This document shows, piece by piece, positions 1 through 64,000 of a DNA stretch of 64,000 nt. Numbering within the stretch: position 1 is the first letter of the stretch; every line of letters begins with the position of its first letter. The stretch spans positions 192,001 to 256,000 of the forward strand of contig CAVQNT010000003.1 in NCBI GenBank assembly GCA_963714275.1. The letters run 5' to 3'. A program made the position numbers and the translations under genes. The stretch comes from Candidatus Bathyarchaeota archaeon (GTDB lineage: Archaea > Thermoproteota > Bathyarchaeia > Bathyarchaeales > DTEX01). Below the pieces are notes generated by a model. The model saw only the letters and a program-made list of their open reading frames with translations. It was not told where the DNA came from and ran no database searches.

Positions 1-2
1 CT

Positions 3-713
3 GCTGGAAGGGACGGCGAGTATCTTTTAGGGGCTTTCCGAAAGGAAGGCGTGAACACAGACGGAATTGTAGTCTCAAAAGACGGACGATGCGGCTCAGT
101 CACTGGGTTTGTGGATCAAGAAGGTCAAAGGGCGTTATACTTAGACCCAGGAGTAAACAGCACCTTAAGATTCGATGAGATCAACCTCGAATATGTTACT
201 GGAGTAAAATTCCTGCACTTAACATCTTTTGCATCCAACGATCCTCTTAGGGCACAGATTAAGCTGATTAACATGCTTCCAGAAATCGCCGTGGTTCTTG
301 ATCCGGGAATGATATATGCCCGTAAAGGGCTTGACCGTTTAAGACCCTTAGTGAAAAAATGTTATGCTGCACTTCCTAACGAAGGCGAATTATGGCTATT
401 GACTGGAAAGGGGTGTCCGGAAGGTGCAGAGGTGTTGCTGGATGAAGGGGTAAAAGTGGTTGCAGTTAAACTTGGAGACAGAGGATGTTACGTCACTAAC
501 GGTAAAGAAAGGCACTTCGTAGAACCATACAAGGTGAATGTTGTGGACACCACGGGTGCTGGTGACGCCTTCTGCGCAGGATTCATCTATGGCTTACTAA
601 ATGGAAAACCACTCAAAGAATGCGGAGTAATAGGAAACTTTGTTGCCTCAAGGGTCCTGACCGAGATGGGAGCAAGGAACGGTCTACCAAGAAGAAGTGA
701 ACTTCCAATCTAA
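3..713 (+). CDS. PfkB/ribokinase-family carbohydrate kinase (5'-truncated by window edge)
   Basis: Has the PfkB signature DTTGAGDAF and VKLGDRG. The frame is open from position 3. Confidence 0.9.
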   Translation, partial: AGRDGEYLLGAFRKEGVNTDGIVVSKDGRCGSVTGFVDQEGQRALYLDPGVNSTLRFDEINLEYVTGVKFLHLTSFASNDPLRAQIKLINMLPEIAVVLDPGMIYARKGLDRLRPLVKKCYAALPNEGELWLLTGKGCPEGAEVLLDEGVKVVAVKLGDRGCYVTNGKERHFVEPYKVNVVDTTGAGDAFCAGFIYGLLNGKPLKECGVIGNFVASRVLTEMGARNGLPRRSELPI

Positions 714-820
714 TCTTAGTCATAATCGAATTTTTTTTGTCAAAAAATTAAGTTTCAATTTGGAATGAAAGTTTGAACAACCTTAAATCCTTCCACATAT
801 ACTATCGAAGGGTCAAGCGT

Positions 821-1327
821 ATGATACAAAGGATCTCCTTAACGCTAGACAGAAGGCTTTTCTCGTTATTAGCTGAGGAGATTATAGGCTATCTACCACA
901 GTTTGAACCCTACTCGTCGGATTACCAAATGGTGCTCTACGCTTGTAAAGATCTTAAGGAATGGGTTAAATGGAAGTTTGCCTTAAGATCCCTTCGAGAA
1001 GTTGACGCAGCAATCCAAGAACATTTGGAAAGTGATCATGAATCCTTTAGATGTTTTTTGAGATGTTGGACAAGCCTTTGGGTAGTTAAATGGAGGGAAC
1101 GGGTTGAGGTGCTCACAACCATGCCAAAGCCTCCTAAAGAAGTCTTAAAGCAGATTAAGGACACAAGAACCTTCCTTCAAAAAATGAAATATAGAAAGGA
1201 ACTGAAACAAATGCTAATGCGGAAACTTCTGGTTCAAGGCGAAATCTGCATGGTAGGTTTTATTGCAGAACAATTAATGACGGAGGAGACAACTAGACGT
1301 AATTTAGGCATCAATCCAGACTCATGA
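821..1327 (+). CDS. Hypothetical protein, possibly extending by frameshift to about 1442
   Basis: ORF of 168 aa from ATG 821 (184 aa from TTG 773) with no recognised motif. An overlapping open frame continues to TAA 1440-1442. Confidence 0.6.
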   Translation: MIQRISLTLDRRLFSLLAEEIIGYLPQFEPYSSDYQMVLYACKDLKEWVKWKFALRSLREVDAAIQEHLESDHESFRCFLRCWTSLWVVKWRERVEVLTTMPKPPKEVLKQIKDTRTFLQKMKYRKELKQMLMRKLLVQGEICMVGFIAEQLMTEETTRRNLGINPDS

Positions 1328-1577
1328 GTTCCCACAAACGTTTTCCCTAGACGTCCTAAATGCAATTTCTTATAGGATATCCAAGATATCATTGGAAAAG
1401 GGTCCTCTTGTCTACCTAAACATCAAACCCAATCCGATGTAATGTATTGGGTTATAAAGATGTTTAAAAAAGGATGTAAACTATTGTTTAGAGACTCCCC
1501 TAAAAACATGTTTGATAAAGCCGTCATGATTGTGGTTAAATGTAAACGTTTTGATGATATGAAGGTAGGTTGATTGA

Positions 1578-2000
1578 ATGTTATGCTCAGTTCCAAAAAG
1601 ACTGCTTAAGGAAGCTGCAAAGTTTCATGGTCATTTAGGAGTTTATCTAGTTTTAGGTTTGAAGGCTGGTTTGTATGCTAACGAAATTTTGGGAAAAAAC
1701 ATTTTTGATATGCATGCCTGTGTCGAGACTGAGCCTACTCCGCCACGTTCCTGTTTTGTGGACGGTGTACAGGTAGCAACAGGTTGCACCATGGGAAAAC
1801 GTAACATTGATCTTAGAGACGGAGATTCGCTTTCCGTAAGGTTTACGCGTGATGACCAGCAGCTGACACTTTATGTTAAGCCAGATTTTCTTAAAGAGTT
1901 AACGAGAATTACTTCAATGGAAAAAAGTGAAAAAGCAGCACTAAGTCTGGTTGACAAGCCAATTGAAGACCTTTTTGATATAGCATGTTCCAAGCGATAA
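1578..2000 (+). CDS. FmdE-family protein (formylmethanofuran dehydrogenase subunit E-like)
   Basis: Has FHGHLG...LG and SCFVDGVQVATGCTMGK, the FmdE pattern. Confidence 0.85.
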   Translation: MLCSVPKRLLKEAAKFHGHLGVYLVLGLKAGLYANEILGKNIFDMHACVETEPTPPRSCFVDGVQVATGCTMGKRNIDLRDGDSLSVRFTRDDQQLTLYVKPDFLKELTRITSMEKSEKAALSLVDKPIEDLFDIACSKR

Positions 2001-2133
2001 TTTGTCCATACCTTTCAAAATTAAATACAAACGTAACATGAATTTTTCTGTGGTAAAGTAACAAGCATAGTCATGTTTGCGAAGACCTTATTAGGAGAAC
2101 TTAAATTAACAATTCTCAGACAAAGGTGAATAA

Positions 2134-3148
<1,015 letters not shown>

Positions 3149-3212
3149 AAAACCACACAAGCAATATAGCCATTTCTTCTTCCATGTTTCTTAAAATTAA
3201 GGTGAAGAGGGT

Positions 3213-4436
3213 TTGACGGAGTTTCGAACTTTAGACGACGTTAAGGTGAAAGGAAAAGTAGTGCTGGTGAGAGTTGACTTTAACTCGCCCGTGGACCCTC
3301 AAAGCCTGAAATTATTAGATGATACGAGAATAAAGGCTCACGGCGAAACAACAATAAAGGAATTGGTTGAAAAGGGAGCTAAAGTCGTAATTCTAGCCCA
3401 CCAAGGACGACCTGGAGACCCAGACTTCATTCCTTTAAAACAACATACTATGATTCTTGCTAAAGTCTTAGGTAAGCCTGTGAAATACGTGGATGACCTT
3501 TACGGGGAAGAGGCTAAGGCAGCTATTAAGAACCTTAAATCCGGCGAAGTCATCGTTCTAAAAAATACCAGAACTTACCCTGACGAACAGAAATCAAAAA
3601 CTCCCGAGGAGCACGCTAAATCAGAGTTCATTAAGGCTTTGGCTCCTTTGGCTGATGTGTTTGTTAACGACGCCTTCTCTGCAGCTCACAGGGCACACGC
3701 CTCCGTCGTAGGTTTCTCCGCGGTTCTTCCGACGGTTGCTGGGAGAATTATGGAACGCGAACTTAAGGCCCTCAACAAGGTTTTGGAGTCTCCGCAGAAA
3801 CCTTGCATTTTCATTCTCGGTGGAGCAAAAGCTGATGATTCGCTCGAAATTTCCAAGTACGTCCTTAAGAACGACATTGCGGATTTCGTGCTGACCGGAG
3901 GAATCACAGGGCACCTTTTCATGCTGGCAAGCGGAGTGAACCTTGGGAAACCGAACATGGAGCTGCTGGAAAAACAGGGGATTTTGGGTTTGGTTCCGGG
4001 CATAAAAGAGTTGATGGCTGTGTATCCAGGCAAGGTGAAGACTCCAGTTGATGTTGCTGTTGAAGAGAACGGAAAAAGAAAAGAGTTGCCTGTGGTTTCC
4101 CTTCCAACCGAATTTTCGATCTTCGACATTGGGACACAAACAATCAAGCAGTATAGTCAGATAATAATGAAGGCTAAATCCATTGTTATAAGTGGTCCTC
4201 CGGGAGTGTACGAAAAAAGGGAGTTCCTGAAGGGCACAAAAACAATACTTGAAGCCATAGCTGCATCTGAAGCCTTCTCGTTGGTTGGTGGTGGTCACAC
4301 GGTTGCAGCTGTTCAGGAGTTTGGGCTTGCGGGCAAGATGTCCTATATCAGCACAGCTGGCGGCGCGTTGATAGAGTTTCTAATGGGTAAAACCTTGCCT
4401 GCTGTGGTTGCTCTTGAGGAAGCTGCCAAGAAGTAA
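3213..4436 (+). CDS. pgk: Phosphoglycerate kinase (archaeal-type)
   Basis: Has RVDFNSP, HQGRPG, NDAFSAAHRAHAS, GGAK and STAGGA motifs. Confidence 0.96.
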   Translation: MTEFRTLDDVKVKGKVVLVRVDFNSPVDPQSLKLLDDTRIKAHGETTIKELVEKGAKVVILAHQGRPGDPDFIPLKQHTMILAKVLGKPVKYVDDLYGEEAKAAIKNLKSGEVIVLKNTRTYPDEQKSKTPEEHAKSEFIKALAPLADVFVNDAFSAAHRAHASVVGFSAVLPTVAGRIMERELKALNKVLESPQKPCIFILGGAKADDSLEISKYVLKNDIADFVLTGGITGHLFMLASGVNLGKPNMELLEKQGILGLVPGIKELMAVYPGKVKTPVDVAVEENGKRKELPVVSLPTEFSIFDIGTQTIKQYSQIIMKAKSIVISGPPGVYEKREFLKGTKTILEAIAASEAFSLVGGGHTVAAVQEFGLAGKMSYISTAGGALIEFLMGKTLPAVVALEEAAKK

Positions 4437-4464
4437 CTGTGGATTCCAAATTTCGCGCTGTTGT

Positions 4465-5154
4465 TTATTTGAACTCCACGGTTAGGATACGAATATAGTC
4501 TCCTGTGTCAGCGCAACTGTCAGCTGCTTCCTCCATAGCGTCTAACAGGTCTTTCAGGATCAAAAGACTCCACGGATTTATTTCGGTGCCATATTTTAAG
4601 AGAAGACTCTTAATTTCCAGTTGCTTTTTGTCAACCTTGTTCTCTTCATCTTCAACCTTTTCTGACATTACTCTTGCCTGAACAGGATCTTCGCCTAAAC
4701 ATCGCAGGCTTTCCCTCAAAACTGCTGCGGTTCGAACTATGCCAGTCGACATTTCGTAAAAGGCTTTCCATACTTCTTTTGGAATGTTTGCATTTAGTAG
4801 GACGAGGACGTTTCTTGCTGAGTTTTTGATATAGTCCGCCATCATGTCTAGACGTTTGACAAGATGCATGATGTCTTCGCGTTCTTGGAATCCAAGGTTG
4901 CCTTTTGTTAGCTCCTCGAACACCATTCTTCTAAGGTTGTCTATCTCCTCTTCCACCCGGAAGAGTCTTTCAATCGTTGTCTTCGCTTCCTCTACGTCAT
5001 CAGCTGACGCAGCTTTAATTGCTCTTTCAAGATCGTTGACTGTGTCAAGAGCCACCGTCATTTGCCTATAGGCTATGTCCAAAACCTTATTTTTCCGCCG
5101 TTTCTCGAACCAACTTTCCATCACAGGAAAACTCCTAACTTGTTCTTTTTTCAT
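4465..5154 (-). CDS. DUF47/PhoU-like phosphate transport regulator
   Basis: Two helical repeats with E..xD patterns (VEEEIDNLRR, EENKVDK; EEAADSCAD). Confidence 0.8.
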   Translation of the reverse strand: MKKEQVRSFPVMESWFEKRRKNKVLDIAYRQMTVALDTVNDLERAIKAASADDVEEAKTTIERLFRVEEEIDNLRRMVFEELTKGNLGFQEREDIMHLVKRLDMMADYIKNSARNVLVLLNANIPKEVWKAFYEMSTGIVRTAAVLRESLRCLGEDPVQARVMSEKVEDEENKVDKKQLEIKSLLLKYGTEINPWSLLILKDLLDAMEEAADSCADTGDYIRILTVEFK

Positions 5155-5215
5155 CTTTCACACCAGTGATTTTAAAGTTTACTCTTTTTGAATATACAAA
5201 ATCCTCATTTTTTAG

Positions 5216-6318
5216 TCATTCCACCGAAATCTCCTTCTCCAACCCCGACTGTGGGTACTGGTAAAGCAAGACAGACTCGGGAGGAAATTTTAAGTTAACC
5301 CGAGTTCCTGTTCTCAGTTCCTGTGAAGCTGAAGAGAATGGAGTTTTTACAACAACGACTTTACCATTTTTTGTTTTGACTTCGTACCGTACCATGCTTC
5401 CCATGAAGGTCACCGCCTCGACTGATCCCTTCCAAAGCGGTTCAATTTTACGTTTTTTTTCTATGACTACGAATTCGGGTCTGATTGCTGCAACGACTTT
5501 GGCGTCTTTAGAGGACGCTTTTTCCAAACTGTAAAGAAAAGAATCATCCACATTTACTCTAGTCCCTTTATCCGTCTCCTCGGTAATATAACCTTCGAAA
5601 AAATTTGCTTCGCCAACAAAATTTGCTGTGAAAAGTTCTTTTGGATGAAGGTACAGTCTGTAAAGGTGTATCGACTTCGACTATTTTGCCCGTTTTCATA
5701 ACGACAATCTTGTCCGCGACTGCCATAGCTTCCTCTTGGTCGTGAGTGACGTGGATTGCTGTGAGGTCAAGGTCCTTAATCATCTTCTTGATTTCATGTC
5801 TTAACAATTTTCTGACCTTGATGTCTAACGAACCGAGGGGTTCGTCAAGTAGCAACAGGAGGGAACCTGACGCAAGGGCTCGTGCGATCGCTGTTTTTTG
5901 TTGTGCGCCTCCGCTTAGCACGTTTGGGTGGTCGTTGACTCTGTCTCCGAGAACCATCATGTTTAACATTTCTTTGACAAGGATCCTAATTTTGGACGGG
6001 CTCCACCCTTTAACAAAAGGTCCGTATGAAACGTTTTCATAGACGTTCATGTGGGGGAAAAGAGCGATGTCTTGGAAGACATATCCGATTCCTCGGTCTT
6101 GAATTGGAACATCGTTCATAAGTTTGCTGTCGATGTAGATTTCTCCCTCGGTTGGCTGTATAATGCCTGAAATGCACTTTATCAGTGTGGTCTTGCCGCA
6201 TCCGCTTGGACCAATTATGCACACATATTCTTTGTCTTCGATTGCCAGATTCACGTTTTCCACTGCTGTTATGTCTCTATACTTTTTTGTTATGTTCACC
6301 AGTCTGAACCGAGGGCAT
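5216..6318 (-). CDS. ABC transporter ATP-binding subunit with C-terminal TOBE domain (frameshifted)
   Basis: Has Walker A GPSGCGKT, LSGGAQQ, LLLLDEP and HVTHDQEEA. Joins ORFs 5568-6299 and 5216-5551; start ATG 6318. Confidence 0.88.
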
Positions 6319-7431
6319 CTATATAGCCTCCAGCTCCCTGAAAAGACCCGCCTGAGGATATGGGTATGTCTTTATGTTCTCTGGTTGAAGCCTAATGTAG
6401 ACTTTTTCGTTGTCTGAAAACGTCTTTCTCTGTTGGTTTACTGGAATTTTCGAGTTAACTACATCACCATTTTTTAGCAAAATTTCGAACACTGTTGAGT
6501 TTCCTAAGAAACTAGCAGATTGAATAGTTCCTGGAAAGAAATTGATTTCCTGTTCCTCGCCAATCCGCTTAACTATTTTCGTTAGTTCCTCCCTTACTGC
6601 CAGAACCACTTTTTCTCCGGGTGAGTAATCAATTTCTCTGACACGTACGATGAAACGGTTGCGGAGTGTATCCGAGCTCCCTGTTGGTCTCTCTCTACGA
6701 CGAATCCTTCTAGAAAGTTTGCGCCGCCGACGAAGTTGGCTACAAAAATGCTTTGGGGTTCATTGTAAACTTTGGAGGGGACGTTTACTTGCTGGATTTT
6801 GCCTTGTCGTAGAACCGCGATTCTGTCTCCTACAATCATGGCTTCTTCTTGGTCATGTGTCACATGGATGGCAGTGAACCCTCTTTCCTTTACAAGGTCC
6901 CTAATTTTGTATCGAAGTTCAACCCTGATGCGGGCGTCCAAGGCTCCTAAAGGTTCGTCCAGTAAAAGCAGGTTGGCGTTTGAGGCAAGTCCTCTTGCCA
7001 GCGCGAGACGTTGCTGCATGCCGCCACTTAGCTCATTTGGTTGTGAATTTGCCCTTCCAGCCAACCTCGTCATCTCCAACATTTTCATCGAAATTCTGTA
7101 GGCTTCTTCTTTGTTAAGACCTTTTGAGGTTGGTCCGAAAGCAACATTTTGGAGGGCACTTAGATGCGGGAAAAGGGCATAGTTCTGTGGAACAAAAGCG
7201 GTGTTTCGCTCTTGAGGTGGAACATTATTGGCAAGTTCATTGTCGATGAATATTTCGCCTTCGTCGGGTTTAATTATTCCGGCAATAAGCTTAAGTAAAG
7301 TCGTTTTTCCACTGCCAGTTGGACCTAAAACGCAAAGGTATTCGCCGTCTTCCACTTCTAGGTTTAGACTTGTTAATTGCAGAAATTTTCCCGAACCTCT
7401 TTGTAACGTTGATTAGACGAACCGACGGCAT
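6319..7431 (-). CDS. ABC transporter ATP-binding subunit with TOBE domain (frameshifted)
   Basis: Has GPTGSGKT, LSGGMQQR and LLLLDEP. Joins ORFs 6594-7355 and 6319-6609; start ATG 7431 (MPSVRLIN). Confidence 0.88.
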
Positions 7432-7438
7432 TCCCCTT

Positions 7439-9095
7439 TCACCCTTTACCTCTGACGATAATTCTTATCAAAAGGAGAACCATGAAAGAAGCCAAGATGA
7501 GAAAACCAATCCCTAACGCGCTCTCAGACGGCGAGGCATACCCCTTTACAATCCAATCCACCAGCAAAACGGGAACAGTTTTCAAGGCGCCTCCAGCTGC
7601 CTTAGCTGCTCCTGTCTCGCCGATGCATCGAGTAAAAACAAGAACAGCGCCTGAAAAGACCGAATACTTCGTTAAGGGTAAAGTTATTCTTTTAAAGATA
7701 GTGAAAGGCTTAGCCCCAAGTGTGCTGGCGACCTCTTCCATCTCTGGCGACACGCTTTCGATGGCTGCAGACATGGATAAAACGAAATAAGTATAGGTTA
7801 TTGTTATGTGCGAAAGGACGAGAACCCAAAACTCAGGCGCCTGAAGGCTTCCCCAAAAGAATTTTAGTGAAATGCCGAGAGCAATCGAAGGAACGATGAT
7901 AGGAATGTTAACAAGTGAATCCAGAACCGGAGTTAGGCGACCGAGCTTCTTACGAGCAATAATTATCGCCACAGGCAATCCAGCTGCAACGTTTGTGATT
8001 GTGGATATGAAACCAATAACGTAAGACAAGAGCATACTGCTCCAGAAGGCGTTCCACGGTTCAGCTCCGCCTAAAGCCTGCAGCCCAAAGTTCCGTTAGT
8101 AAAGCGTTAGTTAGGGGCAATGCGATGAAAAGTGAAGGGCAAATTACGAACACAAAAAACGCTGCAATTGCTACGAGATCCCTGCTTTTAACGGATGTAT
8201 TACTGCTTAATTTTCTTTCAAGATTTGGCCACGCCCGTCTAATTGGAAGCTTCAATCGTGGAGCAAGTAGCCTTATGGCGAGGAACACTGCGACCGAGCT
8301 CAGAATAAGAAGCGAGCTTACATAGACAAGGGCGCCCTTCATTTCGGTGTTGTAATATATGAACACGGGACCATTCTCGAATGATCCAGCCACCATTACG
8401 GTGGCTCCTGTTTCGGAAAGCGATCTGGCGAAGGCTAGAAGGAAAGATGCGATTAACGCTGGCTTCAACAGGGGCAAGGTTACGGTTCTCACCGACGTAA
8501 AGGGTGGGGCGCCAAGAGTTTTGGCTGCTACTTCGTAAACTTGCTTGTAGCCTAGTAGTTCGCCTACCATGACCCTTACGATCACGGGGTAAGAGAAGGC
8601 GAAGTGAAGCAGAAGTACAAGCACGAAGCCTGGTGGAACAAGCGTCTCAACTCCGAACAGGCTGGAGATTCCTCCTTTTTGGCTCCAGAACAGGCTTGCG
8701 GAGTATCCTAGGGCAGTTGTTGGAATAAGGAAAGGAACATCGGCTAAAGTATCTATCACGTTAATCAGTCTGGATTTGCTTCGAACGATGAACCATGCAA
8801 GCGGCAAAGCTGCGACAAGGTCTAAAACAGAAACAGCGAAAGCAGTTAAAAATGACCATGCGATGGCTGAGTTCGCTCTCGCAAGCAGCTCTGGCATCTC
8901 ATAAATCTGCGTTATGCTGCCGATGTTTTGGAGTATGCCGATTACTGGGGGGACAAGAATCAAGGCGAAAAAGAAGGCAATGGCGGAAATATAGACGAGA
9001 TGTTTCGCCCATGGTTTGGAGGAGAGAGCGTCAAGACTCTTAACAAACCTAGACATAGGTCCACGTTGCTTAGTTGCTTTTTGTTGGCTCTCCAT
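7439..9095 (-). CDS. ABC transporter permease with two fused membrane domains (Fe3+/thiamine/molybdate-like class), frameshifted near 8060-8100
   Basis: Two EAA-loop motifs (EVAAKTLGA, EEVASTLGA), ARSLSETGA/TRCIGETGA and hydrophobic helices. Confidence 0.85.
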
Positions 9096-9345
9096 TTCTT
9101 TTGTAGAGAAATACGTAAGTGGATATATAGTTTATCTGTGCAACGGTTTATGGTAATTATATGCCTCATATAACTTGATAAAAATAATAACGAAAATGTC
9201 ACAATAAATTATTTTTTAACCTGAAACCGTTGAAAACACAAAAAAACAGCTATTTGTTATGCATAATTGAAAGTCGTATGTCACACACATCAGAACAATC
9301 TATTCTGGACCTTTGCCTTTCATATTCAATAACTTCATGTCCTAT

Positions 9346-9488
9346 AGAACAGCCTTTTGCGCCCAAAACAACAGAATAGATGCGTTACAAAACAGAACAA
9401 GTCTAAGCCAATGCAGAATGTTGTTTAAACAGCAAAACCTGATGATGAACAAATCAGACCAGACTGAAACGCCTAAAATCAATTATTA
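9346..9488 (-). repeat. Dispersed intergenic repeat, copy A
   Basis: The reverse complement of 9449-9472 matches 21971-21994 at 22/24. The reverse complement of 9348-9363 is identical to 32137-32152 (16 bp). Confidence 0.7.
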
Positions 9489-9559
9489 AAAGAAAAATCA
9501 GCACTTTGGAAAAGCAGCTTTGGCATGTCGAGTTGTAGCTCAGCTAGATTTCCTTAGTC

Positions 9560-10603
9560 TTAAGTAGTAAACGCCGCTTTCACGGCTTCCTTGTAAGCAT
9601 AGTAAGCCAGCTTAGGCTTAGCTTTTACGTCGAGGAGTCCCCAGCCACATTCCGATGGACACTCAGGCTGACCACACTGCCAACACGTCGGAGGGTCACG
9701 CCAACGGAAAAAGAAGTTACCCAAAAGGTAAGGGATCTCTGCGAACATCCCCAGCGCAACCTTCACAAATTCAGCCTGTTCAACCTCTGAATGCTCTTTT
9801 TTCCAAACGTTGTACCACGCCTTCTCGTAGCAGTTCCAACCGTTCCAGCCTTCCGGCGGAGAACCCTTAGGACTTTCCTTCACGCGCCCTATGGAGGAGT
9901 ACCCCCACTCGTGAATGACGACGGGAACATTGGTGATTCGGTGAATCTTTTCCAGAAGCGGAGGCCAACTCTCAGGACTGCCGGGTGCCCAAGAACCGAA
10001 ATACCCGTCTATCCCAGCGTAATCAAGGGGTTTCTCGCCCCTTGCATACAGGTTTTCGAAGAGCCATCTACCATCGGCACCTAGCCCCGCGGGATTGATG
10101 CTTGTCTCGGCTTCTGGGTTGCCTTCTTTGACGCCCAAACTTCCCTCTTTCAGGAAACGAACAGCCTGCTCAACGGTCATGGGTCCTCGGAAGATGCGTA
10201 TGTCCATCTCGTTTGAAACCTGCCACAACTGCACAAGCCCAGCGGTTTGTTCACCCATCTCTTTGCATCCTTCGCGGTAGGCTTCATAATACCTGTTCGA
10301 GTCATAGGTTCCCGCCCATTTAGGCAATTCAGGCTGCCAAACTGTTTTACCTAGTTTTTTATTGAACCGATAGGAACCTGTAAGCGGAGTGACCCCCATT
10401 ATTTTAAAGCCTTTCTTTCTTAACGTTTTCACGTGCTCTACCGTTTCCAGAAACCGGGGGTTAGACTCGCCATGCAACCGGTCTTTGAATGGATAAGTAA
10501 AGCCTATTCTGATCCATTCGATTCCCGCCTGTTTCATCAGAACATAATCGGGGTCTGAATAGGTGTATGCGCATATTCCCATAATGTGTTTTCCGTTCTT
10601 CAT
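9560..10603 (-). CDS. Clan GH-A glycoside hydrolase (GH5/GH39-like TIM barrel)
   Basis: Has acid/base WQVSNE, nucleophile IHEWGY and the C-terminal WGLL...PK.AY pattern. Confidence 0.75.
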   Translation of the reverse strand: MKNGKHIMGICAYTYSDPDYVLMKQAGIEWIRIGFTYPFKDRLHGESNPRFLETVEHVKTLRKKGFKIMGVTPLTGSYRFNKKLGKTVWQPELPKWAGTYDSNRYYEAYREGCKEMGEQTAGLVQLWQVSNEMDIRIFRGPMTVEQAVRFLKEGSLGVKEGNPEAETSINPAGLGADGRWLFENLYARGEKPLDYAGIDGYFGSWAPGSPESWPPLLEKIHRITNVPVVIHEWGYSSIGRVKESPKGSPPEGWNGWNCYEKAWYNVWKKEHSEVEQAEFVKVALGMFAEIPYLLGNFFFRWRDPPTCWQCGQPECPSECGWGLLDVKAKPKLAYYAYKEAVKAAFTT

Positions 10604-10677
10604 CTTGCATCTGTAATCTTCTTTAACTTTCGTTCATAAAAGATTTCCCGAGGATCGATAAATTAGATAAAATAGAT

Positions 10678-11769
10678 ATGCGTAGAAAAAGTAGTGATGT
10701 TGGAATGAATGCTCGCGAAAGAATCAAACTGGCTTTGAATCACCGTGAAGCTGACCGAATTCCGATTCACGACAGTCCCTGGGCAGCGACGGTTGACCGG
10801 TGGCGAAACGAAGGATTACCTTCAGGGATATCGACTGCTGACTACTTCGGTTACGAGATGGGAAGCGTTGGACCTGATACTTCGCCGATGTTTCCCGTTG
10901 AGGTTCTTTCTGAAGACGATGAATACATTGTCGAAAAGAACAGTTATGGCGGAGTTAGGAAAAACCACAGGGACTATTCAACCACGCCCATGATTATCGA
11001 CTACCCGTGCAAGAACAGGGAAGACTGGGAAAAAATCAAGCCCAAATTGAAGCCAAGCGATTACAGGGTTGATTGGGTATCAGGTTTGCAGTCTTTTCAT
11101 CGCGAACACAGTCGAGGACGCTTCATCACCTACAATGCGGTTGTTGGATACGACAAGATAATGCTCTACGTAGCATTACCTCGCCTTTTAAGGGCAGTCA
11201 TCCAAGAGCCAGAATGGGTCAAAGACATGTACTGGACGGACGCAAAGCTAGCCATAGATATGTGCGACCTAATGATGAAAGGAGGGTTCAAGTTTGACGG
11301 TGCCTTCCTCTACTGCGACTTGGGTTATAGAGGAGGACTCTTTTTTTCCCCCAAGTATTATGAGGAGCAGATGCATCCTGTGTTCAAGGAACTGTGCCGA
11401 TACTTCCATAGTCACGAGATGCCGGTGTTCCTTCATTGCTGTGGTAAAGTCAAGGACCTCATTCCGTTCTTTATCGAGGAGGGGATTGACTGTCTTCAAC
11501 CGCTGGAAGTTAAATCCGGCATGGACCTCATAGAGCTCAAAGAAAAATACGGAGACAAAATCTCCTACATGGGAGGCATCGACGTGAGACTCATGGCCCT
11601 CGACGACCCGAAACCTATAGAGAAAGAAATCAAAGAGAAGATTACAGCAGCAAAGGAAGACGGTGGCTACATCTACCACTCCGACCATTCTGTGCCTAAG
11701 GACGTCAGCTTTGAACAATACAAGAGAATAATTAAATTAGTCCACAAGTACGGAAAATACAAATCTTAA
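10678..11769 (+). CDS. Uroporphyrinogen decarboxylase / MtaA-CmuA methyltransferase family protein
   Basis: Has RERI.LALNHREADRIP, DLG, HCCG, GGID and GGYIYHSDHSVP. Confidence 0.85.
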   Translation: MRRKSSDVGMNARERIKLALNHREADRIPIHDSPWAATVDRWRNEGLPSGISTADYFGYEMGSVGPDTSPMFPVEVLSEDDEYIVEKNSYGGVRKNHRDYSTTPMIIDYPCKNREDWEKIKPKLKPSDYRVDWVSGLQSFHREHSRGRFITYNAVVGYDKIMLYVALPRLLRAVIQEPEWVKDMYWTDAKLAIDMCDLMMKGGFKFDGAFLYCDLGYRGGLFFSPKYYEEQMHPVFKELCRYFHSHEMPVFLHCCGKVKDLIPFFIEEGIDCLQPLEVKSGMDLIELKEKYGDKISYMGGIDVRLMALDDPKPIEKEIKEKITAAKEDGGYIYHSDHSVPKDVSFEQYKRIIKLVHKYGKYKS

Positions 11770-11855
11770 ACCTTCAGATAGAAAAACGAGTAATACCATC
11801 TGAGAAAAAGTAATATACTATTTTCAAATATATTTCCGCAAAAGGAGGACCTTAA

Positions 11856-13162
11856 TTGATAAAAATTACCTATCTTGGAGCGGGAAGCGGCTTTGCGCCG
11901 GTTCTGAGTAAAGACATTTTCCAGATTCCGGGGCTTGACAAAGGCGAACTGTGCTTAGTGGACATAGACCCGGAGAGGTTGAAGCTTTCTCAAAGAGCAA
12001 CCGAGATTGTCAACGAGAAGCTGAAGACAAAATGGAAGATTACAGCCTCAACTGACCGCGAAGAGGTCATGAGCGACTCCGACTTCATAATTAACACGAT
12101 CGAAGTCAACGGAGTCCATACAGTCAAGTACGACTACGAGATCCCATTAAAGTATGGAGTTGACCAATGCATCGGCGACACCGTTGGTCCAGGAGGCGTA
12201 ATGAAGGCCTTAAGGACCGTTCCGCCTTGGCTGGAGATACTTAAGGACGTCGAGAGACTTTGCCCAAACGCTTACGTGCTTAACTATACGAACCCGATGT
12301 CCATGATGATGCTTGCGACCTTTCGCACCTCAAAAATGAAGGCTGTGGGGCTATGCCATTCCGTCCAGGGAACCTCCGTTGATTTGTCAAAGTATCTGGG
12401 ACTGCCGTATGAGGAGTTAGAGTGGAAGTGCGCAGGAATCAACCACATGGCATGGTTTACCGAATTAAAATACAAAGGCGAAGACATGTATCCGAACCTA
12501 AAGAAGAAAGTGAAACATGATAAGGCTCTCTACGAAAGGGACCCAGTTAAGTTTGAGACTTCTGCTTCACCTCGGTTACTTCGTGACAGAGTCAAGTGGT
12601 CACATGTCCGAGTACTTGCCGTATTTCCGAAAAAGGTCGGATCTCATCGATAAGTATTGCCGCGAAGGCTACCTTGGCGGCAGAGGATTCTACGCCAAAA
12701 ACTGGCCAAAGTGGAGGCAGGATCTTGACGAGCGAAGGAAACGGATAATTGCGGGACAGGAGGAGCCGCAGTTGAATAAAAGCGTCGAGTACGCGTCCGA
12801 AATTATTGAGAGCATAGTGTTCAACAGGTTCAAGGTCATTTTCGGCAACGTGCTTAACACGGGCTTGATAACGAACCTTCCCCAGAACGAGGTTGTTGAA
12901 GTCGCCTGCTTGATCGACCGCAACGGCGTGAACCCCACGTACTTTGGCGAACTACCCCCACAGTTAGCCGCGCTCAACAAGGCGAACATGGCGGTTTACG
13001 ACTTGGCGATGAGAGCCTATAATGAACGGCAGCTACGAAATGGCGGAGCAGGCAATAATGCTTGACCCGTTGACAGCCGCGGTTTGCTCGCTTGAAGAAA
13101 TAAGAAACATGTTCGCAGAGCTCTACAAAGCAGAGAAGGACTACATACCCAAATTAGATTAA
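11856..13162 (+). CDS. GH4 alpha-galactosidase/alpha-glucosidase (frameshifted)
   Basis: Has GAGS, GDTVGPGG, NYTNP, GLCH, GINH and TESSGHMSEY. Three frames are joined; stop at 13160-13162. Confidence 0.9.
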
Positions 13163-13192
13163 GAATGTTGAAGTGAAAGCCACTATTTCCTT

Positions 13193-15525
13193 TTATATAT
13201 CAACATGGATTCTGCCGCCATTTGGATACAGCCGTGAATAGTTTTTTAGCAATTGGACAGTGACCGGTATTCCCTTGGGTCCTTCCACATCTATTTCTAT
13301 TTTTTTACCAACCTTTTTCCAGTCTACTTTGACCATACCTTGAACCGTAGGCATCTGCCCCTTGGCGTATTCGTAAATGAATTGTGGCTTAACAAGAATC
13401 ACCTCGAACCCAGGTTTCAAGGGTTTAATCCCCAAGACTGCGGTCAGAAAATCCACTGCTGGCCAAGACGACCACGCGTGACAGTCGCTTCTTCCGGGTT
13501 CGTCCCCCTCCTGCCAGGTGGTTAGGTGCCGCACCATCATCTGTCGGTAATCCTCAAGCTGATGTTTGCTGAATTCTTCGTAATGGCCAGTCTGTTCCAG
13601 TGCACGGGCAAGGTAGTAACCATATGGTTTCAGCATAAATCCGCTAACTGCGTCAGTGAAAAGTTTACTCGTGATTTGACTGATTTGGTCCTGCGTGGCG
13701 GCTCCAGCAAGGATCGGTTGCACCTGACTATGCTGGCTGACTGGTTTTTCTATCAGTTCAGGAGACTCCGCGAACAGGCGTTGTTTCTTGTCCCAGCATA
13801 AGTCGTGAACGGCAATCCTTACTCGGTTTGCCAATGGTCGCCAGCGGTCAGCGTCCTCTTTGAATCCAGCTTCCTCGTGCAAACGAATGGCGGCTGTTAA
13901 GGCAGCAAGGTATAGACTGGAAATGTAGGTTGATCCACCGTCCGCAACTGCCTTCGTCAGCATCGAGCCTCCTTCGCCATTGCCTCCGATCGGATTCCAA
14001 TACGGAAGCTTGCCCACAAGATTGTCCTCTCGCAGGTAGCTTCGGAACCACGTTAACACACCGTCAACCGCGAACAGATTGGACCGAACGAAGTCAGCGT
14101 CCTTTTTGCCTACCCACTCCCAATAGTCTTGAACCATCAGGACCCACGCCAAAGCAAAGTATGGCAGCCTGTGTGTACGTCTCGAGGGTACGCGGCAATG
14201 GATAAGGCCGTCAGGACGCATCGAGTTCCGGAACAGGAGGATTGAACGTCGCGGCAGTCTGGTTTCTCCAGCCAAGGCAAGGCTGCAGAGCGCCTCGTTT
14301 CGGGCGTCAAAAATGTAATGCAGCTGCTCGTAGTACGGGCAGTCTTCATAGGTTTCGTGGCTGCACAACTGAAGCGTGCGCCAGCTTATTTCCATCATTC
14401 TTTTCGAGTCTGGGTCTGAAGATTCGTAGTTGGCTTTTAGTTCCTGAGACCATGTTGTGAACCTGTAAGTTGCATCTTTGAGAACAAAGGGTTCATTTCC
14501 AGCGGAGACTTTTATGCGGATGAACCAGAAGGTGCGCCAATGGAAAGACTCGTAATAGAAAAATCCGCCGGGAAGAACGACCGTATCGTAGTAGCCAACG
14601 ATTACGCCCCTTTCAAGTTCATCCCGAACTGCCTTTTTCGTTGGGAAAGTACGGTTGCCCCTAGTAACATTTTCATTGACTTGTTCTCCATAGATTATTT
14701 CGACGGTACGTCCTTTTCCCCCTTCAAATTGAAGCTCAAGAAACCCCGTTGTCAACACGCCTGCATCAAGAATTATTTCGCCAGCCTCACCTGCCACTAG
14801 CCTCCACCCTTTTGGCGCGTCGCCGAACAGGTGTTCCGTCTCTTTCATGTCGCAAATGGTGCGAACGAAGCTTCTCGGTTCCTCAACCAACATCGGCACA
14901 TCGCGCGGCGTCAAGTGCCAAACGGCGTGTAATTCGCCCCACGTGGGATCCACGTCTGCGGCGACAACAAAACAGGCATCTTCCCAGTCGGAATCGTCAA
15001 AACCTGGGTACCACCAGCCGACGGGATATTTGGTTCCGTCAACCAGTTCCATATGGTCCAGAAAGTTCATTGCGTTGGAAAAATGTGTAACGTTCGGTTT
15101 GACGGCGCGGTCAACTTGTACCTTCCAGTTCTTCGGCGTGTCGATGCCTGTGGTCCTTGGTCCTTGCAGAAGAAACCCAGAGTAACCACTGTGGATTTCG
15201 TTGTTTGGGCTGTTGAGACCAAACCACACAACTTCAGCCGCGATAACATTACGACCTTTCTTTAACAGTTTACCAATGTCATAGTTTTCATAGTAGTAAC
15301 AATCCAGTTCGCCTTTCAGTGGTCCTCTACCCGCCCTTTGCCCGTTCACGAACAAACGGTAACGGCTATCCGCCGAGACACTAACAATGAAACTGTCAGG
15401 CTTTTCGTCAAGATGAAAGGTACGCCTGAAACGGCGAATGCACAGTCCAGGTCCACCGCGCTCCGACTCCAAGCAAACGCGGCTTGCCATCGTCCCTTAA
15501 CCTCGTAACCCTCGATGAGGCTCAA
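13193..15525 (-). CDS. GH78 alpha-L-rhamnosidase-like protein (N-terminal frameshift)
   Basis: Has SADSRYRLFVNG, DCPYYEQL, and TWQE..SDCHAW. The probable TTG start at 15525 follows GGAGG and gives the WQA..W N-terminus. Confidence 0.85.
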
Positions 15526-15689
15526 CAGTCGTCCTCCTCCATCATAACCCGATACGTCACAGTCATTATTTCAGCTTTCCCAAACAACCCCTTCCTGATT
15601 GATTGGGAAAAAAGAATAATAACCAAAGTCCGCATCTATCTAAACGCTGGGCAACAAGCCACTGCACAACAGCAAGCAGAATCGTCGAA

Positions 15690-15776
15690 GCCGGGTTACC
15701 CTAGCCTGGTATGGGGCAGGCCTGCTAAGTCTGTGACCGTTTGGTCGCGTGGGTTCGAATCCCACACCCGGCGCCA
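15690..15776 (+). tRNA. tRNA-Ser(GCT)
   Basis: Acceptor GCCGGGT/ACCCGGC, anticodon loop CT-GCT-AA, long variable arm, GGTTCGAATCC T-arm and encoded CCA. Confidence 0.95.
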
Positions 15777-15810
15777 TTTTACAAAAACAATTTTTTTTGT
15801 TGGATTGTTG

Positions 15811-16335
15811 CTAGGTTGGTACAATTTGTTGTTGGGCTAAATGAACGATTTTTTCTATGAATGCTGTTTTTGCGTCCGTGTAGCCGACGCGGTTTATACC
15901 GAACTTTTTTGAGAGCCTCCTTTTTAGTTTGTAGTATTTTTCAGCCACGTCCGAATGGTTTCTTAGGTAGTCTCGAAAAACCAGATGTCTGTTCCAGTGA
16001 CCACTTTGGAATTTCATGAGGTGCAGGTGGTATCCTACACTGTGGGGCGCTTTTCCTAGGCAGTAAAACCATTCTGAGTTGTCGGGTTCAGGCGTAACAT
16101 CAGTATAGCCGATTTTCTGTAATGGAAAAAGGCATTCATCGGCGTTGGTCTTATTATGGACTCCAACCATTATGTCTATGATCGGCTTCGCCCCCAAACC
16201 GGGCACTGCGGTGCTGCCTACGTGTTCGATGGCCAAGATTCTGTCTCCGACTGCCTCTAGAATTTGTTGTTTCTCTTTTTCATACAGAATTGGCCAATCG
16301 GGATCGTAGTCTACGATTATTACAGGACCCGGCAT
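15811..16335 (-). CDS. GrpB/UPF0157 nucleotidyltransferase-like protein
   Basis: Has EHVGSTAVPGLGAKPIIDI, FRDYLR and YTDAKT. Confidence 0.9.
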   Translation of the reverse strand: MPGPVIIVDYDPDWPILYEKEKQQILEAVGDRILAIEHVGSTAVPGLGAKPIIDIMVGVHNKTNADECLFPLQKIGYTDVTPEPDNSEWFYCLGKAPHSVGYHLHLMKFQSGHWNRHLVFRDYLRNHSDVAEKYYKLKRRLSKKFGINRVGYTDAKTAFIEKIVHLAQQQIVPT

Positions 16336-16452
16336 GGTAAGCCCAATTTATTCGGTCTCGTTTTCGGTATATAAACATGCATATTCGAAACAGGCAATGG
16401 CATGTTAGAATTAAATGCGTCTAAGGTTCTTCTATTATGCGTGGTGTTAGCT

Positions 16453-17886
16453 ATGTCAGCCGAAAAAGAGTCTTCCAGCTCATGGATTGAGGAAAACAGG
16501 ACAAGAATAATCAAAATCAGCGACGAAATTTGGGAGCTTGCTGAGCTCGGGCTGATCGAGTTTAAGTCTTCGAAGATTCTTGCAGACGAGCTTGAAAGAA
16601 ACGGCTTCAAGGTTGAACGTGGAGTCGCGGGGATGCCTACAGCTTTCGTTGCATCGTGGGGCAGTTCCAAACCCGTCATAAGCATATTGGGCGAATTTGA
16701 CGCTTTACCTGGACTTTCACAAAAGAAGGCTCCCTCAAAAGAACCATTACATCTTGGAAAACCTGGACACGGTTGCGGACACAACATTCATGGCACAAGC
16801 GGCATGGCAGCGGCTGTAGCCATCAAAAACGCAATGCAGAAACACCGAATTGGGGGCACGATAAAGTTTTTTGGTTGCCCAGCTGAGGAAAACTTCAACG
16901 GTAAAGTCTTCATGGTCAGAGACGGATGCTTTAGCGGCGTTGACGCCGTGTTAAGCCATCATCCAGGCGACATGAACTGTGCTACCTTGAAGAGCTGCTT
17001 GTCCCTCGACAACGTTAAGTTCAGTTTTTTTGGCAAGTCCGCTCACGCTGGAGGCTCGCCTCATCAGGGCAGAAGCGCTTTAGACGCTGTTGAGCTGATG
17101 AACGTTGGGGTCAACTATCTGAGGGAACATGTGATTCAGGATGCTAGAATTCACTATGTTATTGAGAAAGGCGGCGAACAGCCTAACATTGTTCCAGACT
17201 ATGCGCGAAGCTGGTATTACGTGAGGGCGCCTGAAAGAAACCAGGTTGAATACCTGTATAACTGGGTTCTTGATATTGCTGAAGGTGCTGCCAAAATGAC
17301 CAGAACGGAAATGAAATATGAGTCCATGGGCGGACTTTACAACTTGATTCCTAACAAGACCATATGTGAAAAGATCACAAGCAATATGCGGGAAATCGGA
17401 GTCCCCAAATATGATGAAGAAGATTTAGAGTTCGCACAGAAAATTTCGGAATCGATCCCGCCTGAAATGAAGTATGAAGAAATGAAAGAGTCTAAACGAC
17501 CAAATTGGGAAAGTCTTCTTGACAAGTTGTTGGACGACGAGGTTCCTGATCCTTGGGGAGAAGGCTTGGTCAGCCACGGAAGCACAGACGTTGCGGACGT
17601 AAGTTGGCAGATACCTGCCGTGGAGTTCAGCACAGCAACATGGGTTCTCGGCACACCAGGACACTCGTGGCAGAACGTTGCTCAAAGCGGCGTCGGAATT
17701 GGACACAAATCCCTAATCTTCGCAGCGAGGGTTATGGCTGCAACAAGCATCGACCTTTTGACTGACACAGAGCTTCTGAAAAGAGCGAATAAAGAACACA
17801 AACAAAGACTTGTAGGTAAAGAGTATAAGAGCCCTTTACCCCTTGGGATTCAACCGCTCTTGGACATATGGAACAAATCAGTATAG
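16453..17886 (+). CDS. M20 amidohydrolase, p-aminobenzoyl-glutamate hydrolase subunit B-like
   Basis: Has EFDALPGL, GHGCGHN, PAEE, GRSALDAVELMN and GSTDVADVSW. Confidence 0.88.
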   Translation: MSAEKESSSSWIEENRTRIIKISDEIWELAELGLIEFKSSKILADELERNGFKVERGVAGMPTAFVASWGSSKPVISILGEFDALPGLSQKKAPSKEPLHLGKPGHGCGHNIHGTSGMAAAVAIKNAMQKHRIGGTIKFFGCPAEENFNGKVFMVRDGCFSGVDAVLSHHPGDMNCATLKSCLSLDNVKFSFFGKSAHAGGSPHQGRSALDAVELMNVGVNYLREHVIQDARIHYVIEKGGEQPNIVPDYARSWYYVRAPERNQVEYLYNWVLDIAEGAAKMTRTEMKYESMGGLYNLIPNKTICEKITSNMREIGVPKYDEEDLEFAQKISESIPPEMKYEEMKESKRPNWESLLDKLLDDEVPDPWGEGLVSHGSTDVADVSWQIPAVEFSTATWVLGTPGHSWQNVAQSGVGIGHKSLIFAARVMAATSIDLLTDTELLKRANKEHKQRLVGKEYKSPLPLGIQPLLDIWNKSV

Positions 17887-18228
17887 CGGTATCAAAGAAA
17901 AAAAATATATTATATGAGGAAAAGTTTTCACAACTTGTCTTGTGATCCAGCTTACGTGCTAAGGATTATGACCTTGTCTTTCTTATTTGATACAAAAAAG
18001 ACCAGAGCAATGTCGAGTATAACCAAAACCATGATTATGAAGAGTACCTCTAAAAAAATAGGTCGTGAAGAAGGTAAACAGCTAGTCCACTAACCTGCTT
18101 AAGGAATTCTACATGTTAAAACGGTGCTGTCAAATTCATAAATCCCTTATGAACAACCTATATAGAGCCTTAACAAATATCAGAAACGAATGCAACTGTC
18201 TCAATCTATCTAAATACAGCCTTTTTGT

Positions 18229-18426
18229 CTATTTGTGCAGCGAAACAAAGCGTCTAGTGGACCTGTCATAAGATTTTTCCACTTGAGACGGGAAAAAGCA
18301 AGCTGGCAATTCACCATGTGACCTGTGAGTTCTTATGCATTCGCAGCACTTGCCTTTTAGGTCGCAGGAATATGTACAGTTACAGTCTTCAAGGTTAATC
18401 TCAACATTTGGACAAGCTTCTCTCAA
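18229..18426 (-). CDS. Small Cys-rich protein (DUF6485-like)
   Basis: Has the pattern C..N...CNCTY.C..KGKCCECI..H....ELPACFF. Confidence 0.75.
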   Translation of the reverse strand: MREACPNVEINLEDCNCTYSCDLKGKCCECIRTHRSHGELPACFFPSQVEKSYDRSTRRFVSLHK

Positions 18427-18510
18427 AACCTAGCTCACCTTTTCACATGCACCATTATAAATAAAGATAAAATCTTTCCCTATAAAAGTGAAACCATCGA
18501 GCGAGAAAGT

Positions 18511-19475
18511 TTAGGCGCTTCTTACGGTAATGCCTGTCTTTTTGTACATCAGATACTTTTCAAATTTCTGTCTTGTCGGGCTACCTCGAGTCTCAGGCTT
18601 CGTTGCCTTCAACGCGCCAGCCAAGTTCGCTCGTTCCAAACATTCCTCGTCGTTCAAGCCCCGCGATTTCGAAGCCACGAACATTCCCAGAAAAGCATCT
18701 CCGCAACCAACGGTATTCACAACTTTCAAGCCGAGCTCTTCTAAGTTGACACCTGGCACCGTGACCATCCACTCTGAAGTCATTAGTGAACAGCCCCTTT
18801 CCCCAAGCTTCACAATAAGTCTCAACCGATCGTTAAATGATATTAGTTTCTTCCACGCTTTTGTGGGTTCTTTTTCTCCAGTCAGGTTCTTTACCTCAAC
18901 TTGGTTGACCACAAGGTAGTCAAGGTTCTCGAGAACCTCACCCAGCTTTTCCATACCGAGTACGCTTCTGACACCTGCGTCCCAAACAACAAATTTTGCG
19001 TTTTTCTTTGCCAAAGTAGCTGCTGCTTTAATAGTTTCAAGAGGCGGATCAATCAAAGCGACGATGGATGATTCCTTGATTAAACCATAAATCTCGTTAA
19101 CCTGTAAATCCTTCGGCATAAGTTTGAGGTTCGCTCCGAAAAGGGTGTTAATGACGTTTCTTCCGTTCTTGTCGATTAGTATGTAGGCTTGCCCTGATTC
19201 CGCGTCCTCAATGACCTTTATTCCAGAAACTACGACACCTTCATCCTTCAGTATCTTCATTTGTTGGTCTGCAAAGGAGTCTCTTCCCAAGCAACCGATA
19301 AGAGCCACCTGGTCTGGACCCAAGATTCTGGCTGAGGCGACTGCCACGTTCGCAGCTTTCCTCCGGGAACACGCGATATTTTTTCAACAGGAACCTCTTC
19401 GCCGATTTCGGGAAACCTTTCTACAAACAGGTTTATGTCCCAGTTAATTGCGCCTACGACGCATATTTTGACCAA
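18511..19475 (-). CDS. PfkB/ribokinase-family kinase (frameshift near 19355)
   Basis: N-terminal VGAINWD...PGGK, then AANVAVA and NTVGCGDAF. Confidence 0.85.
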
Positions 19476-19513
19476 AAATTCCGCCTTCCACTTATTTATT
19501 GTTCTGGAATTGT

Positions 19514-20571
19514 TCACATCCAAGGATCCACTATGACCTTTATGGCATCCACGTTTCGGTTCTCAAGCGCGTTAATTGCTTCCTCTATTTTTTCAAGCGG
19601 AAACTTGTGGGTAATGAACTTTTTCACGTCGACCTTACCAGACGCCACGAGGCTTAAGGCTTCTAGGTATTGGCTTCTGTTAGAGGCGTTTGCCCCATGC
19701 ACGTGCAACTCGTTGTAATGAATCAAATTCGCGTCAATGTTGGCATAAGAGTCTTCTTTCGGAACTCCAGCAAAAAGCTCACATCCGCGTCAACCGCAGC
19801 CATCTCGAGAGCTTCCCTTTGAATTTCCTTTGAAGAAGCCGCACATATTACGACGTCTACACCTAACCCGTCCGTTAGTTCCTTGACTTTGTCAACAAGA
19901 CTACAAGTGCTGGCATCAACGTAGGTGTCCACGGGTAAACCTATTTTTTGTGCAAGAACAAGCCGCGGAGAAGAACGGTTAATCAGAATCACCTTAGCGC
20001 CTTTCTGTTTAGCGTACTCTGTGTGAAGCATGCCGATTATGCCAGCGCCTATTACGACAGCTGTGAAACCTTGAGGACGGAGTTTGAAGGGGTGCCACCC
20101 GTTAATCACGCACGAAAGGGGTTCGACGACGCTGGCTTCCTCAAAAGATAACGATTTAGGTATCTTGATAACGTTTCCCTGCTTTACAGCGGGTTTCGGC
20201 ATGAGGAGAAACTGCGCGTACCCTCCGTTGAACTGGTAGCCTATAGCTTTGTACTTTCTTCGGCAACGGTTTTCTTCGCCTTTTTTGCACGCGTCGCATC
20301 TGCCGCATCCGACAACTGTTTCTGGGATAACTTTGTCGCCAACAGAGTAACCTTCGACGCCTTCGCTTATTTCTTCAATTATGCCTGAAATTTCGTGCCC
20401 CGTGATTTGAACGTCGATTTTCTTTTGTCCACGGAAAATCCGTAAGTCAGTGCCGCAGACAGCGCAGGCTTTCACTTTGATTAGGATTTCGCCTTGTCCG
20501 CATTTGGGTTTATCAACCTCTGACACTACGAATTGTCCGGGTTTAGTTAGAATTGCTGCTTTCATCTTCAT
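19514..20571 (-). CDS. Zinc-dependent polyol/threonine dehydrogenase (MDR family), frameshifted
   Basis: Has VCGTD, GHE, the structural Zn motif CGRCDAC...C and GAGIIG. The C-terminus is in ORF 19514-19726. Confidence 0.88.
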
Positions 20572-20735
20572 TTGTTAGCCACAATGTTACTTTAGGTTTA
20601 AGCAGAGAAAAAGGTTTTCGAGTGTTGGTTTTTAGCAGTTACAACGGAATCAAAAAGTTCATTGTTCAAACACTTTTTTGTACCTAAAAGATAATATATC
20701 TAGGAAATAATGAACATTTTAAGAGTGGTGCTAGC

Positions 20736-21935
20736 ATGGTTACTGAGGTCATAATGCCGAAGATGGGGCAGACGATGGAAAAGGGGAAGATCATAAGGTG
20801 GCTTAAAAAAGAAGGCGAAGAGGTCCAAAAAGAAGAGCCACTGCTTGAGATTGAAACTGACAAGACGACCATTGAGGTTGAGTCCAGAGGCACAGGCATC
20901 CTAAAAAAGATTCTAGTCCAAGAAGGAGAAGAAGCCCCCATATCTGCCGTAATCGGCTATATTGCCAAAGAAGACGAAATTCTCCCCGTAGAAATAAGTC
21001 AGAAAACAGAATTGTTAGCTGAAAAAATCCTCAGCTGAAAACGCTGTGAAACCGTTAAAAATTGTTACAAATGTCGAAAACATTGAAAGAATTAAAGCTT
21101 CGCCGTTAGCTGAAAAGCTCGCAGATGAATTAGGCGTCGATGTAAGCCAAGTTAAAGGCACAGGACCAGGAGGAAGAATCACTAGGGAAGACGTTCTCGC
21201 ATTTGCATCTAAGAAGCCATCACTAGTTGTTGAGGAAACAGTTCCAGCGTTTCAGGCAGTCCCCATGACGAGCATGCGGAAAGCCATCGCTGCGATGATG
21301 GTTCAAAGCAAAACCAGCGTCCCACATTTCTATGTCAGCGCACAGGTCGACATGACGGAGGTAGTTAAATTGCGGGAGAAGATACTTCCTGCTTACGAGA
21401 CTGAGTTTGGAGTCCGATTGTCCTTTACTCACATACTGGTCAAAGCTGTTGCTACAGCGCTTAAGGAGTTTCCTCAGTTGAACTCGACTTTTGAGTATGA
21501 AGCCATCAGACAGTGGAAAGACATCAACGTCGGAGTCGCTGTCAGCTTGGACGACGGACTGATCGTTCCGGTTCTCAGAAAAGCCAACGAGTTAAGCCTT
21601 AAGGAAATCGCTGTGAGGATGACTGAGACTCATGGTAAAGGCGAGGGACCGGAAACTCCGCGAGGAAGAGTTTTCGGGTGGGACTTTCACGATTTCTAAC
21701 ATGGGCGCTTTTGGCGTTGACTCCTTTATTGCCATCATCAACGTTCCCGAGGCAGCTATTCTTGCATCAGGCGCCATAAATGACAGAGTGGCTGTCGTAA
21801 ACAGCGAATTTGTCTTGAGAAAGATGATGAATGTTACGTTGTCAGACTGATCACCGTGTCGTCGACGGAGTCTACGCTGCAAAGTTCCTCCAGAAAGTCA
21901 AGAACCTACTGGAAACGCCCCAGAATTTAGTCTAA
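20736..21935 (+). CDS. 2-oxoacid dehydrogenase E2 (dihydrolipoamide acyltransferase), multiple frameshifts
   Basis: Has the lipoyl domain IETDKTT, the E3-binding [21 protein letters not shown] and DHRVVDG (shifted). Confidence 0.88.
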
Positions 21936-21955
21936 CTAAAATATTTACTTACAGC

Positions 21956-22032
21956 AATAATCGTTTTATTGCGTTTTAGTCTGGTCTGTTTTGTGTAACA
22001 TCCGATTTTCAGTTTTGTGTAACAAATTGCCA
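21956..22032 (+). repeat. Dispersed intergenic repeat, copy B (partial)
   Basis: 21984-22017 matches 31998-32031 at 29/34. 21971-21994 matches copy A at 22/24. Confidence 0.7.
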
Positions 22033-22081
22033 TTTATGAAAATATTTTTTTTACCGAAATCAGCGGTTATCCCAAGGATTA

Positions 22082-22705
22082 TCAAAGAATGTTTTTGACA
22101 ATTTTTGCGACTGCTTCACCTCACTGTTTGTGCGCTTCTTTTTCGAGGTGTATTCCGTCGATGTCGCTTGATTTGATTACGGTTGAGGTGTCGAAGAGTT
22201 CGCATCCGTACATCTTTGCTACGTTTCTAAAATGTTCAGTGAACCTTTGGGACTTCTCGCGTCCTCCCTCAAACATCTCGTTAAGGCATGTGAGCTTCCC
22301 CAAAGGCGGAGGAACAAGCAACAGAACCTTCGGCGCCTTCCAGTTTCTGCCGCTTCCGCTTTTGTTAACGGTGTCGACGAGGACTCCAGATCCGAAGGCA
22401 ATGTCTTGAGCTGAGACTGAGAACCATTTCTTGAGCTCGTTCGTTCCCAACAAAATGATGACAAGGTCAAGAGGCGAGTGGGTTGCGAGGCACGGAATCA
22501 AATATTCCTTGCCATTTTTGTGCCCTTCAATGGGGTCTTCCCAGACGGTGGTTCTGCCCCCTAACCCCTCCTCAATCACATGATATTCGTCGCCGAGGGC
22601 TTTCTGAAGGACGCCGGGCCACCTGTCGTCCCTGCTGAACCTTCCGCCCGTTGTTGGGTCTGCCCCCCAAGTGTTCGAATCGCCGTAACATAATACTTTA
22701 AACAT
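22082..22705 (-). CDS. SGNH/GDSL hydrolase (arylesterase-like) with an in-frame TGA 13 codons before the true end
   Basis: Has GDSNTWG, EGLGGRTT, LGTNE and DGIH. The C-terminus reads HKQ*GEAVAKIVKNIL* with TGA at 22121-22123. Confidence 0.85.
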
Positions 22706-22908
22706 AGCCAGCGTCCCTTCCTTGCGTTTAAGACCGAAACAATCTTCACTTACGCTTTCTCAAGCTTTCTGAGCTATCGTATATAAAATTTGGCTCACCG
22801 AGGTTTAAAAAAAAACAACTGCGACTTCACGTTAAAACAACTAATCCTTATGCGTCACGAAAGCCACGTGAATTAAGGAACTAAGTTTCAGGAAAATTAA
22901 TGATCTAA

Positions 22909-23295
22909 TCAACAGTGCGTTATTTCTTCGTTATCAGACAGCAATTCAATAATTTCCTGTTCTTTTTTGAGCCAAAACTCGCCATACTCGACTGTTCTTC
23001 CCATCTTGGATTCAACGAGCCTAAGAAACTCTTTGGAACCAACCTTTTTGATGCATTAGACGAAGCCTCTGCAGAGTCCTTTCCACGCTTCGTTAGACGG
23101 GTTAAAGTATCCGTTTTCGCACGGGGCTTTGTCACACTGCCAGCATCCTTCAAACCCTTTTCCAGTACAGCAGATGCGCTAAAAACAGTCAGGGTCGCCG
23201 CCTTCGCTTCCGCATCCCCTGCATGGGTTGGGTGGCTTAACAGTGTTCTTGCGCACCTTACAGACTAATCCGCAATATCCTAAGGGTTCAACCAA
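22909..23295 (-). pseudogene. DUF3795-like Cys-rich protein pseudogene
   Basis: Reads MVEPLGYCGLVCKVR..CRGC..DCF*RICC..KG..GCWQC..PC...FV*CIK in one frame, with TAG at 23179-81 and TAA at 23056-58. It is absent from the ORF track. Confidence 0.75.
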
Positions 23296-24389
23296 AGTTT
23301 GGTTCTCCTTTTTTGTTCTGGTTGCCTTCCAAAAAAGGTTCTGAGCTTAAAAGCATATCATTAATCAGCGTCTTAGCGGTCTTGTTATCTTTGTATAGCA
23401 CGAGGTAAACTCTCCAGTAGTCTGGCTTTTCTCTTAGCAGTGGCTGGTCAACGGTTAACCCTAACATCCAATCCTCCAGTCCAGCCTCTTCGTATAACTC
23501 TTTTTCGACTTGTGCAAGATTCGATGGATGCGTCAGCCTCAAGGCGTCTCCTCTGAGTTCAACGAATTTTTTGTCCATGAAAATTTTGTACTTACCTTTG
23601 CTTAACCCATCTGCCCAACGTGGAAGTTTAATTTTCATAAAATTGTATGCTTCACGGTTAGTCAGCCTAAAGAAGGTGAGGAGTCAGCTCCTCCTTCAGC
23701 ATCCTTAAGGCTCTTCCAAGCATCGTCCAGCAGATCATGTTGTACCCGTCGTTCCAGACGTAGGAATAGACCTTCTCGAAATCTCCTGCCCACCTCCTCT
23801 TTAGACCATCCGGCATGTTTTGGCTATCTAAATCCAACGACATTGAAGAAGCAACCTCTGAGGGAACATATGATGCTTTGCCTAAGGGTTTTCCTGGAAC
23901 AGTCGTCATAAACCTGTATATGTTATCCGCATTGTCGAGGTCAGGAAAACCATAAAGCAACGGCGAAAGGTCATGTTGTCCTTCAAGAACCGCGTAAAAC
24001 TCGTCCAAATCCAACCCATACTTTTCCAAAATTTTGTGGTCCTCAACGGGGCTGTGTTCGAACGCGAAACGCACTGCGCCTTCATGCGTAAATCCTAATA
24101 TTTCTTTCATTGTTTGGTCCGAAATGTGCGGGAACGGACCATCGCCCGCATCGTGCAAGGTTGCAGCTGCCGTTAAAAGAAGCCTGTCATGATTGTTTCC
24201 GCCAGAAACGAGGAGAGAAAGCTTTCCCACAGCAATTGAGTGTTGAAATCTGGATGCTGTGGCGACATGAGGTCCCAGCCAGCTTGGAACAGCGGAGAGG
24301 GTAATGTGCTTCAGTCTTTGAATTATGGATGTCTCAGAAAGGTCCTCTGGTAGGGAGGTTTGTGAACTGTTTGTTCCCAACACAATCAC
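23288..24389 (-). CDS. HD-domain phosphohydrolase (dNTPase/YdhJ-like, divergent), frameshift near 23660
   Basis: Has QRL..I, SRFQHS, LHDAGDGPFPH and DLDNAD. The C-terminus is in ORF 23288-23638. Confidence 0.75.
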
Positions 24390-24833
24390 TTTTTAGGCAC
24401 GAAATCGGATTAGCTGTAAAGTCGATAGGCGCATTGGGTGACTGAACATTATGAGTCTCGTTCAATCAACCTTAAAAGACTAACGAAAAGACATACACTA
24501 ATATGGAAGTGCAGGTTGCTAGCTGGCTATTCATCTACAAAAATACTAACGAAATGCTTAAGGGAAAAGAACCGTATCAGGAAATTACCTCAATTCTAAG
24601 AAAGATCACAAAAGTTGATCATGTAGAAATTTAAAAAAAATTAGAATAGAAATTTGTTATTTGAACGAAAAATTTTCCTTCAGCTTCATTGACTTGGGAC
24701 GTATACAAAAAACAATGTGGCAGTAAATTTGATTTTTTCAGGAATCACCAATAATTATTATTTTAAACGATTAATGAAAGTAGTCGCATTAACATATAAG
24801 CTGGCTGAAAGGAGTCCATATATGACTTGAAGG

Positions 24834-25821
24834 ATGAGTAAGATGAAAAATATTCCAGAGGATAGTGAAAAAGGTCAGATTGAGAAAGTAAAAATGGCTC
24901 TTTTGGGGATGCAGAGGTACAATTGGGAGCAGGGAGTGGCTGCGCAGGCTATGCTAGAGTTGGGTGATGACCAATGGGTTGTATCTCTGGCAAGGGCTGC
25001 TGTGATGCGGCAACAGAACGGAAGGTTCTCAGTTATCGGCAACCATGACCCATTGACAGATTCAGCAAGCGTTGGTGAAGCAGTTTTACACGCAGGAAAG
25101 GTCACCGGTGATCCATTATATTCTAAGGCAGCGGAGGAAATGCTTCACCTGTTGCTCACAACCGATCACAGAAGCGTGAACGGAGCGCTTTACCACGTGA
25201 ATTTACGTAAGGAGATTTGGGTGGACGCATACTACATGGCTCCTCCGTTTATGGCGGTTGCAGGACACCCCAAAGAGGCAGTAACACAGATAGAGGGATA
25301 CCGGGAATACCTCTGGAACAATGAAGACAAGATGTATTCTCACATATGGGATGACGAGAAGAAGGAGTTCATCAGAAGAGACTATTGGGGAGTCGGAAAC
25401 GGGTGGGCTGCAGGCTGGAATAACGAGGGTCATCCGAGCCCTCCCAGAAAACATGAAACAAGATAGGAACAGGCTCATCACCTACGTAAAGGAAGTTATA
25501 GATGGCTGCATTGCTCACCTACGAGATGACGGCCTTTTCCACAATGTCGTCAACGACCCGACAACCTTTATTGAGACCAACCTTGGACAAATGATCAGTT
25601 ACTCAATCTTCAGAGGAGTCGAAGGAGGTTGGTTGAACAATTCGTACATAAAGCCTGCTGAAAAAATGAGAAAAGCAGCAAGATCCAAGGTTGACCGTTA
25701 CGGTCTTGTACAAGGCGTTTGCGGCGTCCCAGAATTCAACCATTCCTACATAGCCCCAGAAGGACAAGCCTTCTTCCTTCTCATGGAAGCCGCTGCTAGA
25801 GACTTGGAATCTCACGCCTAA
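24834..25821 (+). CDS. GH105/GH88 unsaturated rhamnogalacturonyl/glucuronyl hydrolase (frameshifted)
   Basis: Has WEQGV, WVDAYYM.PPF, WGVGNGW, DGLFHNVVNDP and EGQAFFL. Confidence 0.85.
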
Positions 25822-25895
25822 AGACGCACGATACGAGAGATACATTATTTCCGCAATTGTATCCTGAAAAGAATAGCTGAAATTAGGAAAAATCC

Positions 25896-27037
25896 TCAGA
25901 TGGTCGGTTTGTATTCAAGCCCAGCTTCTTTTCCAGCTGTTTCTTTGAGGAAACTGACTAGTTCGTCTTCTTTGGGAAATATTTTCGTCGCGTACCACTC
26001 GAAGAACGGACTGGGTTCAAACGGATAAAACACGTAAACAAATTTCGCTAGCCCCTTGGCTTGAACCATTTCGCACAAGACTCCGGCTGACAGCCTGTTC
26101 TCTGGGGTGATAGGCGACTACGTATGAGCCGCTTTCGATGATTTTGTAGTCAATGTCGATGACCTGAGCGCGAAGATTGTTGATCGCAGCCTCAATGTCC
26201 CAAGAATCCACCTCATACTTCTTTACACCATCAAAGTATCGTATTGTGACATTGATTTTTTCAGGCAGACCTTTACCCTTCGCCATTGCCTCGTTACACA
26301 CGGTTCGCCAAGTCTCGACTAACTCCCAATCCTTAATCATGTAAGGGTCAAAAATCGTATAGTACGGTTGAAGGGCAGCTGCGAACCGTCTGACCTTATT
26401 AAAGAAATCTGAATTCTCTCCCGTGATTGGGTGGCTTAGGTAAACCTTCTTTTTATGACTGTTGTAGATTAGGTCTTCCAGCAGGTCTATTCCGTGTTCC
26501 TTGGCAACGACGTAGAACTCTTTATGTGGCGTGAAGTCTCGAGAAAAGTTGTAGATTCCCGTGATCTCCTCCCTTCTCCACTGCGAAAGCTCGATAAGCG
26601 TGAAGCCGTGTTCCCTCCATTGCGGATCATCTTTTAATCGTTCTCTAACTCTGACTAAGTCATCTGCGACAACGAGGAAAAAGTCAGGATTCAAGGCTTT
26701 TACTTCACGTTCCTCCAATCCCTTGTAGGATTTTCCTTTCCACTCAAAATGGTAAGGCGTGCTTATGACGTGAACGCCGTCCTTGTTTCCGATCTCCTTG
26801 ATGATTCTTTCTAACGCTGCAGCTCGAAAACTTTCCAGTTGCATGGGTTTGCTGTCGTAAAAATCCAGAACGTTCAACTTGTTTAGGGTGTACCCTTGTT
26901 TCTTCAGCTTCTTCAACAAGGTATTCGAACAGGTGATAATAGAAGAAATCACGTTTGCCCCTTAGTTCCTGAAGATACTCGTCTCTTCCAGAACCAGGCT
27001 GTCCCGCGCAGATTACCACGGTCTTCTTCATGTTCAA
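25896..27037 (-). CDS. Fusion of an archaeal adenylate kinase-like P-loop domain and a nucleoside 2-deoxyribosyltransferase-like domain (two frameshifts)
   Basis: N-terminal GQPGSGRD, ISTPYHF and LNPDFFLVV. C-terminal VYLSHPIT, FDP, DYKII and SAGVLCE. Confidence 0.7.
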
Positions 27038-27137
27038 CCACCTACAACATAAAATGAACTATAATCTTATTATCTTAGTGTCTTCCCGTCTAAAGGTAAG
27101 GGAGACTTTTTCTTTCTCGTCGAAAATTTGGGCGTGT

Positions 27138-27211
27138 CGTGGGTTATAACTGTCACCGTTAATTGTGATACCCCACGGAGTCTCAGCCTCGTATCTGAGT
27201 GAGCTGACTCC
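27138..27211. other. Tandem-hairpin structured intergenic element (candidate ncRNA or cis element)
   Basis: Hairpin 1 is CGTGGG/CCCACG with inner TGTCAC/GTGATA. Hairpin 2 follows immediately: GGAG/CTCC + TCAGC/GCTGA. Confidence 0.4.
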
Positions 27212-27278
27212 AGCAAAGCTTAATTAAGTTATTGGCACCATTGTAACGTAATTCGATTTATTATACACGGGGTTAACT

Positions 27279-27974
27279 GTGTTGATTGAGGATTTTACGG
27301 TGAACTTAAGCAAGTTCGAGGAGCTGCTGCAGGAAATATCTGCGAGCACCACAAGCGGAGTAATATCTGAAAGGATGTCTCCATCGGACATTTGGAAGAA
27401 ATCTGAGGCAGACGTGACTACTTTACGGAACCTCACTGAACAAATTAAAAAATCGATGCTAATCCTAAAGCCCGAGAAAGCTTCAACGATAGAAAAACTT
27501 TCAGCAACAATGCTGCAGTCTCTAAGTAAATTCAAAGAATTCCTTTTCAAAAAGGGAGAGCAAGCCCTCAACTCTAAATTGGCTCTTGATGAGCTTAGGA
27601 GGGCGATGATTGAGAGTTCCAGTCTCCTCGATTTGGCGAAGGAAATCAAGAACAACCCGTCTGAAGGAATCGCGGCGATTCTTAAACTGAAGGAAGTTTA
27701 CGACTCGAAAGAGTACCTTTCAGCAATCCCTGTGCCTGAGGTTACCTATGTGAGGTTCGCGAGCTTAAAGAACGACATAGAAAGCCTCAAACTCGCAGTG
27801 ACAAATCTTGAACGCCAATTAAGCGAACTCAGAACGAACTTGGACAGCGTCGTCGAAGAAATCTCCAAGTTCAGGGTTCTGCCTGCTGAAAAAACGAGAG
27901 GGAAACCAAAGGAAGCTGAAGAAGCCAGCGACGAAGATTTCGATCCTGAACCTTCCTTAATCACAAAAGAATAG
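27279..27974 (+). CDS. Hypothetical alpha-helical/coiled-coil protein
   Basis: 231-aa ORF with heptad periodicity and an acidic tail. Confidence 0.7.
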   Translation: MLIEDFTVNLSKFEELLQEISASTTSGVISERMSPSDIWKKSEADVTTLRNLTEQIKKSMLILKPEKASTIEKLSATMLQSLSKFKEFLFKKGEQALNSKLALDELRRAMIESSSLLDLAKEIKNNPSEGIAAILKLKEVYDSKEYLSAIPVPEVTYVRFASLKNDIESLKLAVTNLERQLSELRTNLDSVVEEISKFRVLPAEKTRGKPKEAEEASDEDFDPEPSLITKE

Positions 27975-28011
27975 AGACAATTTTAACCCACCTTTTTGGT
28001 GCTAGAAAAGG

Positions 28012-28452
28012 ATGTCGATGGTTGACATTACCGCAAAACCTGCGGTTCACAGAGAAGCAACAGCGAAAGGGCAATTGAAACTTAGAAAAGAAACCGTAGC
28101 CCTCATCAAGCAAGGCAAAATCGAAAAGGGAGACCCTTTCCAAGTCGCGAAAGTAGCAGGCGTACTGGCAGCCAAGAAAACGAGTTCTATTGTGCCTTTG
28201 TGTCACCCGATTCCTTTAACAAGCATAAAAATTAACCTGCGAATTGTGGACGACGCTGTTGAGGTAGAATCAACCGTAAAGACCAAGGCTCAAACAGGCG
28301 TGGAGATGGAAGCCCTCACTGCGACTGCGGTGGCTCTCTTGACAGTTTGGGACATGACCAAACAGTACGAAAAAGACGCTGAAGGACAATACCCTTACAC
28401 AGCAATCCGCGACATACGAGTCACGAGTAAGCTGAAGGAAAAGCAGCAATGA
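28012..28452 (+). CDS. moaC: Cyclic pyranopterin monophosphate synthase
   Basis: Has MVDITAK, KGD, LCHPIP, TGVEMEAL and WDMTK. Confidence 0.95.
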   Translation: MSMVDITAKPAVHREATAKGQLKLRKETVALIKQGKIEKGDPFQVAKVAGVLAAKKTSSIVPLCHPIPLTSIKINLRIVDDAVEVESTVKTKAQTGVEMEALTATAVALLTVWDMTKQYEKDAEGQYPYTAIRDIRVTSKLKEKQQ

Positions 28453-28982
28453 GCGAAACATCAACGATACACAAGGCTGAAGCTCCTAAGACTCTCAATT
28501 ATGCAGTAATCACCTGTAGTACGTCGCGGTACAGAGAGTTCGCTGAAACAGGAAAAATCGATGATCCGTCTGGAGACCTGATCGCCCAGATTCTTAGGAG
28601 CAACGGGCAACGGGTTACGTTGCGGAGACTGGTTTCAGACGACAAGTCGACGATACAGCAGGCAGTAACAAAGGCTTTGAAGTCGAGGAAGACTGACGCG
28701 ATAGTCACGACAGGTGGGACAGGAATAAGCCACACTGACGTAACAATTGAGGCTGTTCAACTGCTTCTTGACAAGGAAATTCCGGGATTCGGGCAGCTCT
28801 TCCGAACAATCAGCTACCAAAAAATCGGCTCACCCGCAGTTTTAACACGGGCACTGGCTGGCGTAGCAAGAGGAAAACCCATTTTCTGTCTGCCCGGTTC
28901 TCCACAAAGCGTGTCTCTAGCGCTTGAAACTCTTATTCTGCCTGAGGCAGGCCACATTTTTAAGCATGCACGCGAGACATAG
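28449..28982 (+). CDS. moaB: Molybdenum cofactor biosynthesis protein B (MogA/MoaB)
   Basis: Has D.SG, TTGGTG...DVT.EA, GFG and LPGSP. ATGA overlap with moaC. Confidence 0.92.
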   Translation: MSETSTIHKAEAPKTLNYAVITCSTSRYREFAETGKIDDPSGDLIAQILRSNGQRVTLRRLVSDDKSTIQQAVTKALKSRKTDAIVTTGGTGISHTDVTIEAVQLLLDKEIPGFGQLFRTISYQKIGSPAVLTRALAGVARGKPIFCLPGSPQSVSLALETLILPEAGHIFKHARET

Positions 28983-29004
28983 GTTCAAAAAATTTTTATG
29001 CAGG

Positions 29005-30229
29005 TCATTTTTTGGTTGAAAGATAGTTCACCATGTCCTCGTCAAAGTCGAACCATCTGGATAATCCGTTCTTCATCGTTTCGTTGGTTTGGAAAATTAT
29101 GCGTAGGTACGGAACAACGTCTTTTGCAGCTTGGTTCGATGATATGTGGCACCGTTTCCCTATTTTCAGACCGATGACTGTCATCATTTCCCGTTGCGCC
29201 CTCGAATGAGACATAGTCATGATGCGGGTGGGGAACCTGAAGGGCACCCAACCTGAGGTTCTATGATTCCAAGAAACCGCGACGCCTGCTGTCATGAAAT
29301 CTATAAAGTACCTCATCAGGATCCAGTTTTGGGTGGCTCTGATTCGTCCGCGGTACATGTCGGCGGACGCAAGCATCTCCATGGTGGCAGCCGAGCTCTT
29401 TTGGGTCTTTGACTTGGTGAGGCACGTTTTCGTAAATCCATTCCAAAAGCATGTCTGGGTCGATGTCCGCAGCGTCAACCGCTCTTCTCGCGTCCCAAAC
29501 GTTTCCCGCATAAAAAATGTCACTGAGTACCTTGAAGATTGCTTCTTTCCTGTCTCGGGTCGAAAGCCACGACACATCGTCGTAGGCTAATTGTTTCTTG
29601 CCTTGGGCTAACGCTTGAAGGTCGTTGACTGCTGATCTGAGGTCGCCGCTGGCTCTTTCAGCTACGAGTCTCAAAGCGTCAGCTTCGGCTTCGACGCCTT
29701 CTCGGCTGCAGATTTTTTTGAGATAGGCTTCTATGTCTGTCCTCGCAAGTTTCTTGAACTCTACTAGCTGACAATGTTCCCGCAAAGTCGAAAATCGGGG
29801 CTCATACACATTGTTCGCCGTTAGAATGATGGGCGAACCTGTGGTTTTCACGATGTCAGTTATGACGCGAAGTCCCCCTCGGTCCGCTGTGCCTGTTATG
29901 CCGTCGAGCTCGTCGAAAAGGATAAGACGTTTTTTTCCAAACAAGGTGCCGTAATGGCTGGCGGTGCCTGCGAATTTCTGGACAGCCTCAGCGGTTCTGT
30001 AGTTGCTGGCGTTGCTTTGTACGAGCTCCATACCGAGGTCGTTGGCTAAAACCTCGGCGACGACGGTTTTTCCTATTCCAGGCGACCCGTAAATGAAGAG
30101 GGCTCTTTTTTTAGGCGGTTTCCTGTCCCACTCGTGAACCCATTTCAGAATCTTGTCTTTCGCTATTTGGTTTCCGACAACCTCAGCTAAGGTTTTTGGT
30201 TTGTACTTTATGGTCCACGGGACGAACAA
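29005..30229 (-). CDS. rfcL: Replication factor C large subunit (frameshift near 29395)
   Basis: Has PWTIKYKPK, GSPGIGKT, NASN.R, FDELD and GDLRSAVNDLQ. Confidence 0.93.
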
Positions 30230-30235
30230 TTCTTA

Positions 30236-31203
30236 TTATCCTCTTTTTATTTCGGCTCCTGCCTCAACCAGTTTTGCCAGCAACGCGCTAAGCTGGATTT
30301 CCTCGTTTGAGCCCTGCAGCAGGCGGAAGTCCGCTTCGCCAATGACTTCGGCGAGCTTTACTTTCCACTTATCAGGGATGCTGAGCCTGAAGGTTTCGCT
30401 GTGAATTTGACCGATTATGTCGGTTCCAGCCAGTCCATACTTTAGAAGCATGTCTCTGAGCTTTTTCGGGCTTCAACGAAATCTCCGCTCAACGCCGTTA
30501 ACAGCATTTCCTGCACGTCCACCGGGTTTGCCCTACCGACGACTGAGTAAACGGTTTCTTCGTCTATGGGTTTACCGATTGACGCTGCCGTCTGAAGAAT
30601 GTTCGTGACTCTTCTCAGGTCTCCGCCGCTTATTTCCAGAATCGCTTCAAGCCCGTCATCCTTGATTGTTAAGCCTTCGTTATCGGTGATGCGTTTAATC
30701 CAGTTAACTGCGTGTTCCCGAGGCAAGTAGGTGAACCTGAAAGGCGCACATCTTGACTGGATGGGTTCAATAATTTTTCCGCTGTAGTTCGCGATGAGGA
30801 TGAACCGTGCGGTTTCCGTATATCGCTCCATAGTTCGCCTTAAGGCTTGTTGAGCGTCACCGGTCATGTTGTCGGCTTCGTCGAGGATGAGAACCTTGAA
30901 GCTAACCTCACCGATGAACTTGGTCCTCGCAAAGGTCTTCACGGTTTCCCGCACAACGTTTATGCCTCTTTCGTCGCTGGCGTTCAGTTCCATCACGTAA
31001 TCACGGTAGCTCGGTCCGTAGAGGTCGCGGGCTAGGCACAGGGCAGCCGTGGTTTTTCCTGTTCCTGGCGGTCCAGCGAAGATGCAGTGGGGGACGTTTT
31101 GGGCTTTGACAAAGCTTTTGAGTCTGTTGACGATTTGTTCTTGGTCTACTATGTCGATAAGCGAGTGAGGACGGTACTTTTCTGTCCACATTTCATAACT
31201 CAA
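30236..31203 (-). CDS. rfcS: Replication factor C small subunit (frameshift near 30460)
   Basis: Has WTEKYRP, GPPGTGKT, ELNASDERG, LDEAD and IQSRC. Confidence 0.95.
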
Positions 31204-31359
31204 CGTAGGGCACCTTGACCTTAAGAGTCAATATTCGTTTTGAAATATGCCGTAGGACGCTATTAAGTCTTAGATTTTCTGGGTTGCGTTCTGTCCGTTC
31301 TTAAGTAATATTTATAACGTGGTTATAGTATTTTGTGTTTGAAGAGAGGAGGTTGCATC

Positions 31360-31902
31360 ATGAGCGAGTATGCAGTTATTTTGGTCGACATGTTGAACGA
31401 TTTTGTTTCGGGAAGCCTGAAGTGCGACAGAGCCCAGCACATAATTCCCAATTTGAGGAGGCTGGTTGAAGCTGCACGGCGGAACGGCGTAGATGTGGTT
31501 TACAGTAACGACTCTCATTACCCTCAGGACCACGAGGTTGTTGCACGGTGGGGCAGCCATGCGATTAAGGGCACGGAGGGAGCTGAGGTGATTTCGGAGC
31601 TGAAGCCGGAGGCGAAGGACTACGTTGTTGACAAGAGGACTTATAGCGGTTTCTACGAAACTGGTTTAGACCCTTTGTTGAGAAGTTTAGGCGTGAAAAC
31701 CGTCGTTCTGACTGGTTTACATACGAACATGTGTGTTAGGCACACTGCTGCGGACGCCTTTTTCCGGGGCTACAAAATCATTGTAGCGATAGACGGCGTG
31801 GAAGCCTTCACTCAGGAAGATCAAGAAAGCGGGATAAAGTATCTAGAATATGTCTACAATGCTGAGCTAAAGACAACAAATGAGATCATAAAAAAATTCT
31901 AA
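31360..31902 (+). CDS. Isochorismatase/nicotinamidase-family cysteine hydrolase
   Basis: Has VDMLNDF, D.H, W..H, KRTYSGF and TNMCV. Confidence 0.88.
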   Translation: MSEYAVILVDMLNDFVSGSLKCDRAQHIIPNLRRLVEAARRNGVDVVYSNDSHYPQDHEVVARWGSHAIKGTEGAEVISELKPEAKDYVVDKRTYSGFYETGLDPLLRSLGVKTVVLTGLHTNMCVRHTAADAFFRGYKIIVAIDGVEAFTQEDQESGIKYLEYVYNAELKTTNEIIKKF

Positions 31903-31984
31903 AAAGTTTCGTTTGTCTTGTCGAAGCCATTCTTCTGAGTCTGTCAGCTTATTTAAGAAAAATATTTTTTTCATTTAGTGAGGA

Positions 31985-32154
31985 TGCGGGTTCTACTGTC
32001 TGTTTTGTTCAACAACCGAATTTCAATTTTGAACAACACACAGCATCGTTAAAGACCTGCTCTGTTGTGTGTGACAATAGGTTTTTCCGTTTGCATGACA
32101 ATAGCCATCTATACAGAAAAATAAGGTCTGTTTTGTGGCGCAAAAGGCTGTTTT
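31985..32154 (+). repeat. Dispersed intergenic repeat, copy C
   Basis: Collinear similarity to copies A and B, including an exact GGCGCAAAAGGCTGTT. Confidence 0.7.
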
Positions 32155-32237
32155 CCGTGAGGGTATAGGTATTTAAGGGTCGATTTCTTTCTCTATTCCA
32201 ATTAAATCAGCAAAAACAGCGTTAACGTGGTTGGTCT

Positions 32238-32543
32238 TTGGGTAAAAAGAAGGTCATAAGCGAGGAGAACCTGAGCGATCTGATTCTCCCCGAAACAACG
32301 GACGTGTTTGGGATAGCCGCCAAGCTGCTGGGCAACGACCGCGTTTTTGTTAAATGCCAAGATGGTCTCGAAAGGGTTTGCCGAATCCGTGGGAAAATGA
32401 AGCGCCGCGTCTGGATAAGAATCAATGACATCGTTCTTGTCAGCCCGTGGGATTTCCAGTCCAAGCAACGTGGCGACATTATTTGGCGTTACACTAGGGG
32501 TCAGTCTGATTATCTGCGGAGAAGAGGTCTGCTTAAGATTTAA
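32238..32543 (+). CDS. eif1a: Translation initiation factor aIF-1A
   Basis: Has LGN, CRIRGKMKRRVWI..D.VLV.PWDFQ and GDIIWRY. Confidence 0.95.
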   Translation: MGKKKVISEENLSDLILPETTDVFGIAAKLLGNDRVFVKCQDGLERVCRIRGKMKRRVWIRINDIVLVSPWDFQSKQRGDIIWRYTRGQSDYLRRRGLLKI

Positions 32544-32590
32544 CGGGCACTGCGTTAAGGGGGTTTTTTGAGGCGTCTATCAAAGTCAGA

Positions 32591-33375
32591 GTGAGGAAGA
32601 AGCTTGAACGCCAAGAAAAATCCTACGAAACCACGCAGCTCATGAAAGAGAAAAGAAGCGAAGAATACGACGCTCTTGAGGAAGTTTTTGACCGTCCTAC
32701 CTTGATGACGGTCTACGGACTCATGAACCGGGGTGAAATCCAAGAAATCCACGGAGCCGTTAAAGCTGGAAAAGAATCCAAGACTTTACTGGGGAACAAG
32801 ATCAAACGGCGAAACGATCGCAATAAAAATTTTCTTAACCTTGTCCGCCGAGTTCCGTAAAGGCATGCTCATGTACATATCAGGCGATCCAAGATTCACG
32901 CATATCAAGAGGGACCCCCGAAGTATCATTTACACTTGGGCGAGGAAAGAGTACCGAAACCTGTCCGAGGCTTATGCGGCTAAGGTTCGGGTTCCCCAAC
33001 CCTTTACTGTAGAGAACAACGTGCTTATAATGGAGTTCATCGGAAAAAGCGGGAAAAGTGCACCTCTGCTCAGAGAAACGGAGACTCCAGAATCCTCAGC
33101 GAACCTACGGTAAGCTGCTCAAGTACGTGGAAAGGCTCTACAAAAAGGCGAGACTCGTCCATGGGGACCTAAGCGAATACAATGTCATGATTTGGAAGGG
33201 TGAACCCGTAGTCTTCGACATGTCCCAAGCCGTCAACGTGAAACATCCGAACGCTCTTAAACTGCTGGAAAGAGACTTGGAGAACCTGAACCGATACTTT
33301 AATAGAATCGGCGTAGACGTAACTTCAACCGAACGAACCTTTAGGAGGATCACTAGTGTCACAGCTGTTCGTTAA
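32591..33375 (+). CDS. rio1: RIO1 serine/threonine kinase (two frameshifts)
   Basis: Has GKES, AIKI, WA.KE..NL, LIMEFIG, LVHGDLSEYN and FDMSQAV across three frames. Confidence 0.9.
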
Positions 33376-33940
33376 GATTCCGCGCGACAGAATCGGAGCC
33401 CTCATCGGACCCGAAGGTGAAGCCAAACAAAACATAGAAGACCAGCTTCAAGTTGAGCTCCAAATTGACAGCCAAACCGGAGATGTTACCATAAACCTCG
33501 ACAAAGACGTTCAGGACCCGTCGTTGCTGTTTAAAGCCAAAGACTACGTGTTGGCTGTGGGACGAGGGTTTTCACCTGACCGCGCCTACAAGCTGCTCCA
33601 AGACGAGGAAAACATGCTTACAGTTATCGACTTAAGGGAAATTTTCGGAAGGTCAGACTCAGACATCCAACGTGTGAAAAGCAGAATCATCGGTAAGGAA
33701 GGCAAAACCCGAAAAGTCATTGAGGAACTTTCTGAAACCTCAATCTCAGTTTACGGGCACACGATCTCCATAATAGGCGGGGTGGAACAATCCGAAATCG
33801 CCCGCGAAGCCGTCAACATGTTCATTAAAGGAAGCCAACACGCCACAGTTTACAAGTACCTCCAAAGAAAAAAGCAGGACCTCAAAAAGAGACGCCTCGA
33901 ACTTTGGGAAGACAGCACTCTTTTCCCAGCTGAAACTTGA
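33356..33940 (+). CDS. KH-domain RNA-processing protein (Dim2/Pno1-like)
   Basis: Has RIGALIG..G, GRGFS, RIIGKEGKTR and G..H..VY; syntenic with rio1. Confidence 0.92.
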   Translation: MSQLFVKIPRDRIGALIGPEGEAKQNIEDQLQVELQIDSQTGDVTINLDKDVQDPSLLFKAKDYVLAVGRGFSPDRAYKLLQDEENMLTVIDLREIFGRSDSDIQRVKSRIIGKEGKTRKVIEELSETSISVYGHTISIIGGVEQSEIAREAVNMFIKGSQHATVYKYLQRKKQDLKKRRLELWEDSTLFPAET

Positions 33941-34041
33941 ACTGAGCTGTAGATTGCTTATATAGTAGCTTCCAAGTTAATTTAGCTGAACCGTTTAAAA
34001 AATAACTCACTTAAGCATCAAACCACAGGAGGTTTCCAGAA

Positions 34042-35854
34042 ATCTCAGAGACCTTCCAAGAAATTAGCCCCGCGGACTTTTTTTACCGCAACAGGGAAAT
34101 CGCTGGCTTCACTAACCCAGCTCGGGCTATATTTGCCGCGATAAGGGAACTCGTCGAGAACTCTATGGATGCAACCGAAGCTGTAGGCATCCTTCCGGAC
34201 GTCTACATTCGGCTGACGATGGATGGACAAAACGGGACTAACGAAACATACACGCTCAGAGTTATGGACAACGGCTCAGGAATCCCCGCTCACCAGATGC
34301 CCCTTGCGCTTGGACAGTTTCTTTTCAGCTCGAAGTACAAGCTGAAGCAGGCTCGTGGAACCTTCGGGCTGGGCGGAACCATGACGATTCTTTACGGTCA
34401 GATAACGACGAACAAGCCTGTGATTGTCTTTTCAAGCACGGGAACCAGCCGAATCGTCGAATACAGGCTTATGATTGACATCGAGAGAAACCGCCCAATC
34501 ATTCTTGACCGCAAGATTCACGTGAATCCCTCGAAAGATGGCGAAAGGTGGCATGGAACAATCGTTGAGCTTCACCTTGAAGGAAGCTATGCACAAGCCA
34601 GCGCAAAGGTCCTCGAGTACATCAAACAGACAGCCATAGTTAATCCCTACGCGAACATCACCTTCATCGACCCGAAGGGAAAATTCTACAAGTTTTATAG
34701 AACCATAACCGAGATTCCTCCGCCTCCAAGAGAAACCGACCCGCATCCGCACGGAGTAGACGTGGAAACCATACAGAGAATCATCAGGTCTACCAACACG
34801 CGGAACATGCACGACTTCATGCGGAAAAACTTCCACAGAGTCGGAGAAAAAACAGCCACAGAATTCCTCAAAGTAACCAACATCCCAGAAAAAACGAATC
34901 CAAAACGGCTGAGACCCGAAGAAATCGTGACGCTTGTCCAAAAAATGAAGGACTTCGAAGGCTTCCTGCCCCCGGACGCTGCGTGCCTGTCACCGCTTGG
35001 AGAAGAACTGCTCAGAGCAGGAGTCTTGAAGGAGCTTGAACCCGAGTTCGTGGCAGTTCGCCGAAGAAACCCAGCGACCTATTTAGGTCATCCGTTTATT
35101 GTCGAAATCGCTATCAGCTTACGGGGGAAAAGTTCCAGCAAAAGACGAGGTTCTGCTTTACAGATTCGCCAACAAGATTCCCTTGGTTTACGACGAGTCA
35201 GGCGACGTTTGCTGGAGAATAGTGAGGTCGGTGAACTGGAGAAGATACAACGTCGCACCGAACATGCCGGTCGCGGTGCTCATACACCTATGCAGCACAA
35301 AAATCCCGTACAAAACCGTAGGCAAAGAAATAATATCAGACCAAGCTGAAGTCAGCAAAGAAATCCTCAACGCAATCAGAGAAGTAGCACGGGAACTCGC
35401 CCTCTACCTGTCCCGTAAAGAACGTGTCAGACGGCAGGTCAGAAGGCTAAACGTTTTCGCAAGGTACCTTCCAAAAATCGCCCAGTTCTCAGCAGGACTC
35501 AACGGAATCGAAAAGCCGCCTGAAACGGACAGGCTCTACAGAAGCCAGCAGGTCTTCAAGGACCTAACAACAAAAGACGAGTTCACGGACAGCGAACCGT
35601 TCGATTCAAGGCTTTACAGAACAGTACTTGTTCACATAGCAAACAAGCATGAAGCCAACGCCGTGAACATCAAGGTGCTCGGGTTATCTGGTTCGCAGTG
35701 GACGGATCTAATCCCAGAATCCACGCTTACCTCAGGGTCTGAGCTCTACGAGACTCTTAAGGGCAACTTTAAGCAAGTTAAGGTTCAAGTAAAATCGTCA
35801 AAGCCTGGAAAGGAAGGCTTGATAGAGGCATATGTTGATGGCGTAAGCGAATAA
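34042..35854 (+). CDS. top6B: DNA topoisomerase VI subunit B (frameshift near 35115; apparent ATC start; C-terminal extension)
   Basis: Has EISPADFFYRN, ELVENSMDA, DNGSGI, QARGTFGLG, PHPHG and RFANKIPL. Confidence 0.93.
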
Positions 35855-35883
35855 CAAAAATAGAATCAGAAGGTTGTTGAATC

Positions 35884-36975
35884 ATGTTAAAAGAAAATAT
35901 CAAAAAATCCGTTGTTGAAAGGAAAGGCATCGTGCAGAAAAGCCTCGAAGTTCTTGGAGTTAAGTTCTGCAAAGAAATAGACCAAGGCGTTTTCCCTTGG
36001 GTTGAGATGAAAAGCCGCTCCACGGACAACATTTTCTATAGTCCCGATTACAGGCAGTACATTTTGGGCGACAAAACCGTCCGTAGAAGCGCGCGGGTCA
36101 TCTCGCACCTTCGCCCGTTCACGCAGATGGTTTGGACAGCCTACTTCGTCCACGAGCTGCTGCAGCAGAAGAAAACCAGCACGCTTCGAGACGTTTACTA
36201 CTCAGCTCAAGCCTACGACATGGCTTTCCAGGACCAGTCGGAATCAGACAACATAATAACTGACCTGGAAACAACTGTTGAGTCCCCAAGAGAGTCCTTC
36301 AACGTTTTCCCAGAAGAAAGGTCAGCTGTGTTCGGGGACCTAACCATCCAATACACCGTTCCAGGATACGAGAACAGGAGAACCAACCTCGCCTCGCACC
36401 CGGACGGAATGATGATTGGACCCGCGCTTACCGAGTCGCAGTTTGTCGAAACCAGCGCTGACAAGGTTATCGTGATAGAGAAAGGCGCCATGTTCACCCG
36501 GTTCGTTGAAGAAAGAGTGTACGAAAAATTCAACTCAATCCTCATCTACACAGCAGGCCAAGCCCCCCGGTCAACAAGGTACTTCATCCGCAGACTGAAC
36601 CGAGAGCTCGGATTGCCCGTTTACATTTTCAGCGACGCCGACCCGTGGGGCATGCACATAGCCATGGTCATAATTTCAGGCTCAGCTAACGCAGCGCACC
36701 TGAGGGAGCTGACGACGCCTGATGCGAAGTGGGCGGGAGTCTGGGCGACGGACATAGTTAACTACAAGTTGCCCAGTCAGCAGCTGAACGAGATAGACGT
36801 GAAACGCCTGAAAGAGCTGAAGGACGACCCAAGATACACAGGCGGGCTGTGGCAGAGAGAAATCGACGCCTTCGTCGAGATGAAGAAGAAGTGTGAGCTT
36901 GAAGCCTTCTCCCGCTACGGGCTGACGCACATCGTGGACAAGTACCTGCCTGAAAGGCTCAGTGAACTCGGTTAG
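35884..36975 (+). CDS. top6A: DNA topoisomerase VI subunit A
   Basis: Has TLRDVYY (catalytic Tyr), Q.ESD, IEK and the TOPRIM D.DPWG. Confidence 0.96.
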   Translation: MLKENIKKSVVERKGIVQKSLEVLGVKFCKEIDQGVFPWVEMKSRSTDNIFYSPDYRQYILGDKTVRRSARVISHLRPFTQMVWTAYFVHELLQQKKTSTLRDVYYSAQAYDMAFQDQSESDNIITDLETTVESPRESFNVFPEERSAVFGDLTIQYTVPGYENRRTNLASHPDGMMIGPALTESQFVETSADKVIVIEKGAMFTRFVEERVYEKFNSILIYTAGQAPRSTRYFIRRLNRELGLPVYIFSDADPWGMHIAMVIISGSANAAHLRELTTPDAKWAGVWATDIVNYKLPSQQLNEIDVKRLKELKDDPRYTGGLWQREIDAFVEMKKKCELEAFSRYGLTHIVDKYLPERLSELG

Positions 36976-37044
36976 CAAAGCTTATAGACTGAAACCGCAT
37001 CAAACCATTTACAACATTATTAGTACACGTGGAGGCTGGAACGC

Positions 37045-37245
37045 ATGAGCAAGTCAATACCAAAATTCGGAGTCGTTTTCGCCGAAAAAGTCCTCGGCAT
37101 CCTGCTTTTCGCCATAGGCATAGTTTTGTCCTACGAAACGTACGGAAATAAGGCGGTTGCTGGAACTTTGGGGTCCATCTTCCTCATAATAGGCATCATC
37201 ATGGCAGCCTTCGGCATAATACTGATTCTAGCAAAAACCGAATAG
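37045..37245 (+). CDS. Small two-helix membrane protein
   Basis: GGAGG precedes the ATG; two hydrophobic segments. Confidence 0.75.
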   Translation: MSKSIPKFGVVFAEKVLGILLFAIGIVLSYETYGNKAVAGTLGSIFLIIGIIMAAFGIILILAKTE

Positions 37246-37420
37246 TTAGCATCGAATTTTTCTGGATATAAGAATATTTATCTTCGCTAACTACTATTCA
37301 TTTTACTGAATTTATCTATTTTCGTGGATCGGTCTTGGATCTCTTTTTCTTTTATCCCAAACGTAATTTCAACAGATTCAAGCGATCTTTGACAAGTTGA
37401 GTTTGTTTACCTTTTCAATA

Positions 37421-38435
37421 TTAGTCTCCCGGCCTGATTTCTTGGCGAAGAAACAGCATGTAGGATGAGGCGAAGCAGACGACTAAACAGACAGCTATCG
37501 CTGCTATTTGCGGCCAAGTTGCCATAAGTCCTTGAGCTGAAATCCAAAGCTCGGAATGGGGTACCGCCGCCTTGGCCTCCAATAAACCCGAATCCTCCGC
37601 CTCCTCTTGTGCCGAGAATCGCTGAGTCTGCTTCATTGTAGAGGTACGCTGGCGAGATCCTTTGAATATTAGTTTGGGTGGCGGACTGTGATTGCATACG
37701 CGCTAGATATTCTTGTGTTTGCGTTTGGTTGAATCCTCCGGGTCTCGTTTGGTTAAATCCTCCGGGGTTGTTGGATCCTCCGCCTGGGTTGAATCCTGAA
37801 GGCAGTTGGATAGGTGCTAGTATGTTGGCTACGAGCATTGCGATGATTGTGATGACGATTGAGAAGAATAGCCATGTGGCGACAGACATGAGTATCGAAG
37901 TCGTTGTTTTCTTCGTCACGATTGAGTACACTAGGCCTAAGGCAAGCCAAAAAGACAAATAAAGTATTGTCAGCAGTGCAAACACTGTTATCCTTGAAAT
38001 AGCTTCAAGGTCTGGACCAAACCCTAGAATGGGTATCGCCACACCTGACATAATGCCTATTGTGCTTCCTGTTAATAGTGAAAGAGCAGCTATTCCTGCA
38101 AGAAACTTGCCGTTGAGGACAGAGTCTCTGTATATTGGCTGAGAGAGAAGTACTGAGAGGCTGCCGCTTGTTTTCTCCTTGTTTATGGCGTCGAAGCCCA
38201 AGGATAACCCGATAATTGGTCCAAAGAAGACCATCAGGGTTGTGAAAGGAAAGCCATTCGTAGCACCAGAAAAGATTGCTACGAAGCCTGCACTGGTGTT
38301 CTCTTTTATGTACTCAGCACCTTGGTATGCCGATAAAGTCGATAAAACTATTATCAAAGTGAAGAACACCATGTAACGTTTACTTCCCAGATTGTCTACG
38401 AGTTCTTTTCTACAAACAGTTAACAAACCCGCCAT
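37421..38435 (-). CDS. ABC-2 type transporter permease (frameshift near C-terminus)
   Basis: Has KEL, GFDAINKEKTSGSL..LLSQP..R and GKF. Contains a Gly/Asn/Gln loop with a duplicated PGGFNQT. Confidence 0.85.
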
Positions 38436-38437
38436 CT

Positions 38438-39376
38438 TTAATCCTCCTCCTTATAGTATTTGAGGAAAATTTCCTCCAAGTCATACTCCTTTTGCTTCAT
38501 CATCAGAATTGTTGAAGCATGCTTCATGATTATCTCTGAAACTTCTTTTGAATTGTTGCGTTCCATGTGTACATGAAGCTTATTACCTTCTTGTTCAACA
38601 AGGGTTACGCCATCAATGCTTTTAATATCCCGAATTAGGTCGGGACTTATCTTTGTCAACTCGAATTCGATGGTAATCTGCTCTTTACCTGACAATTTGC
38701 CAGACAAGTTCTCTATTGTATCCGCGGCCACGAGTTTCCCTCCACGAATGATGCCTACCCTCTGACAGGTTTGCTGGACCTCATGCAACAAGTGCGAGGA
38801 CAAGAATATAGTGAGATCTTGTTCCTTGTTCAGCCTGAACATGATATCCCTTACATCTTTTGTGCCTTGAGGGTCCAACCCGATTGTTGGTTCATCAAAG
38901 AAGGCGACTTTAGGCTTTCTTATCAGCACCTCAGCAATCCCTAATCGCTGCTTCATTCCCCGAGAAAACTTTTCTACCTTAGTGTCAACCCACTTTGTTA
39001 AGTCTACAACCTCAAGAAACTCCTTAATTCTCTTCTCTCTTTCAGGTTTCGGGATATCATTCAATTGAGCGATATATTCGAGGTTTTGTCTTGCGGTTAA
39101 GTCTCCATAATAGCCAGCGCCTTCCGGTAGTATTCCAGCAACCGTTCTTACCTTTCTTGAATCTTTGACGATGTCGTAACCAGTGACTATAGCTGTTCCT
39201 GAAGTCGGCATTGAAAGCCCCATTAACATAAGAAGCGTCGTGGTTTTTCCAGCTCCGTTTGGGCCTAGAAAACCAAATATTTCTCCCTCGTAGACCATTA
39301 GATTCAGATGGTCAACTGCTTTGACGTTTCCGTAGTTTTTTACAAGTTCCTCGGTTTGTATCATAGGTTTGCTCAT
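38438..39376 (-). CDS. ABC transporter ATP-binding protein (exporter type)
   Basis: Has GPNGAGKTT, FSRGMKQR, DEPT.GLD and SSH. Confidence 0.92.
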   Translation of the reverse strand: MSKPMIQTEELVKNYGNVKAVDHLNLMVYEGEIFGFLGPNGAGKTTTLLMLMGLSMPTSGTAIVTGYDIVKDSRKVRTVAGILPEGAGYYGDLTARQNLEYIAQLNDIPKPEREKRIKEFLEVVDLTKWVDTKVEKFSRGMKQRLGIAEVLIRKPKVAFFDEPTIGLDPQGTKDVRDIMFRLNKEQDLTIFLSSHLLHEVQQTCQRVGIIRGGKLVAADTIENLSGKLSGKEQITIEFELTKISPDLIRDIKSIDGVTLVEQEGNKLHVHMERNNSKEVSEIIMKHASTILMMKQKEYDLEEIFLKYYKEED

Positions 39377-39380
39377 TTTT

Positions 39381-40931
39381 TCACCTTCTCTTAAACTTCA
39401 AGAATACTAAGACAAGAGCGACTACGAATATGGCAGCCACGCCAATTCCATATAATCCCCACTCAGTCGAAGTCGTAACCGTAAACCTTACCTGAACTTG
39501 ATCCGACTCAACCTGGTCGCTTAAGCCCGTCAAGGTAACCATGTAATCTCCTGTAACTGCGTCTCCAGGTGCCGTTATAACCACGCTGAACGTAGAAGAC
39601 TCGCTTGATCCGAGAACGTCAACCTTTGTGGGGCTAATTGAGGAATCCCAGTCTGTTGGAACCTCGACGTTTAGACTGACACCTGTGACAGAGGATTGCC
39701 CTGTGTTCGTAACTGTTGCCGTGAACGACGTGGTTCCTCCGGCAGTTATACTTGTCAGAAGTGTTGAAGTCTCCAAGCCTAGAGCATAAGAGCCGACGAT
39801 TGTAGCATTCAGGTTCATCTCCGCGTAGATATCACCGTTTTCTGATTTGATTTGAACAGGTATTTGGTATGTGCTGATATTAGCTGCGCTTGGAGGAGTT
39901 GCCTCAATAACTAAATCCTCAGATTCCCCAGCTGCCATGTAAATCCTCGAAATTTCTAACGTTCCAGATTTGAAAACCACCGTCCAATCAGTAGGAGGCT
40001 CAACAGATAACAATAGAAGCTTATCCGTATCACCTGAGTTTGTTATCGTGATTGGGTACTGCACGACTTTTCCCGCTTCAACCGTTACATCCGGAAATTT
40101 CGTGGTGACCCTGACCTCATCAACACCCTTTACAGGTAACTGTTGAGATTCCGAGAATGCGTAGACAACGTTGCTGGGACCTAAATAACTAACCTCCACA
40201 GTCAAAGGTAGGATTTTTCCTTTCGTACCTGTAGGCACATCTATCTGTAAAGGCAAAGTAATATTATCTCCAGGCTTAAGGTCATCCAAAAACTTAGCAT
40301 TATCTAATTTCGCTTCAAATTCCGCTGATGTACTGCTTGAATAAACTTTTAGTATCTTAATGTTCTTTGCGACTGCATCACCATCGTTGGATAACAGCAG
40401 CGAAATCTGTTGTTTGCCTTCATACAAGTTTTCATTTAATACATTCACGTCTATGTTAGGTTTCCCCGTAACTTCAAATGTTACCTCTAATTCGTCAAGA
40501 CAAAAAAAAGATATTCTAGTGACATAGAATTCAATGTTAAGGTCAGCTGTGTAATTGCCTTTTTCTAGATCACGAATTATGAATATTGGGAATTCCAGCT
40601 TTACTAAAGATCCTGTGGATATGGCTCCAGTATAGTATGTAATGGCCTTGTCTCCGCCTCCTACAGCTTCAAAGCTGTTTGGGAGGGAAAGATTGGCTTC
40701 AATGTTTGAGATAGAATAAGTTGATTCGTACATGAGGACAACAGTTAAGGTGGCAACGTCTCCTGGAGATACCTCTATCTGTTGGTTGGTTCCCCAATAA
40801 GCCTTGACAAATGTGAAATAGCCACTCACTACCAATTTGTCGGATTTAACAGGTGCAGTTAAAACAGGTACAGTGAAAATTGTTAATGTGATAAGAATCA
40901 AAATGGCACATGACAATCTAAATTTTTTCAT
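39381..40931 (-). CDS. Secreted, membrane-anchored S-layer-like protein with tandem Ig-like (NEW3/COG1470-type) domains
   Basis: N-terminal signal peptide, repeated N.G...W...P..GE...P..A..G.Y units, and a C-terminal TM helix with KRR. Confidence 0.8.
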   Translation of the reverse strand: MKKFRLSCAILILITLTIFTVPVLTAPVKSDKLVVSGYFTFVKAYWGTNQQIEVSPGDVATLTVVLMYESTYSISNIEANLSLPNSFEAVGGGDKAITYYTGAISTGSLVKLEFPIFIIRDLEKGNYTADLNIEFYVTRISFFCLDELEVTFEVTGKPNIDVNVLNENLYEGKQQISLLLSNDGDAVAKNIKILKVYSSSTSAEFEAKLDNAKFLDDLKPGDNITLPLQIDVPTGTKGKILPLTVEVSYLGPSNVVYAFSESQQLPVKGVDEVRVTTKFPDVTVEAGKVVQYPITITNSGDTDKLLLLSVEPPTDWTVVFKSGTLEISRIYMAAGESEDLVIEATPPSAANISTYQIPVQIKSENGDIYAEMNLNATIVGSYALGLETSTLLTSITAGGTTSFTATVTNTGQSSVTGVSLNVEVPTDWDSSISPTKVDVLGSSESSTFSVVITAPGDAVTGDYMVTLTGLSDQVESDQVQVRFTVTTSTEWGLYGIGVAAIFVVALVLVFLKFKRR

Positions 40932-40984
40932 TTAACAATTGTCTCCGTTTTTTCAAGGATCATTGATTCATGACTTAAAGTGTC

Positions 40985-40999
40985 TTTCAGAATTATGCC
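40985..40999 (-). promoter_or_regulatory. Operator-like motif GGCATAATTCTGAAA abutting BRE/TATA of the S-layer/ABC operon
   Basis: The minus strand reads GGCATAATTCTGAAAGACACTTTAAG, which is 14/15 identical to the two other copies. Confidence 0.6.
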
Positions 41000-41110
41000 A
41001 AACTCTTCTAAGCGCTCTCGTCAATACACCCATACAGTTCATTTCTTCTGGATTTTTTTTACCCAGAAGAGGGTTTTATTTCGGATTCGGTACACTGGCT
41101 GCAACATTAT

Positions 41111-41263
41111 TTACACTCCAATTGTCGCATTGTTCATCGTGATGGTCATAGCCAAAATATCCAGCTCATTCTCAATGTCTTCACTTTTGCAGCCTTCATT
41201 ACCACATATAGTAAAAAAGGGACCACGATTGTCGTTGGTTTCTAGACTTAAGCTTTGTGCCAT
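41111..41263 (-). CDS. Putative 50-aa small protein or gene remnant
   Basis: ATG 41263 follows GAGGGTG and lies downstream of the motif plus TATA at about 41310-41338. No recognisable motif. Confidence 0.3.
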   Translation of the reverse strand: MAQSLSLETNDNRGPFFTICGNEGCKSEDIENELDILAMTITMNNATIGV

Positions 41264-41315
41264 TTCATACACACCCTCTTCATGGGCTTATTCAAGAAGA
41301 AGAGAAAAAATAATA

Positions 41316-41338
41316 AAAGGATTTTTCAAAATTATGCC
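41316..41338 (-). promoter_or_regulatory. Operator-like motif with BRE/TATA
   Basis: Exact 23-bp reverse complement of 42466-42488 (GGCATAATTTTGAAAAATCCTTT). Confidence 0.65.
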
Positions 41339-41411
41339 TAAATCTATACATAATTGTGCTCGAAGATAGTAAAATTTGTTGCAGGAAAGAATTTGGGTTG
41401 ATATAAGCCTT

Positions 41412-41978
41412 TTAGTATTTTACGCTGAGATAGACTAGAATAGAGAGTGCTACGCACGCAAAAAGGTCCGGCAGCATGGCGAAAGGTCCGAGACCAGAGG
41501 CGCGGAAACCGAAGGGCCACTGTAAAATTGGGTTGGACGTAATGGTGTAGAGAAGCAGAATTGTTGAGAATATTATTAATCCAATTGTGAAGCTTGACTT
41601 GGTCCTGCGGTATATGTCAATATATGTGAACAAAAGAATTATTACGAGAGTTATGTTTACCGTGGAGATCACTGTTTTGATTGTGTAGAACAGTTCTATG
41701 TCTCCAGGAGGAGACGGCTGAATCCCCCACTCTGCCAATCTTGCATTAATGGCCATTCCAATTTCTTCTAGGCTAGCACCATTTCTTCTCATGCTTTCTA
41801 TGAGCTGCTCAATTTCGATTCTGTGTTCTTCAGAAAGGTTTAAGCGTTCCCACCCTTGGCGTTCCAGCGGAGAACCAAAAGGCGCGTTAATAGCCCAAAT
41901 AGTGGCAAGTAGCGCCACCACTACTAAGGTCACTAGAATAAACAATATTCTATAGTCTCGGTTCATCATGAGGCTCAT
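41412..41978 (-). CDS. Membrane protein (four TM helices) with an extracytoplasmic helical loop
   Basis: ATGA overlap with the upstream wHTH gene. The loop contains LNLSEEHR.EI..L. Confidence 0.75.
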   Translation of the reverse strand: MSLMMNRDYRILFILVTLVVVALLATIWAINAPFGSPLERQGWERLNLSEEHRIEIEQLIESMRRNGASLEEIGMAINARLAEWGIQPSPPGDIELFYTIKTVISTVNITLVIILLFTYIDIYRRTKSSFTIGLIIFSTILLLYTITSNPILQWPFGFRASGLGPFAMLPDLFACVALSILVYLSVKY

Positions 41979-42298
41979 TTGTTTTCCTCCCTTTTTTCTT
42001 TTTTCCCAAATCTTTCCCAAATCTCTTCAAACACTACGTAATTTAATTCCATTTCTGGGGACAGAAAATACGTAAGACCGTACCTGTCTCCAGCGGAAAC
42101 AATTATTCTGTTCTTCTCTAAGACTTTTAGATGGTGCCTTATCGTCCGATAGTCCATTTCAATAAGGTTCGCCAACTGATTCGCATTTTTCGGAGTTTCC
42201 TTCAGAGCCAAAATTATTTGGGCGCGGCTGACTCCTCCTCTAGTGCCAGCTATGAGCCATCCTAGAACATATTTCAGTGGGCGAGCGTCATAGGACAT
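41975..42298 (-). CDS. ArsR-like winged helix-turn-helix regulator
   Basis: Has WLIAGTRGG..R..I, NANQLA, DY.TIRHHL.VL.KN and YG..YF. Confidence 0.88.
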   Translation of the reverse strand: MSYDARPLKYVLGWLIAGTRGGVSRAQIILALKETPKNANQLANLIEMDYRTIRHHLKVLEKNRIIVSAGDRYGLTYFLSPEMELNYVVFEEIWERFGKKEKREENK

Positions 42299-42465
42299 TC
42301 GTACAGCTCCGAAAGAGTGAGGTATGGGAATTATGTTTCTACTGAATTTATTTAGGTTATGGTAATAATAAATTCCCTTGTTATTAGGAGTTTAAGACTT
42401 GAAATAAAAGCCCATTTTTTCAGTCTAAAAACACGTCTATTTCATAACGTTAATAATTGGATTAT

Positions 42466-42488
42466 GGCATAATTTTGAAAAATCCTTT
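42466..42488 (+). promoter_or_regulatory. Operator-like motif with BRE/TATA of the htrA-like gene
   Basis: GGCATAATTTTGAAAAATCCTTTAATAA lies about 35-60 bp upstream of the start at 42527. Confidence 0.65.
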
Positions 42489-42526
42489 AATAACCATGGG
42501 TCGCTGTAAAAAATGAGGATTGGACC

Positions 42527-43768
42527 TTGGAAACTTCCCCAAAACCGAAAATGAAAGTTTTTGTAGCTATTTTGGTTATCACCGCAGTCGCAGGACTTCT
42601 TGTTGGAGGCTGGCTTGGCTATTTTATTAGTAGCTCAACAGCTTCCGAAAGGATTGATGTCCTACAAAATGAATTGACGACGCTTCAACAACAAGTTCAG
42701 ACCCTTCAAATAGTGAATAAAGTCACTTACCAGAATATTACTTATATTTTAGGAGAGAATGTTTCTCTTTCTCGACTGTACGAGCGAATCGAAAATTCCA
42801 TCGTTGTGATACGAGGGCTGATATTGGAATACGATATCTTTAGGCGTCCCTATTACACTCAAATTCAAGGAACAGGATTCGTCTACAACTTCTCTGGAGA
42901 AATGGTGATTCTCACAAACTACCATGTGGTGGGTGGCGCAATCAACGTCACAGTAACATTCGTGAACGGAAACGGGTACACCGCTTCAGTGTTGGGTTCA
43001 GATCCTTACGCGGACCTTGCAGTGCTTTCAACCGATGCGCCGTACAGTGAGTATAGTCCGCTTGAAATCGTTAACTCGTCGACCCTAATGGTTGGTGAAC
43101 CAGTATTGACGGTCGGCAACCCGTATGGACTAGCAGGATCAATAACTACCGGGATAGTAAGTGCGATGGGCAGAACAATAACTGAGGAAGCGTCAGGTTC
43201 CTACGCAATAGCCGACGTTATTCAGACAACAGCTTTATTGAACCCAGGCAATTCAGGGGGTCCACTTCTGGACTACAAAGGCCAAGTCGTAGGCATAACA
43301 ACAGCCATCGTAAGCGGTTCGCAGGGATTGAGCTTCGCAATTCCCTCAAACACAATATTACGTGAAATTGATTCCCTCATGTCAACGGGCTCTTACAATA
43401 AGCATTCGTGGCTGGGCGTAGCTGGGGCAGACATGACCTATGAAATCGCAGAAGCAATGAACACCAACGTAACTTACGGATGGCTAATAACTCAAGTTAC
43501 GAGCAATGGACCAGCGGACAACGCGGGTTTACGGGGCGGAACAAAACAAGTTGTGGTCGCTGGAGAATACGTCATAATTGGTGGCGACGTGATAAAAGCA
43601 GTCGACGGAACAAGAATTACGAGCATGGACGACCTCTTAACTTATTTGGAAACATACACTGTGCCGGGACAAACAATCAACATGACGATAGTGAGAAACA
43701 ACCAGATAATCACACTTCAGGTTGAATTAGGAACACGACCTTTACTGAGCTCAGCTAGAATATTATGA
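42527..43768 (+). CDS. Membrane-anchored HtrA/DegP-type serine protease with PDZ domain
   Basis: N-terminal TM and coiled coil, TNYHVV, DLAVL, NPGNSGGPL and a C-terminal PDZ domain. Confidence 0.92.
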   Translation: METSPKPKMKVFVAILVITAVAGLLVGGWLGYFISSSTASERIDVLQNELTTLQQQVQTLQIVNKVTYQNITYILGENVSLSRLYERIENSIVVIRGLILEYDIFRRPYYTQIQGTGFVYNFSGEMVILTNYHVVGGAINVTVTFVNGNGYTASVLGSDPYADLAVLSTDAPYSEYSPLEIVNSSTLMVGEPVLTVGNPYGLAGSITTGIVSAMGRTITEEASGSYAIADVIQTTALLNPGNSGGPLLDYKGQVVGITTAIVSGSQGLSFAIPSNTILREIDSLMSTGSYNKHSWLGVAGADMTYEIAEAMNTNVTYGWLITQVTSNGPADNAGLRGGTKQVVVAGEYVIIGGDVIKAVDGTRITSMDDLLTYLETYTVPGQTINMTIVRNNQIITLQVELGTRPLLSSARIL

Positions 43769-43950
43769 ATTTAATGACTTTTTTAGAACAAATTCACGAC
43801 TATAATCGTTAAAATGGTACAAGCAAAAACCGGATAATTGTTGTAGTCTAGATTCGTCGTTAAAGACAACTTGGTTTCTTCTTTTTTGGAAAAGCGTTAT
43901 CTTCATTGTACGTGAAAGATATTAGCGGTTCAAAGTTTAAAGGTGAAAAC

Positions 43951-44713
43951 ATGACTCAGAACATTGTTTCATGTCGCCCTGCGAGTTATGGAAGATATCA
44001 AGACAAATCGTATGAGCATTTGATAAAGATTGGCATACGCCATGTTGAGTTGCCAATGCCGAAGATTCAAGATGTAAACAAAGTCCGCGAAGAGCTAGAT
44101 AAGCACGGTTTGTCTGTCGCAAGCCTCGAGTCTCCCTGCAACATCCAGAATGAAAACGTAAAAGAAGAATTCAAGACCGCTATTGGAATAGCTAAAGAAT
44201 TCAAGGCAAAAAGGATGTTCGTGAGCGTTCACGCTGACAAACTTGAAAAGAAAACCGCCTACGAGAGACTAAGAAAACTGGGCGACCTAGCAGCAGAGAA
44301 AGGACTCATCATTGTTCTTGAGACCCACCCGGACTTGGTTACAAACGGCAACGTGTGCCTTCAAACCATGAAGGGCATAGACCACCCCAACGTGAAGGTA
44401 AACTACGATACTGCTAACATGCTACTTTTACAACGAAGCCATCGATGACTTAGAGGAAATGAAGAAAATCCTAGACTACATTGAAGGCGTCCATCTGAAA
44501 GACACAAACGGAAAATACCAAACATGGCATTTCCCAGCTCTCGGCGAAGGAATCATAAACTTTGCTGAAATCCGTGGATTGCTCAACAAACGAGGCTTCT
44601 ACGGACCGTTCACGATAGAGATTGAAGGAATCAAAGGTGAAAACCTCTCCCTCGCTCAGACACTTGAAAGAATGGAGAAATCCGTAAAGCACCTAAGAAA
44701 ATGCGGATTCTAA
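43951..44713 (+). CDS. Sugar phosphate isomerase/epimerase (AP endonuclease 2 TIM barrel), frameshifted
   Basis: Has LETHP, NYDTAN, VHLKD, LGEG and TIEIE. Confidence 0.85.
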
Positions 44714-44820
44714 ACTACATCAATCAAATTTACTCTATATCTTTGAGCTCACAGAAAAAAAATAGTTAATCGTTAGTTAAGCGGTGATGAGAGAAGCGAT
44801 TAACAACCTTTATGATAAAA

Positions 44821-44956
44821 TGGCGCCGCCGGACGGACTCGAACCGTCGACCTTCGAGTTAACAGCTTCAGCCTCAAAGACACATCGTCTGAGAGTCCGT
44901 TGCTCTACCGAACTGAGCTCACGCCCAAACGCCGTTTACGGTGAATGAACGGCGGC
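44821..44956 (-). tRNA. tRNA-Asn(GTT) with two non-canonical introns (8/9 at 44920-44948; 30/31 at 44867-44896)
   Basis: Removing both inserts gives GCCGCCG-TA-GCTC..GAGC-A-ACGGG-CTGTTAA-CTCGA-AGGTC-GACGG-TTCGAGT-CCGTC-CGGCGGC-G-CCA. Both junctions fold as bulge-helix-bulge. Confidence 0.9.
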
Positions 44957-45088
44957 TCAATTGGCTCGTTTTTCAGCGGCGCATTTTAGTCTGAAAACTG
45001 CACGCTGTATTTAAAGCTTAAGCCCTCGTTCGCAGGGAAAATTCTTAAGTAAGAATCAAACCGAATAATAACTTGAGGAAAGCCTAAA

Positions 45089-45166
45089 GGGCCCGTAGCT
45101 CAGTACGGCTAGAGCGCCAGGCTCATAACCTGTTGGTCCCTGGTTCAAATCCGGGCGGGCCCACCA
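45089..45166 (+). tRNA. tRNA-Ile2(CAT), agmatidine-type (CAT anticodon)
   Basis: The GGGCCCG/CGGGCCC acceptor and A73 are typical of archaeal Ile tRNAs rather than Met. Loop CT-CAT-AA; CCA encoded. Confidence 0.85.
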
Positions 45167-45228
45167 TAATTTTTCTATCAAAATCTTTGACGGACATATG
45201 AAAATGGTATATGTTGAGTTTATGCTTT

Positions 45229-45795
45229 CTAACTTTTTATCTGCTCAGCCTTCCACTCTTCTTTAAGTAATGAATAATATGCATCATCTCGGTATTGTCC
45301 TTCGAAGACGCTGTTTTGGCGTAGGACACTTTCCTTTTTGAAACCCAGTCTTAGAGTAAGTCTTTGTGATCGGATATTCTCAGAGTCGATTTCGGCTTGA
45401 ATTTTGTTTAAATCCATGCTTTCAAAACCATACTTCAGAACTGCACGAAGCGCCTCCGTCATGATTCCTTGCCTCCAAAAAACAGGATTCAGGTCGTACC
45501 CAATTTCACCTCGGCGCTCAATTTTCCACCAGTGGGTGAAGCCGCAGGTTCCAATCAGTCTGTGGTTGCCTTTCATGACGATTCCCCAGCGGATTCCACT
45601 GTTTTCTTTAAATGGTATAATACAGTAAAGTTCAAGTTCCTCCCGAGATGCGTCAAGATTTTTTGGTCCCGGGAAACAGCAGCCATTCACGATTTCTATG
45701 ATGTTGAAATGGCGGAAATAGAACTCCGCGTCATCAAGCGTTAACTCACGTAGAACCAGCCTATCTGTCTCTAACTGAGGAAACCTCATGTCCAT
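45229..45795 (-). CDS. GNAT N-acetyltransferase (RimJ/RimL family)
   Basis: Has LETDRLVLR, LIGTCG, EIGY.L....W.QG.MTEA and N..S..L..LGF. Confidence 0.9.
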   Translation of the reverse strand: MDMRFPQLETDRLVLRELTLDDAEFYFRHFNIIEIVNGCCFPGPKNLDASREELELYCIIPFKENSGIRWGIVMKGNHRLIGTCGFTHWWKIERRGEIGYDLNPVFWRQGIMTEALRAVLKYGFESMDLNKIQAEIDSENIRSQRLTLRLGFKKESVLRQNSVFEGQYRDDAYYSLLKEEWKAEQIKS

Positions 45796-45828
45796 TAGCC
45801 TACTGACAAAAAGCGGTAATCAGAAATT

Positions 45829-47811
45829 TTAGGCTGGTCCTTTGTATCCAACACTATCTTTTAGGATTTGGACGGACTCTGGGTTCATTAGGGTCGTTAT
45901 GTCGCCTATCGGTTGGTTCGTCGTCAAAGCCTTAAGGATTCGCCGCATGATTTTTCCGCTTCGGGTCTTCGGTAAGTCGTCCACAAGCACAATCCTTTCA
46001 GGCCTAGCTGTGGGACCGATGACCTCGGAAACCTTCTTCTTCAGCTCATCCTCCAGCTGAGGTGAACTCTTGAATCCCGCCTTCAAAGCGACAAAAGCAA
46101 CCGGAACCTCGCCCTTAATATCGTGGGGCGCAGCGACCACCGCGCATTCAGCCACAGCCTGATGCTGGGCAATAGCGTTCTCAACCTCCGCCGTGGAAAG
46201 CCTGTGACCTGCAACCTTCATAACATCGTCCACTCTGCCCGTGATGCGGAAGTTTCCCATCTGGTCGTGGACGAAGGCTCCGTCGCTGGTGTAGTAGGAT
46301 CTGTCCCCGTAAACGCCGAAGTACTGCTGCTTGAACCTGTCAGGATCTTTGTAGACCGTTCTCAGCATACCCGGAGCGAATGGCGGCTTTTGAACTAGGA
46401 AGCCTCCTTCCCCGATGTTTGTTGGTTTGCCTTCTTCCGTTAGAACCGCGAACTTTGTTCCGGGGAAGGGTCTACCCGCGACAGTCGGTATGAAGGGTCC
46501 GATTCCAGGCAACGAGTTGATCAGGGTTGCGCCGGTTTCGGTTTGCCACCATGTGTCGATCACGGGGCATCTTCCTCCGCCTATGGTGTTGAGGTACCAC
46601 AGCCAAGCGTCTTCGTTGATTGGTTCGCCGACTGTGCCGAGGATTCTGATGCTGCTTAAGTCGTGCTTCTTCACTAGTTCGTCACCGAGTCTCATGAGCA
46701 TTCTGATCGCTGTCGGAGCCGTGTAGAAGACGGTCACCGCGTATTTCTCGACGATCTGCCACCACCTGTCTGGAGCTGGATAGTCAGGGGCTCCCTCGTA
46801 AATCAGGGTTGTGACGCCGTTCATGAAGGGTCCGTAACAATTGTAGGTGTGACCCGTGATCCAACCGATGTCGGCGGTGCACCAGAAAACGTCTTCGTCG
46901 TGAAGATCGAAGTCCCACTTAGTTGTCCAGTAAGCCTGAACAGCGTATCCGCCTAAGTGGTGTTCGATGCCCTTCGGTTTGCCTGTTGTCCCGCTCGTGT
47001 AAAGAATGAAGAGCATGTCTTCGCTGTCCATGACCTCAGGCTCGTAGTAGAGGTCAGCCTTCTCCATCAGCTCGTGCCACCATTTGTCTCGCCCCTTGAC
47101 CCAGTTTATCTCGTTTCCAAGCCGCTTAACGACAATAACATCCTTGATTTTTGTGCCTGCGGCGCCGATGTCAGCGTTCTCTTTAAGGTTAACTGGCTTT
47201 CCCCTTCTGTAATAGCCGTCCACTGTGACGAGAACCTTGGCTTCAGCATCAATCATCCTTTCACGCACGGACTGCCCGCTGAAAGCTGAAAAAACGACGC
47301 TGTGAACCGCGCCTATCCGCGCACAAGCCAACATGGCGATTTGAACTTCGGGAATCATGGGCAGGTAGATGCCGACTCTGTCACCTTTTTTCACGCCTAG
47401 GCTTTTCAGAACATTCGCGAACTTGTTTACTTCTCTGTAAAGGTCTTGGAAAGTTAGGACTCGGGGCTGCTCGTAGAGCGGTTCAGGTTCCCAAATCAAA
47501 GCAGCCTTGTTCCTTTTCCAATCCAAAACGTGTCTGTCCACGGAGTTATAGCAGATGTTAAGTTTCCCACCGACAAACCACTGATAGAAAGGCGGATTCT
47601 CCTTGTAGGTTTCGGTCCAATCCTTGAACCATGTAATGCCTTCTTTCGCAAGTTTGCCCCACCAAGCGACAGGGTCCTTCGCTGCCTCCGCGTAAATGGA
47701 CTCATCATTTACCCACGCCCGTTTCTTTAGTCCTTCAGTAGGCCAAAAAACGTTCTTTTTCTTGGAATCCTCAACAATCCATTTGACAGGTTTCAGCTTC
47801 ATATCCGACAC
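45829..47811 (-). CDS. acs: AMP-forming acetyl-CoA synthetase
   Basis: Has [34 protein letters not shown] and [11 protein letters not shown]. Confidence 0.95.
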
Positions 47812-47946
47812 GCTCAGTTAAAGACGTATTGGCGGTTCATAATGTTATGAAAGATATAAACCTTTTTCAGTAAAAAATGATTAAAACAACTAACGCTTTT
47901 TAAAAAAAGAAAAAATTAAGATAATGACATCTTTCTGGACAATGGT

Positions 47947-49846
47947 TTATATGAAGTCTGCGAGTGTTGTTTTGGGTTCTTCGTCGAAAGACAAGTTCAT
48001 GGGCTTGAAGGTTTGGTTAAGCGCGGTTCTAAGGTTCCTAACGTAGTCGTCCATGTTCACTTCGCGAGAATCCCTCACAAGCTCAACAGGCTTCACGCTG
48101 AACATTTTTCCATGGTAGCTGAAGGGCTTAACCTTCACGAACGAGACCGCCTCTCCTAAACGGACCTCTTTCTGCCTGTCCGCGAGCTGAACAGCGCACT
48201 GGTATGGTTGATGATAAAAGTCATCGCCGCTGGGTTTCTCGGAAACATCAAAATGCAACTTAACTGTGTAGACTAAGTCTTCAAGCGGAACCTTCCCGGA
48301 CTGGAGATTCGTGATGGCACGTTTAACAATTCCTCTAATGTTTTCTTTGGCTGCCTCAAACTCCGTCCAGTTCCTCGCAGCGACCAGTTCTTTCACGCAG
48401 TCCATGAACACGTTCCTAATGAAAAGAGGCGAATTGGACTTTATGGCTGTCAACCCCTTAACGTCAGCGGTCCCGTCCTTCATGATTCCGAAGTACGCTT
48501 TCATGGCTCTAGGCAAAACGCAGACAGAATAAACCTTGTCAACAGCAAGGTCCAAACGAAGGTCTTTTTTTACCCTTCGAATAAGGTTGCTAATGTTAGC
48601 TTCAGATGGACCGTCCAAGAAAAGGGAATCCGTGTCCCCATAAAGCGGCTTTAAACCTTCCTCTTCGGCTATGTGCCAGCTTTGACGCAAGGCATGTCTG
48701 CCATAAGCGGTTATCGATTCCGCGAGAGTCGGCTGAGCCAAACCGTGAATTCTCACAGTGACCCCATAGCTTGCGACCAAAATGAGTTTAAGAAGCCTTG
48801 ACGCCGCCTCAGACTAGATGCCTCTCCTCGTTTGAAACTGAGGTGTCTCTGGATAACGGCTTAAACCAGTGTATACGGAGGTCTTTTAATGCGCCGGTTA
48901 GTATTGAGTAGATTCCTCGTCTTTTCTTGCACACGTGATGTTTTTCGCCTGGAACCTGATTCTCAACGCATTCCTCGTGGTCGCAGTCAACGGTTTCGTA
49001 CGATAAGTTATAAGCGTCAATCAAGCTTGGATAAAGACTTTCAAAATCCACAACCACCGTATCAAAGTATGTTCCAGCTTTAGGCTGAAACGTTAAGGCT
49101 CCAGGAACGCCGCGTACGGTTTGTCCTTTTCGAAGCTCAGACGACCTAGGAATCAGAACGTTCTTCCTACGTAAGTAAAAATGCAGAATGGACCTTATCC
49201 AAGTGCTCACTTGACGGTTAGAAAAAGCCTCAGGCAAAGGCAGGTTCGCAACCCTCGACAAAAGAAAAGCCAAGTAAACCTTTTCGTAATCAACAGTCTC
49301 GGTGACCCCGAACTCCTTTAACGGAACTTGCGGTACAGGCTGGGAACAAAGCGTGAACCAGTGCTCCAGCATCTCGTACTTTTGTGGATCAGCCACTTTG
49401 ATGTCTGAAAATTTTTCGTTGAACCTTTCCTCTAGGGAGCCACTGACCTTCCATGCAGGTTTAATTTTGCCCCCTTCCAGATTGTAGGGCGCACTAAAAA
49501 CTAAGCCATGGTCATAAACGTAACTGAGCAGGTACGGAATTCGGTCTTCCCACTTCTCTTCGAAAAGCTTGGAGGCTGCTACAAGCTGCGCTGAATCATC
49601 GGCTTCCACACGAGTCATCATCCGCTTTTCGTCTGAAAAAAGGTCTGTCTTCTCAACCGTGCATGTTTTAACACTCATGCTTTGAAGGATTACCTCGTCT
49701 TTGCTGGTGAGTGGGCTGTGTAAAAGAAAGAACGGCTTATAGGCATCATCTTTAATCTTCTGCGTCGCCCCCGTTAAACCATTAAGGACATGCAATGTTA
49801 TTACGTTTTTATCCGATGAACCGTTCAACAAATAGTGAAGACTCAA
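47947..49846 (-). CDS. Family B DNA polymerase, PolB1-like, lacking the exonuclease domain (frameshift near 48810)
   Basis: Motif A is DFESLYPS and motif C is YGDTDS. Motif B is altered to SRLLKLILVASYG. About 630 aa in total. Confidence 0.85.
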
Positions 49847-49910
49847 ACCAATCAGCCTACCATAAGGTTAAGGTAAGACAAATATTAAACAATTTAAAAC
49901 CAAACATAGG

Positions 49911-49984
49911 TGGGCCGAGCCGGATTCGAACCAGCGATCTTCGCCGTGTGAGGGCGACGTCCTAACCAGCTAGACTATCGGCCC
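49911..49984 (-). tRNA. tRNA-Val(CAC)
   Basis: Acceptor GGGCCGA/TCGGCCC and anticodon arm TCGCC-CTCACAC-GGCGA. CCA is not encoded. Confidence 0.95.
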
Positions 49985-50101
49985 GAACATGTCTTTTTAT
50001 GGTGTTCTGCCTTTTTTGTTTTACACTTTTTGTGTGTTTTTAGGTTTTTGGCTTTTTAACATCATCCGTTGTTTGTTGGAAACCATAACGCTTATAAGAA
50101 C

Positions 50102-50149
50102 GTAAACCATTTACGTAAATGGTTTACATATAATGTAAACGGTTTACAT
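50102..50149. promoter_or_regulatory. Triple palindromic operator GTAAA-N3-TTTAC
   Basis: Perfect 26-bp palindrome at 50102-50127 plus ATGTAAACGGTTTACAT at 50133-50149, just downstream of TATA CTTATAAG (50091-50098). Confidence 0.75.
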
Positions 50150-50165
50150 AACGAAGAGAACAAAG

Positions 50166-50735
50166 ATGAATGAAAAAGAAGAATGGAAAGACACGTACAA
50201 AAAAACCATCCAAGACTGGAAAGAACAATACAACAAAGCGATCGAAGACTGGAAAATAAAAATGGGAGACGTAAAGCAGCATGTCAGGTCAAACATACCA
50301 GAGGGCGCAATCCATGTAGATGTTCCTATGCCTATGCCTATGCCTTCCCAATTTCAATTTCACACCGGAAGATCAAACGTTATTGCTTCGCGCATCGGCG
50401 ACGAGGAACTACGGTCCATTGACTTGCTAGTTGAGGTGGGGCTCTTCGAAACCCGGTCAGAAGCCGTAGCGTACCTTGTGAGGGAAGGAGTCAAAGCACG
50501 TAAAGACATACTCGGCAAAGTTACATCAGCCCTTGAAGACATTCGGAAGCTACGGAAAGAAGCTGAAGAGCAAGTCGCAGACCTACGAAAAAATGTTGTT
50601 ATGACAGAACCCCAAGAATCCGAAAAACCTGAAGACCAGAGCAGAATGTGCCTGAAATGCGGGAAGGATTTATCGGAGCTTCCTGAAGGCATAGCGATCT
50701 GTCCGTATTGTGGCACAAAAGTCAAAAAAGACTAA
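50166..50735 (+). CDS. Ribbon-helix-helix-like DNA-binding protein with C-terminal zinc ribbon
   Basis: Has VIASRI.DEEL..ID.LV..G.F.TRSEAV..LV (RHH) and CLKC...CPYCG. Confidence 0.78.
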   Translation: MNEKEEWKDTYKKTIQDWKEQYNKAIEDWKIKMGDVKQHVRSNIPEGAIHVDVPMPMPMPSQFQFHTGRSNVIASRIGDEELRSIDLLVEVGLFETRSEAVAYLVREGVKARKDILGKVTSALEDIRKLRKEAEEQVADLRKNVVMTEPQESEKPEDQSRMCLKCGKDLSELPEGIAICPYCGTKVKKD

Positions 50736-50928
50736 ACACGCAAGCAATCTGGCACATTCCATTTCTTTTTTTATTTTTTTGGGGGACATTCTTTTTTGGC
50801 TAAATTAAGGAGTTGTGGCACCGAAACCTTTATTAATTCGCCTTTTATCAAATATAATTTGATGAAAATAAAAATTAATTCAAAATGCATAAAATTAAAT
50901 TCGATGTCTCAAAGAGGTGACAAATAAA

Positions 50929-51042
50929 ATGTTCAGAATAAAATTATGTAATGTAACAAAAGAATACGCAAAAATGGCGTTAACCGTCATCGGAAGCGTC
51001 ACCATAGGATACGTCTTATTCTTCATACTGGCTTTACTCTAA
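50929..51042 (+). CDS. 37-aa single-pass membrane protein
   Basis: GAGGTGA precedes the ATG. Sequence is MFRIKLCNVTKEYAKMALTVIGSVTIGYVLFFILALL; below the ORF-track cutoff. Confidence 0.55.
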   Translation: MFRIKLCNVTKEYAKMALTVIGSVTIGYVLFFILALL

Positions 51043-51096
51043 GCAGCAGTTAGGCGAAAAGACTAAATTTGGGCTCCCATTTCTTTCAAAGCGTAA

Positions 51097-51171
51097 GGGC
51101 CCGTAGCCTAGCCAGGATGGGGCGTCGGCCTCCTAAGCCGATGGTCCTGGGTTCAAATCCCAGCGGGCCCG
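51097..51171 (+). tRNA. tRNA-Arg(CCT)
   Basis: Acceptor GGGCCCG/CGGGCCC, TCGGC-CTCCTAA-GCCGA and GGTTCAAATCC. Confidence 0.95.
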
Positions 51172-51223
51172 CTATCCGTGGCGTATTCCTGTTATTAACT
51201 TGCGACTTTTTTGGGGATAGATT

Positions 51224-51649
51224 TTATGTTGACTGTTCGGGCTCCACTATGACTGCTGTTCCTGTGGCTGAGATGACGATAACGCTTAGAAGGTCGGAAG
51301 ACTCCATGTCCAGACCGATGACTGCGTTTGCGCCCATTTGTTGGGCTTGCTCCCTCATCCGCTGTATGGCTTCGACTCTGGCCTTCTCAATCTCGTAGGT
51401 GAAGGCTGAAACTTCTCCTCCGACCATCGATTGTATGCCCGCCACGAATTTTCCGCCTACTCCACGGGTCCTAGCTGTCATGCCCGTTACAACTCCAAGG
51501 ATTTTTTTTACCTTGTAGCCTGGCATGGTAGGCGTGGTCGCCACAAGAAACTCTGTTGATGCAGGTTGTGAACCGACCGTTGCTCCGCAGCTTGTGCAGA
51601 ATTTTGTTCCTTCAGGCATTTGTGCCCCACATTTTTGGCAGAAAGGCAT
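51224..51649 (-). CDS. YbjQ/UPF0145-family protein with N-terminal zinc ribbon
   Basis: Has CQKCG..FCTSCG, TT..PGY, AR..A..RM...A...GANAVIG and ATGTAV. Confidence 0.88.
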   Translation of the reverse strand: MPFCQKCGAQMPEGTKFCTSCGATVGSQPASTEFLVATTPTMPGYKVKKILGVVTGMTARTRGVGGKFVAGIQSMVGGEVSAFTYEIEKARVEAIQRMREQAQQMGANAVIGLDMESSDLLSVIVISATGTAVIVEPEQST

Positions 51650-51696
51650 CCATACTCACCTAGAACATTTTTGTTTCACTAAACATATATGCGTTT

Positions 51697-52137
51697 TCAG
51701 ATGTCGAGGATGAACTTTAAAACGACTTTACCGGGGGCTTCATTAACCTCCATGCGGTGATAAGTAACAGCTTTCACGCCGACCTTCTGCCTGTGCCTTT
51801 CAGGATCATATGGTTCGCCGTAAACCTTTGCTTCGAACCTGAAGCCGTCTTTGACTTGTTGAATTCTGTGGATTCTAAACTTTGAAAAAAGTATTCCTTC
51901 CACCTCGAACATTACGAGAAGCCGTTCAAGCCAATCGTAAAGCAGAGCCTGCTTGTCCGTGCCCTTTGCCGCAACGGTTTTTTCGTTTAAGGGTCCTATG
52001 GCTTTTGTGTCAGTCATAGTTTCAAACATGGCCAGAGCCGCGTTCTCGAAGGCTTCAGCCAAGTCCTCGCCGTAGGCAGCGATGTAAGCGTCTGCTGTGT
52101 GCTCGAGGAACTCGAATCCCTTCTTTTTTTTGGGCAT
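51697..52137 (-). CDS. Archease
   Basis: Has FEFLEHTAD, L.DWL..L, VKAVTYH and a C-terminal LDI. Confidence 0.92.
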   Translation of the reverse strand: MPKKKKGFEFLEHTADAYIAAYGEDLAEAFENAALAMFETMTDTKAIGPLNEKTVAAKGTDKQALLYDWLERLLVMFEVEGILFSKFRIHRIQQVKDGFRFEAKVYGEPYDPERHRQKVGVKAVTYHRMEVNEAPGKVVLKFILDI

Positions 52138-52318
52138 GGGCGTGAACCCTCGCATCTTAATGTTTGTACTTTTTTTGGCGTTGCATTAGTGACTCGGAAA
52201 CCAAACGTTAAAGTTGAGTCTTCATAATGGGCTTGTGAGACAATATTTATGTTACAGACCGTTATAAAAGTAAACTACAGTACCATTAAAGACGACAACG
52301 AAAGGAGATGTCAAAAAA

Positions 52319-52912
52319 ATACCCAGCGTACTCGTAACGTATGATTCGCAGTCAGGAAACACCGAAAAAGCGGCAGTTCTGGTAGCTGAGGGCGCAAGGC
52401 AAGTAGATGGAATCGACTGCGTCCTCAAAAGGGTTGACGAAGTTTCCTTAGACGATCTCTCGAAAGCGGACGGAATAATCGTCGGGTCACCGACCTACTA
52501 TGGAACCATGAGCGCAAAAATCAAGGCGCTTCTTGACAAAAGCGTTGAGCTTCACGGCAAGCTTCAGGGAAAGGTCGGAGCTGCCTTCACTTCTTCCGGA
52601 GGAACCGCGACAGGCGCAGAAACCACGATACTTTCAATACTGCAGGGGCTCTTAATTCACGGCATGATTGTTCAAGGCTCGCCACACGCTCAACACTATG
52701 GATTAGCAGTGGTTGGGGCACCAAAAGAGAAAGACAAGGACATGTGCATAGAATTCGGAGCCAGAATATCAAAGCTAACAATAAAAATAGCTGAGCAGAG
52801 AATAGCTAAAAACATCCATACTATTTTTGTTTTATCCAAGTTTCATCGATTTTTTACAGAAACCACTATCTTTTTGTTTTTCTGGATTATTGCGAACCCG
52901 TCTTTTGCATGA
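52319..52912 (+). CDS. Flavodoxin/WrbA-family NAD(P)H:quinone oxidoreductase
   Basis: The in-frame upstream region gives YDSQSGNTEKAA and GSPTYYG, followed by KVGAAFTSSG..GG/GAETT. The start is ATA 52319, or ATG 52308 with an A-run indel. Confidence 0.85.
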   Translation: MPSVLVTYDSQSGNTEKAAVLVAEGARQVDGIDCVLKRVDEVSLDDLSKADGIIVGSPTYYGTMSAKIKALLDKSVELHGKLQGKVGAAFTSSGGTATGAETTILSILQGLLIHGMIVQGSPHAQHYGLAVVGAPKEKDKDMCIEFGARISKLTIKIAEQRIAKNIHTIFVLSKFHRFFTETTIFLFFWIIANPSFA

Positions 52913-53012
52913 TGCTGGTTACAGGATTCAAAAATCTTTTACATAGCCTCAGACATAATTTTAAGATATTATAAAAGAAAATAATTGATTGCTGTTGCGC
53001 GTTGGGGTTGTT

Positions 53013-54284
53013 ATGAAAGCTGTTGTCTTGGCAGCTGGCGAGGGTCAAAGGCTGCGTCCTCTCACTTGCACCCGTCCTAAACACATGATCCAAGTGACTG
53101 GAAAACCGCTTCTTGAGCATCTCCTTTCCGCATTGAAAGAGGCGGGTTTAACGGACATTGTGATGGTTGTCAACTACAAAGCTGAACGAATACAAAAATA
53201 CTTCAAAGACGGAAAAAATTTTGGCTTAAAAATCGAGTATGCCAACCAAAAAGAGATGAAGGGGACAGCTAACGCCTTCGGCATGGCGGAAAATCATGTA
53301 AAAGGCGACTTCGTGGCGGTTTATGGGGACCTACTCGTTACTTCTGACATAATTAAAGCAGCTCTCAAACTGCACAAAAAAGAAAAGCCAGCCGTAACAA
53401 TGACTATCCTGCACATTGAAAGACCCGAAGAATACGGTGTCATAAAGGTTGATGGAAGCAGAATAACAGGAATCGTAGAAAAGCCTTCAGCGGAAGTTGC
53501 GGCGGGAAACCCGATTAATGCGGGAGTCTACGTGTTCTCTCCCGAAATCTTCGAAGCCATAAAACTAACAAAAAATTCTCCAAGAGGCGAACAGGAAATT
53601 ACTGACTCGGTCCGAATGCTTATCGAGGCTGATAGAAAGGTAGTTGCAGCTGAAATTTCAGGCAAAGAGTGGCGTGATGTTGGGAGACCTTGGGACCTTC
53701 TGGAAGCGAATGCCCATGTGCTTACAAAGACTAAACCCGAAATATTGGGCGAAGTCGAAGAAAACGTGCATCTTGCTGACTCCGTGTTCGTCGCTGAACA
53801 TGCCAGAATCCGTTCAGGATCCTACATTGAGGGTCCAACTTACATTGGCGAAGGCAGCGACATCGGACCAAACTGCTACATCAGACCCTACACGAGCATA
53901 GGCAAGGGCGTCCGCGTCGGAAACGCCTGCGAAATTAAAAACTGCATCATAATGGACAAAACTCACATTGGGCACCTTTCTTATATCGGCGATAGCGTCA
54001 TCGGAGAAGACTGCAACATCGGTGCGGGAACAATCACCGCGAACCTTAGGTTAGACGTTAAACCAGTCAAGATGGTTATAAGGGACGAGATTATTGATTC
54101 GGGAAGGTTAAAATTGGGCGTAATGATGGGCGACGATGTGAAGACAGGAGTTGGAACGCTGCTGATGCCGGGCGTCAAGATTGGCTGCAACAGTTGGGTT
54201 GGACCGAATGTCATTGTAAACCGTGATGTACCACCATACACAATCCTGATTGTTGACCAACAGCTCAGCCAAATAAGCCATTAG
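53013..54284 (+). CDS. Bifunctional sugar-1-phosphate nucleotidylyltransferase/acetyltransferase (archaeal GlmU-like)
   Basis: Has LAAGEG.RLRPLT..RPK, EKP, hexapeptide repeats, HLSYIGDS and GAGT.TANLR. Confidence 0.9.
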   Translation: MKAVVLAAGEGQRLRPLTCTRPKHMIQVTGKPLLEHLLSALKEAGLTDIVMVVNYKAERIQKYFKDGKNFGLKIEYANQKEMKGTANAFGMAENHVKGDFVAVYGDLLVTSDIIKAALKLHKKEKPAVTMTILHIERPEEYGVIKVDGSRITGIVEKPSAEVAAGNPINAGVYVFSPEIFEAIKLTKNSPRGEQEITDSVRMLIEADRKVVAAEISGKEWRDVGRPWDLLEANAHVLTKTKPEILGEVEENVHLADSVFVAEHARIRSGSYIEGPTYIGEGSDIGPNCYIRPYTSIGKGVRVGNACEIKNCIIMDKTHIGHLSYIGDSVIGEDCNIGAGTITANLRLDVKPVKMVIRDEIIDSGRLKLGVMMGDDVKTGVGTLLMPGVKIGCNSWVGPNVIVNRDVPPYTILIVDQQLSQISH

Positions 54285-54352
54285 TCGTTTACATTTTCCA
54301 CAAGAATAGGGAAAGGTAATAAGGCTGATTTCCTGAGAATACTCTTGGACTG

Positions 54353-54784
54353 ATGCAGATGTCTGTGGCTGAAAGAAAATACGTTAACGAAGTTGCGTCT
54401 CTCATAGACAGGAACATCATAGTCATCACAACTGATAACAAAACATACACCGGAACCTTGCTAGGCGTAAACACGGAAAACCTCAGTCTTGTCCTCGGAA
54501 ACGCGAAAGATCCTGAAGGCAAAGTCATCCCGAAAGCTGTGATAAGCGGAAGCATGGTTGCCCAAATCTTGTCGGTTGAGAAAGCCTTCGACCTTAGCGG
54601 ACTTGCGAAAAGGCTTGAAAGAGTGTTCCCGCGGATGGTGAAGCTCTACGAAAAAGAAGGTTTCATCTGGGTCATGGACCGCGTCAAGGTAACAGAACAA
54701 GGCGTTGTTGAAGGCTCTGGACCCGCGGCCGAAAGGGTACAAAAAGTCCATTCGCAATTCATAAGCGAAGCCAAAGGAGAATAG
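54353..54784 (+). CDS. Lsm/Sm-like protein with C-terminal extension (SmAP3-type)
   Basis: Sm1 motif YTGTLLG...LSLVL.NA, followed by an extra domain (VFPRMVKLY). Confidence 0.8.
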   Translation: MQMSVAERKYVNEVASLIDRNIIVITTDNKTYTGTLLGVNTENLSLVLGNAKDPEGKVIPKAVISGSMVAQILSVEKAFDLSGLAKRLERVFPRMVKLYEKEGFIWVMDRVKVTEQGVVEGSGPAAERVQKVHSQFISEAKGE

Positions 54785-54921
54785 ACGTACAAATATACCG
54801 AGACATGAATGCATGCTTAGTTTACACTATTTTTTGTCAACAATGAAGTCATCCAGAATCACGGATCCAAAGACGAGATTATCAGTGAATTCATGTTAAT
54901 TCGGGATTTCAATGGTTTTAT

Positions 54922-56244
54922 TTAGAAACCTTTTAGGTATTTTGATTCTGCCTTGAACATTTCGTCGACCATGCTGCGAATTTCGTCTATCGATAACAGG
55001 GCGCTGGTTAACGGGTCCATGAGGATGGCTTGAAAAGCCAAGTTCTTGTCTTTTTCAACTGCAGCTAAGACTCCTAGCCCCTGAACGTTGATGTTTGTCC
55101 TGTTCAGGGCTGCGCACTGAGGAGGCAGTTTACCTACGTAACACGGGTGGATTCCGTTCTTGTCAATCAGGCATGGAACCTCGACGCAACTGCCCTGAGG
55201 CAGATTCGTAATTAACCCGTTGTTTTTTACGTTGCCATTTATCTGCGTCAGCACTCCGGTTTCCATCGCGTAAATTATGCCTGAACAGTACTCGCCGCTT
55301 CTTCGGAGCGGAATTACCTCGTCGCTTTTTATTATGCGCCTCATCTCTTCGTCCTGTCTCTTGCGTCCTTCACCCATATTTAGGGATCTGCCAGTTGGAT
55401 CCGAGAGCTTGAACCTTTCGAAAAGCTCTGGGTTCTTCCTGAAGTACGGAACATACTCTGACATGTGCTGGCTTGACTCGGTGTTAAAGAACCCAAAAGC
55501 CTTGAAAATTTCTGCACGAACGATGTCAGGTCCAGCCCAATGAGCGTCTGGCTTCGAGTAAACTTTCGGGTCCTTAAATTTCTCCCTCAAAAGCGGGTAT
55601 GCGTCTTCCCCACGCCACTTGAATTCTAAAAACCAAGCCATGTGGTTTATGCCTGCAACCCAGTACGAAACCTCGTTGAACGGTGCCCCGATGTATCTGG
55701 ACAATTCGGCAGCTGTTCCCTGCACGCTGTGGCATAAGCCCACGTTTTTAATGCGTGTATAATCGTTCATTGCCCAGCAGAGCATAGCCATAGGGTTCGT
55801 GTAATTAATCAACAAAGCCTCTGGGCAAACGTCTTCCATGTCGTGACAAATGTCCAGAAGAACGGGAATGTGGCGAAGCCCATAGAACACTCCTCCCGGA
55901 CCAATCGTGTCGCCGATGCCCTGTTTCACGCCGTACTTTGCGGGTATCATAAGGTCCGGAACATTCACTTCTAATCCTCCGACTCTAATGGAAACAATGA
56001 CGTAGTCAGCTCCTTCAAGGACGGTTCTGCGGTCAGTGGTTGACTCCAACTTGGTTTCCAGACCGTGTTGCTTAACGAGCTTCTTGGCGAACGCTGTTGT
56101 CATGTCTAAAGCTTCTTTGTTGATGTCCATTAGAGAAAGAGTGCAGCTTCTAAACTCTGGGTAGGACAGAAAGTCCGTGATTAAGTTCCTCGAAAAAACG
56201 TGACTTCCAGCACCGATAATGACAATTTTGGTCAAAGCTAACAC
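54922..56244 (-). CDS. GH4 alpha-galactosidase (MelA-like)
   Basis: Has IIGAGS, GDTIGPGG, NYTNPM, GLCHSVQG, GINH and TESSQHMSEY. Confidence 0.92.
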   Translation of the reverse strand: MLALTKIVIIGAGSHVFSRNLITDFLSYPEFRSCTLSLMDINKEALDMTTAFAKKLVKQHGLETKLESTTDRRTVLEGADYVIVSIRVGGLEVNVPDLMIPAKYGVKQGIGDTIGPGGVFYGLRHIPVLLDICHDMEDVCPEALLINYTNPMAMLCWAMNDYTRIKNVGLCHSVQGTAAELSRYIGAPFNEVSYWVAGINHMAWFLEFKWRGEDAYPLLREKFKDPKVYSKPDAHWAGPDIVRAEIFKAFGFFNTESSQHMSEYVPYFRKNPELFERFKLSDPTGRSLNMGEGRKRQDEEMRRIIKSDEVIPLRRSGEYCSGIIYAMETGVLTQINGNVKNNGLITNLPQGSCVEVPCLIDKNGIHPCYVGKLPPQCAALNRTNINVQGLGVLAAVEKDKNLAFQAILMDPLTSALLSIDEIRSMVDEMFKAESKYLKGF

Positions 56245-56331
56245 CTAACCAGAATTATATGATATATAATGCTTAATTCACTTGTGCTGTCTTAGGTCCA
56301 CTTGGGCATCATGAAACAATACTTTGGGTTT

Positions 56332-57082
56332 CTAGATGAACCATTCAGGCTTCAGTTCTTCCTTCCTCTGTTCTTTGGCTAAGGCTCCAAAATCGAAGGG
56401 TGAAAGAAAATCAGCCAGCTCCTCAGCGTCCCTCAGGTCTTCAAAATCAAGCTTCAACCCTAAAGGCGCAGAGACCGCCTTCAAAACCGCCTTTGCAGCT
56501 TCCATGTCTAAACTAGTTCCCTGAGTCTCAGCCAACAAGCAGAAGCCTTTCATTTCGCGGAGGGCTGCTAATCCTACAAGGAGACCAGCTATGCCATAGA
56601 TTTCTCCGCCCAATTTTTGGGCGCCAAGGTTTGCTACTTCATGTGCGGTTTCAATGTCTGAGGCTGCGAAATAAAGTGTTGGCTCGTTCACTTTTCGTCC
56701 CGGTCTGTAGCCGCCTAAAGTGATGACGTAACGGCAGCCTAAGACTTTTTGCTGTGTCCAGTATGCTTCCGCAGAGTTCGTATTGTCCGCGTCGCGTTAA
56801 AGCTTGGGTGTTTCCGTATAGAAGGATCAGGTCTCGGCTGCACTTGTCGTCTGCTTTATGGTAATACATGTGGCAAAAAGGAGACTTCAGTGAACCGCCC
56901 TTGTCGGTTACTGAGACGTCGGGAAAAGAAGCAGACTTGACTTCGGCAAAAAATTTTGCACCAAGCTTTCGGATTAGGTAGGCTACTGCAATGTTTGCCA
57001 CAAGCCCTATTCCGGGAAGACCCTCAAGCAACACAGGGTCCTCGAGTTCAGGCTTTTCCGCCTGTCTAATAATGCAAGCCAT
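56332..57082 (-). CDS. PAC2-family proteasome assembly chaperone (frameshifted)
   Basis: Has EGLPGIGLV, ITLGG (shifted frame), G.I.G..GLL and CLLAET. Confidence 0.85.
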
Positions 57083-57152
57083 GTTTACGGCACCTTAGGT
57101 TAAAGATGATTTCGACCTCAAAAAGGCTTTCGATTTTAAGCTATGTAAGAAT

Positions 57153-57833
57153 TCAATGTTCGCAGCTCAGAGGAAAATATTCCCCGGTGAACGGTTTTCT
57201 TCTGTTCATGCATCTTTCTCTTGGACAATACTGGCAAGCATCATACTCTTGACGGGTTGCTGCGAGGATTCCGGAGACAGATTTTCTTGGAACCATCAGA
57301 AAACTGGGTGAGAGGTTTACTCCAACATTTTTTTGTGGGTCAAGAACTTCGAATAGAACCTTCTGTTGGTCGATGCCGAAAAGCTTGCCTGTTCCTGTAC
57401 CTGGGCTGAAACCAGAAACGTTTCCTCCCAAAGTTTCTTCTACACGGGCTTTAACGTAAGTAGAGGTTTGTTTGAGGGCATAGTCGCCGGTCTGTTCAAG
57501 AACCCAGGCGTTGAGGATGCTCGTTTTTCCTTGCTTGGAAGCTTCTTGTTCGAGGTTTTCGCCTATTGTGGCAACGAATAATGCGATGGTTTGTCCCAGT
57601 TCAAGCGTGTCAGAAAGGATTATGCTCTGAACGTATTGTCCAGAATCTAACAAAACCCGTGTTTCTTTGATGGCTTTGACCTTGGCAAACGTGTAAACTG
57701 CCCGAGGACTAATCATCCCAAGACCTTTTTCGATAATCGATTTTGCCTCTTGCTGCTTTTGCGTTCCGATTTTAAGAGTCTGAAAAACGTCATCAACGCA
57801 AATTTTTATAGGTAAAGGGTCAACGACGATCAT
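57153..57833 (-). CDS. Stand-alone cobalamin-dependent methionine synthase activation-domain-like protein
   Basis: Has FVATIG..LE, FSPG, Q..LF, GV.L..S.LM.P.KSVSG and C..C.R..C..RR. Confidence 0.82.
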   Translation of the reverse strand: MIVVDPLPIKICVDDVFQTLKIGTQKQQEAKSIIEKGLGMISPRAVYTFAKVKAIKETRVLLDSGQYVQSIILSDTLELGQTIALFVATIGENLEQEASKQGKTSILNAWVLEQTGDYALKQTSTYVKARVEETLGGNVSGFSPGTGTGKLFGIDQQKVLFEVLDPQKNVGVNLSPSFLMVPRKSVSGILAATRQEYDACQYCPRERCMNRRKPFTGEYFPLSCEH

Positions 57834-57979
57834 CGGGGATTCAGCCTTAACGCTTGTTGGTTTAATCTTTCAGAAGCGTTGAAGAATTTAAACATTGCAT
57901 CAAGCCAATGCGGACGTTCTATTTTCCGCATAACATAAATTCAGAGAAGGACAAACAATGCTGGATAGGTGAGTAGTGT

Positions 57980-58834
57980 ATGTTCAAGAATCTCAATCTT
58001 GGGGCACTGGGTCTTAAAGCTTCATTTTTTGAGGCTGTTGACTTGGCTAAAATCGGCGGATTCCAAGGCTTGGACATTGATATCTTCGAAATGGAAGGCA
58101 TACTCAAAACAAAATCCGCTGAAGACGTAAAAAACGTGCTTAAACAGAAAAAACTGAAACTGGGAGGCTGGGGGCTAGCGGTTGATTTCCGAAAGGGCGA
58201 CGAGACCTTCCAGAAGGACCTTGACAAGCTCCCGTCCCTCGCTACAGTAGCAAAAAACGTGGAATGTTTCAGGATTTTTACGTGGATTATGCCTTGCTCG
58301 GACACATTGCCCTTCGAAGAACACTTTAGTCTGCATGTTGAAAGGCTTAAAGCAATGGCTGAAATTCTGGACGATTACGGGTGCGTTTTGGGACTTGAAT
58401 TCGTCGGACCTAAGACTTCTCGGCTTAACCGCAAACATGAGTTCATCCACACGATGGACGGCATCCTAAAGCTGCGCGACGCCATGAAAGCTAAAAACGT
58501 TGGGCTTCTGCTGGACTGCTGGCACTGGTACACTTCCCACGCGACGGTTGACCAGATTAAACGGCTTAAAAGCAACGATGTGGTCTACGTGCACGTTAAC
58601 GATGCGCCCTCGGGAATTCAGGTTGACGAACAAGTAGACTGGGTCAGACGGTTGCCCGGGGAAACAGGGGTAATCGACATCGGGGGATTCCTGAAAGTTC
58701 TGAAACAGATCGGCTACGATGGACCAGTAACGCCGGAGCCTTTCGACAAAAGTCTTGCTGAAATGTCAGTTCAAGAGGCAGTTAAAAAAGTCGGCAAATC
58801 AATGGATAAGGTCTGGAAACAAGCGAAAATCTAA
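57980..58834 (+). CDS. Sugar phosphate isomerase/epimerase family protein
   Basis: Has GLEFVGP, LLDCWHW, VHVND, R.LPGETG and YDGPV..EPF. Confidence 0.88.
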   Translation: MFKNLNLGALGLKASFFEAVDLAKIGGFQGLDIDIFEMEGILKTKSAEDVKNVLKQKKLKLGGWGLAVDFRKGDETFQKDLDKLPSLATVAKNVECFRIFTWIMPCSDTLPFEEHFSLHVERLKAMAEILDDYGCVLGLEFVGPKTSRLNRKHEFIHTMDGILKLRDAMKAKNVGLLLDCWHWYTSHATVDQIKRLKSNDVVYVHVNDAPSGIQVDEQVDWVRRLPGETGVIDIGGFLKVLKQIGYDGPVTPEPFDKSLAEMSVQEAVKKVGKSMDKVWKQAKI

Positions 58835-58895
58835 CTGCCTTTTAAAATTTTTATAATTCGTATTTCGAGCACCTTCTGACATTCATGTTTCTTAG

Positions 58896-59225
58896 TTAAG
58901 CTGGCGGAAAATAGTTTTTCAACAACGGTTCGAAGGCTTCCTGCGTTCTTGGTCCCAAGGCGCAGGCGTCGAAGTCTTTCTCGGCGATTGTTGCTAGGCA
59001 GTATTCTTTCGAGCAGAAGATTTCGGACATGAAGGTGGAGCGGCTGCCTGACTCGTCGACCAAGTATACGACGTTGGGTTCGAAGTCGCCAAGGTCCAAG
59101 TATATCGGGTCAGGGTGGGGAAACTGGTCGTGGGTGGCTCGGTAGTGCCTACGAATTTCTGAGGCTACATCCGATTTGGCTTGACCAATCACGAATGTCC
59201 CGCATTTTCGGCAGACAGACTGCAA
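58896..59225 (-). CDS. Hypothetical protein with a CxxC...HxxxxH putative zinc site
   Basis: Has CRKC...HYRATH; 109 aa. Confidence 0.6.
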   Translation of the reverse strand: MQSVCRKCGTFVIGQAKSDVASEIRRHYRATHDQFPHPDPIYLDLGDFEPNVVYLVDESGSRSTFMSEIFCSKEYCLATIAEKDFDACALGPRTQEAFEPLLKNYFPPA

Positions 59226-59286
59226 ATGGCATAAATGTTAAAATAACAGCAGCTAACTTAAAAATTTTGACCCAAAAGCTAGCTAG

Positions 59287-59999
59287 CTAACATTCCACCA
59301 TCTTCGGAAGCTTCTTGGCTTCTGCAACACTGCTCTCGGCTTCCTTGGGCAACGGAGCTATGCCATCGAAGCCTGTCCTTTCAACATAATCAATAAGCAT
59401 GGCTCTTAACTTTTCGGGGTCCCATTTTGCCATCTTCTCTATCGTGTCCACGCCTGCATCATAGTAGAGTCGTGCGCGGATGCCTTTTACTCCTTGAAGC
59501 CGCGCCAAGTCTGAAAGTTTAACAATCTCCAGAACGGCTTCAGCGGGTACTCCAGTTTTTTCATGAGTTCTTCTCTTGCCTCGTGCGTTCGTCCCGCCTC
59601 AAGCATTTCTTTTACGTTTCGAATGCCTAGAACTGCAAACTTCTCAACAAGCGCCGGGTTGATCCCGCGAAAATTTCTTAATGGAAAAGGCGTCGGTGTG
59701 ATTCTCTGATTTCTCAATCTTCCAGCGAGATTCCGCATTTCTTCGTTTATGGTATAGTCATAGAAGTAGCATACACTATGCAGATAGTTTTTAGCGGAGC
59801 CTCTTTTCTTTTCTTCAACATATGAAACGAATGCTTCAAGGGCTTCAGGAGTTGCCTTGTCAATTTCCTCGCAGTCTCGTTGCTCTCGCAGGTATCGCTC
59901 GAACTCAGCCACCTGCGTAACAACATGCTTGGCTACGCTTTGAGACCTCCCACCCTTTTTCAAGAATTTTGCAAATGCATCCTCATTCAAAGGACTCAC
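59287..59999 (-). CDS. DUF4332-domain (helix-hairpin-helix) protein, frameshifted
   Basis: Has FRGI, LGI....L and SDLARLQGVK..RARLYYDAGVDT. Joins ORFs 59487-60149 and 59287-59508. Confidence 0.75.
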
Positions 60000-60211
60000 T
60001 TCCACCGCCCCATTATGCAAGGGCCTAGTTCTTTTAAGACTTGTTCTTAACACAAAACGGATCAAAACAAAGAACAATGGAGAGTTGCAGGAGACATTTC
60101 CACATGGTTTAGAGTTTACATCTTCCCGCATTATGGAAATAATTTTCATTTGAGTTATAGGTTAATGCAGATTCCGAGAAATTGGACTTCGACCCATTGA
60201 CCATGGAATAG

Positions 60212-60284
60212 TAGCCCGGGAGAGATTCGAACTCTCGTCAGAGGCTCCAGAGGCCCCGATGCTTGGCCACTACACCACCGGGCT
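60212..60284 (-). tRNA. tRNA-Gln(CTG)
   Basis: Acceptor AGCCCGG/CCGGGCT (A1-U72, typical of archaeal Gln), GGGGC-CTCTGGA-GCCTC and a TTCGAAT loop. Confidence 0.95.
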
Positions 60285-60363
60285 TAAATATCGAGCTTCT
60301 AACCTACAAAAAAATAAGATTGTACAGAAGAATATATTATTTCTTTTTCGTTTATGCAGCTGT

Positions 60364-60822
60364 TTACCTGTGTCTTCTTCTGCTTTTGAACGGGCGTGCT
60401 TCCGAGAGTTCCCACGGGATCTGGATGTGCGTTTTTTCTGAAAGGTTGTTTTTCGTGTTGACTTCAGGGATTTCTTTGTCTATTTTCGCTACGCGGTTGC
60501 CTCTGCCCACGTTCAGCCTCAGTGAGCCTTTGACGAGTGTTGTGTAGCCGCCTTTCATTTCGATGACGTCGTTGGCTTTGAACATTCGGATCTGGTCGTC
60601 CCAAAGGGTCAGAATTACGGATCCAGTTTCGTCGCCGACTATGGCTTCAGCAATCAAGTGTTGCCTCGTGTCTCTTTTCGACGGAATACCCCTGGAAGAA
60701 CCAATGCTTAAAATTTTGATGGTTAAATTTAAGTTTTGAAGGTTAGGTATCAAGCTGACAACTTTTGTTTGTTCCTCGATTGTCACGCCCACTTTGAACA
60801 CTTCAAAGTCTTGTAGGGGCAT
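60364..60822 (-). CDS. Single OB-fold ssDNA-binding protein (crenarchaeal SSB-like)
   Basis: Has EAIVGDETG.V.LTLW, GY..L.KG.L.LNVG and VNT.NNLS. Confidence 0.85.
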   Translation of the reverse strand: MPLQDFEVFKVGVTIEEQTKVVSLIPNLQNLNLTIKILSIGSSRGIPSKRDTRQHLIAEAIVGDETGSVILTLWDDQIRMFKANDVIEMKGGYTTLVKGSLRLNVGRGNRVAKIDKEIPEVNTKNNLSEKTHIQIPWELSEARPFKSRRRHR

Positions 60823-60855
60823 CTCCTTATTAAGATGAATGGTGAAACAGCGGAA

Positions 60856-61999
60856 TCAAGATTCGAAAGAAGCGACGTAGTCGTTCCGTTTTTGCCTAAT
60901 TTCGAGTACGATTTCCTTTGCCTTTTTGTAGGCGTCCTCCGCTTCGCTTTGGGACACGTCCTCAAGGTCAAACGCGTCAACCGCTCTTTCATAGATGTCG
61001 GGATGCGAAAGACCCGAATTTTTCAGCCTTTGGAAAAGGTAAGTAAAGTCGAACCGTTCCCCCTTTAAGGTGGAAAGCAGCCAAACATAATTCTCGAGCA
61101 TGCTGATTGAGGCGCGGAACAGGTAGTGGGCTGCTTCTTCATACAGGCTGTCATTTATCAACGTGTTAGCACGGGTCTGCATGCCTTTGAGGAAACTTTC
61201 CCTGCAGTAATAGTTCAGGTCGTTCTTTACCTTGACGTGTATGGATTCGATTTTTGAGGAATTATCTTCAACGAAGCTGATGACGTTTTGCCACATGTCA
61301 GAAACGGAGCCTAACATGCCATCCGTGTCCTGTTTGCTGAGTCTGTTCAATCCAGCCATGTCGAGGTAATCCTCGTAAAACTCGTTTTTACCGAGTCTGA
61401 TCGTTGCGGACTCCAGCATCCTAAGGTAACGGCTGTTCGAATAAGGTTTCCTCGCGACCTCCAAAAGAATCCTCATAACCGCGGCGAGGCTAAAAACCGC
61501 GCTGACCTTTGCACTTTGAAAATCATTCCTGTTGAGGGCTGCAACAACCCTGCTTAGGTAAGTGTCAGACTGCATGACGTAGTCCCCGATCCGCATCTCC
61601 GCCCGTTCAAGCGAATAATAGTTCTTTGCCATCAGGTTCTTCAGCTACCGCGAACTTGCCGTTACGGTCAAAAAGGACTTGAGCCTCGAAAAGTTTCTGG
61701 TCGATTTCGGGAGGAATCTGCCTCAAAACCCACTTCGTGGGCACATAATCCAAGTCCAGAAAGACGTTTTCAAGTTCAGCGCGTTCCACATACTCGTAAC
61801 TGAAGTCTCTTTCGTCCACGATGAGGAGGTCAACGTCGCTGCTTAACGAAGCGTCTCCTCGGCTCCAACTGCCAAAAAGTCCAACGCCTACAACGGACTC
61901 TCTGGTCTCCAAGTCCTTCAATAACCGTTCAAGGACTTCTCGGGAGTTTTCAGGTAACCTTTCCAAACCGTTTCCCCCAGACAACCCTAAATTACCCAT
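60856..61999 (-). CDS. Pol beta-like nucleotidyltransferase domain protein with helical C-terminal domain (frameshift near 61630)
   Basis: Has LFGSWSRGD...SDVDL, LDLD and LFDRNG. The helical region is in ORF 60856-61632. Confidence 0.78.
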
Positions 62000-62268
62000 A
62001 ATACCCTAATATAAATATCTGGGTCTATGACGGGAAATAATCATTCTTTACGTGAATCATTCTAATGATATAATCGGCTCTGGCGAAGTACTGATCTAAC
62101 ATTTACTTGAAAAACCGAAAGATTTATATATTAAAACAAATCCCTAAAGGAGGGACGCGAACTGATGAACTTGCCCCGATTCTGAACTTATGTTAAGAAT
62201 CGTGTTTTGCGAGGTTCTTAAGTCAACAATACTCAATTTCGCATATCATTTAAAGGTGGAAAAAAAAT

Positions 62269-63213
62269 TTGGAAAAGAAAAAGAATCCAACACGCCCTCA
62301 ACAGCTGATGGTCAACAAGTGCCCAGAATGTGAGAGCTCAAACCTCGTTCACGATTACGATTCTGGCGAAACCATCTGCGGAAGTTGCGGTCTCGTCGTC
62401 CAAGACGTCATGATGGACGAAGGACCAGAATGGCGGGCGTTCACGCAGGAAGAAAAAGAATCCCGAAGCCGTGTCGGCATACCAACCTCTTACTCAGTTC
62501 ACGATAAAGGACTTTCAACGTCAATAGACAGGATAGACCGAGACGCATTCGGACGCAAGCTGCCGTTGTCAACAAGGCTCCAGATGTGGCGACTCAGAAA
62601 GTGGCAAATAAGATCCCGCGTACACTCATCAATCGACAGAAACCTTGCCCAAGCCATGACCGAACTCGACAGGCTGTCCGACAAGGTTTCAGCACCAGCC
62701 ACCGTAAAGGAAAAAGCAGCCCTGATCTACCGCAAAGCTCTGGATGAAGGATTAGTACGTGGAAGATCAATTGCCGCCATCGCTGCGGCTTCTCTTTACG
62801 CTGCCTGCAGAACAACGGGCACGCCTAGAAACCTCCGCGAAATTTCTGAAGCAAGCCTCGTAGACAAGAAGGACGTTGCCAGATGCTACAGGCTGCTGCT
62901 TAGGAAGCTCGATTTCCGTATGCCGATTGCTGATCCGCTCATTTACTTGACAAAGATTGCCCAAAGATCCAACATTTCAGGCCACATCCAATCTGACGCC
63001 GCAAGAATCATTAACGAAGCAAAGATCTTGCACGCCTCAGCGGGGAAAGACCCCATGGGACTTGCAGCCGCCGCGCTCTACATTGCCTGCAAACAAGCTG
63101 GCGAAAAGAAAACCCAAAAGGAAATTGCTGACGCTGCGGGCGTAACTGAAGTAACCGTGAGAAACCGGTTCAAAAACCTTAAAAGGCAACTGAGGCTGGA
63201 ACTCCCCGACTAG
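62269..63213 (+). CDS. tfb: Transcription initiation factor IIB
   Basis: Zn ribbon CPEC..CGSCG, GPEWRAF, cyclin repeats GRS/GKDP and VTEVTVRNR. Confidence 0.97.
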   Translation: MEKKKNPTRPQQLMVNKCPECESSNLVHDYDSGETICGSCGLVVQDVMMDEGPEWRAFTQEEKESRSRVGIPTSYSVHDKGLSTSIDRIDRDAFGRKLPLSTRLQMWRLRKWQIRSRVHSSIDRNLAQAMTELDRLSDKVSAPATVKEKAALIYRKALDEGLVRGRSIAAIAAASLYAACRTTGTPRNLREISEASLVDKKDVARCYRLLLRKLDFRMPIADPLIYLTKIAQRSNISGHIQSDAARIINEAKILHASAGKDPMGLAAAALYIACKQAGEKKTQKEIADAAGVTEVTVRNRFKNLKRQLRLELPD

Positions 63214-63262
63214 CCAGTCTTAGATTAGCCTTAATTTTTTTTAACAAAATTATGTTCAGTAG

Positions 63263-64000
63263 TTATTCATATTCTATTGTTAACATACGGAATGTCCGCA
63301 ACTTTGGGACTTTCATACTCACGTATTCCCCTTTTTGTTTGAACGGAATGGTCCTGCCGTTTGGTTGAGACGATATTTTTAGGGTTTTTCCTTTAACCCT
63401 TACTTTTAATTGAACATTGTTGACTGGTATGTTCGGCATTCCGATTTCGGATTGAAAGTTAACAATGTTGACCAGGTATCTTCTTTCGTCAGGCTTGTGA
63501 AACAAGACGATTTCTGTGCATCCAGGGGTTACGGCTTCGAAGGAGAAAGGTTCTTTGGCTAAGAATCTTATGATGTTCGCAATTATGTTTCTGTGCTTAA
63601 TCGATTTAGTGGCGAATGTTTCTATTGATGCTGATGACCAAAGTATGTTTCCTTTTTTAAACTTTTTGTAGATCATCGCAGGAAAATCCGTAGGGATTCC
63701 TGGCGGGTTAGAATGGATGGACGCAAACTTTGTGGAATCATCAGGATTAGTGTAAGGTAACGTAATTGTCGCTAACGCGTCCTTTTTCGGTTCATGATTG
63801 ACTTTTATTTGCGAATCTGAAATTGACAATGGATGTTTTCCCGTGATCTCCGGGAAGAGCGTTTTACCCTTCGATGTTGGCGAAATGTAGGTTGTCTTTT
63901 CCTGTGTTTCTTCCAAAGCAGAAACGTCAAACATTTCTGACAGTTTCGATTTCAACGAAAACTTACTAGCGTATACACTTCCTCCAGCAGCCACATAATT
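63263..64000 (-). CDS. C-terminal part of a glycoside hydrolase (beta-galactosidase trimerisation / glutamine amidotransferase-like domain), truncated by window edge
   Basis: The frame is open to 64000. Has YVAAGGSVYAS, HSNPPG and a C-terminal beta-sandwich. Confidence 0.6.
   Translation of the reverse strand, partial: NYVAAGGSVYASKFSLKSKLSEMFDVSALEETQEKTTYISPTSKGKTLFPEITGKHPLSISDSQIKVNHEPKKDALATITLPYTNPDDSTKFASIHSNPPGIPTDFPAMIYKKFKKGNILWSSASIETFATKSIKHRNIIANIIRFLAKEPFSFEAVTPGCTEIVLFHKPDERRYLVNIVNFQSEIGMPNIPVNNVQLKVRVKGKTLKISSQPNGRTIPFKQKGEYVSMKVPKLRTFRMLTIEYE

Follow-up and report, generated by a model that had tools for sequence, protein, structure and literature searches.

A gene pair encoding a wHTH regulator and a DUF8036 membrane protein is flanked, in this archaeal locus and at loci of many other species, by a promoter element that is conserved, is nearly exclusive to the pair's surroundings and precedes genes for proteases, exporters and secreted proteins. 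As judged from sequence comparison, a local regulon for envelope quality control is well supported. In Bathyarchaeia and some other archaea, the pair probably constitutes a two-protein signalling module that works without a kinase and would govern a small regulon for the quality control of exported and membrane proteins. We found no published account of such a system in the literature.

The wHTH–DUF8036 locus and its promoter modules

A first-pass annotation of the window (the whole 64,000-nucleotide stretch of DNA that was analysed) had described a wHTH gene coupled through ATGA to the gene for a four-TM protein, a divergent membrane-anchored HtrA/PDZ protease beside the pair and, downstream on the minus strand, an operon for a surface protein and an ABC exporter. 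All of these features are borne out, and the membrane protein has four TM-compatible helices in its AF2 model. The locus comprises:

37407-38435, minus strand: ABC-2 family permease (ABC2_membrane_2, E 7.2e-38)
38438-39376, minus strand: ABC transporter ATPase, DrrA-like (ABC_tran, E 1.6e-28)
39381-40931, minus strand: secreted surface protein with a C-terminal anchor and NPCBM_assoc/CARDB Ig-like repeats (NPCBM_assoc, E 1.5e-24)
40971-41010, minus strand: site A promoter module, facing the surface-protein/ABC-2 operon; weaker, with GAAAGAC and TTTAAGT (PWM 31.1 bits)
41004-41042, minus strand: relic MacB-type (FtsX) permease gene, 13 first codons (MNCMGVLTRALR.), fused to site A
41044-41071, minus strand: 10-bp RNA hairpin, lying after the small ORF and before the start of the relic permease
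41111-41263, minus strand: 50-aa ORF or leader that follows site B, a putative gene
41310-41349, minus strand: site B promoter module, directly downstream of the DUF8036 gene (PWM 44.7 bits)
41412-41978, minus strand: DUF8036 membrane protein, 188 aa, its start overlapping the wHTH stop (ATGA, 41975-41978)
41975-42298, minus strand: wHTH regulator, 107 aa (Pfam HTH_5)
42455-42494, plus strand: site C promoter module, facing the HtrA gene, with three 11-nt phased ATTnnG repeats, GAAAAA and TTTAATAA (PWM 47.4 bits, the best in the genome)
42527-43768, plus strand: HtrA/DegP-family serine protease, membrane-anchored, with one PDZ domain, divergent from the pair

In the HtrA protein, Pfam recognises Trypsin_2 (E 1.3e-29, 104 bits) followed by PDZ_2 (E 1.4e-10, 41.8 bits), and the translation carries the GNSGGP serine motif; the match to the NCBIfam Do family (E 8.7e-75) is sub-threshold at 252 bits versus a cut-off of 416. 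The ABC ATPase matches the drrA subfamily at E 7.4e-86, likewise under the family cut-off, and the ABC-2 permease gene is apparently frameshifted at its 3' end, the C-terminus conserved in relative G004 lying in another frame that ends at 37421 (two-frame tblastn; ORF 37421-37636).

An exact-match scan of the window places GGCATAATTYTGAAA at 40985-40999 (minus), 41324-41338 (minus) and 42466-42480 (plus), and copies B and C share 23 identical nucleotides, GGCATAATTTTGAAAAATCCTTT, as the first-pass annotation had it. These are the only exact copies in the 2,643,548-bp Bathyarchaeia genome (reversed control, 0), across which two more matches carry one mismatch. Allowing up to two mismatches, the window holds three matches, all of them exact, against 0.50 expected, a number reached in 4 of 100 shuffles in what is a weak test. 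The motif is the core of a module of about 40 nt in which three ATTnnG direct repeats with 11-nt phasing (ATT..G at positions -4, 7 and 18 of a 69-site consensus) are followed by GAAAAA-N3-TTTWATA, and a TATA-like CTTTWA lies 8 nt after every one of the three copies. In all 69 aligned sites, the repeats stand upstream of the TATA in one orientation and at a constant distance from TTTWATA. The element overlaps the BRE position and adjoins a near-consensus TATA; GAAAAA precedes the TATA in just 3 of 135 TATA-aligned upstream regions (crude gene calls) and is therefore not a generic promoter trait here. No site overlaps the start region, and the start codon of T1, our label for a family of small N-terminally anchored proteins, falls 32-34 nt past the scored module.

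A 40-nt PWM derived solely from 18 sites in relatives gave genome scores of 47.4, 44.7 and 31.1 bits for the sites of the window and 34.2 bits for a fourth site, outside the window, that fronts genes for a 47-aa YHS protein and an M48/HtpX paralog. The next-best match in the genome scores 21.4 bits, and three shuffled genomes yielded at most 16.5 bits.

The earlier claim that each copy runs into a BRE/TATA aimed at a gene holds in part: the TATA follows all three copies, but copy B fronts an uncertain 50-aa ORF, a hairpin and a MacB relic. A site is present at the position equivalent to B in 9 of 12 relatives' loci examined. The small ORF has no Pfam or NCBIfam match and is 28 aa long in G002, and conservation within the genus (two congeners) extends over about 25 first codons and a GAGGGTG Shine-Dalgarno-like box alone. 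RNA folding gives the hairpin -14.5 kcal/mol (z -3.55), with 0 of 200 shuffles equally stable. The relic was identified by alignment with G004 and with G002, whose intact 455-aa permease carries FtsX and MacB_PCD domains. On the evidence of these alignments, it marks an ancestral MacB operon whose place was taken by the surface-protein/ABC-2 operon, a demonstrable insertion through recombination at site A.

Conservation of the pair, the element and its targets

Among 41 relatives, DUF8036 occurs in 13, the wHTH in 14 and both in 13; in 12 of 12 loci, the two genes lie next to each other. A strict 21-nt pattern has 16 matches in the 41 genomes, 12 of them at the pair's locus, and its reversed control has 0. 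Matches are present in 9 of 13 pair-bearing genomes versus 2 of 28 others, and the motif accompanies HtrA orthologs at 7 of 11 loci in pair-bearing genomes versus 1 of 19 in others, the relatives' genomes being non-independent samples. In a wide set of species representatives, the wHTH gene lies directly upstream of the DUF8036 gene at 55 of 57 testable loci. With the 6 loci shared with PWM training set aside, 45 of 57 independent species-level loci hold 61 sites above 25 bits, and reversed and five column-shuffled matrices find 0; the scan of this and related genomes that the first-pass annotation had suggested does uncover a promoter-linked element at the pair's flanks. Sites above 25 bits are absent from 13 of the 63 wide-set loci, and no site exceeds 14 bits at the divergent pairs of G014 and G020 or at the orphan wHTH of G008. 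The module is kept at orthologous and non-orthologous positions in many species whose proteins are 45-65% identical, whereas the flanking intergenic DNA is unconserved.

Across all 71 sites, the targets are T1 (19), HtrA (15), FtsX/MacB permeases (11), surface proteins (2), ectodomain-like proteins (2), others (2) and unassigned genes (20). The last group includes 774-801-aa NPCBM_assoc/CarboxypepD_reg surface proteins, ABC ATPases, a UbiA protein and signal-anchored proteins, one of which passes Pfam Metal_resist. Sites also stand in front of MacB-type ABC operons that include a small anchored protein, and surface-protein/ABC-2 operons of other lineages bear the module as well. The idea of a regulon that parallels bacterial envelope-stress outputs, put forward from the window alone, gains from this wider view, in which sites precede HtrA, ABC exporters, an HtpX paralog and CpxP/Spy-like secreted proteins.

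As to its range, the system is spread in Bathyarchaeia and is also found in MAGs labelled Thermoplasmata, Methanocellaceae, Nitrososphaeria and Thorarchaeota. A look through RNA runs turned up none that contains the locus.

The regulator, its membrane partner and models of control

The wHTH protein matches Pfam HTH_5 at 33.2 bits (cut-off 22; E 4.6e-8), and its best NCBIfam match is SdpR (NF033789) at 31.6 bits, under the cut-off of 100. Its AF2 model (pLDDT 86; elements H-H-H-H-E-E-H) is an ArsR/SmtB-like winged helix, for which Foldseek returned SmtB, CzrA, HlyU and SqrR (TM 0.60-0.71, E about 5e-4 to 1e-3) as well as MarR-type structures. The best sequence match among PDB structures, a weak one at E 0.0014, is 2p4w ('arsR family'), which we take to be Pyrococcus furiosus Phr, a heat-shock repressor. 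The C-terminal tail is conserved and basic (EEIWE+FGKKEKR). Metal sites of ArsR/SmtB proteins consist of an alpha3N Cys pair or an alpha5 Asp/His/Glu site; the 107 residues of this wHTH include zero cysteine and no alpha5-type His/Asp/Glu cluster, and its invariant histidines are H55 and H56 alone, the RHHL pair of the recognition helix.

The DUF8036 protein is laid out as TM1, then a helical hairpin of the LTxEQ type on the extracytoplasmic side (about residues 45-87) and lastly a conserved 3-TM core that includes the loop FGFRAFGLGPFAMLPD. Its AF2 model (pLDDT 77) contains four long helices fitting TM spans and a two-helix ectodomain, and has no PDB fold match at E<=0.001. A direct Pfam scan of the protein returned no family, and PF26119 came up in none of the scans; the DUF8036 assignment rests on homolog labels (PF26119, precomputed, on 120 of 120 homologs among the matches listed, one of them 98% identical) and on atlas clusters, which are DUF8036. 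The predicted cytoplasmic surface is tiny, comprising a short N-terminus, an RRTKSS loop and a C-terminal K(Y), so that in the model an interface for capture of the wHTH is not obvious.

The LTxEQ module lies within DUF8036 in 20 loci. In 6 loci it is instead a separate, tandem-repeat secreted protein beside a short DUF8036, with its gene just 3' of a motif site in 4 of the 6. One secreted motif-site target passes Pfam Metal_resist (CpxP/Spy/ZraP-type; 31.5 bits versus 29.2), and three other secreted LTxEQ proteins are sub-threshold (LTXXQ, 17.7-19.9 versus 24.3; Metal_resist, 24.9 and 17.3 versus 29.2). The DUF8036 protein of the window has no LTXXQ or Metal_resist match in Pfam, and its one tie to the clan is the 37% identity, over 41 aa, of its ectodomain to a secreted protein behind a motif site.

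These features suggest how the module may work. Because their genes overlap at ATGA, the wHTH and DUF8036 would be made at a fixed ratio. The co-localisation of gene and element makes it likely that the wHTH binds the element, and it could do so as a head-to-tail oligomer on the three ATTnnG repeats, 11 bp apart. In this genome, the module would drive four units, namely htrA, the surface-protein/ABC-2 operon, the MacB-type leader and relic, and the YHS-htpX operon elsewhere. DUF8036, which we rather expect to control the wHTH, could sense the state of the envelope through its outward LTxEQ hairpin (CpxP/Spy/ZraP-like) and conserved outer loop, the hairpin being replaced in short-DUF8036 species by an LTxEQ module that would be secreted separately and encoded by the regulon. 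The sensor state of DUF8036 would then set the amount of wHTH free for DNA. As to sign, we lean slightly towards an SdpR/SdpI-like repressor over an activator: wHTH bound to the BRE-proximal repeat would repress, and upon stress DUF8036 would capture it at the membrane, whereas in the mirror version an activator would be kept at the membrane until stress sets it free. Repression is favoured because the fold is ArsR/SmtB-like and SdpR is the best NCBIfam match, because the element overlaps the BRE by a near-consensus TATA, and because one relative, G001, retains T1-HtrA promoters with no pair detected. On these grounds, repression with release is no less likely than the activation that the first-pass annotation had supposed.

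Activation would leave regulon and regulator the same, but we regard it as somewhat doubtful. In such a scheme, the wHTH would bind the repeats at the BRE and recruit TFB/TBP, and DUF8036 would hold it until stress in the manner of an anti-sigma factor. The one fixed spacing and orientation to the TATA in 69 sites would suit stereospecific contact with the basal machinery, and direct repeats phased at 11 bp, such as the pho boxes of PhoB, are characteristic of activators that stand in for an upstream promoter element. Moreover, among archaeal activators, GvpE, EarA and TFB-RF1 have their binding sites immediately upstream of the BRE, the start region here is free of sites, and overlapping genes provide the fixed stoichiometry usual for factor/anti-factor pairs. 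Against this, a near-consensus TATA preceded by a GAAAAA that matches the BRE consensus, RNWAAW, makes the promoters look strong unaided, and the ArsR/SmtB and SdpR relatives, as well as 2p4w (presumably Phr), are repressors. The retention of T1-HtrA promoters in G001, where the pair was not found, also argues against an activator.

It is improbable that a different, unlinked transcription factor reads the element and that the pair is a neighbour or stress-cluster member with another job, such as sensing membrane-active compounds. G001, which is 98% complete, has two outward-facing sites of 37.2 and 33.5 bits, 660 nt apart, that drive T1-HtrA; both are altered in the GAAAAA block, no pair ORF lies between them, and neither the wHTH nor DUF8036 was found in this genome. 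A half-motif, AGATTnnGGYATAATTYTGAG, stands upstream of core htpX in G001, G003 and G005, assemblies in which the pair was not found, which fits another factor reading part of the element; it is absent from this position in the pair-bearing G000, G002 and G004. In addition, no conserved copy of the element aimed at the wHTH gene itself was found, so SdpR-type autoregulation is not evident. However, the element is nearly confined to the pair's flanks (12 of 16 strict matches, three of the four strong sites of G000, 45 of 57 loci), HtrA orthologs in genomes without the pair mostly lack it, as counted above, and genes of the regulon themselves encode the DUF8036 ectodomain module. G003 and G005 are 71% and 87% complete, respectively, so the pair may be unassembled there.

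Finally, it is very improbable that one promoter was recently duplicated or inverted with no dedicated regulator, as the 91% identity of B and C across 32 nt, as inverted repeats either side of the pair, and the recombination of the surface-protein/ABC-2 operon at site A might suggest, or that the wHTH is an ArsR-type metal sensor for Cu/Zn efflux, as YHS and Metal_resist-family proteins among the targets might suggest: the first, which the first-pass annotation had named as fatal to its proposal, is contradicted by the 45 of 57 independent loci in other species, by 0 control matches and by a module that outlasts its intergenic surroundings, and the second by the lack of cysteine or an alpha5-type cluster and by targets that are mostly proteases and MacB/ABC-2-type exporters rather than metal pumps.

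Relation to known regulatory systems

The preferred reading, a repressor captured at the membrane, is modelled on SdpR-SdpI of Bacillus subtilis, in which an ArsR-family autorepressor is sequestered at the membrane by a polytopic immunity/signal protein. Here too, the gene for a small polytopic membrane protein directly follows an ArsR-type wHTH gene to which it is coupled, and no kinase is involved. In the SdpI family, a 3-TMS unit has been proposed to bind the regulator (PMC2910880), and DUF8036 likewise has a conserved 3-TM core. The differences are also clear. The wHTH scores 31.6 bits against a family cut-off of 100, a Pfam scan of three DUF8036 forms at E<=10 shows no resemblance to SdpI, and the targets are outward promoters of protease, chaperone-like and exporter genes rather than the pair's own operon. 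Furthermore, there is no toxin gene here and the promoter architecture is archaeal.

Among archaeal regulators, Phr offers an ArsR-type wHTH for stress genes and, as 2p4w, the best, if weak, sequence match of a solved structure (E 0.0014), but the 2p4w chain is 202 aa in length, has a long helical part at its C-terminus and lacks a membrane partner. The Phr operator overlaps the transcription start and does not lie upstream of the TATA. Membrane-bound one-component regulators, namely ArnR and ArnR1 of Sulfolobus and the transmembrane transcription regulators, are described as kinase-free HTH proteins acting at the archaeal membrane (PMC6396743, PMC10269533). They are single polypeptides with their own TM helices, whereas two proteins are used here and the membrane part is the uncharacterised DUF8036.

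The outputs recall a different comparison. In E. coli, Cpx and sigmaE/RseA control DegP/HtrA, HtpX and an LTXXQ protein of the CpxP/Spy/ZraP type, which belongs to the regulon and at the same time forms part of the sensor input. The output set here matches, the LTxEQ module being either joined to the sensor or exported as the product of a regulon gene. By contrast, neither a histidine kinase nor a response regulator is found among the proteins of the locus, nor is a sigma factor, an anti-sigma factor or a site-1/site-2 protease, and the curated LTXXQ-clan cut-off is passed by one secreted protein only (Metal_resist). The system is Cpx-like by content but is not a Cpx member.

More broadly, and more tentatively, this may be the first recognisable extracytoplasmic stress response of Archaea, in which a 3-TM DUF8036 sensor with a Spy/CpxP-like LTxEQ input would set the activity of a soluble ArsR-like wHTH, and the wHTH, polymerising head-to-tail on the three repeats next to BRE/TATA, would switch htrA, htpX, LTxEQ chaperone-like and MacB/ABC-2 exporter genes. 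The LTxEQ module would be part of the sensor itself or be exported in trans as the product of a regulon gene, which would provide feedback. If this is true, the wHTH–DUF8036 system would be a convergent, kinase-free counterpart of Cpx.

A putative regulator pair and its neighbours

The region is archaeal, and homologs of the window proteins are named Candidatus Bathyarchaeia or Bathyarchaeota; the window corresponds to C3:192001-256000 of an assembly that comprises 2.64 Mb in 10 contigs. An ArsR-like winged helix–turn–helix (wHTH) gene and a DUF8036 membrane gene, here called the pair, lie between a divergent protease gene and a surface-protein/ABC-2 operon.

Genes at the locus
42527-43768, divergent from the wHTH gene: membrane-anchored HtrA (Trypsin_2 and PDZ_2)
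41975-42298, minus strand: wHTH protein, 107 aa (HTH_5, E 4.6e-8)
41412-41978, minus strand: membrane protein, 188 aa, its ATG overlapping the wHTH stop codon (ATGA)
480-bp spacer between the membrane gene and the surface-protein gene
39381-40931, minus strand: surface protein (NPCBM_assoc/CARDB)
38438-39376, minus strand: ABC ATPase
37407-38435, minus strand: ABC-2 permease

An Rfam scan of 40900-42600 gave no matches at E<=1, and a scan for promoters and terminators of bacterial type, which is ill-suited to archaea, found none above shuffled sequences. Sequencing runs for 37400-43800 numbered 24, all of DNA. The permease shows an apparent frameshift near codon 295, with an alternative-frame ORF at 37421-37636; the hydrophobic C-terminal end kept in relative G004 (...SSYMLFLRQEIRPGD) lies in the other frame in the window. 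Topoisomerase VI subunit B (34165-35854, plus strand) occupies two overlapping frames of 394 and 251 aa, compared with a single 570-aa ORF in relative G002, and a sugar-phosphate isomerase-like gene (43906-44713, plus strand) is in pieces of 180 and 84 aa, compared with 280 aa in G002. Three broken genes within 10 kb suggest assembly indel errors rather than real pseudogenes. The genes for the permease and for topoisomerase VI subunit A flank a 66-aa ORF with two transmembrane (TM) segments (37045-37245, plus strand) and a weak DUF308 match (E 0.0075).

A repeat-bearing promoter element at pair loci

The first-pass annotation had reported three copies of the 15-mer GGCATAATTYTGAAA; all are exact, at 40985-40999, 41324-41338 and 42466-42480, and fall within three longer sites.

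Sites in the window
Site A, 40971-41010, minus strand: before the surface-protein/ABC-2 operon
Site B, 41310-41349, minus strand: 3' of the DUF8036 gene
Site C, 42455-42494, plus strand: before HtrA

No other exact copy occurs in the genome. Copies B and C form inverted repeats that bracket the pair, with 91% identity over 32 nt. Two matches with one mismatch occur in the whole genome (reversed control, 0), at C3:47760 and C4:30236; both score below 14 bits and were taken as chance. When the whole genome was scanned with a 40-nt position weight matrix (PWM) built from 18 sites of relatives only, the window sites scored 47.4, 44.7 and 31.1 bits and a fourth site, on contig C4 (152421-152460), scored 34.2, compared with 21.4 for the next-best match and a maximum of 16.5 in shuffled genomes. 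The fourth site precedes a 47-aa YHS-domain protein (YHS/TRASH-type) and a second M48/HtpX paralog (C4:152421-153656, locus L045/L046).

Both pair and element recur among relatives. Among 41 related genomes, the membrane protein is found in 13, the wHTH in 14 and both in 13, and the two genes are adjacent in each of 12 fetched loci; in 9 of these the motif directly follows the membrane gene, and in several it precedes the divergent gene. The complete genome G040 carries both pair and motif. A strict 21-nt pattern matches 16 times in the 41 genomes (0 when reversed), 12 of these at the pair's locus, and 9/13 pair-bearing genomes contain a match compared with 2/28 others. A scan with the DUF8036 alignment, taking one genome per species, yielded a wider set of 63 loci, mostly from Bathyarchaeia, with a few from metagenome-assembled genomes labelled Methanocellaceae, Thorarchaeota, Thermoplasmata and Nitrososphaeria. 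Of the 57 loci in this set with enough upstream sequence, 55 have the wHTH gene immediately upstream of the DUF8036 gene and on its strand, and a PWM rebuilt from all 21 sites finds 71 sites above 25 bits, spread over 50 of the 63 loci. Dropping six loci on training-set contigs leaves 45 of 57 loci with 61 sites, and control matrices (one column-reversed, five column-shuffled) find none. The reading of the window copies as a local accident of duplication therefore falls, because the module recurs at the pair loci of other species. The counts come from related genomes and are not independent trials; even so, protein identities of 45-65% and unconserved flanks argue that the element is under selection.

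Across 69 distinct sites the consensus reads ATT..Gaa.aaATTttGGTaTAATTCTGAAAAAccCTTTtATA. ATTnnG occurs at positions -4, 7 and 18 as a direct repeat phased at 11 nt, and the conservation of the three copies increases toward the promoter. The third repeat merges into a near-invariant GAAAAA at the position expected for a BRE (consensus RNWAAW), followed 3 nt later by TTTWATA. GAAAAA stands at the matching place in only 3 of 135 TATA-aligned upstream regions of the window's genome, as delimited by crude gene calls, and thus is no generic promoter feature. At the commonest target, start codons lie 32-34 nt past the scored module, consistent with a short leader.

Target genes and history of the locus

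Envelope functions recur among the genes that follow the element. T1, our label for a small N-terminally anchored family (~160-186 aa, ending VIEKS), is the commonest first gene (for example L026:8041-8601, L023:7850-8386 and L079:849-1337), and a MacB-type ABC pair usually follows it. The family has no Pfam match, and its members may serve that transporter as an accessory subunit.

First gene downstream of each of the 71 sites in the wider set
T1: 19 sites
HtrA: 15 sites
MacB-type FtsX permease (FtsX and MacB_PCD domains, ATPase next): 11 sites
Surface protein: 2 sites
Ectodomain-like proteins: 2 sites
Small ORF: 1 site
Sugar-phosphate isomerase-like gene (G004; HtrA missing, promoter left behind): 1 site
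No class given: 20 sites

Among the last 20 are CarboxypepD_reg/NPCBM_assoc surface proteins of 774-801 aa followed by ABC-2-type ATPases, so the surface-protein/ABC-2 operon recurs as a target in other lineages. The same 20 include ABC ATPases, a UbiA-family protein and signal-anchored helical proteins, one of which exceeds the Pfam cut-off for Metal_resist, a CpxP/Spy/ZraP-type family (31.5 vs 29.2 bits), and also matches LTXXQ below threshold. HtrA loci show a site above 16 bits in 7 of 11 cases from pair-bearing genomes vs 1 of 19 from others. Among HtpX orthologs in relatives and the window's genome, a strong upstream site is found only at the C4 paralog; nothing above 16 bits precedes its two closest orthologs (G007, G013), which makes the HtpX link lineage-specific. 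At the core HtpX gene, on contig C7, the conserved promoter box is a different one (AGAGTAACAATTATATC).

The spacer retains traces of an exchange. Site B of G002 leads into a 28-codon ORF and a hairpin, beyond which a MacB-type permease and ATPase are intact. In the window and G004 the permease is reduced to its first 13 codons (41004-41042), a remnant that abuts site A and the surface-protein/ABC-2 operon. Judged from this gene order, one regulon operon has replaced another, each carrying its own module copy, which accounts for the two sites within 340 nt. A 50-aa ORF after site B, conserved over only ~25 codons, may be a leader peptide or no gene.

The wHTH, DUF8036 and the sign of the proposed control

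In the predicted wHTH structure (pLDDT 86), an extra N-terminal helix and a long C-terminal helix flank a winged helix, and the fold resembles SmtB, CzrA, HlyU, SqrR and MarR-type proteins. The best NCBIfam match of the wHTH is the SdpR family, far under the cut-off, and among PDB sequences it comes closest to the ArsR-family chain 2p4w (E 0.0014), which we take to be Phr, the Pyrococcus heat-shock repressor. With neither a cysteine nor an alpha5-type metal site, it is unlikely to be a classical metal sensor. Conserved features include a hydrophobic helix at the N terminus (LKYVLGWLIAG) and a basic tail (FEEIWE+FGKKEKR); we speculate that they contact the membrane or a partner. Co-folding of wHTH with DUF8036 gave an ipSAE of 0.00 in two runs performed without controls, which speaks neither for nor against an interaction.

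All 120 listed homologs of the membrane protein carry the precomputed label PF26119 (DUF8036); a local Pfam scan gave no match, and one of three DUF8036 forms at E<=10 gave only noise. In the model of the window protein (pLDDT 77), a two-helix hairpin (residues 50-83) separates the first TM helix from three more long helices; a search of PDB folds gave no match at E<=0.001. The conserved part is a three-TM core with loop FGFRAFGLGPFAMLPD, and short DUF8036 forms consist of this core alone. By the positive-inside rule, hairpin and loop probably face outward. The hairpin, with pattern (W)xxLTxEQ...EIEQL...GAS.EEI...KL.EWGI, shares 37% identity over 41 aa (pairwise E 1e-7) with the C-terminal module of a secreted, motif-associated protein of another species. 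Searches with 27 ectodomain queries placed this helical module, which we call LTxEQ, within the DUF8036 gene at 20 loci and in a separate protein beside a short DUF8036 at six. Five of these six proteins carry the module one to three times, the called ORFs of four include an N-terminal signal or anchor, and four are encoded directly downstream of a motif site. The sixth is the Metal_resist-passing protein, which matches only itself in the module search and is linked to the ectodomains by a weak pairwise match (E 8e-4). Sub-threshold LTXXQ and Metal_resist matches recur among the separate proteins. This pattern of fusion and fission argues that the module functions jointly with the three-TM core. 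In split systems the presumed sensor input would itself be encoded by the regulon, resembling the role of CpxP, which is both a sensor input and a regulon product of the Cpx system. Two or three tandem repeats of a ~45-aa unit (PPWMxxLTDEQKxEIEQLMQSMRDSGATQEEIRDAVxAKLQEWGI) make up the secreted proteins at L149:4030-4761, L168:2151-2645 and L134:2409-2900; this unit, whose similarity to LTXXQ/Metal_resist is sub-threshold, seems to define a repeat family of archaea that has no name.

In the best-supported reading, the wHTH would be a local regulator acting on the module and DUF8036 would control the wHTH. The sign of control is finely balanced. The wHTH could repress its targets until stress causes DUF8036 to capture it, on the model of SdpR/SdpI (PMC2910880), or it could activate them from upstream of TATA, as the first-pass annotation had proposed. 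The strictly fixed spacing and orientation of the element upstream of TATA and its direct repeats speak for activation, whereas the family resemblance of the wHTH and the near-consensus TATA with its BRE-like block support repression. Activation also sits poorly with G001, a relative whose genome is 98% complete and which keeps two outward-facing sites before T1 and HtrA without the pair. There (L079, G001:C27:1-4184), the module copies lie 660 nt apart with no wHTH or DUF8036 ORF between them, the GAAAAA block is altered in both and HtrA contains one in-frame TAA; it looks as if G001 lost the regulator pair and retained the promoters. We consider repression with stress-induced capture slightly the more probable, and activation nearly as credible.

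Several observations sit awkwardly with this picture. Thirteen of the 63 wider-set loci have no strong site, and none occurs at the divergent pairs of G014 and G020 or at the orphan wHTH of G008. In G001, G003 and G005 (L066, L059 and L068), where the pair was not found, the promoter box of core htpX is joined to a half-motif, AGATTnnGGYATAATTYTGAG, that is absent before core htpX in the window's genome, G002 and G004. No element directed at the pair's own start was found. A CTGAAAAA..CTTTTATTT stretch ~105-130 nt upstream of the wHTH gene in the window's genome and G002 was rejected as a sign of autoregulation, as the spacing differs and conservation does not extend past these two.

More broadly, how archaea sense and repair damaged exported and membrane proteins is, to our knowledge, essentially unknown. 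Literature searches found no publication on DUF8036 and, judged by titles and abstract openings, none on a regulator of archaeal HtrA or envelope stress; on the same basis, publications on Bathyarchaeia ArsR regulators, LTXXQ in archaea and archaeal membrane-bound transcription factors do not describe this system. Kinase-free control of a wHTH by a membrane protein encoded with it is a principle already known from SdpR/SdpI; the components (DUF8036 and the LTxEQ input), the operator architecture and the archaeal target set appear new. The proposed system would assign a role to an uncharacterised Pfam family, and it is compact and testable, with a 107-aa regulator, a 188-aa partner, a 40-bp operator/promoter with clear repeats and a target list conserved across many uncultured lineages. 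The element could serve as a metagenome marker for genes of envelope quality control, the unnamed T1 family among them. If our reading is true, Cpx-like logic, in which a chaperone-like module is both input and output, is possible without kinases, and Bathyarchaeia, a major sediment group without genetics, would gain a first defined regulon and cis-element.

Follow-up and report, generated by a model that had tools for sequence, protein, structure and literature searches.

A bathyarchaeal tRNA-Asn(GUU) gene with introns at 8/9 and 30/31 and a leader copy of the acceptor strand that may hold its precursor open for splicing

Archaeal tRNA introns are usually viewed as self-contained bulge-helix-bulge (BHB) cassettes that can sit at any position of the molecule. 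Position 8/9 is one where the splice motif must be made from the acceptor strand itself, and a tRNA gene of Candidatus Bathyarchaeota archaeon that is interrupted there raises the question of how its precursor is folded, spliced, and trimmed. The gene, encoding tRNA-Asn(GUU), occupies 44956-44821 on the minus strand of the window, the 64,000-nucleotide stretch of contig CAVQNT010000003.1 (assembly GCA_963714275.1) that was analyzed, and contains two introns, at 8/9 and 30/31. Its parts are listed here.

44949..44956, minus strand: exon 1, positions 1-8 (GCCGCCGU), colinear with intron-less orthologues; G1-C2 belong to helix h, C3-C6 supply one strand of the central helix, and bulge 1 contains G7-U8
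44920..44948, minus strand: intron 1, 29 nt, position 8/9, with an internal hairpin; GGCG (44925-44922) is the 3' strand of the central helix
44897..44919, minus strand: exon 2, positions 9-30 (D arm, A26, A27-G30); the Rfam local match starts at 44919, and the borders are taken from the intron-less loci L026 and L028
44867..44896, minus strand: intron 2, 30 nt, position 30/31, absent from the description in the initial annotation
44821..44866, minus strand: exon 3, positions 31-76 (G31, anticodon loop CUGUUAA, T arm, acceptor 3' strand, G73, and encoded CCA)
44811..44820, minus strand: T-rich trailer UUUUAUCAUA, immediately 3' of CCA, likely a termination signal

The features that identify tRNA-Asn are a GUU anticodon, a 7-nt anticodon loop with U33 and A37, and discriminator G73. 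The locus has all of these (loop CUGUUAA), is orthologous to intron-less Asn genes, and is tRNA-like throughout its exons, with a 7-bp acceptor, a T arm that is paired in 100% of alignment cells, G73, and CCA. These traits bear out the initial assignment to tRNA-Asn(GTT), and removal of both introns yields a canonical tRNA that is colinear with the intron-less orthologues. The expectation that standard finders would miss the gene was also correct for ARAGORN and Rfam, as it is missing from the ARAGORN output for the whole assembly and is unreported by Rfam at the gathering score. In E-value mode, Rfam returns a sub-threshold tRNA match (23.9 bits versus 29) that begins exactly at A9 (44919). 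When ARAGORN was run on the intron-1-spliced sequence, it called a tRNA-Glu(CUC) with a long variable arm, which was ruled out because the intron-less orthologues are Asn genes. A search of the 91%-complete assembly for CUGUUAA plus the T arm matched this single locus; a second, intronless tRNA-Asn, the counterexample named in the initial annotation, was not found in the assembly. As part of an explanation that we consider probable as a whole, the organism has one tRNA-Asn(GUU) gene, this locus, which is functional and interrupted by two BHB introns.

Exon 1 (G1-U8, 44956-44949) is followed on the minus strand by the insert (44948-44920) and A9 (44919). In the BHB at this site (BHB1), C3G4C5C6 (44954-44951) pairs with intron GGCG (44925-44922) in a central helix (H) with 4/4 pairs. 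It is flanked by two in-frame 3-nt bulges, G7-U8/U and U-G/A9 (the slash marks the cut). The outer helix (h) comprises AAUUGA plus G1C2 (44962-44955) paired with G10-U17 (44918-44911), giving 8 bp, one of them U.G, with six bases from the leader. The inner hairpin of the intron is CCG-UAAA-CGG, and helix h' beside the bulges is only 2 bp long, followed by a 2x2 internal loop. An exhaustive BHB search of 44990-44800 ranks the 8/9 cut-site pair first (H=4, h=8, h'=2). Among 100000 shuffles of leader plus intron with the cut sites fixed, H=4 arose in 1392, H=4 with h' of at least 2 in 213, h of at least 8 in 288, and all three in 1. BHB motifs are cut after the second bulge base, and this rule is consistent with the junctions fixed by the intron-less orthologues. 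In these, GCCGCCGUAGCUCAG is uninterrupted at 8/9, and the junctions GCCGCCGU+AGCUCAG and ACGG+G match the continuous sequence of L026 and L028. Every structural statement made initially about a 29-nt intron at 8/9 with BHB geometry holds at the locus, and the view that the BHB fold excludes both the acceptor and the D stem is supported.

The second intron is bounded by a BHB of its own (BHB2), in which C25-C28 pairs with GCUG (with an A27.C mismatch at this locus), the bulges are GG/A and AA/G, and h' is CUC/GAG. Over 96 loci, H is 4/4 in 89, h has 2 bp in 96, and h' has at least 3 bp in 94. Placement at 29/30 or 31/32 was ruled out, since ACGGG precedes the loop in the intron-less L026 and L028; both positions are also disfavored by the 4/4 central helix that the 30/31 frame gives in 89/96 loci.

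At least 16 families of Bathyarchaeia share the 8/9 intron, which was traced in 89 distinct loci; the loci are interrelated, so that such counts overstate independence. Three further loci come from two families outside Bathyarchaeia. The insert pattern was matched in 159/401 genomes of Bathyarchaeia, 67 of the 70 retrieved pattern matches are genuine tRNA-Asn loci, and 32 distinct tRNA-Asn loci are contiguous at 8/9. Inserts in the 89 loci are 18-42 nt long. The presence of the same insert in related Bathyarchaeia, which had been proposed as a check, was confirmed, with the BHB frame kept in all 89. Helix h' is paired at its first position in 99% of loci (3 pair types) and at its second in 96% (5 pair types), indicating compensatory change. 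Lengths of at least 4 bp for h and at least 2 bp for h' are found in 74/89 and 84/89 loci.

Upstream of exon 1, the following elements were delineated.

44957..44962, minus strand: proximal leader AAUUGA, which contributes six bases to outer helix h by pairing with U12-U17
44963..44973, minus strand: unconserved spacer between the leader motif (LM) and the proximal leader helix, with no conserved columns in alignment A1
44974..44982, minus strand: LM (GCGCCGCUG), putative surrogate (decoy) acceptor 5' strand, complementary to C66-C72, G73, and C74 (44831-44823)
45008..45015, minus strand: TATA-like box TTTAAATA, candidate promoter of the tRNA-Asn gene

The proximal leader helix is kept within the genus (h = 8, 8, 8, 6, 6, and 5 in L001-L006). 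Across the class, leader positions -1, -2, and -3 are paired in 93%, 87%, and 35% of intron loci, and in 62%, 75%, and 56% of intron-less loci. The initial claim that six leader bases take part in the outer helix is therefore right for the locus and the genus, but class-wide only about two of them (-1 and -2) are kept. The TATA-like box starts 33 nt upstream of the LM start, and the corresponding spacing is 26-36 nt (mode 30-33) in 77/89 intron loci. Because this fits archaeal promoter geometry, that is, the spacing of such TATA boxes to the transcript start, transcription probably begins at LM. The distance from LM to G1 ranges from 5 to 25 nt across loci. The LM core motif is identical when read backwards.

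LM, which was overlooked in the initial annotation, is GC-rich and repeats the acceptor 5' strand where the transcript is predicted to start. It strictly accompanies the intron, occurring in 89/89 loci with an 8/9 intron versus 3/32 intron-less loci; the intron-less loci and a duplex ranking within the organism's own genome served as controls. LM is conserved while the neighboring spacer has diverged (alignment A1). In one genus it has decayed in most intron-less loci, and the sister genus keeps the intron. Its 9-bp helix is part of the RNAfold minimum free energy (MFE) structure at the locus, and in RNAalifold it forms in 14/14 aligned sequences, with 99.1% of cells paired. For the whole proposed fold, 93.5% of cells are paired, versus 28-45% in slid controls. 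As modeled, LM pairs with exon positions 66-74, adjoins no bulge, and belongs to no BHB. LM is the strongest evidence that the leader may act as a splicing element.

A second case is provided by tRNA-Arg(UCU) (C2:207810-207937). It has an intron at 9/10, a placement that replaced 8/9 after comparison with intron-less relatives, and a leader motif of different sequence that is complementary to its own 3' strand. The Arg leader:tail duplex amounts to -20.8 to -25.1 kcal/mol in 12/12 intron loci; of the nine intron-less loci, eight lie at -4.7 to -8.7 and the ninth at -17.4. Ranked by leader:3'-tail duplex energy, the Asn and Arg genes take the top two places among the 43 tRNA candidates in the genome. 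Since all Asn loci were gathered with a fixed acceptor pattern, covariation of LM with the acceptor is to be read from the Asn-versus-Arg comparison only. A DNA-level promoter or initiator element was rejected as the main reading of LM, as the Arg motif differs and matches its own 3' strand.

How much the leader contributes to splicing is where the explanations part. The rival that survives best, although we regard it as unlikely, accepts the 8/9 insert as a genuine intron of the splicing endonuclease (EndA) and holds that the leader elements are unneeded for splicing. LM would then have another purpose, such as masking the 3' end or CCA from nucleases or premature aminoacylation, providing an acceptor-like/T-arm minihelix for modification enzymes, or delaying RNase P. 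Alternatively, it would be a conserved by-product of the intron's origin, for instance a duplication of the gene 5' end. In the folding model, the acceptor-stem probability with LM is below 0.5 in 89/89 loci, and deletion of LM restores the modeled stem (probability above 0.5) in 66/89, which argues against a dispensable LM. At this locus, the probability without LM is 0.02, and the MFE of the LM-less precursor is -54.3 versus -51.6 with the acceptor stem forced. Because the model gives little acceptor stem here even without LM, LM may be redundant at this locus, in line with the rival. The position of LM in the model, abutting the T stem on which it could stack like an acceptor stem, also favors another purpose. 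If LM were a general mask of the 3' end, other tRNAs should carry one too, but among the 43 candidates such a motif is present only in the 8/9 and 9/10 intron genes. In many lineages LM repeats exon 1 letter for letter, the trace expected of a duplication, but a by-product would not persist in 89/89 loci beside a diverging spacer, nor would it decay after intron loss. The LM duplex (-20.0 kcal/mol) is stronger than the acceptor duplex (-14.1 kcal/mol), so that the release of LM calls for explanation.

We give still less credence to removal of the intron without a classical two-bulge BHB, in which a broad-specificity EndA would read each site in a relaxed hBH/HBh' form, or by induced fit from a more stable, register-shifted hairpin, the strict BHB at this locus being incidental. 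Pair 2 of the BHB1 central helix is kept in only 51% of the 89 loci. A C5.A mismatch is present in 43/89, and in these loci a rival register gives the intron tetranucleotide a perfect match to C6-G7-U8-U. The outer helix is limited to 2-3 bp in 15/89 loci, and h of the Arg 9/10 motif, by reading of the sequence, to 1 bp. The alternative register is favored by 5-10 kcal/mol: the BHB1 register lies +3.8 kcal/mol above the local nearest-neighbor minimum at this locus and, in medians across loci, +5.1 (GGCG type) and +9.5 kcal/mol (GACG type) above it. It coincides with the MFE in 2/83 GGCG/GACG loci. The designed fold with LM and both BHBs reaches -47.9 kcal/mol versus an MFE of -68.7 kcal/mol. 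The BHB at 30/31 shows a similar deficit (median +4.8; MFE in 0/96), and since it fails as well, being the preferred free fold is perhaps not a defining feature of a BHB. A review describes cleavage of relaxed motifs by EndA of this type (PMC4090602). Against this reading, all 89 loci keep both bulges in frame with the 4-nt helix, pairs 1, 3, and 4 are at 100%, and the BHB is perfect at the locus studied here. A decaying or unexpressed pseudogene, or an insert kept in the mature RNA, is very improbable: the standard finders give no call, but this is the sole Asn gene of the assembly, its exons are perfectly tRNA-like, its architecture is conserved over many families, and the tRNA core leaves no room for an insert between U8 and A9.

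The explanation that we consider probable is a gene with BHB introns at 8/9 and 30/31, in which LM holds the acceptor stem open and splicing precedes RNase P. The genome encodes two full-length splicing endonuclease paralogues (PF01974+PF02778), in the regions C6:521817-522071 and C2:182722-182976. For one of them the closest chain is 3P1Z_B, the catalytic subunit of Aeropyrum pernix, and this paralogue keeps GIDHAP and the His; the other is without the His. The two paralogues suggest an EndA of the crenarchaeal (alpha-beta) type, which would be able to cut non-canonical sites. RNase P RNA was detected as well (194 bits). In the proposed mechanism, LM, transcribed first, would pair in the precursor with G73, C74, and the 3' strand of the acceptor. 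Nucleotides 1-8 would thus be left free, so that C3-C6 could form the central 4-bp helix with intron GGCG, and the outer helix could be made by G1-C2 and the last leader bases on one strand and the 5' side of the D arm on the other. U8/U and G/A9 would fall within the two 3-nt bulges. BHB2 would simultaneously engage the D stem by its 3' side, so that both introns could be presented in one non-cloverleaf fold. A heterotetrameric EndA, combining the catalytic and the His-less paralogue, would cut both BHBs, and a ligase would join the exons. Splicing would have to precede formation of the D stem and of the authentic acceptor stem, which would arise as strand exchange displaces LM, and RNase P would act last, taking off the entire leader.

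The non-canonical BHB introns of Thermoproteales and others are alike in being protein-spliced, BHB-bounded, and located away from 37/38, in having a non-cloverleaf precursor and several introns per gene, and, as predicted here, in an alpha-beta EndA host. Position 30/31 is listed by name among archaeal tRNA intron positions, and the non-canonical introns reach 3/4 (PMC4090602), where leader bases must be used too. Unlike these sporadic introns, the 8/9 intron is conserved class-wide and comes with a dedicated distal leader element predicted to pair with the acceptor 3' strand. In the review passages on archaeal tRNA introns that were covered, we found no mention of positions 8/9 and 9/10 or of a leader decoy, and a search for literature on tRNA introns of Bathyarchaeota/Bathyarchaeia found nothing relevant. 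For introns near the 5' end, tRNAscan-SE 2.0 adds 60 nt of flank (PMC8450103). According to a motif-free census of intervening sequences in Asgard tRNAs, many non-canonical inserts, most of them in the D arm, escape standard annotation; the census covers another phylum, and the word "leader" appears nowhere in its text (bioRxiv 10.64898/2026.10.13.758758).

Split and permuted tRNA genes (Nanoarchaeum, Caldivirga, Thermofilum, Cyanidioschyzon) are similar in that sequence outside the mature tRNA acts as a pairing partner for the structure cut by EndA, the leader or trailer being essential for building the substrate (PMC4090602, PMC4033280). There, with the halves in permuted order or on separate transcripts, the leader pairs with another leader or trailer, makes the BHB, and is removed by EndA. 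In contrast, the tRNA-Asn gene is colinear and in a single piece, its LM is complementary to exon positions 66-74, and the leader would be removed by RNase P. In anti-terminator/terminator leaders, one strand has two exclusive partners, and the partner transcribed first sets the downstream structure. LM may work like these by analogy only, implying an obligatory processing order, with no ligand and no switch.

In a class of sediment archaea that is both large and abundant, the sole tRNA-Asn gene goes unreported by ARAGORN and Rfam, which skews the tRNA counts used for MAG quality and codon-usage work. A dedicated 5' leader helper appears to have evolved in two tRNAs with different sequences. 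If it works as proposed, archaeal pre-tRNA leaders can act as functional folding devices, the order of splicing before RNase P would be hard-wired in the sequence, and a leader copy of the acceptor strand would be a signature for hidden 5'-proximal introns. With somewhat less assurance than for the explanation of this locus, we lean toward the view that Bathyarchaeia and some neighboring lineages use an undescribed cis-acting pre-tRNA element, a leader-borne surrogate acceptor strand that licenses introns at 8/9 (Asn) and 9/10 (Arg) with obligatory splicing, strand exchange, and RNase P processing in that order. If this is true, the surrogate strand would explain the class-long persistence of introns at positions where the mature fold would hide the splice motif.

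Sequence reading resolves the tRNA-Asn(GTT) locus into a three-piece gene on the minus strand (44956-44821), directly followed by a T-rich trailer and preceded by a leader motif (LM). Its elements are as follows.

45015-45008, minus strand, TTTAAATA-like box upstream of LM
44982-44974, minus strand, LM, GCGCCGCUG, predicted to pair with C66-C74
44956-44949, minus strand, exon 1, GCCGCCGU, tRNA positions 1-8
44948-44920, minus strand, intron 1, 29 nt, at 8/9
44919-44897, minus strand, exon 2, from A9 to G30, with the D arm
44896-44867, minus strand, intron 2, 30 nt, at 30/31 (frame from intron-less relatives)
44866-44821, minus strand, exon 3, from G31, with loop CUGUUAA, a normal T arm, acceptor 3' strand CGGCGGC, G73 and encoded CCA

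The initial annotation had proposed a bulge-helix-bulge (BHB) intron at 8/9 together with an alternative precursor fold, and was right in outline. Each element that it described can be read in the sequence: a central helix of C3-C6 with GGCG, four bases before the intron end; two 3-nt bulges (G7-U8|U and U-G|A9); an outer helix of leader AAUUGA plus G1-C2 with G10-U17; and the intron hairpin CCG/UAAA/CGG. Among all pairs of cut sites in 44990-44800, searched exhaustively, this BHB ranked first, with 4 bp in the central helix (H), 8 bp in the exon-side outer helix (h) and 2 bp in the intron-side helix (h'). All three values were reached in 1 of 100,000 composition-preserving shuffles of leader and intron with the sites fixed. 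Splicing at 8/9 by EndA, the archaeal splicing endonuclease, is predicted and very likely.

The annotation held for intron 1 but was incomplete, as the second insert was not described. This insert is placed at 30/31 because the intron-less relatives L026 and L028 read ACGGG-CUGUUAA. Read in the 30/31 frame, 96 loci all have an h of 2 bp; 94 of them reach 3 bp or more in h', and 89 have a perfect central helix. The window copy carries one A27.C mismatch there. In addition, ACGGACUC (A27-G30 and the initial four bases of intron 2; 44900-44893, minus strand) is perfectly complementary to GAGUCCGU in the T loop and T stem (44840-44833). This 8-bp helix belongs to the RNAfold minimum free energy (MFE) structure and, on sequence reading, is kept only in part among relatives. 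A tRNA-Met(CAU) gene (45089-45163, plus strand) is divergent to tRNA-Asn, with 133 nt from G1 to G1, so both promoters must sit in this short common intergenic region.

A DNA search recovered tRNA-Asn homologues in 30 of 41 related genomes, most with an insert of diverged sequence at the same place; the 8/9 insert is absent from six. Across the class Bathyarchaeia, a pattern of exon 1, 15 to 45 nt and the D arm matched in 159 of 401 genomes and the contiguous pattern without insert in 129 of 401, the two being largely complementary by family. True tRNA-Asn genes accounted for 67 of 70 loci fetched from the insert-pattern list; the other three were two chance matches and one sequence of insufficient length. 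The insert, which the annotation had suggested looking for in related Bathyarchaeia, was found in 89 of 121 distinct parsed loci (18-42 nt; 32 without), every one of which also bears the 30/31 intron. Hand mapping of loci to family labels verified it in 16 families of the class. Of four intron-like matches fetched from 131 sampled genomes of other classes of the phylum, three (two families) have the same architecture and one is false. Further inserts occur in relatives, in the T arm and downstream of the anticodon loop, the latter apparently at 37/38 (L033, L036, L037, L040 and others of one family; L011, L015, L018, L020, L021, L024, L029), and some of these genes appear to have four introns. 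Two assemblies carry two tRNA-Asn loci each, G197 (L088 and L089) and G233 (where L118 lacks the 8/9 insert and the other locus has it), which could reflect true paralogy or a mixed bin.

Within the 89 intron loci, central-helix pairs 1, 3 and 4 are always paired; pair 2, at C5, forms in 45 loci and is C.A in 43, where the intron reads GACG rather than GGCG. Beside the bulges, the first h' pair forms in 99% of loci and the second in 96%, through three and five pair types (slid controls for pair 2, 0.24-0.37). This is real covariation, in intron sequence that otherwise cannot be aligned. In the outer helix, C2:G10 and G1:C11 are invariant, and the leader pairs fall from 93% (-1:U12) and 87% (-2:C13) to only 35% (-3:A14); the same places are paired in 62%, 75% and 56% of intron-less loci. 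For L001-L006, h equals 8, 8, 8, 6, 6 and 5. The six-base leader contribution is therefore real in the window and its genus but is not the conserved feature, given the 35% at -3.

The BHB register is not the nearest-neighbor optimum: both RNAfold and RNAalifold favor a shifted one that pairs the intron tetranucleotide with C6-G7-U8-U. The BHB register costs locally +3.8 kcal/mol in the window, with medians of +5.1 in GGCG loci and +9.5 in GACG loci. Because the 30/31 BHB, whose position class is already in the literature, shares this deficit (median +4.8; MFE in 0 of 96 loci), we read it as an energy-model limit or induced fit and not as counter-evidence to splicing.

A functional leader had also been proposed, correctly in outline, but the conserved element is the distal candidate decoy LM, which had been missed, and not the long proximal helix. 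LM is GC-rich and lies 5-25 nt upstream of G1 in all intron-bearing loci. Being a copy of the acceptor 5' strand, it complements the acceptor 3' strand. A GCCGC[CT] copy in -60..-3 is present in 88 of the 89 intron loci, the 89th having an 8-nt version, and in 3 of the 32 intron-less loci, two of which (L111 and L112) come from a genus with an intron-bearing sister genus. The family alignment shows LM invariant and the spacer not. RNAalifold predicts the helix of LM with the 3' strand in 14/14 sequences, with C-to-U (U.G) changes only. In the complete fold proposed, with LM helix, T arm and both BHBs, 93.5% of cells are paired, against 28-45% with partners slid, and the LM helix itself reaches 99.1%. 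The distance from the start of the TTTAAATA-like box to that of LM is 26-36 nt (mode 30-33) in 77 of 89 loci; by archaeal promoter geometry, this would make LM the 5'-terminal part of the transcript. In intron-less genes the box lies 29-55 nt from G1 (34-40 nt in seven of 32).

The intron-less genes of one genus (L105-L114; sister genus, L016) keep a long leader, with a TATA-like box at -55 and leader/D-arm complementarity of up to 8-10 bp; LM has decayed in most of them, with L111 and L112 intact. It looks as if the 8/9 intron was lost recently and precisely here, and relaxed selection after such a loss would give this LM decay. Separately, the intron-less tRNA-Asp gene of the window's own genome (C6:229060-229134) has an 8-nt leader run, UGGCGCUU, 9 nt before G1, complementary to the last acceptor bases and G73-CCA. 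Its duplex with positions 61-73 reaches no more than -10.6 kcal/mol, and the complementarity may be chance.

These features suggest a model in which the 7-bp acceptor stem would outcompete the 4-bp central helix, and LM would take the acceptor 3' strand instead (duplex energies, -14.1 kcal/mol for the GC acceptor stem and -20.0 for LM). The first BHB would use the 5' side of the D stem and the second its 3' side, and both could coexist. In a partition-function model of full transcripts, the acceptor stem probability is below 0.5 in 89/89 loci (median 0.0) and LM holds the 3' strand in 88/89; with LM deleted, the stem returns in 66/89 (median 0.85). In the window locus it stays at 0.02 without LM, since the long proximal helix already holds the stem open in the model, so the two look partly redundant there. 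Splicing before RNase P, whose RNA is present (194 bits), would be the logical order, because leader removal first would delete both helper elements; LM would presumably then be released by strand exchange. Overall, we lean toward the decoy mechanism.

The genome encodes two full-length EndA paralogues, each with N- and C-terminal endonuclease domains. The catalytic one is closest to Aeropyrum pernix chain 3P1Z_B and retains the His replaced by Ala in 3AJV_B; the second lacks that His. By sequence, the pair has the predicted heterotetramer pattern, which reviews link to non-canonical introns (PMC5829648; PMC4090602).

An independent second case lies outside the window in the same genome. There, an intron separates G9 from G10 of tRNA-Arg(UCU) (C2:207810-207937, minus strand), a junction fixed by intron-less relatives (relatives, L182-L203). 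On sequence reading, its central helix pairs acceptor C4-G7 with CGGG. Its leader motif, about 22 nt after a TATA-like box, differs from LM and approximates the complement of its own T-stem 3' strand and acceptor 3' strand. The motif is present in 12/12 insert loci (leader:3'-tail duplex, -20.8 to -25.1 kcal/mol) and absent from eight of 9 insert-less loci (-4.7 to -8.7; the ninth, L196, is intermediate at -17.4). By this duplex energy, among 43 tRNA candidates of the genome, Arg(UCU) ranks first (-20.8), Asn second (-16.1) and the next reaches -13.4; genes with introns elsewhere give -3.3 to -11.2. The leader motif thus follows the tRNA's own sequence and goes only with introns that draw the acceptor 5' strand into their BHB.

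The non-canonical positions named in PMC4090602 run from 20/21 to 59/60, with 3/4 in Thermoproteales as an extreme case, and tRNAscan-SE 2.0 adds 60 nt to candidates so as not to miss introns close to the ends (PMC8450103). Leader use in a BHB is therefore implicit in prior work. The running text of the articles searched names neither 8/9 nor 9/10 and describes no leader copy of the acceptor strand.

The expectation that standard finders would miss the gene was borne out for ARAGORN, which called five other tRNAs in the window but missed this locus, also under three intron settings, and for Rfam at gathering score. Rfam in E-value mode gave a local match only (23.9 bits; threshold, 29), starting exactly at A9 and skipping 33 nt in the anticodon arm. 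An acceptor/T-arm scan also found several long candidates with D-region inserts in this genome (e.g., C2:623203-623366, C3:138493-138628 and C2:557651-557770). No other tRNA-Asn gene was detected in the 91%-complete assembly, where ARAGORN with introns called 38 tRNAs, none for Asn, His, Tyr or Trp, and a direct loop/T-arm scan found a single locus in which an Asn loop precedes a real T arm. Both the gene and its introns are almost certainly real. This tRNA-Asn is very probably a working gene of old architecture, and the tRNA set of the lineage is probably widely under-called.
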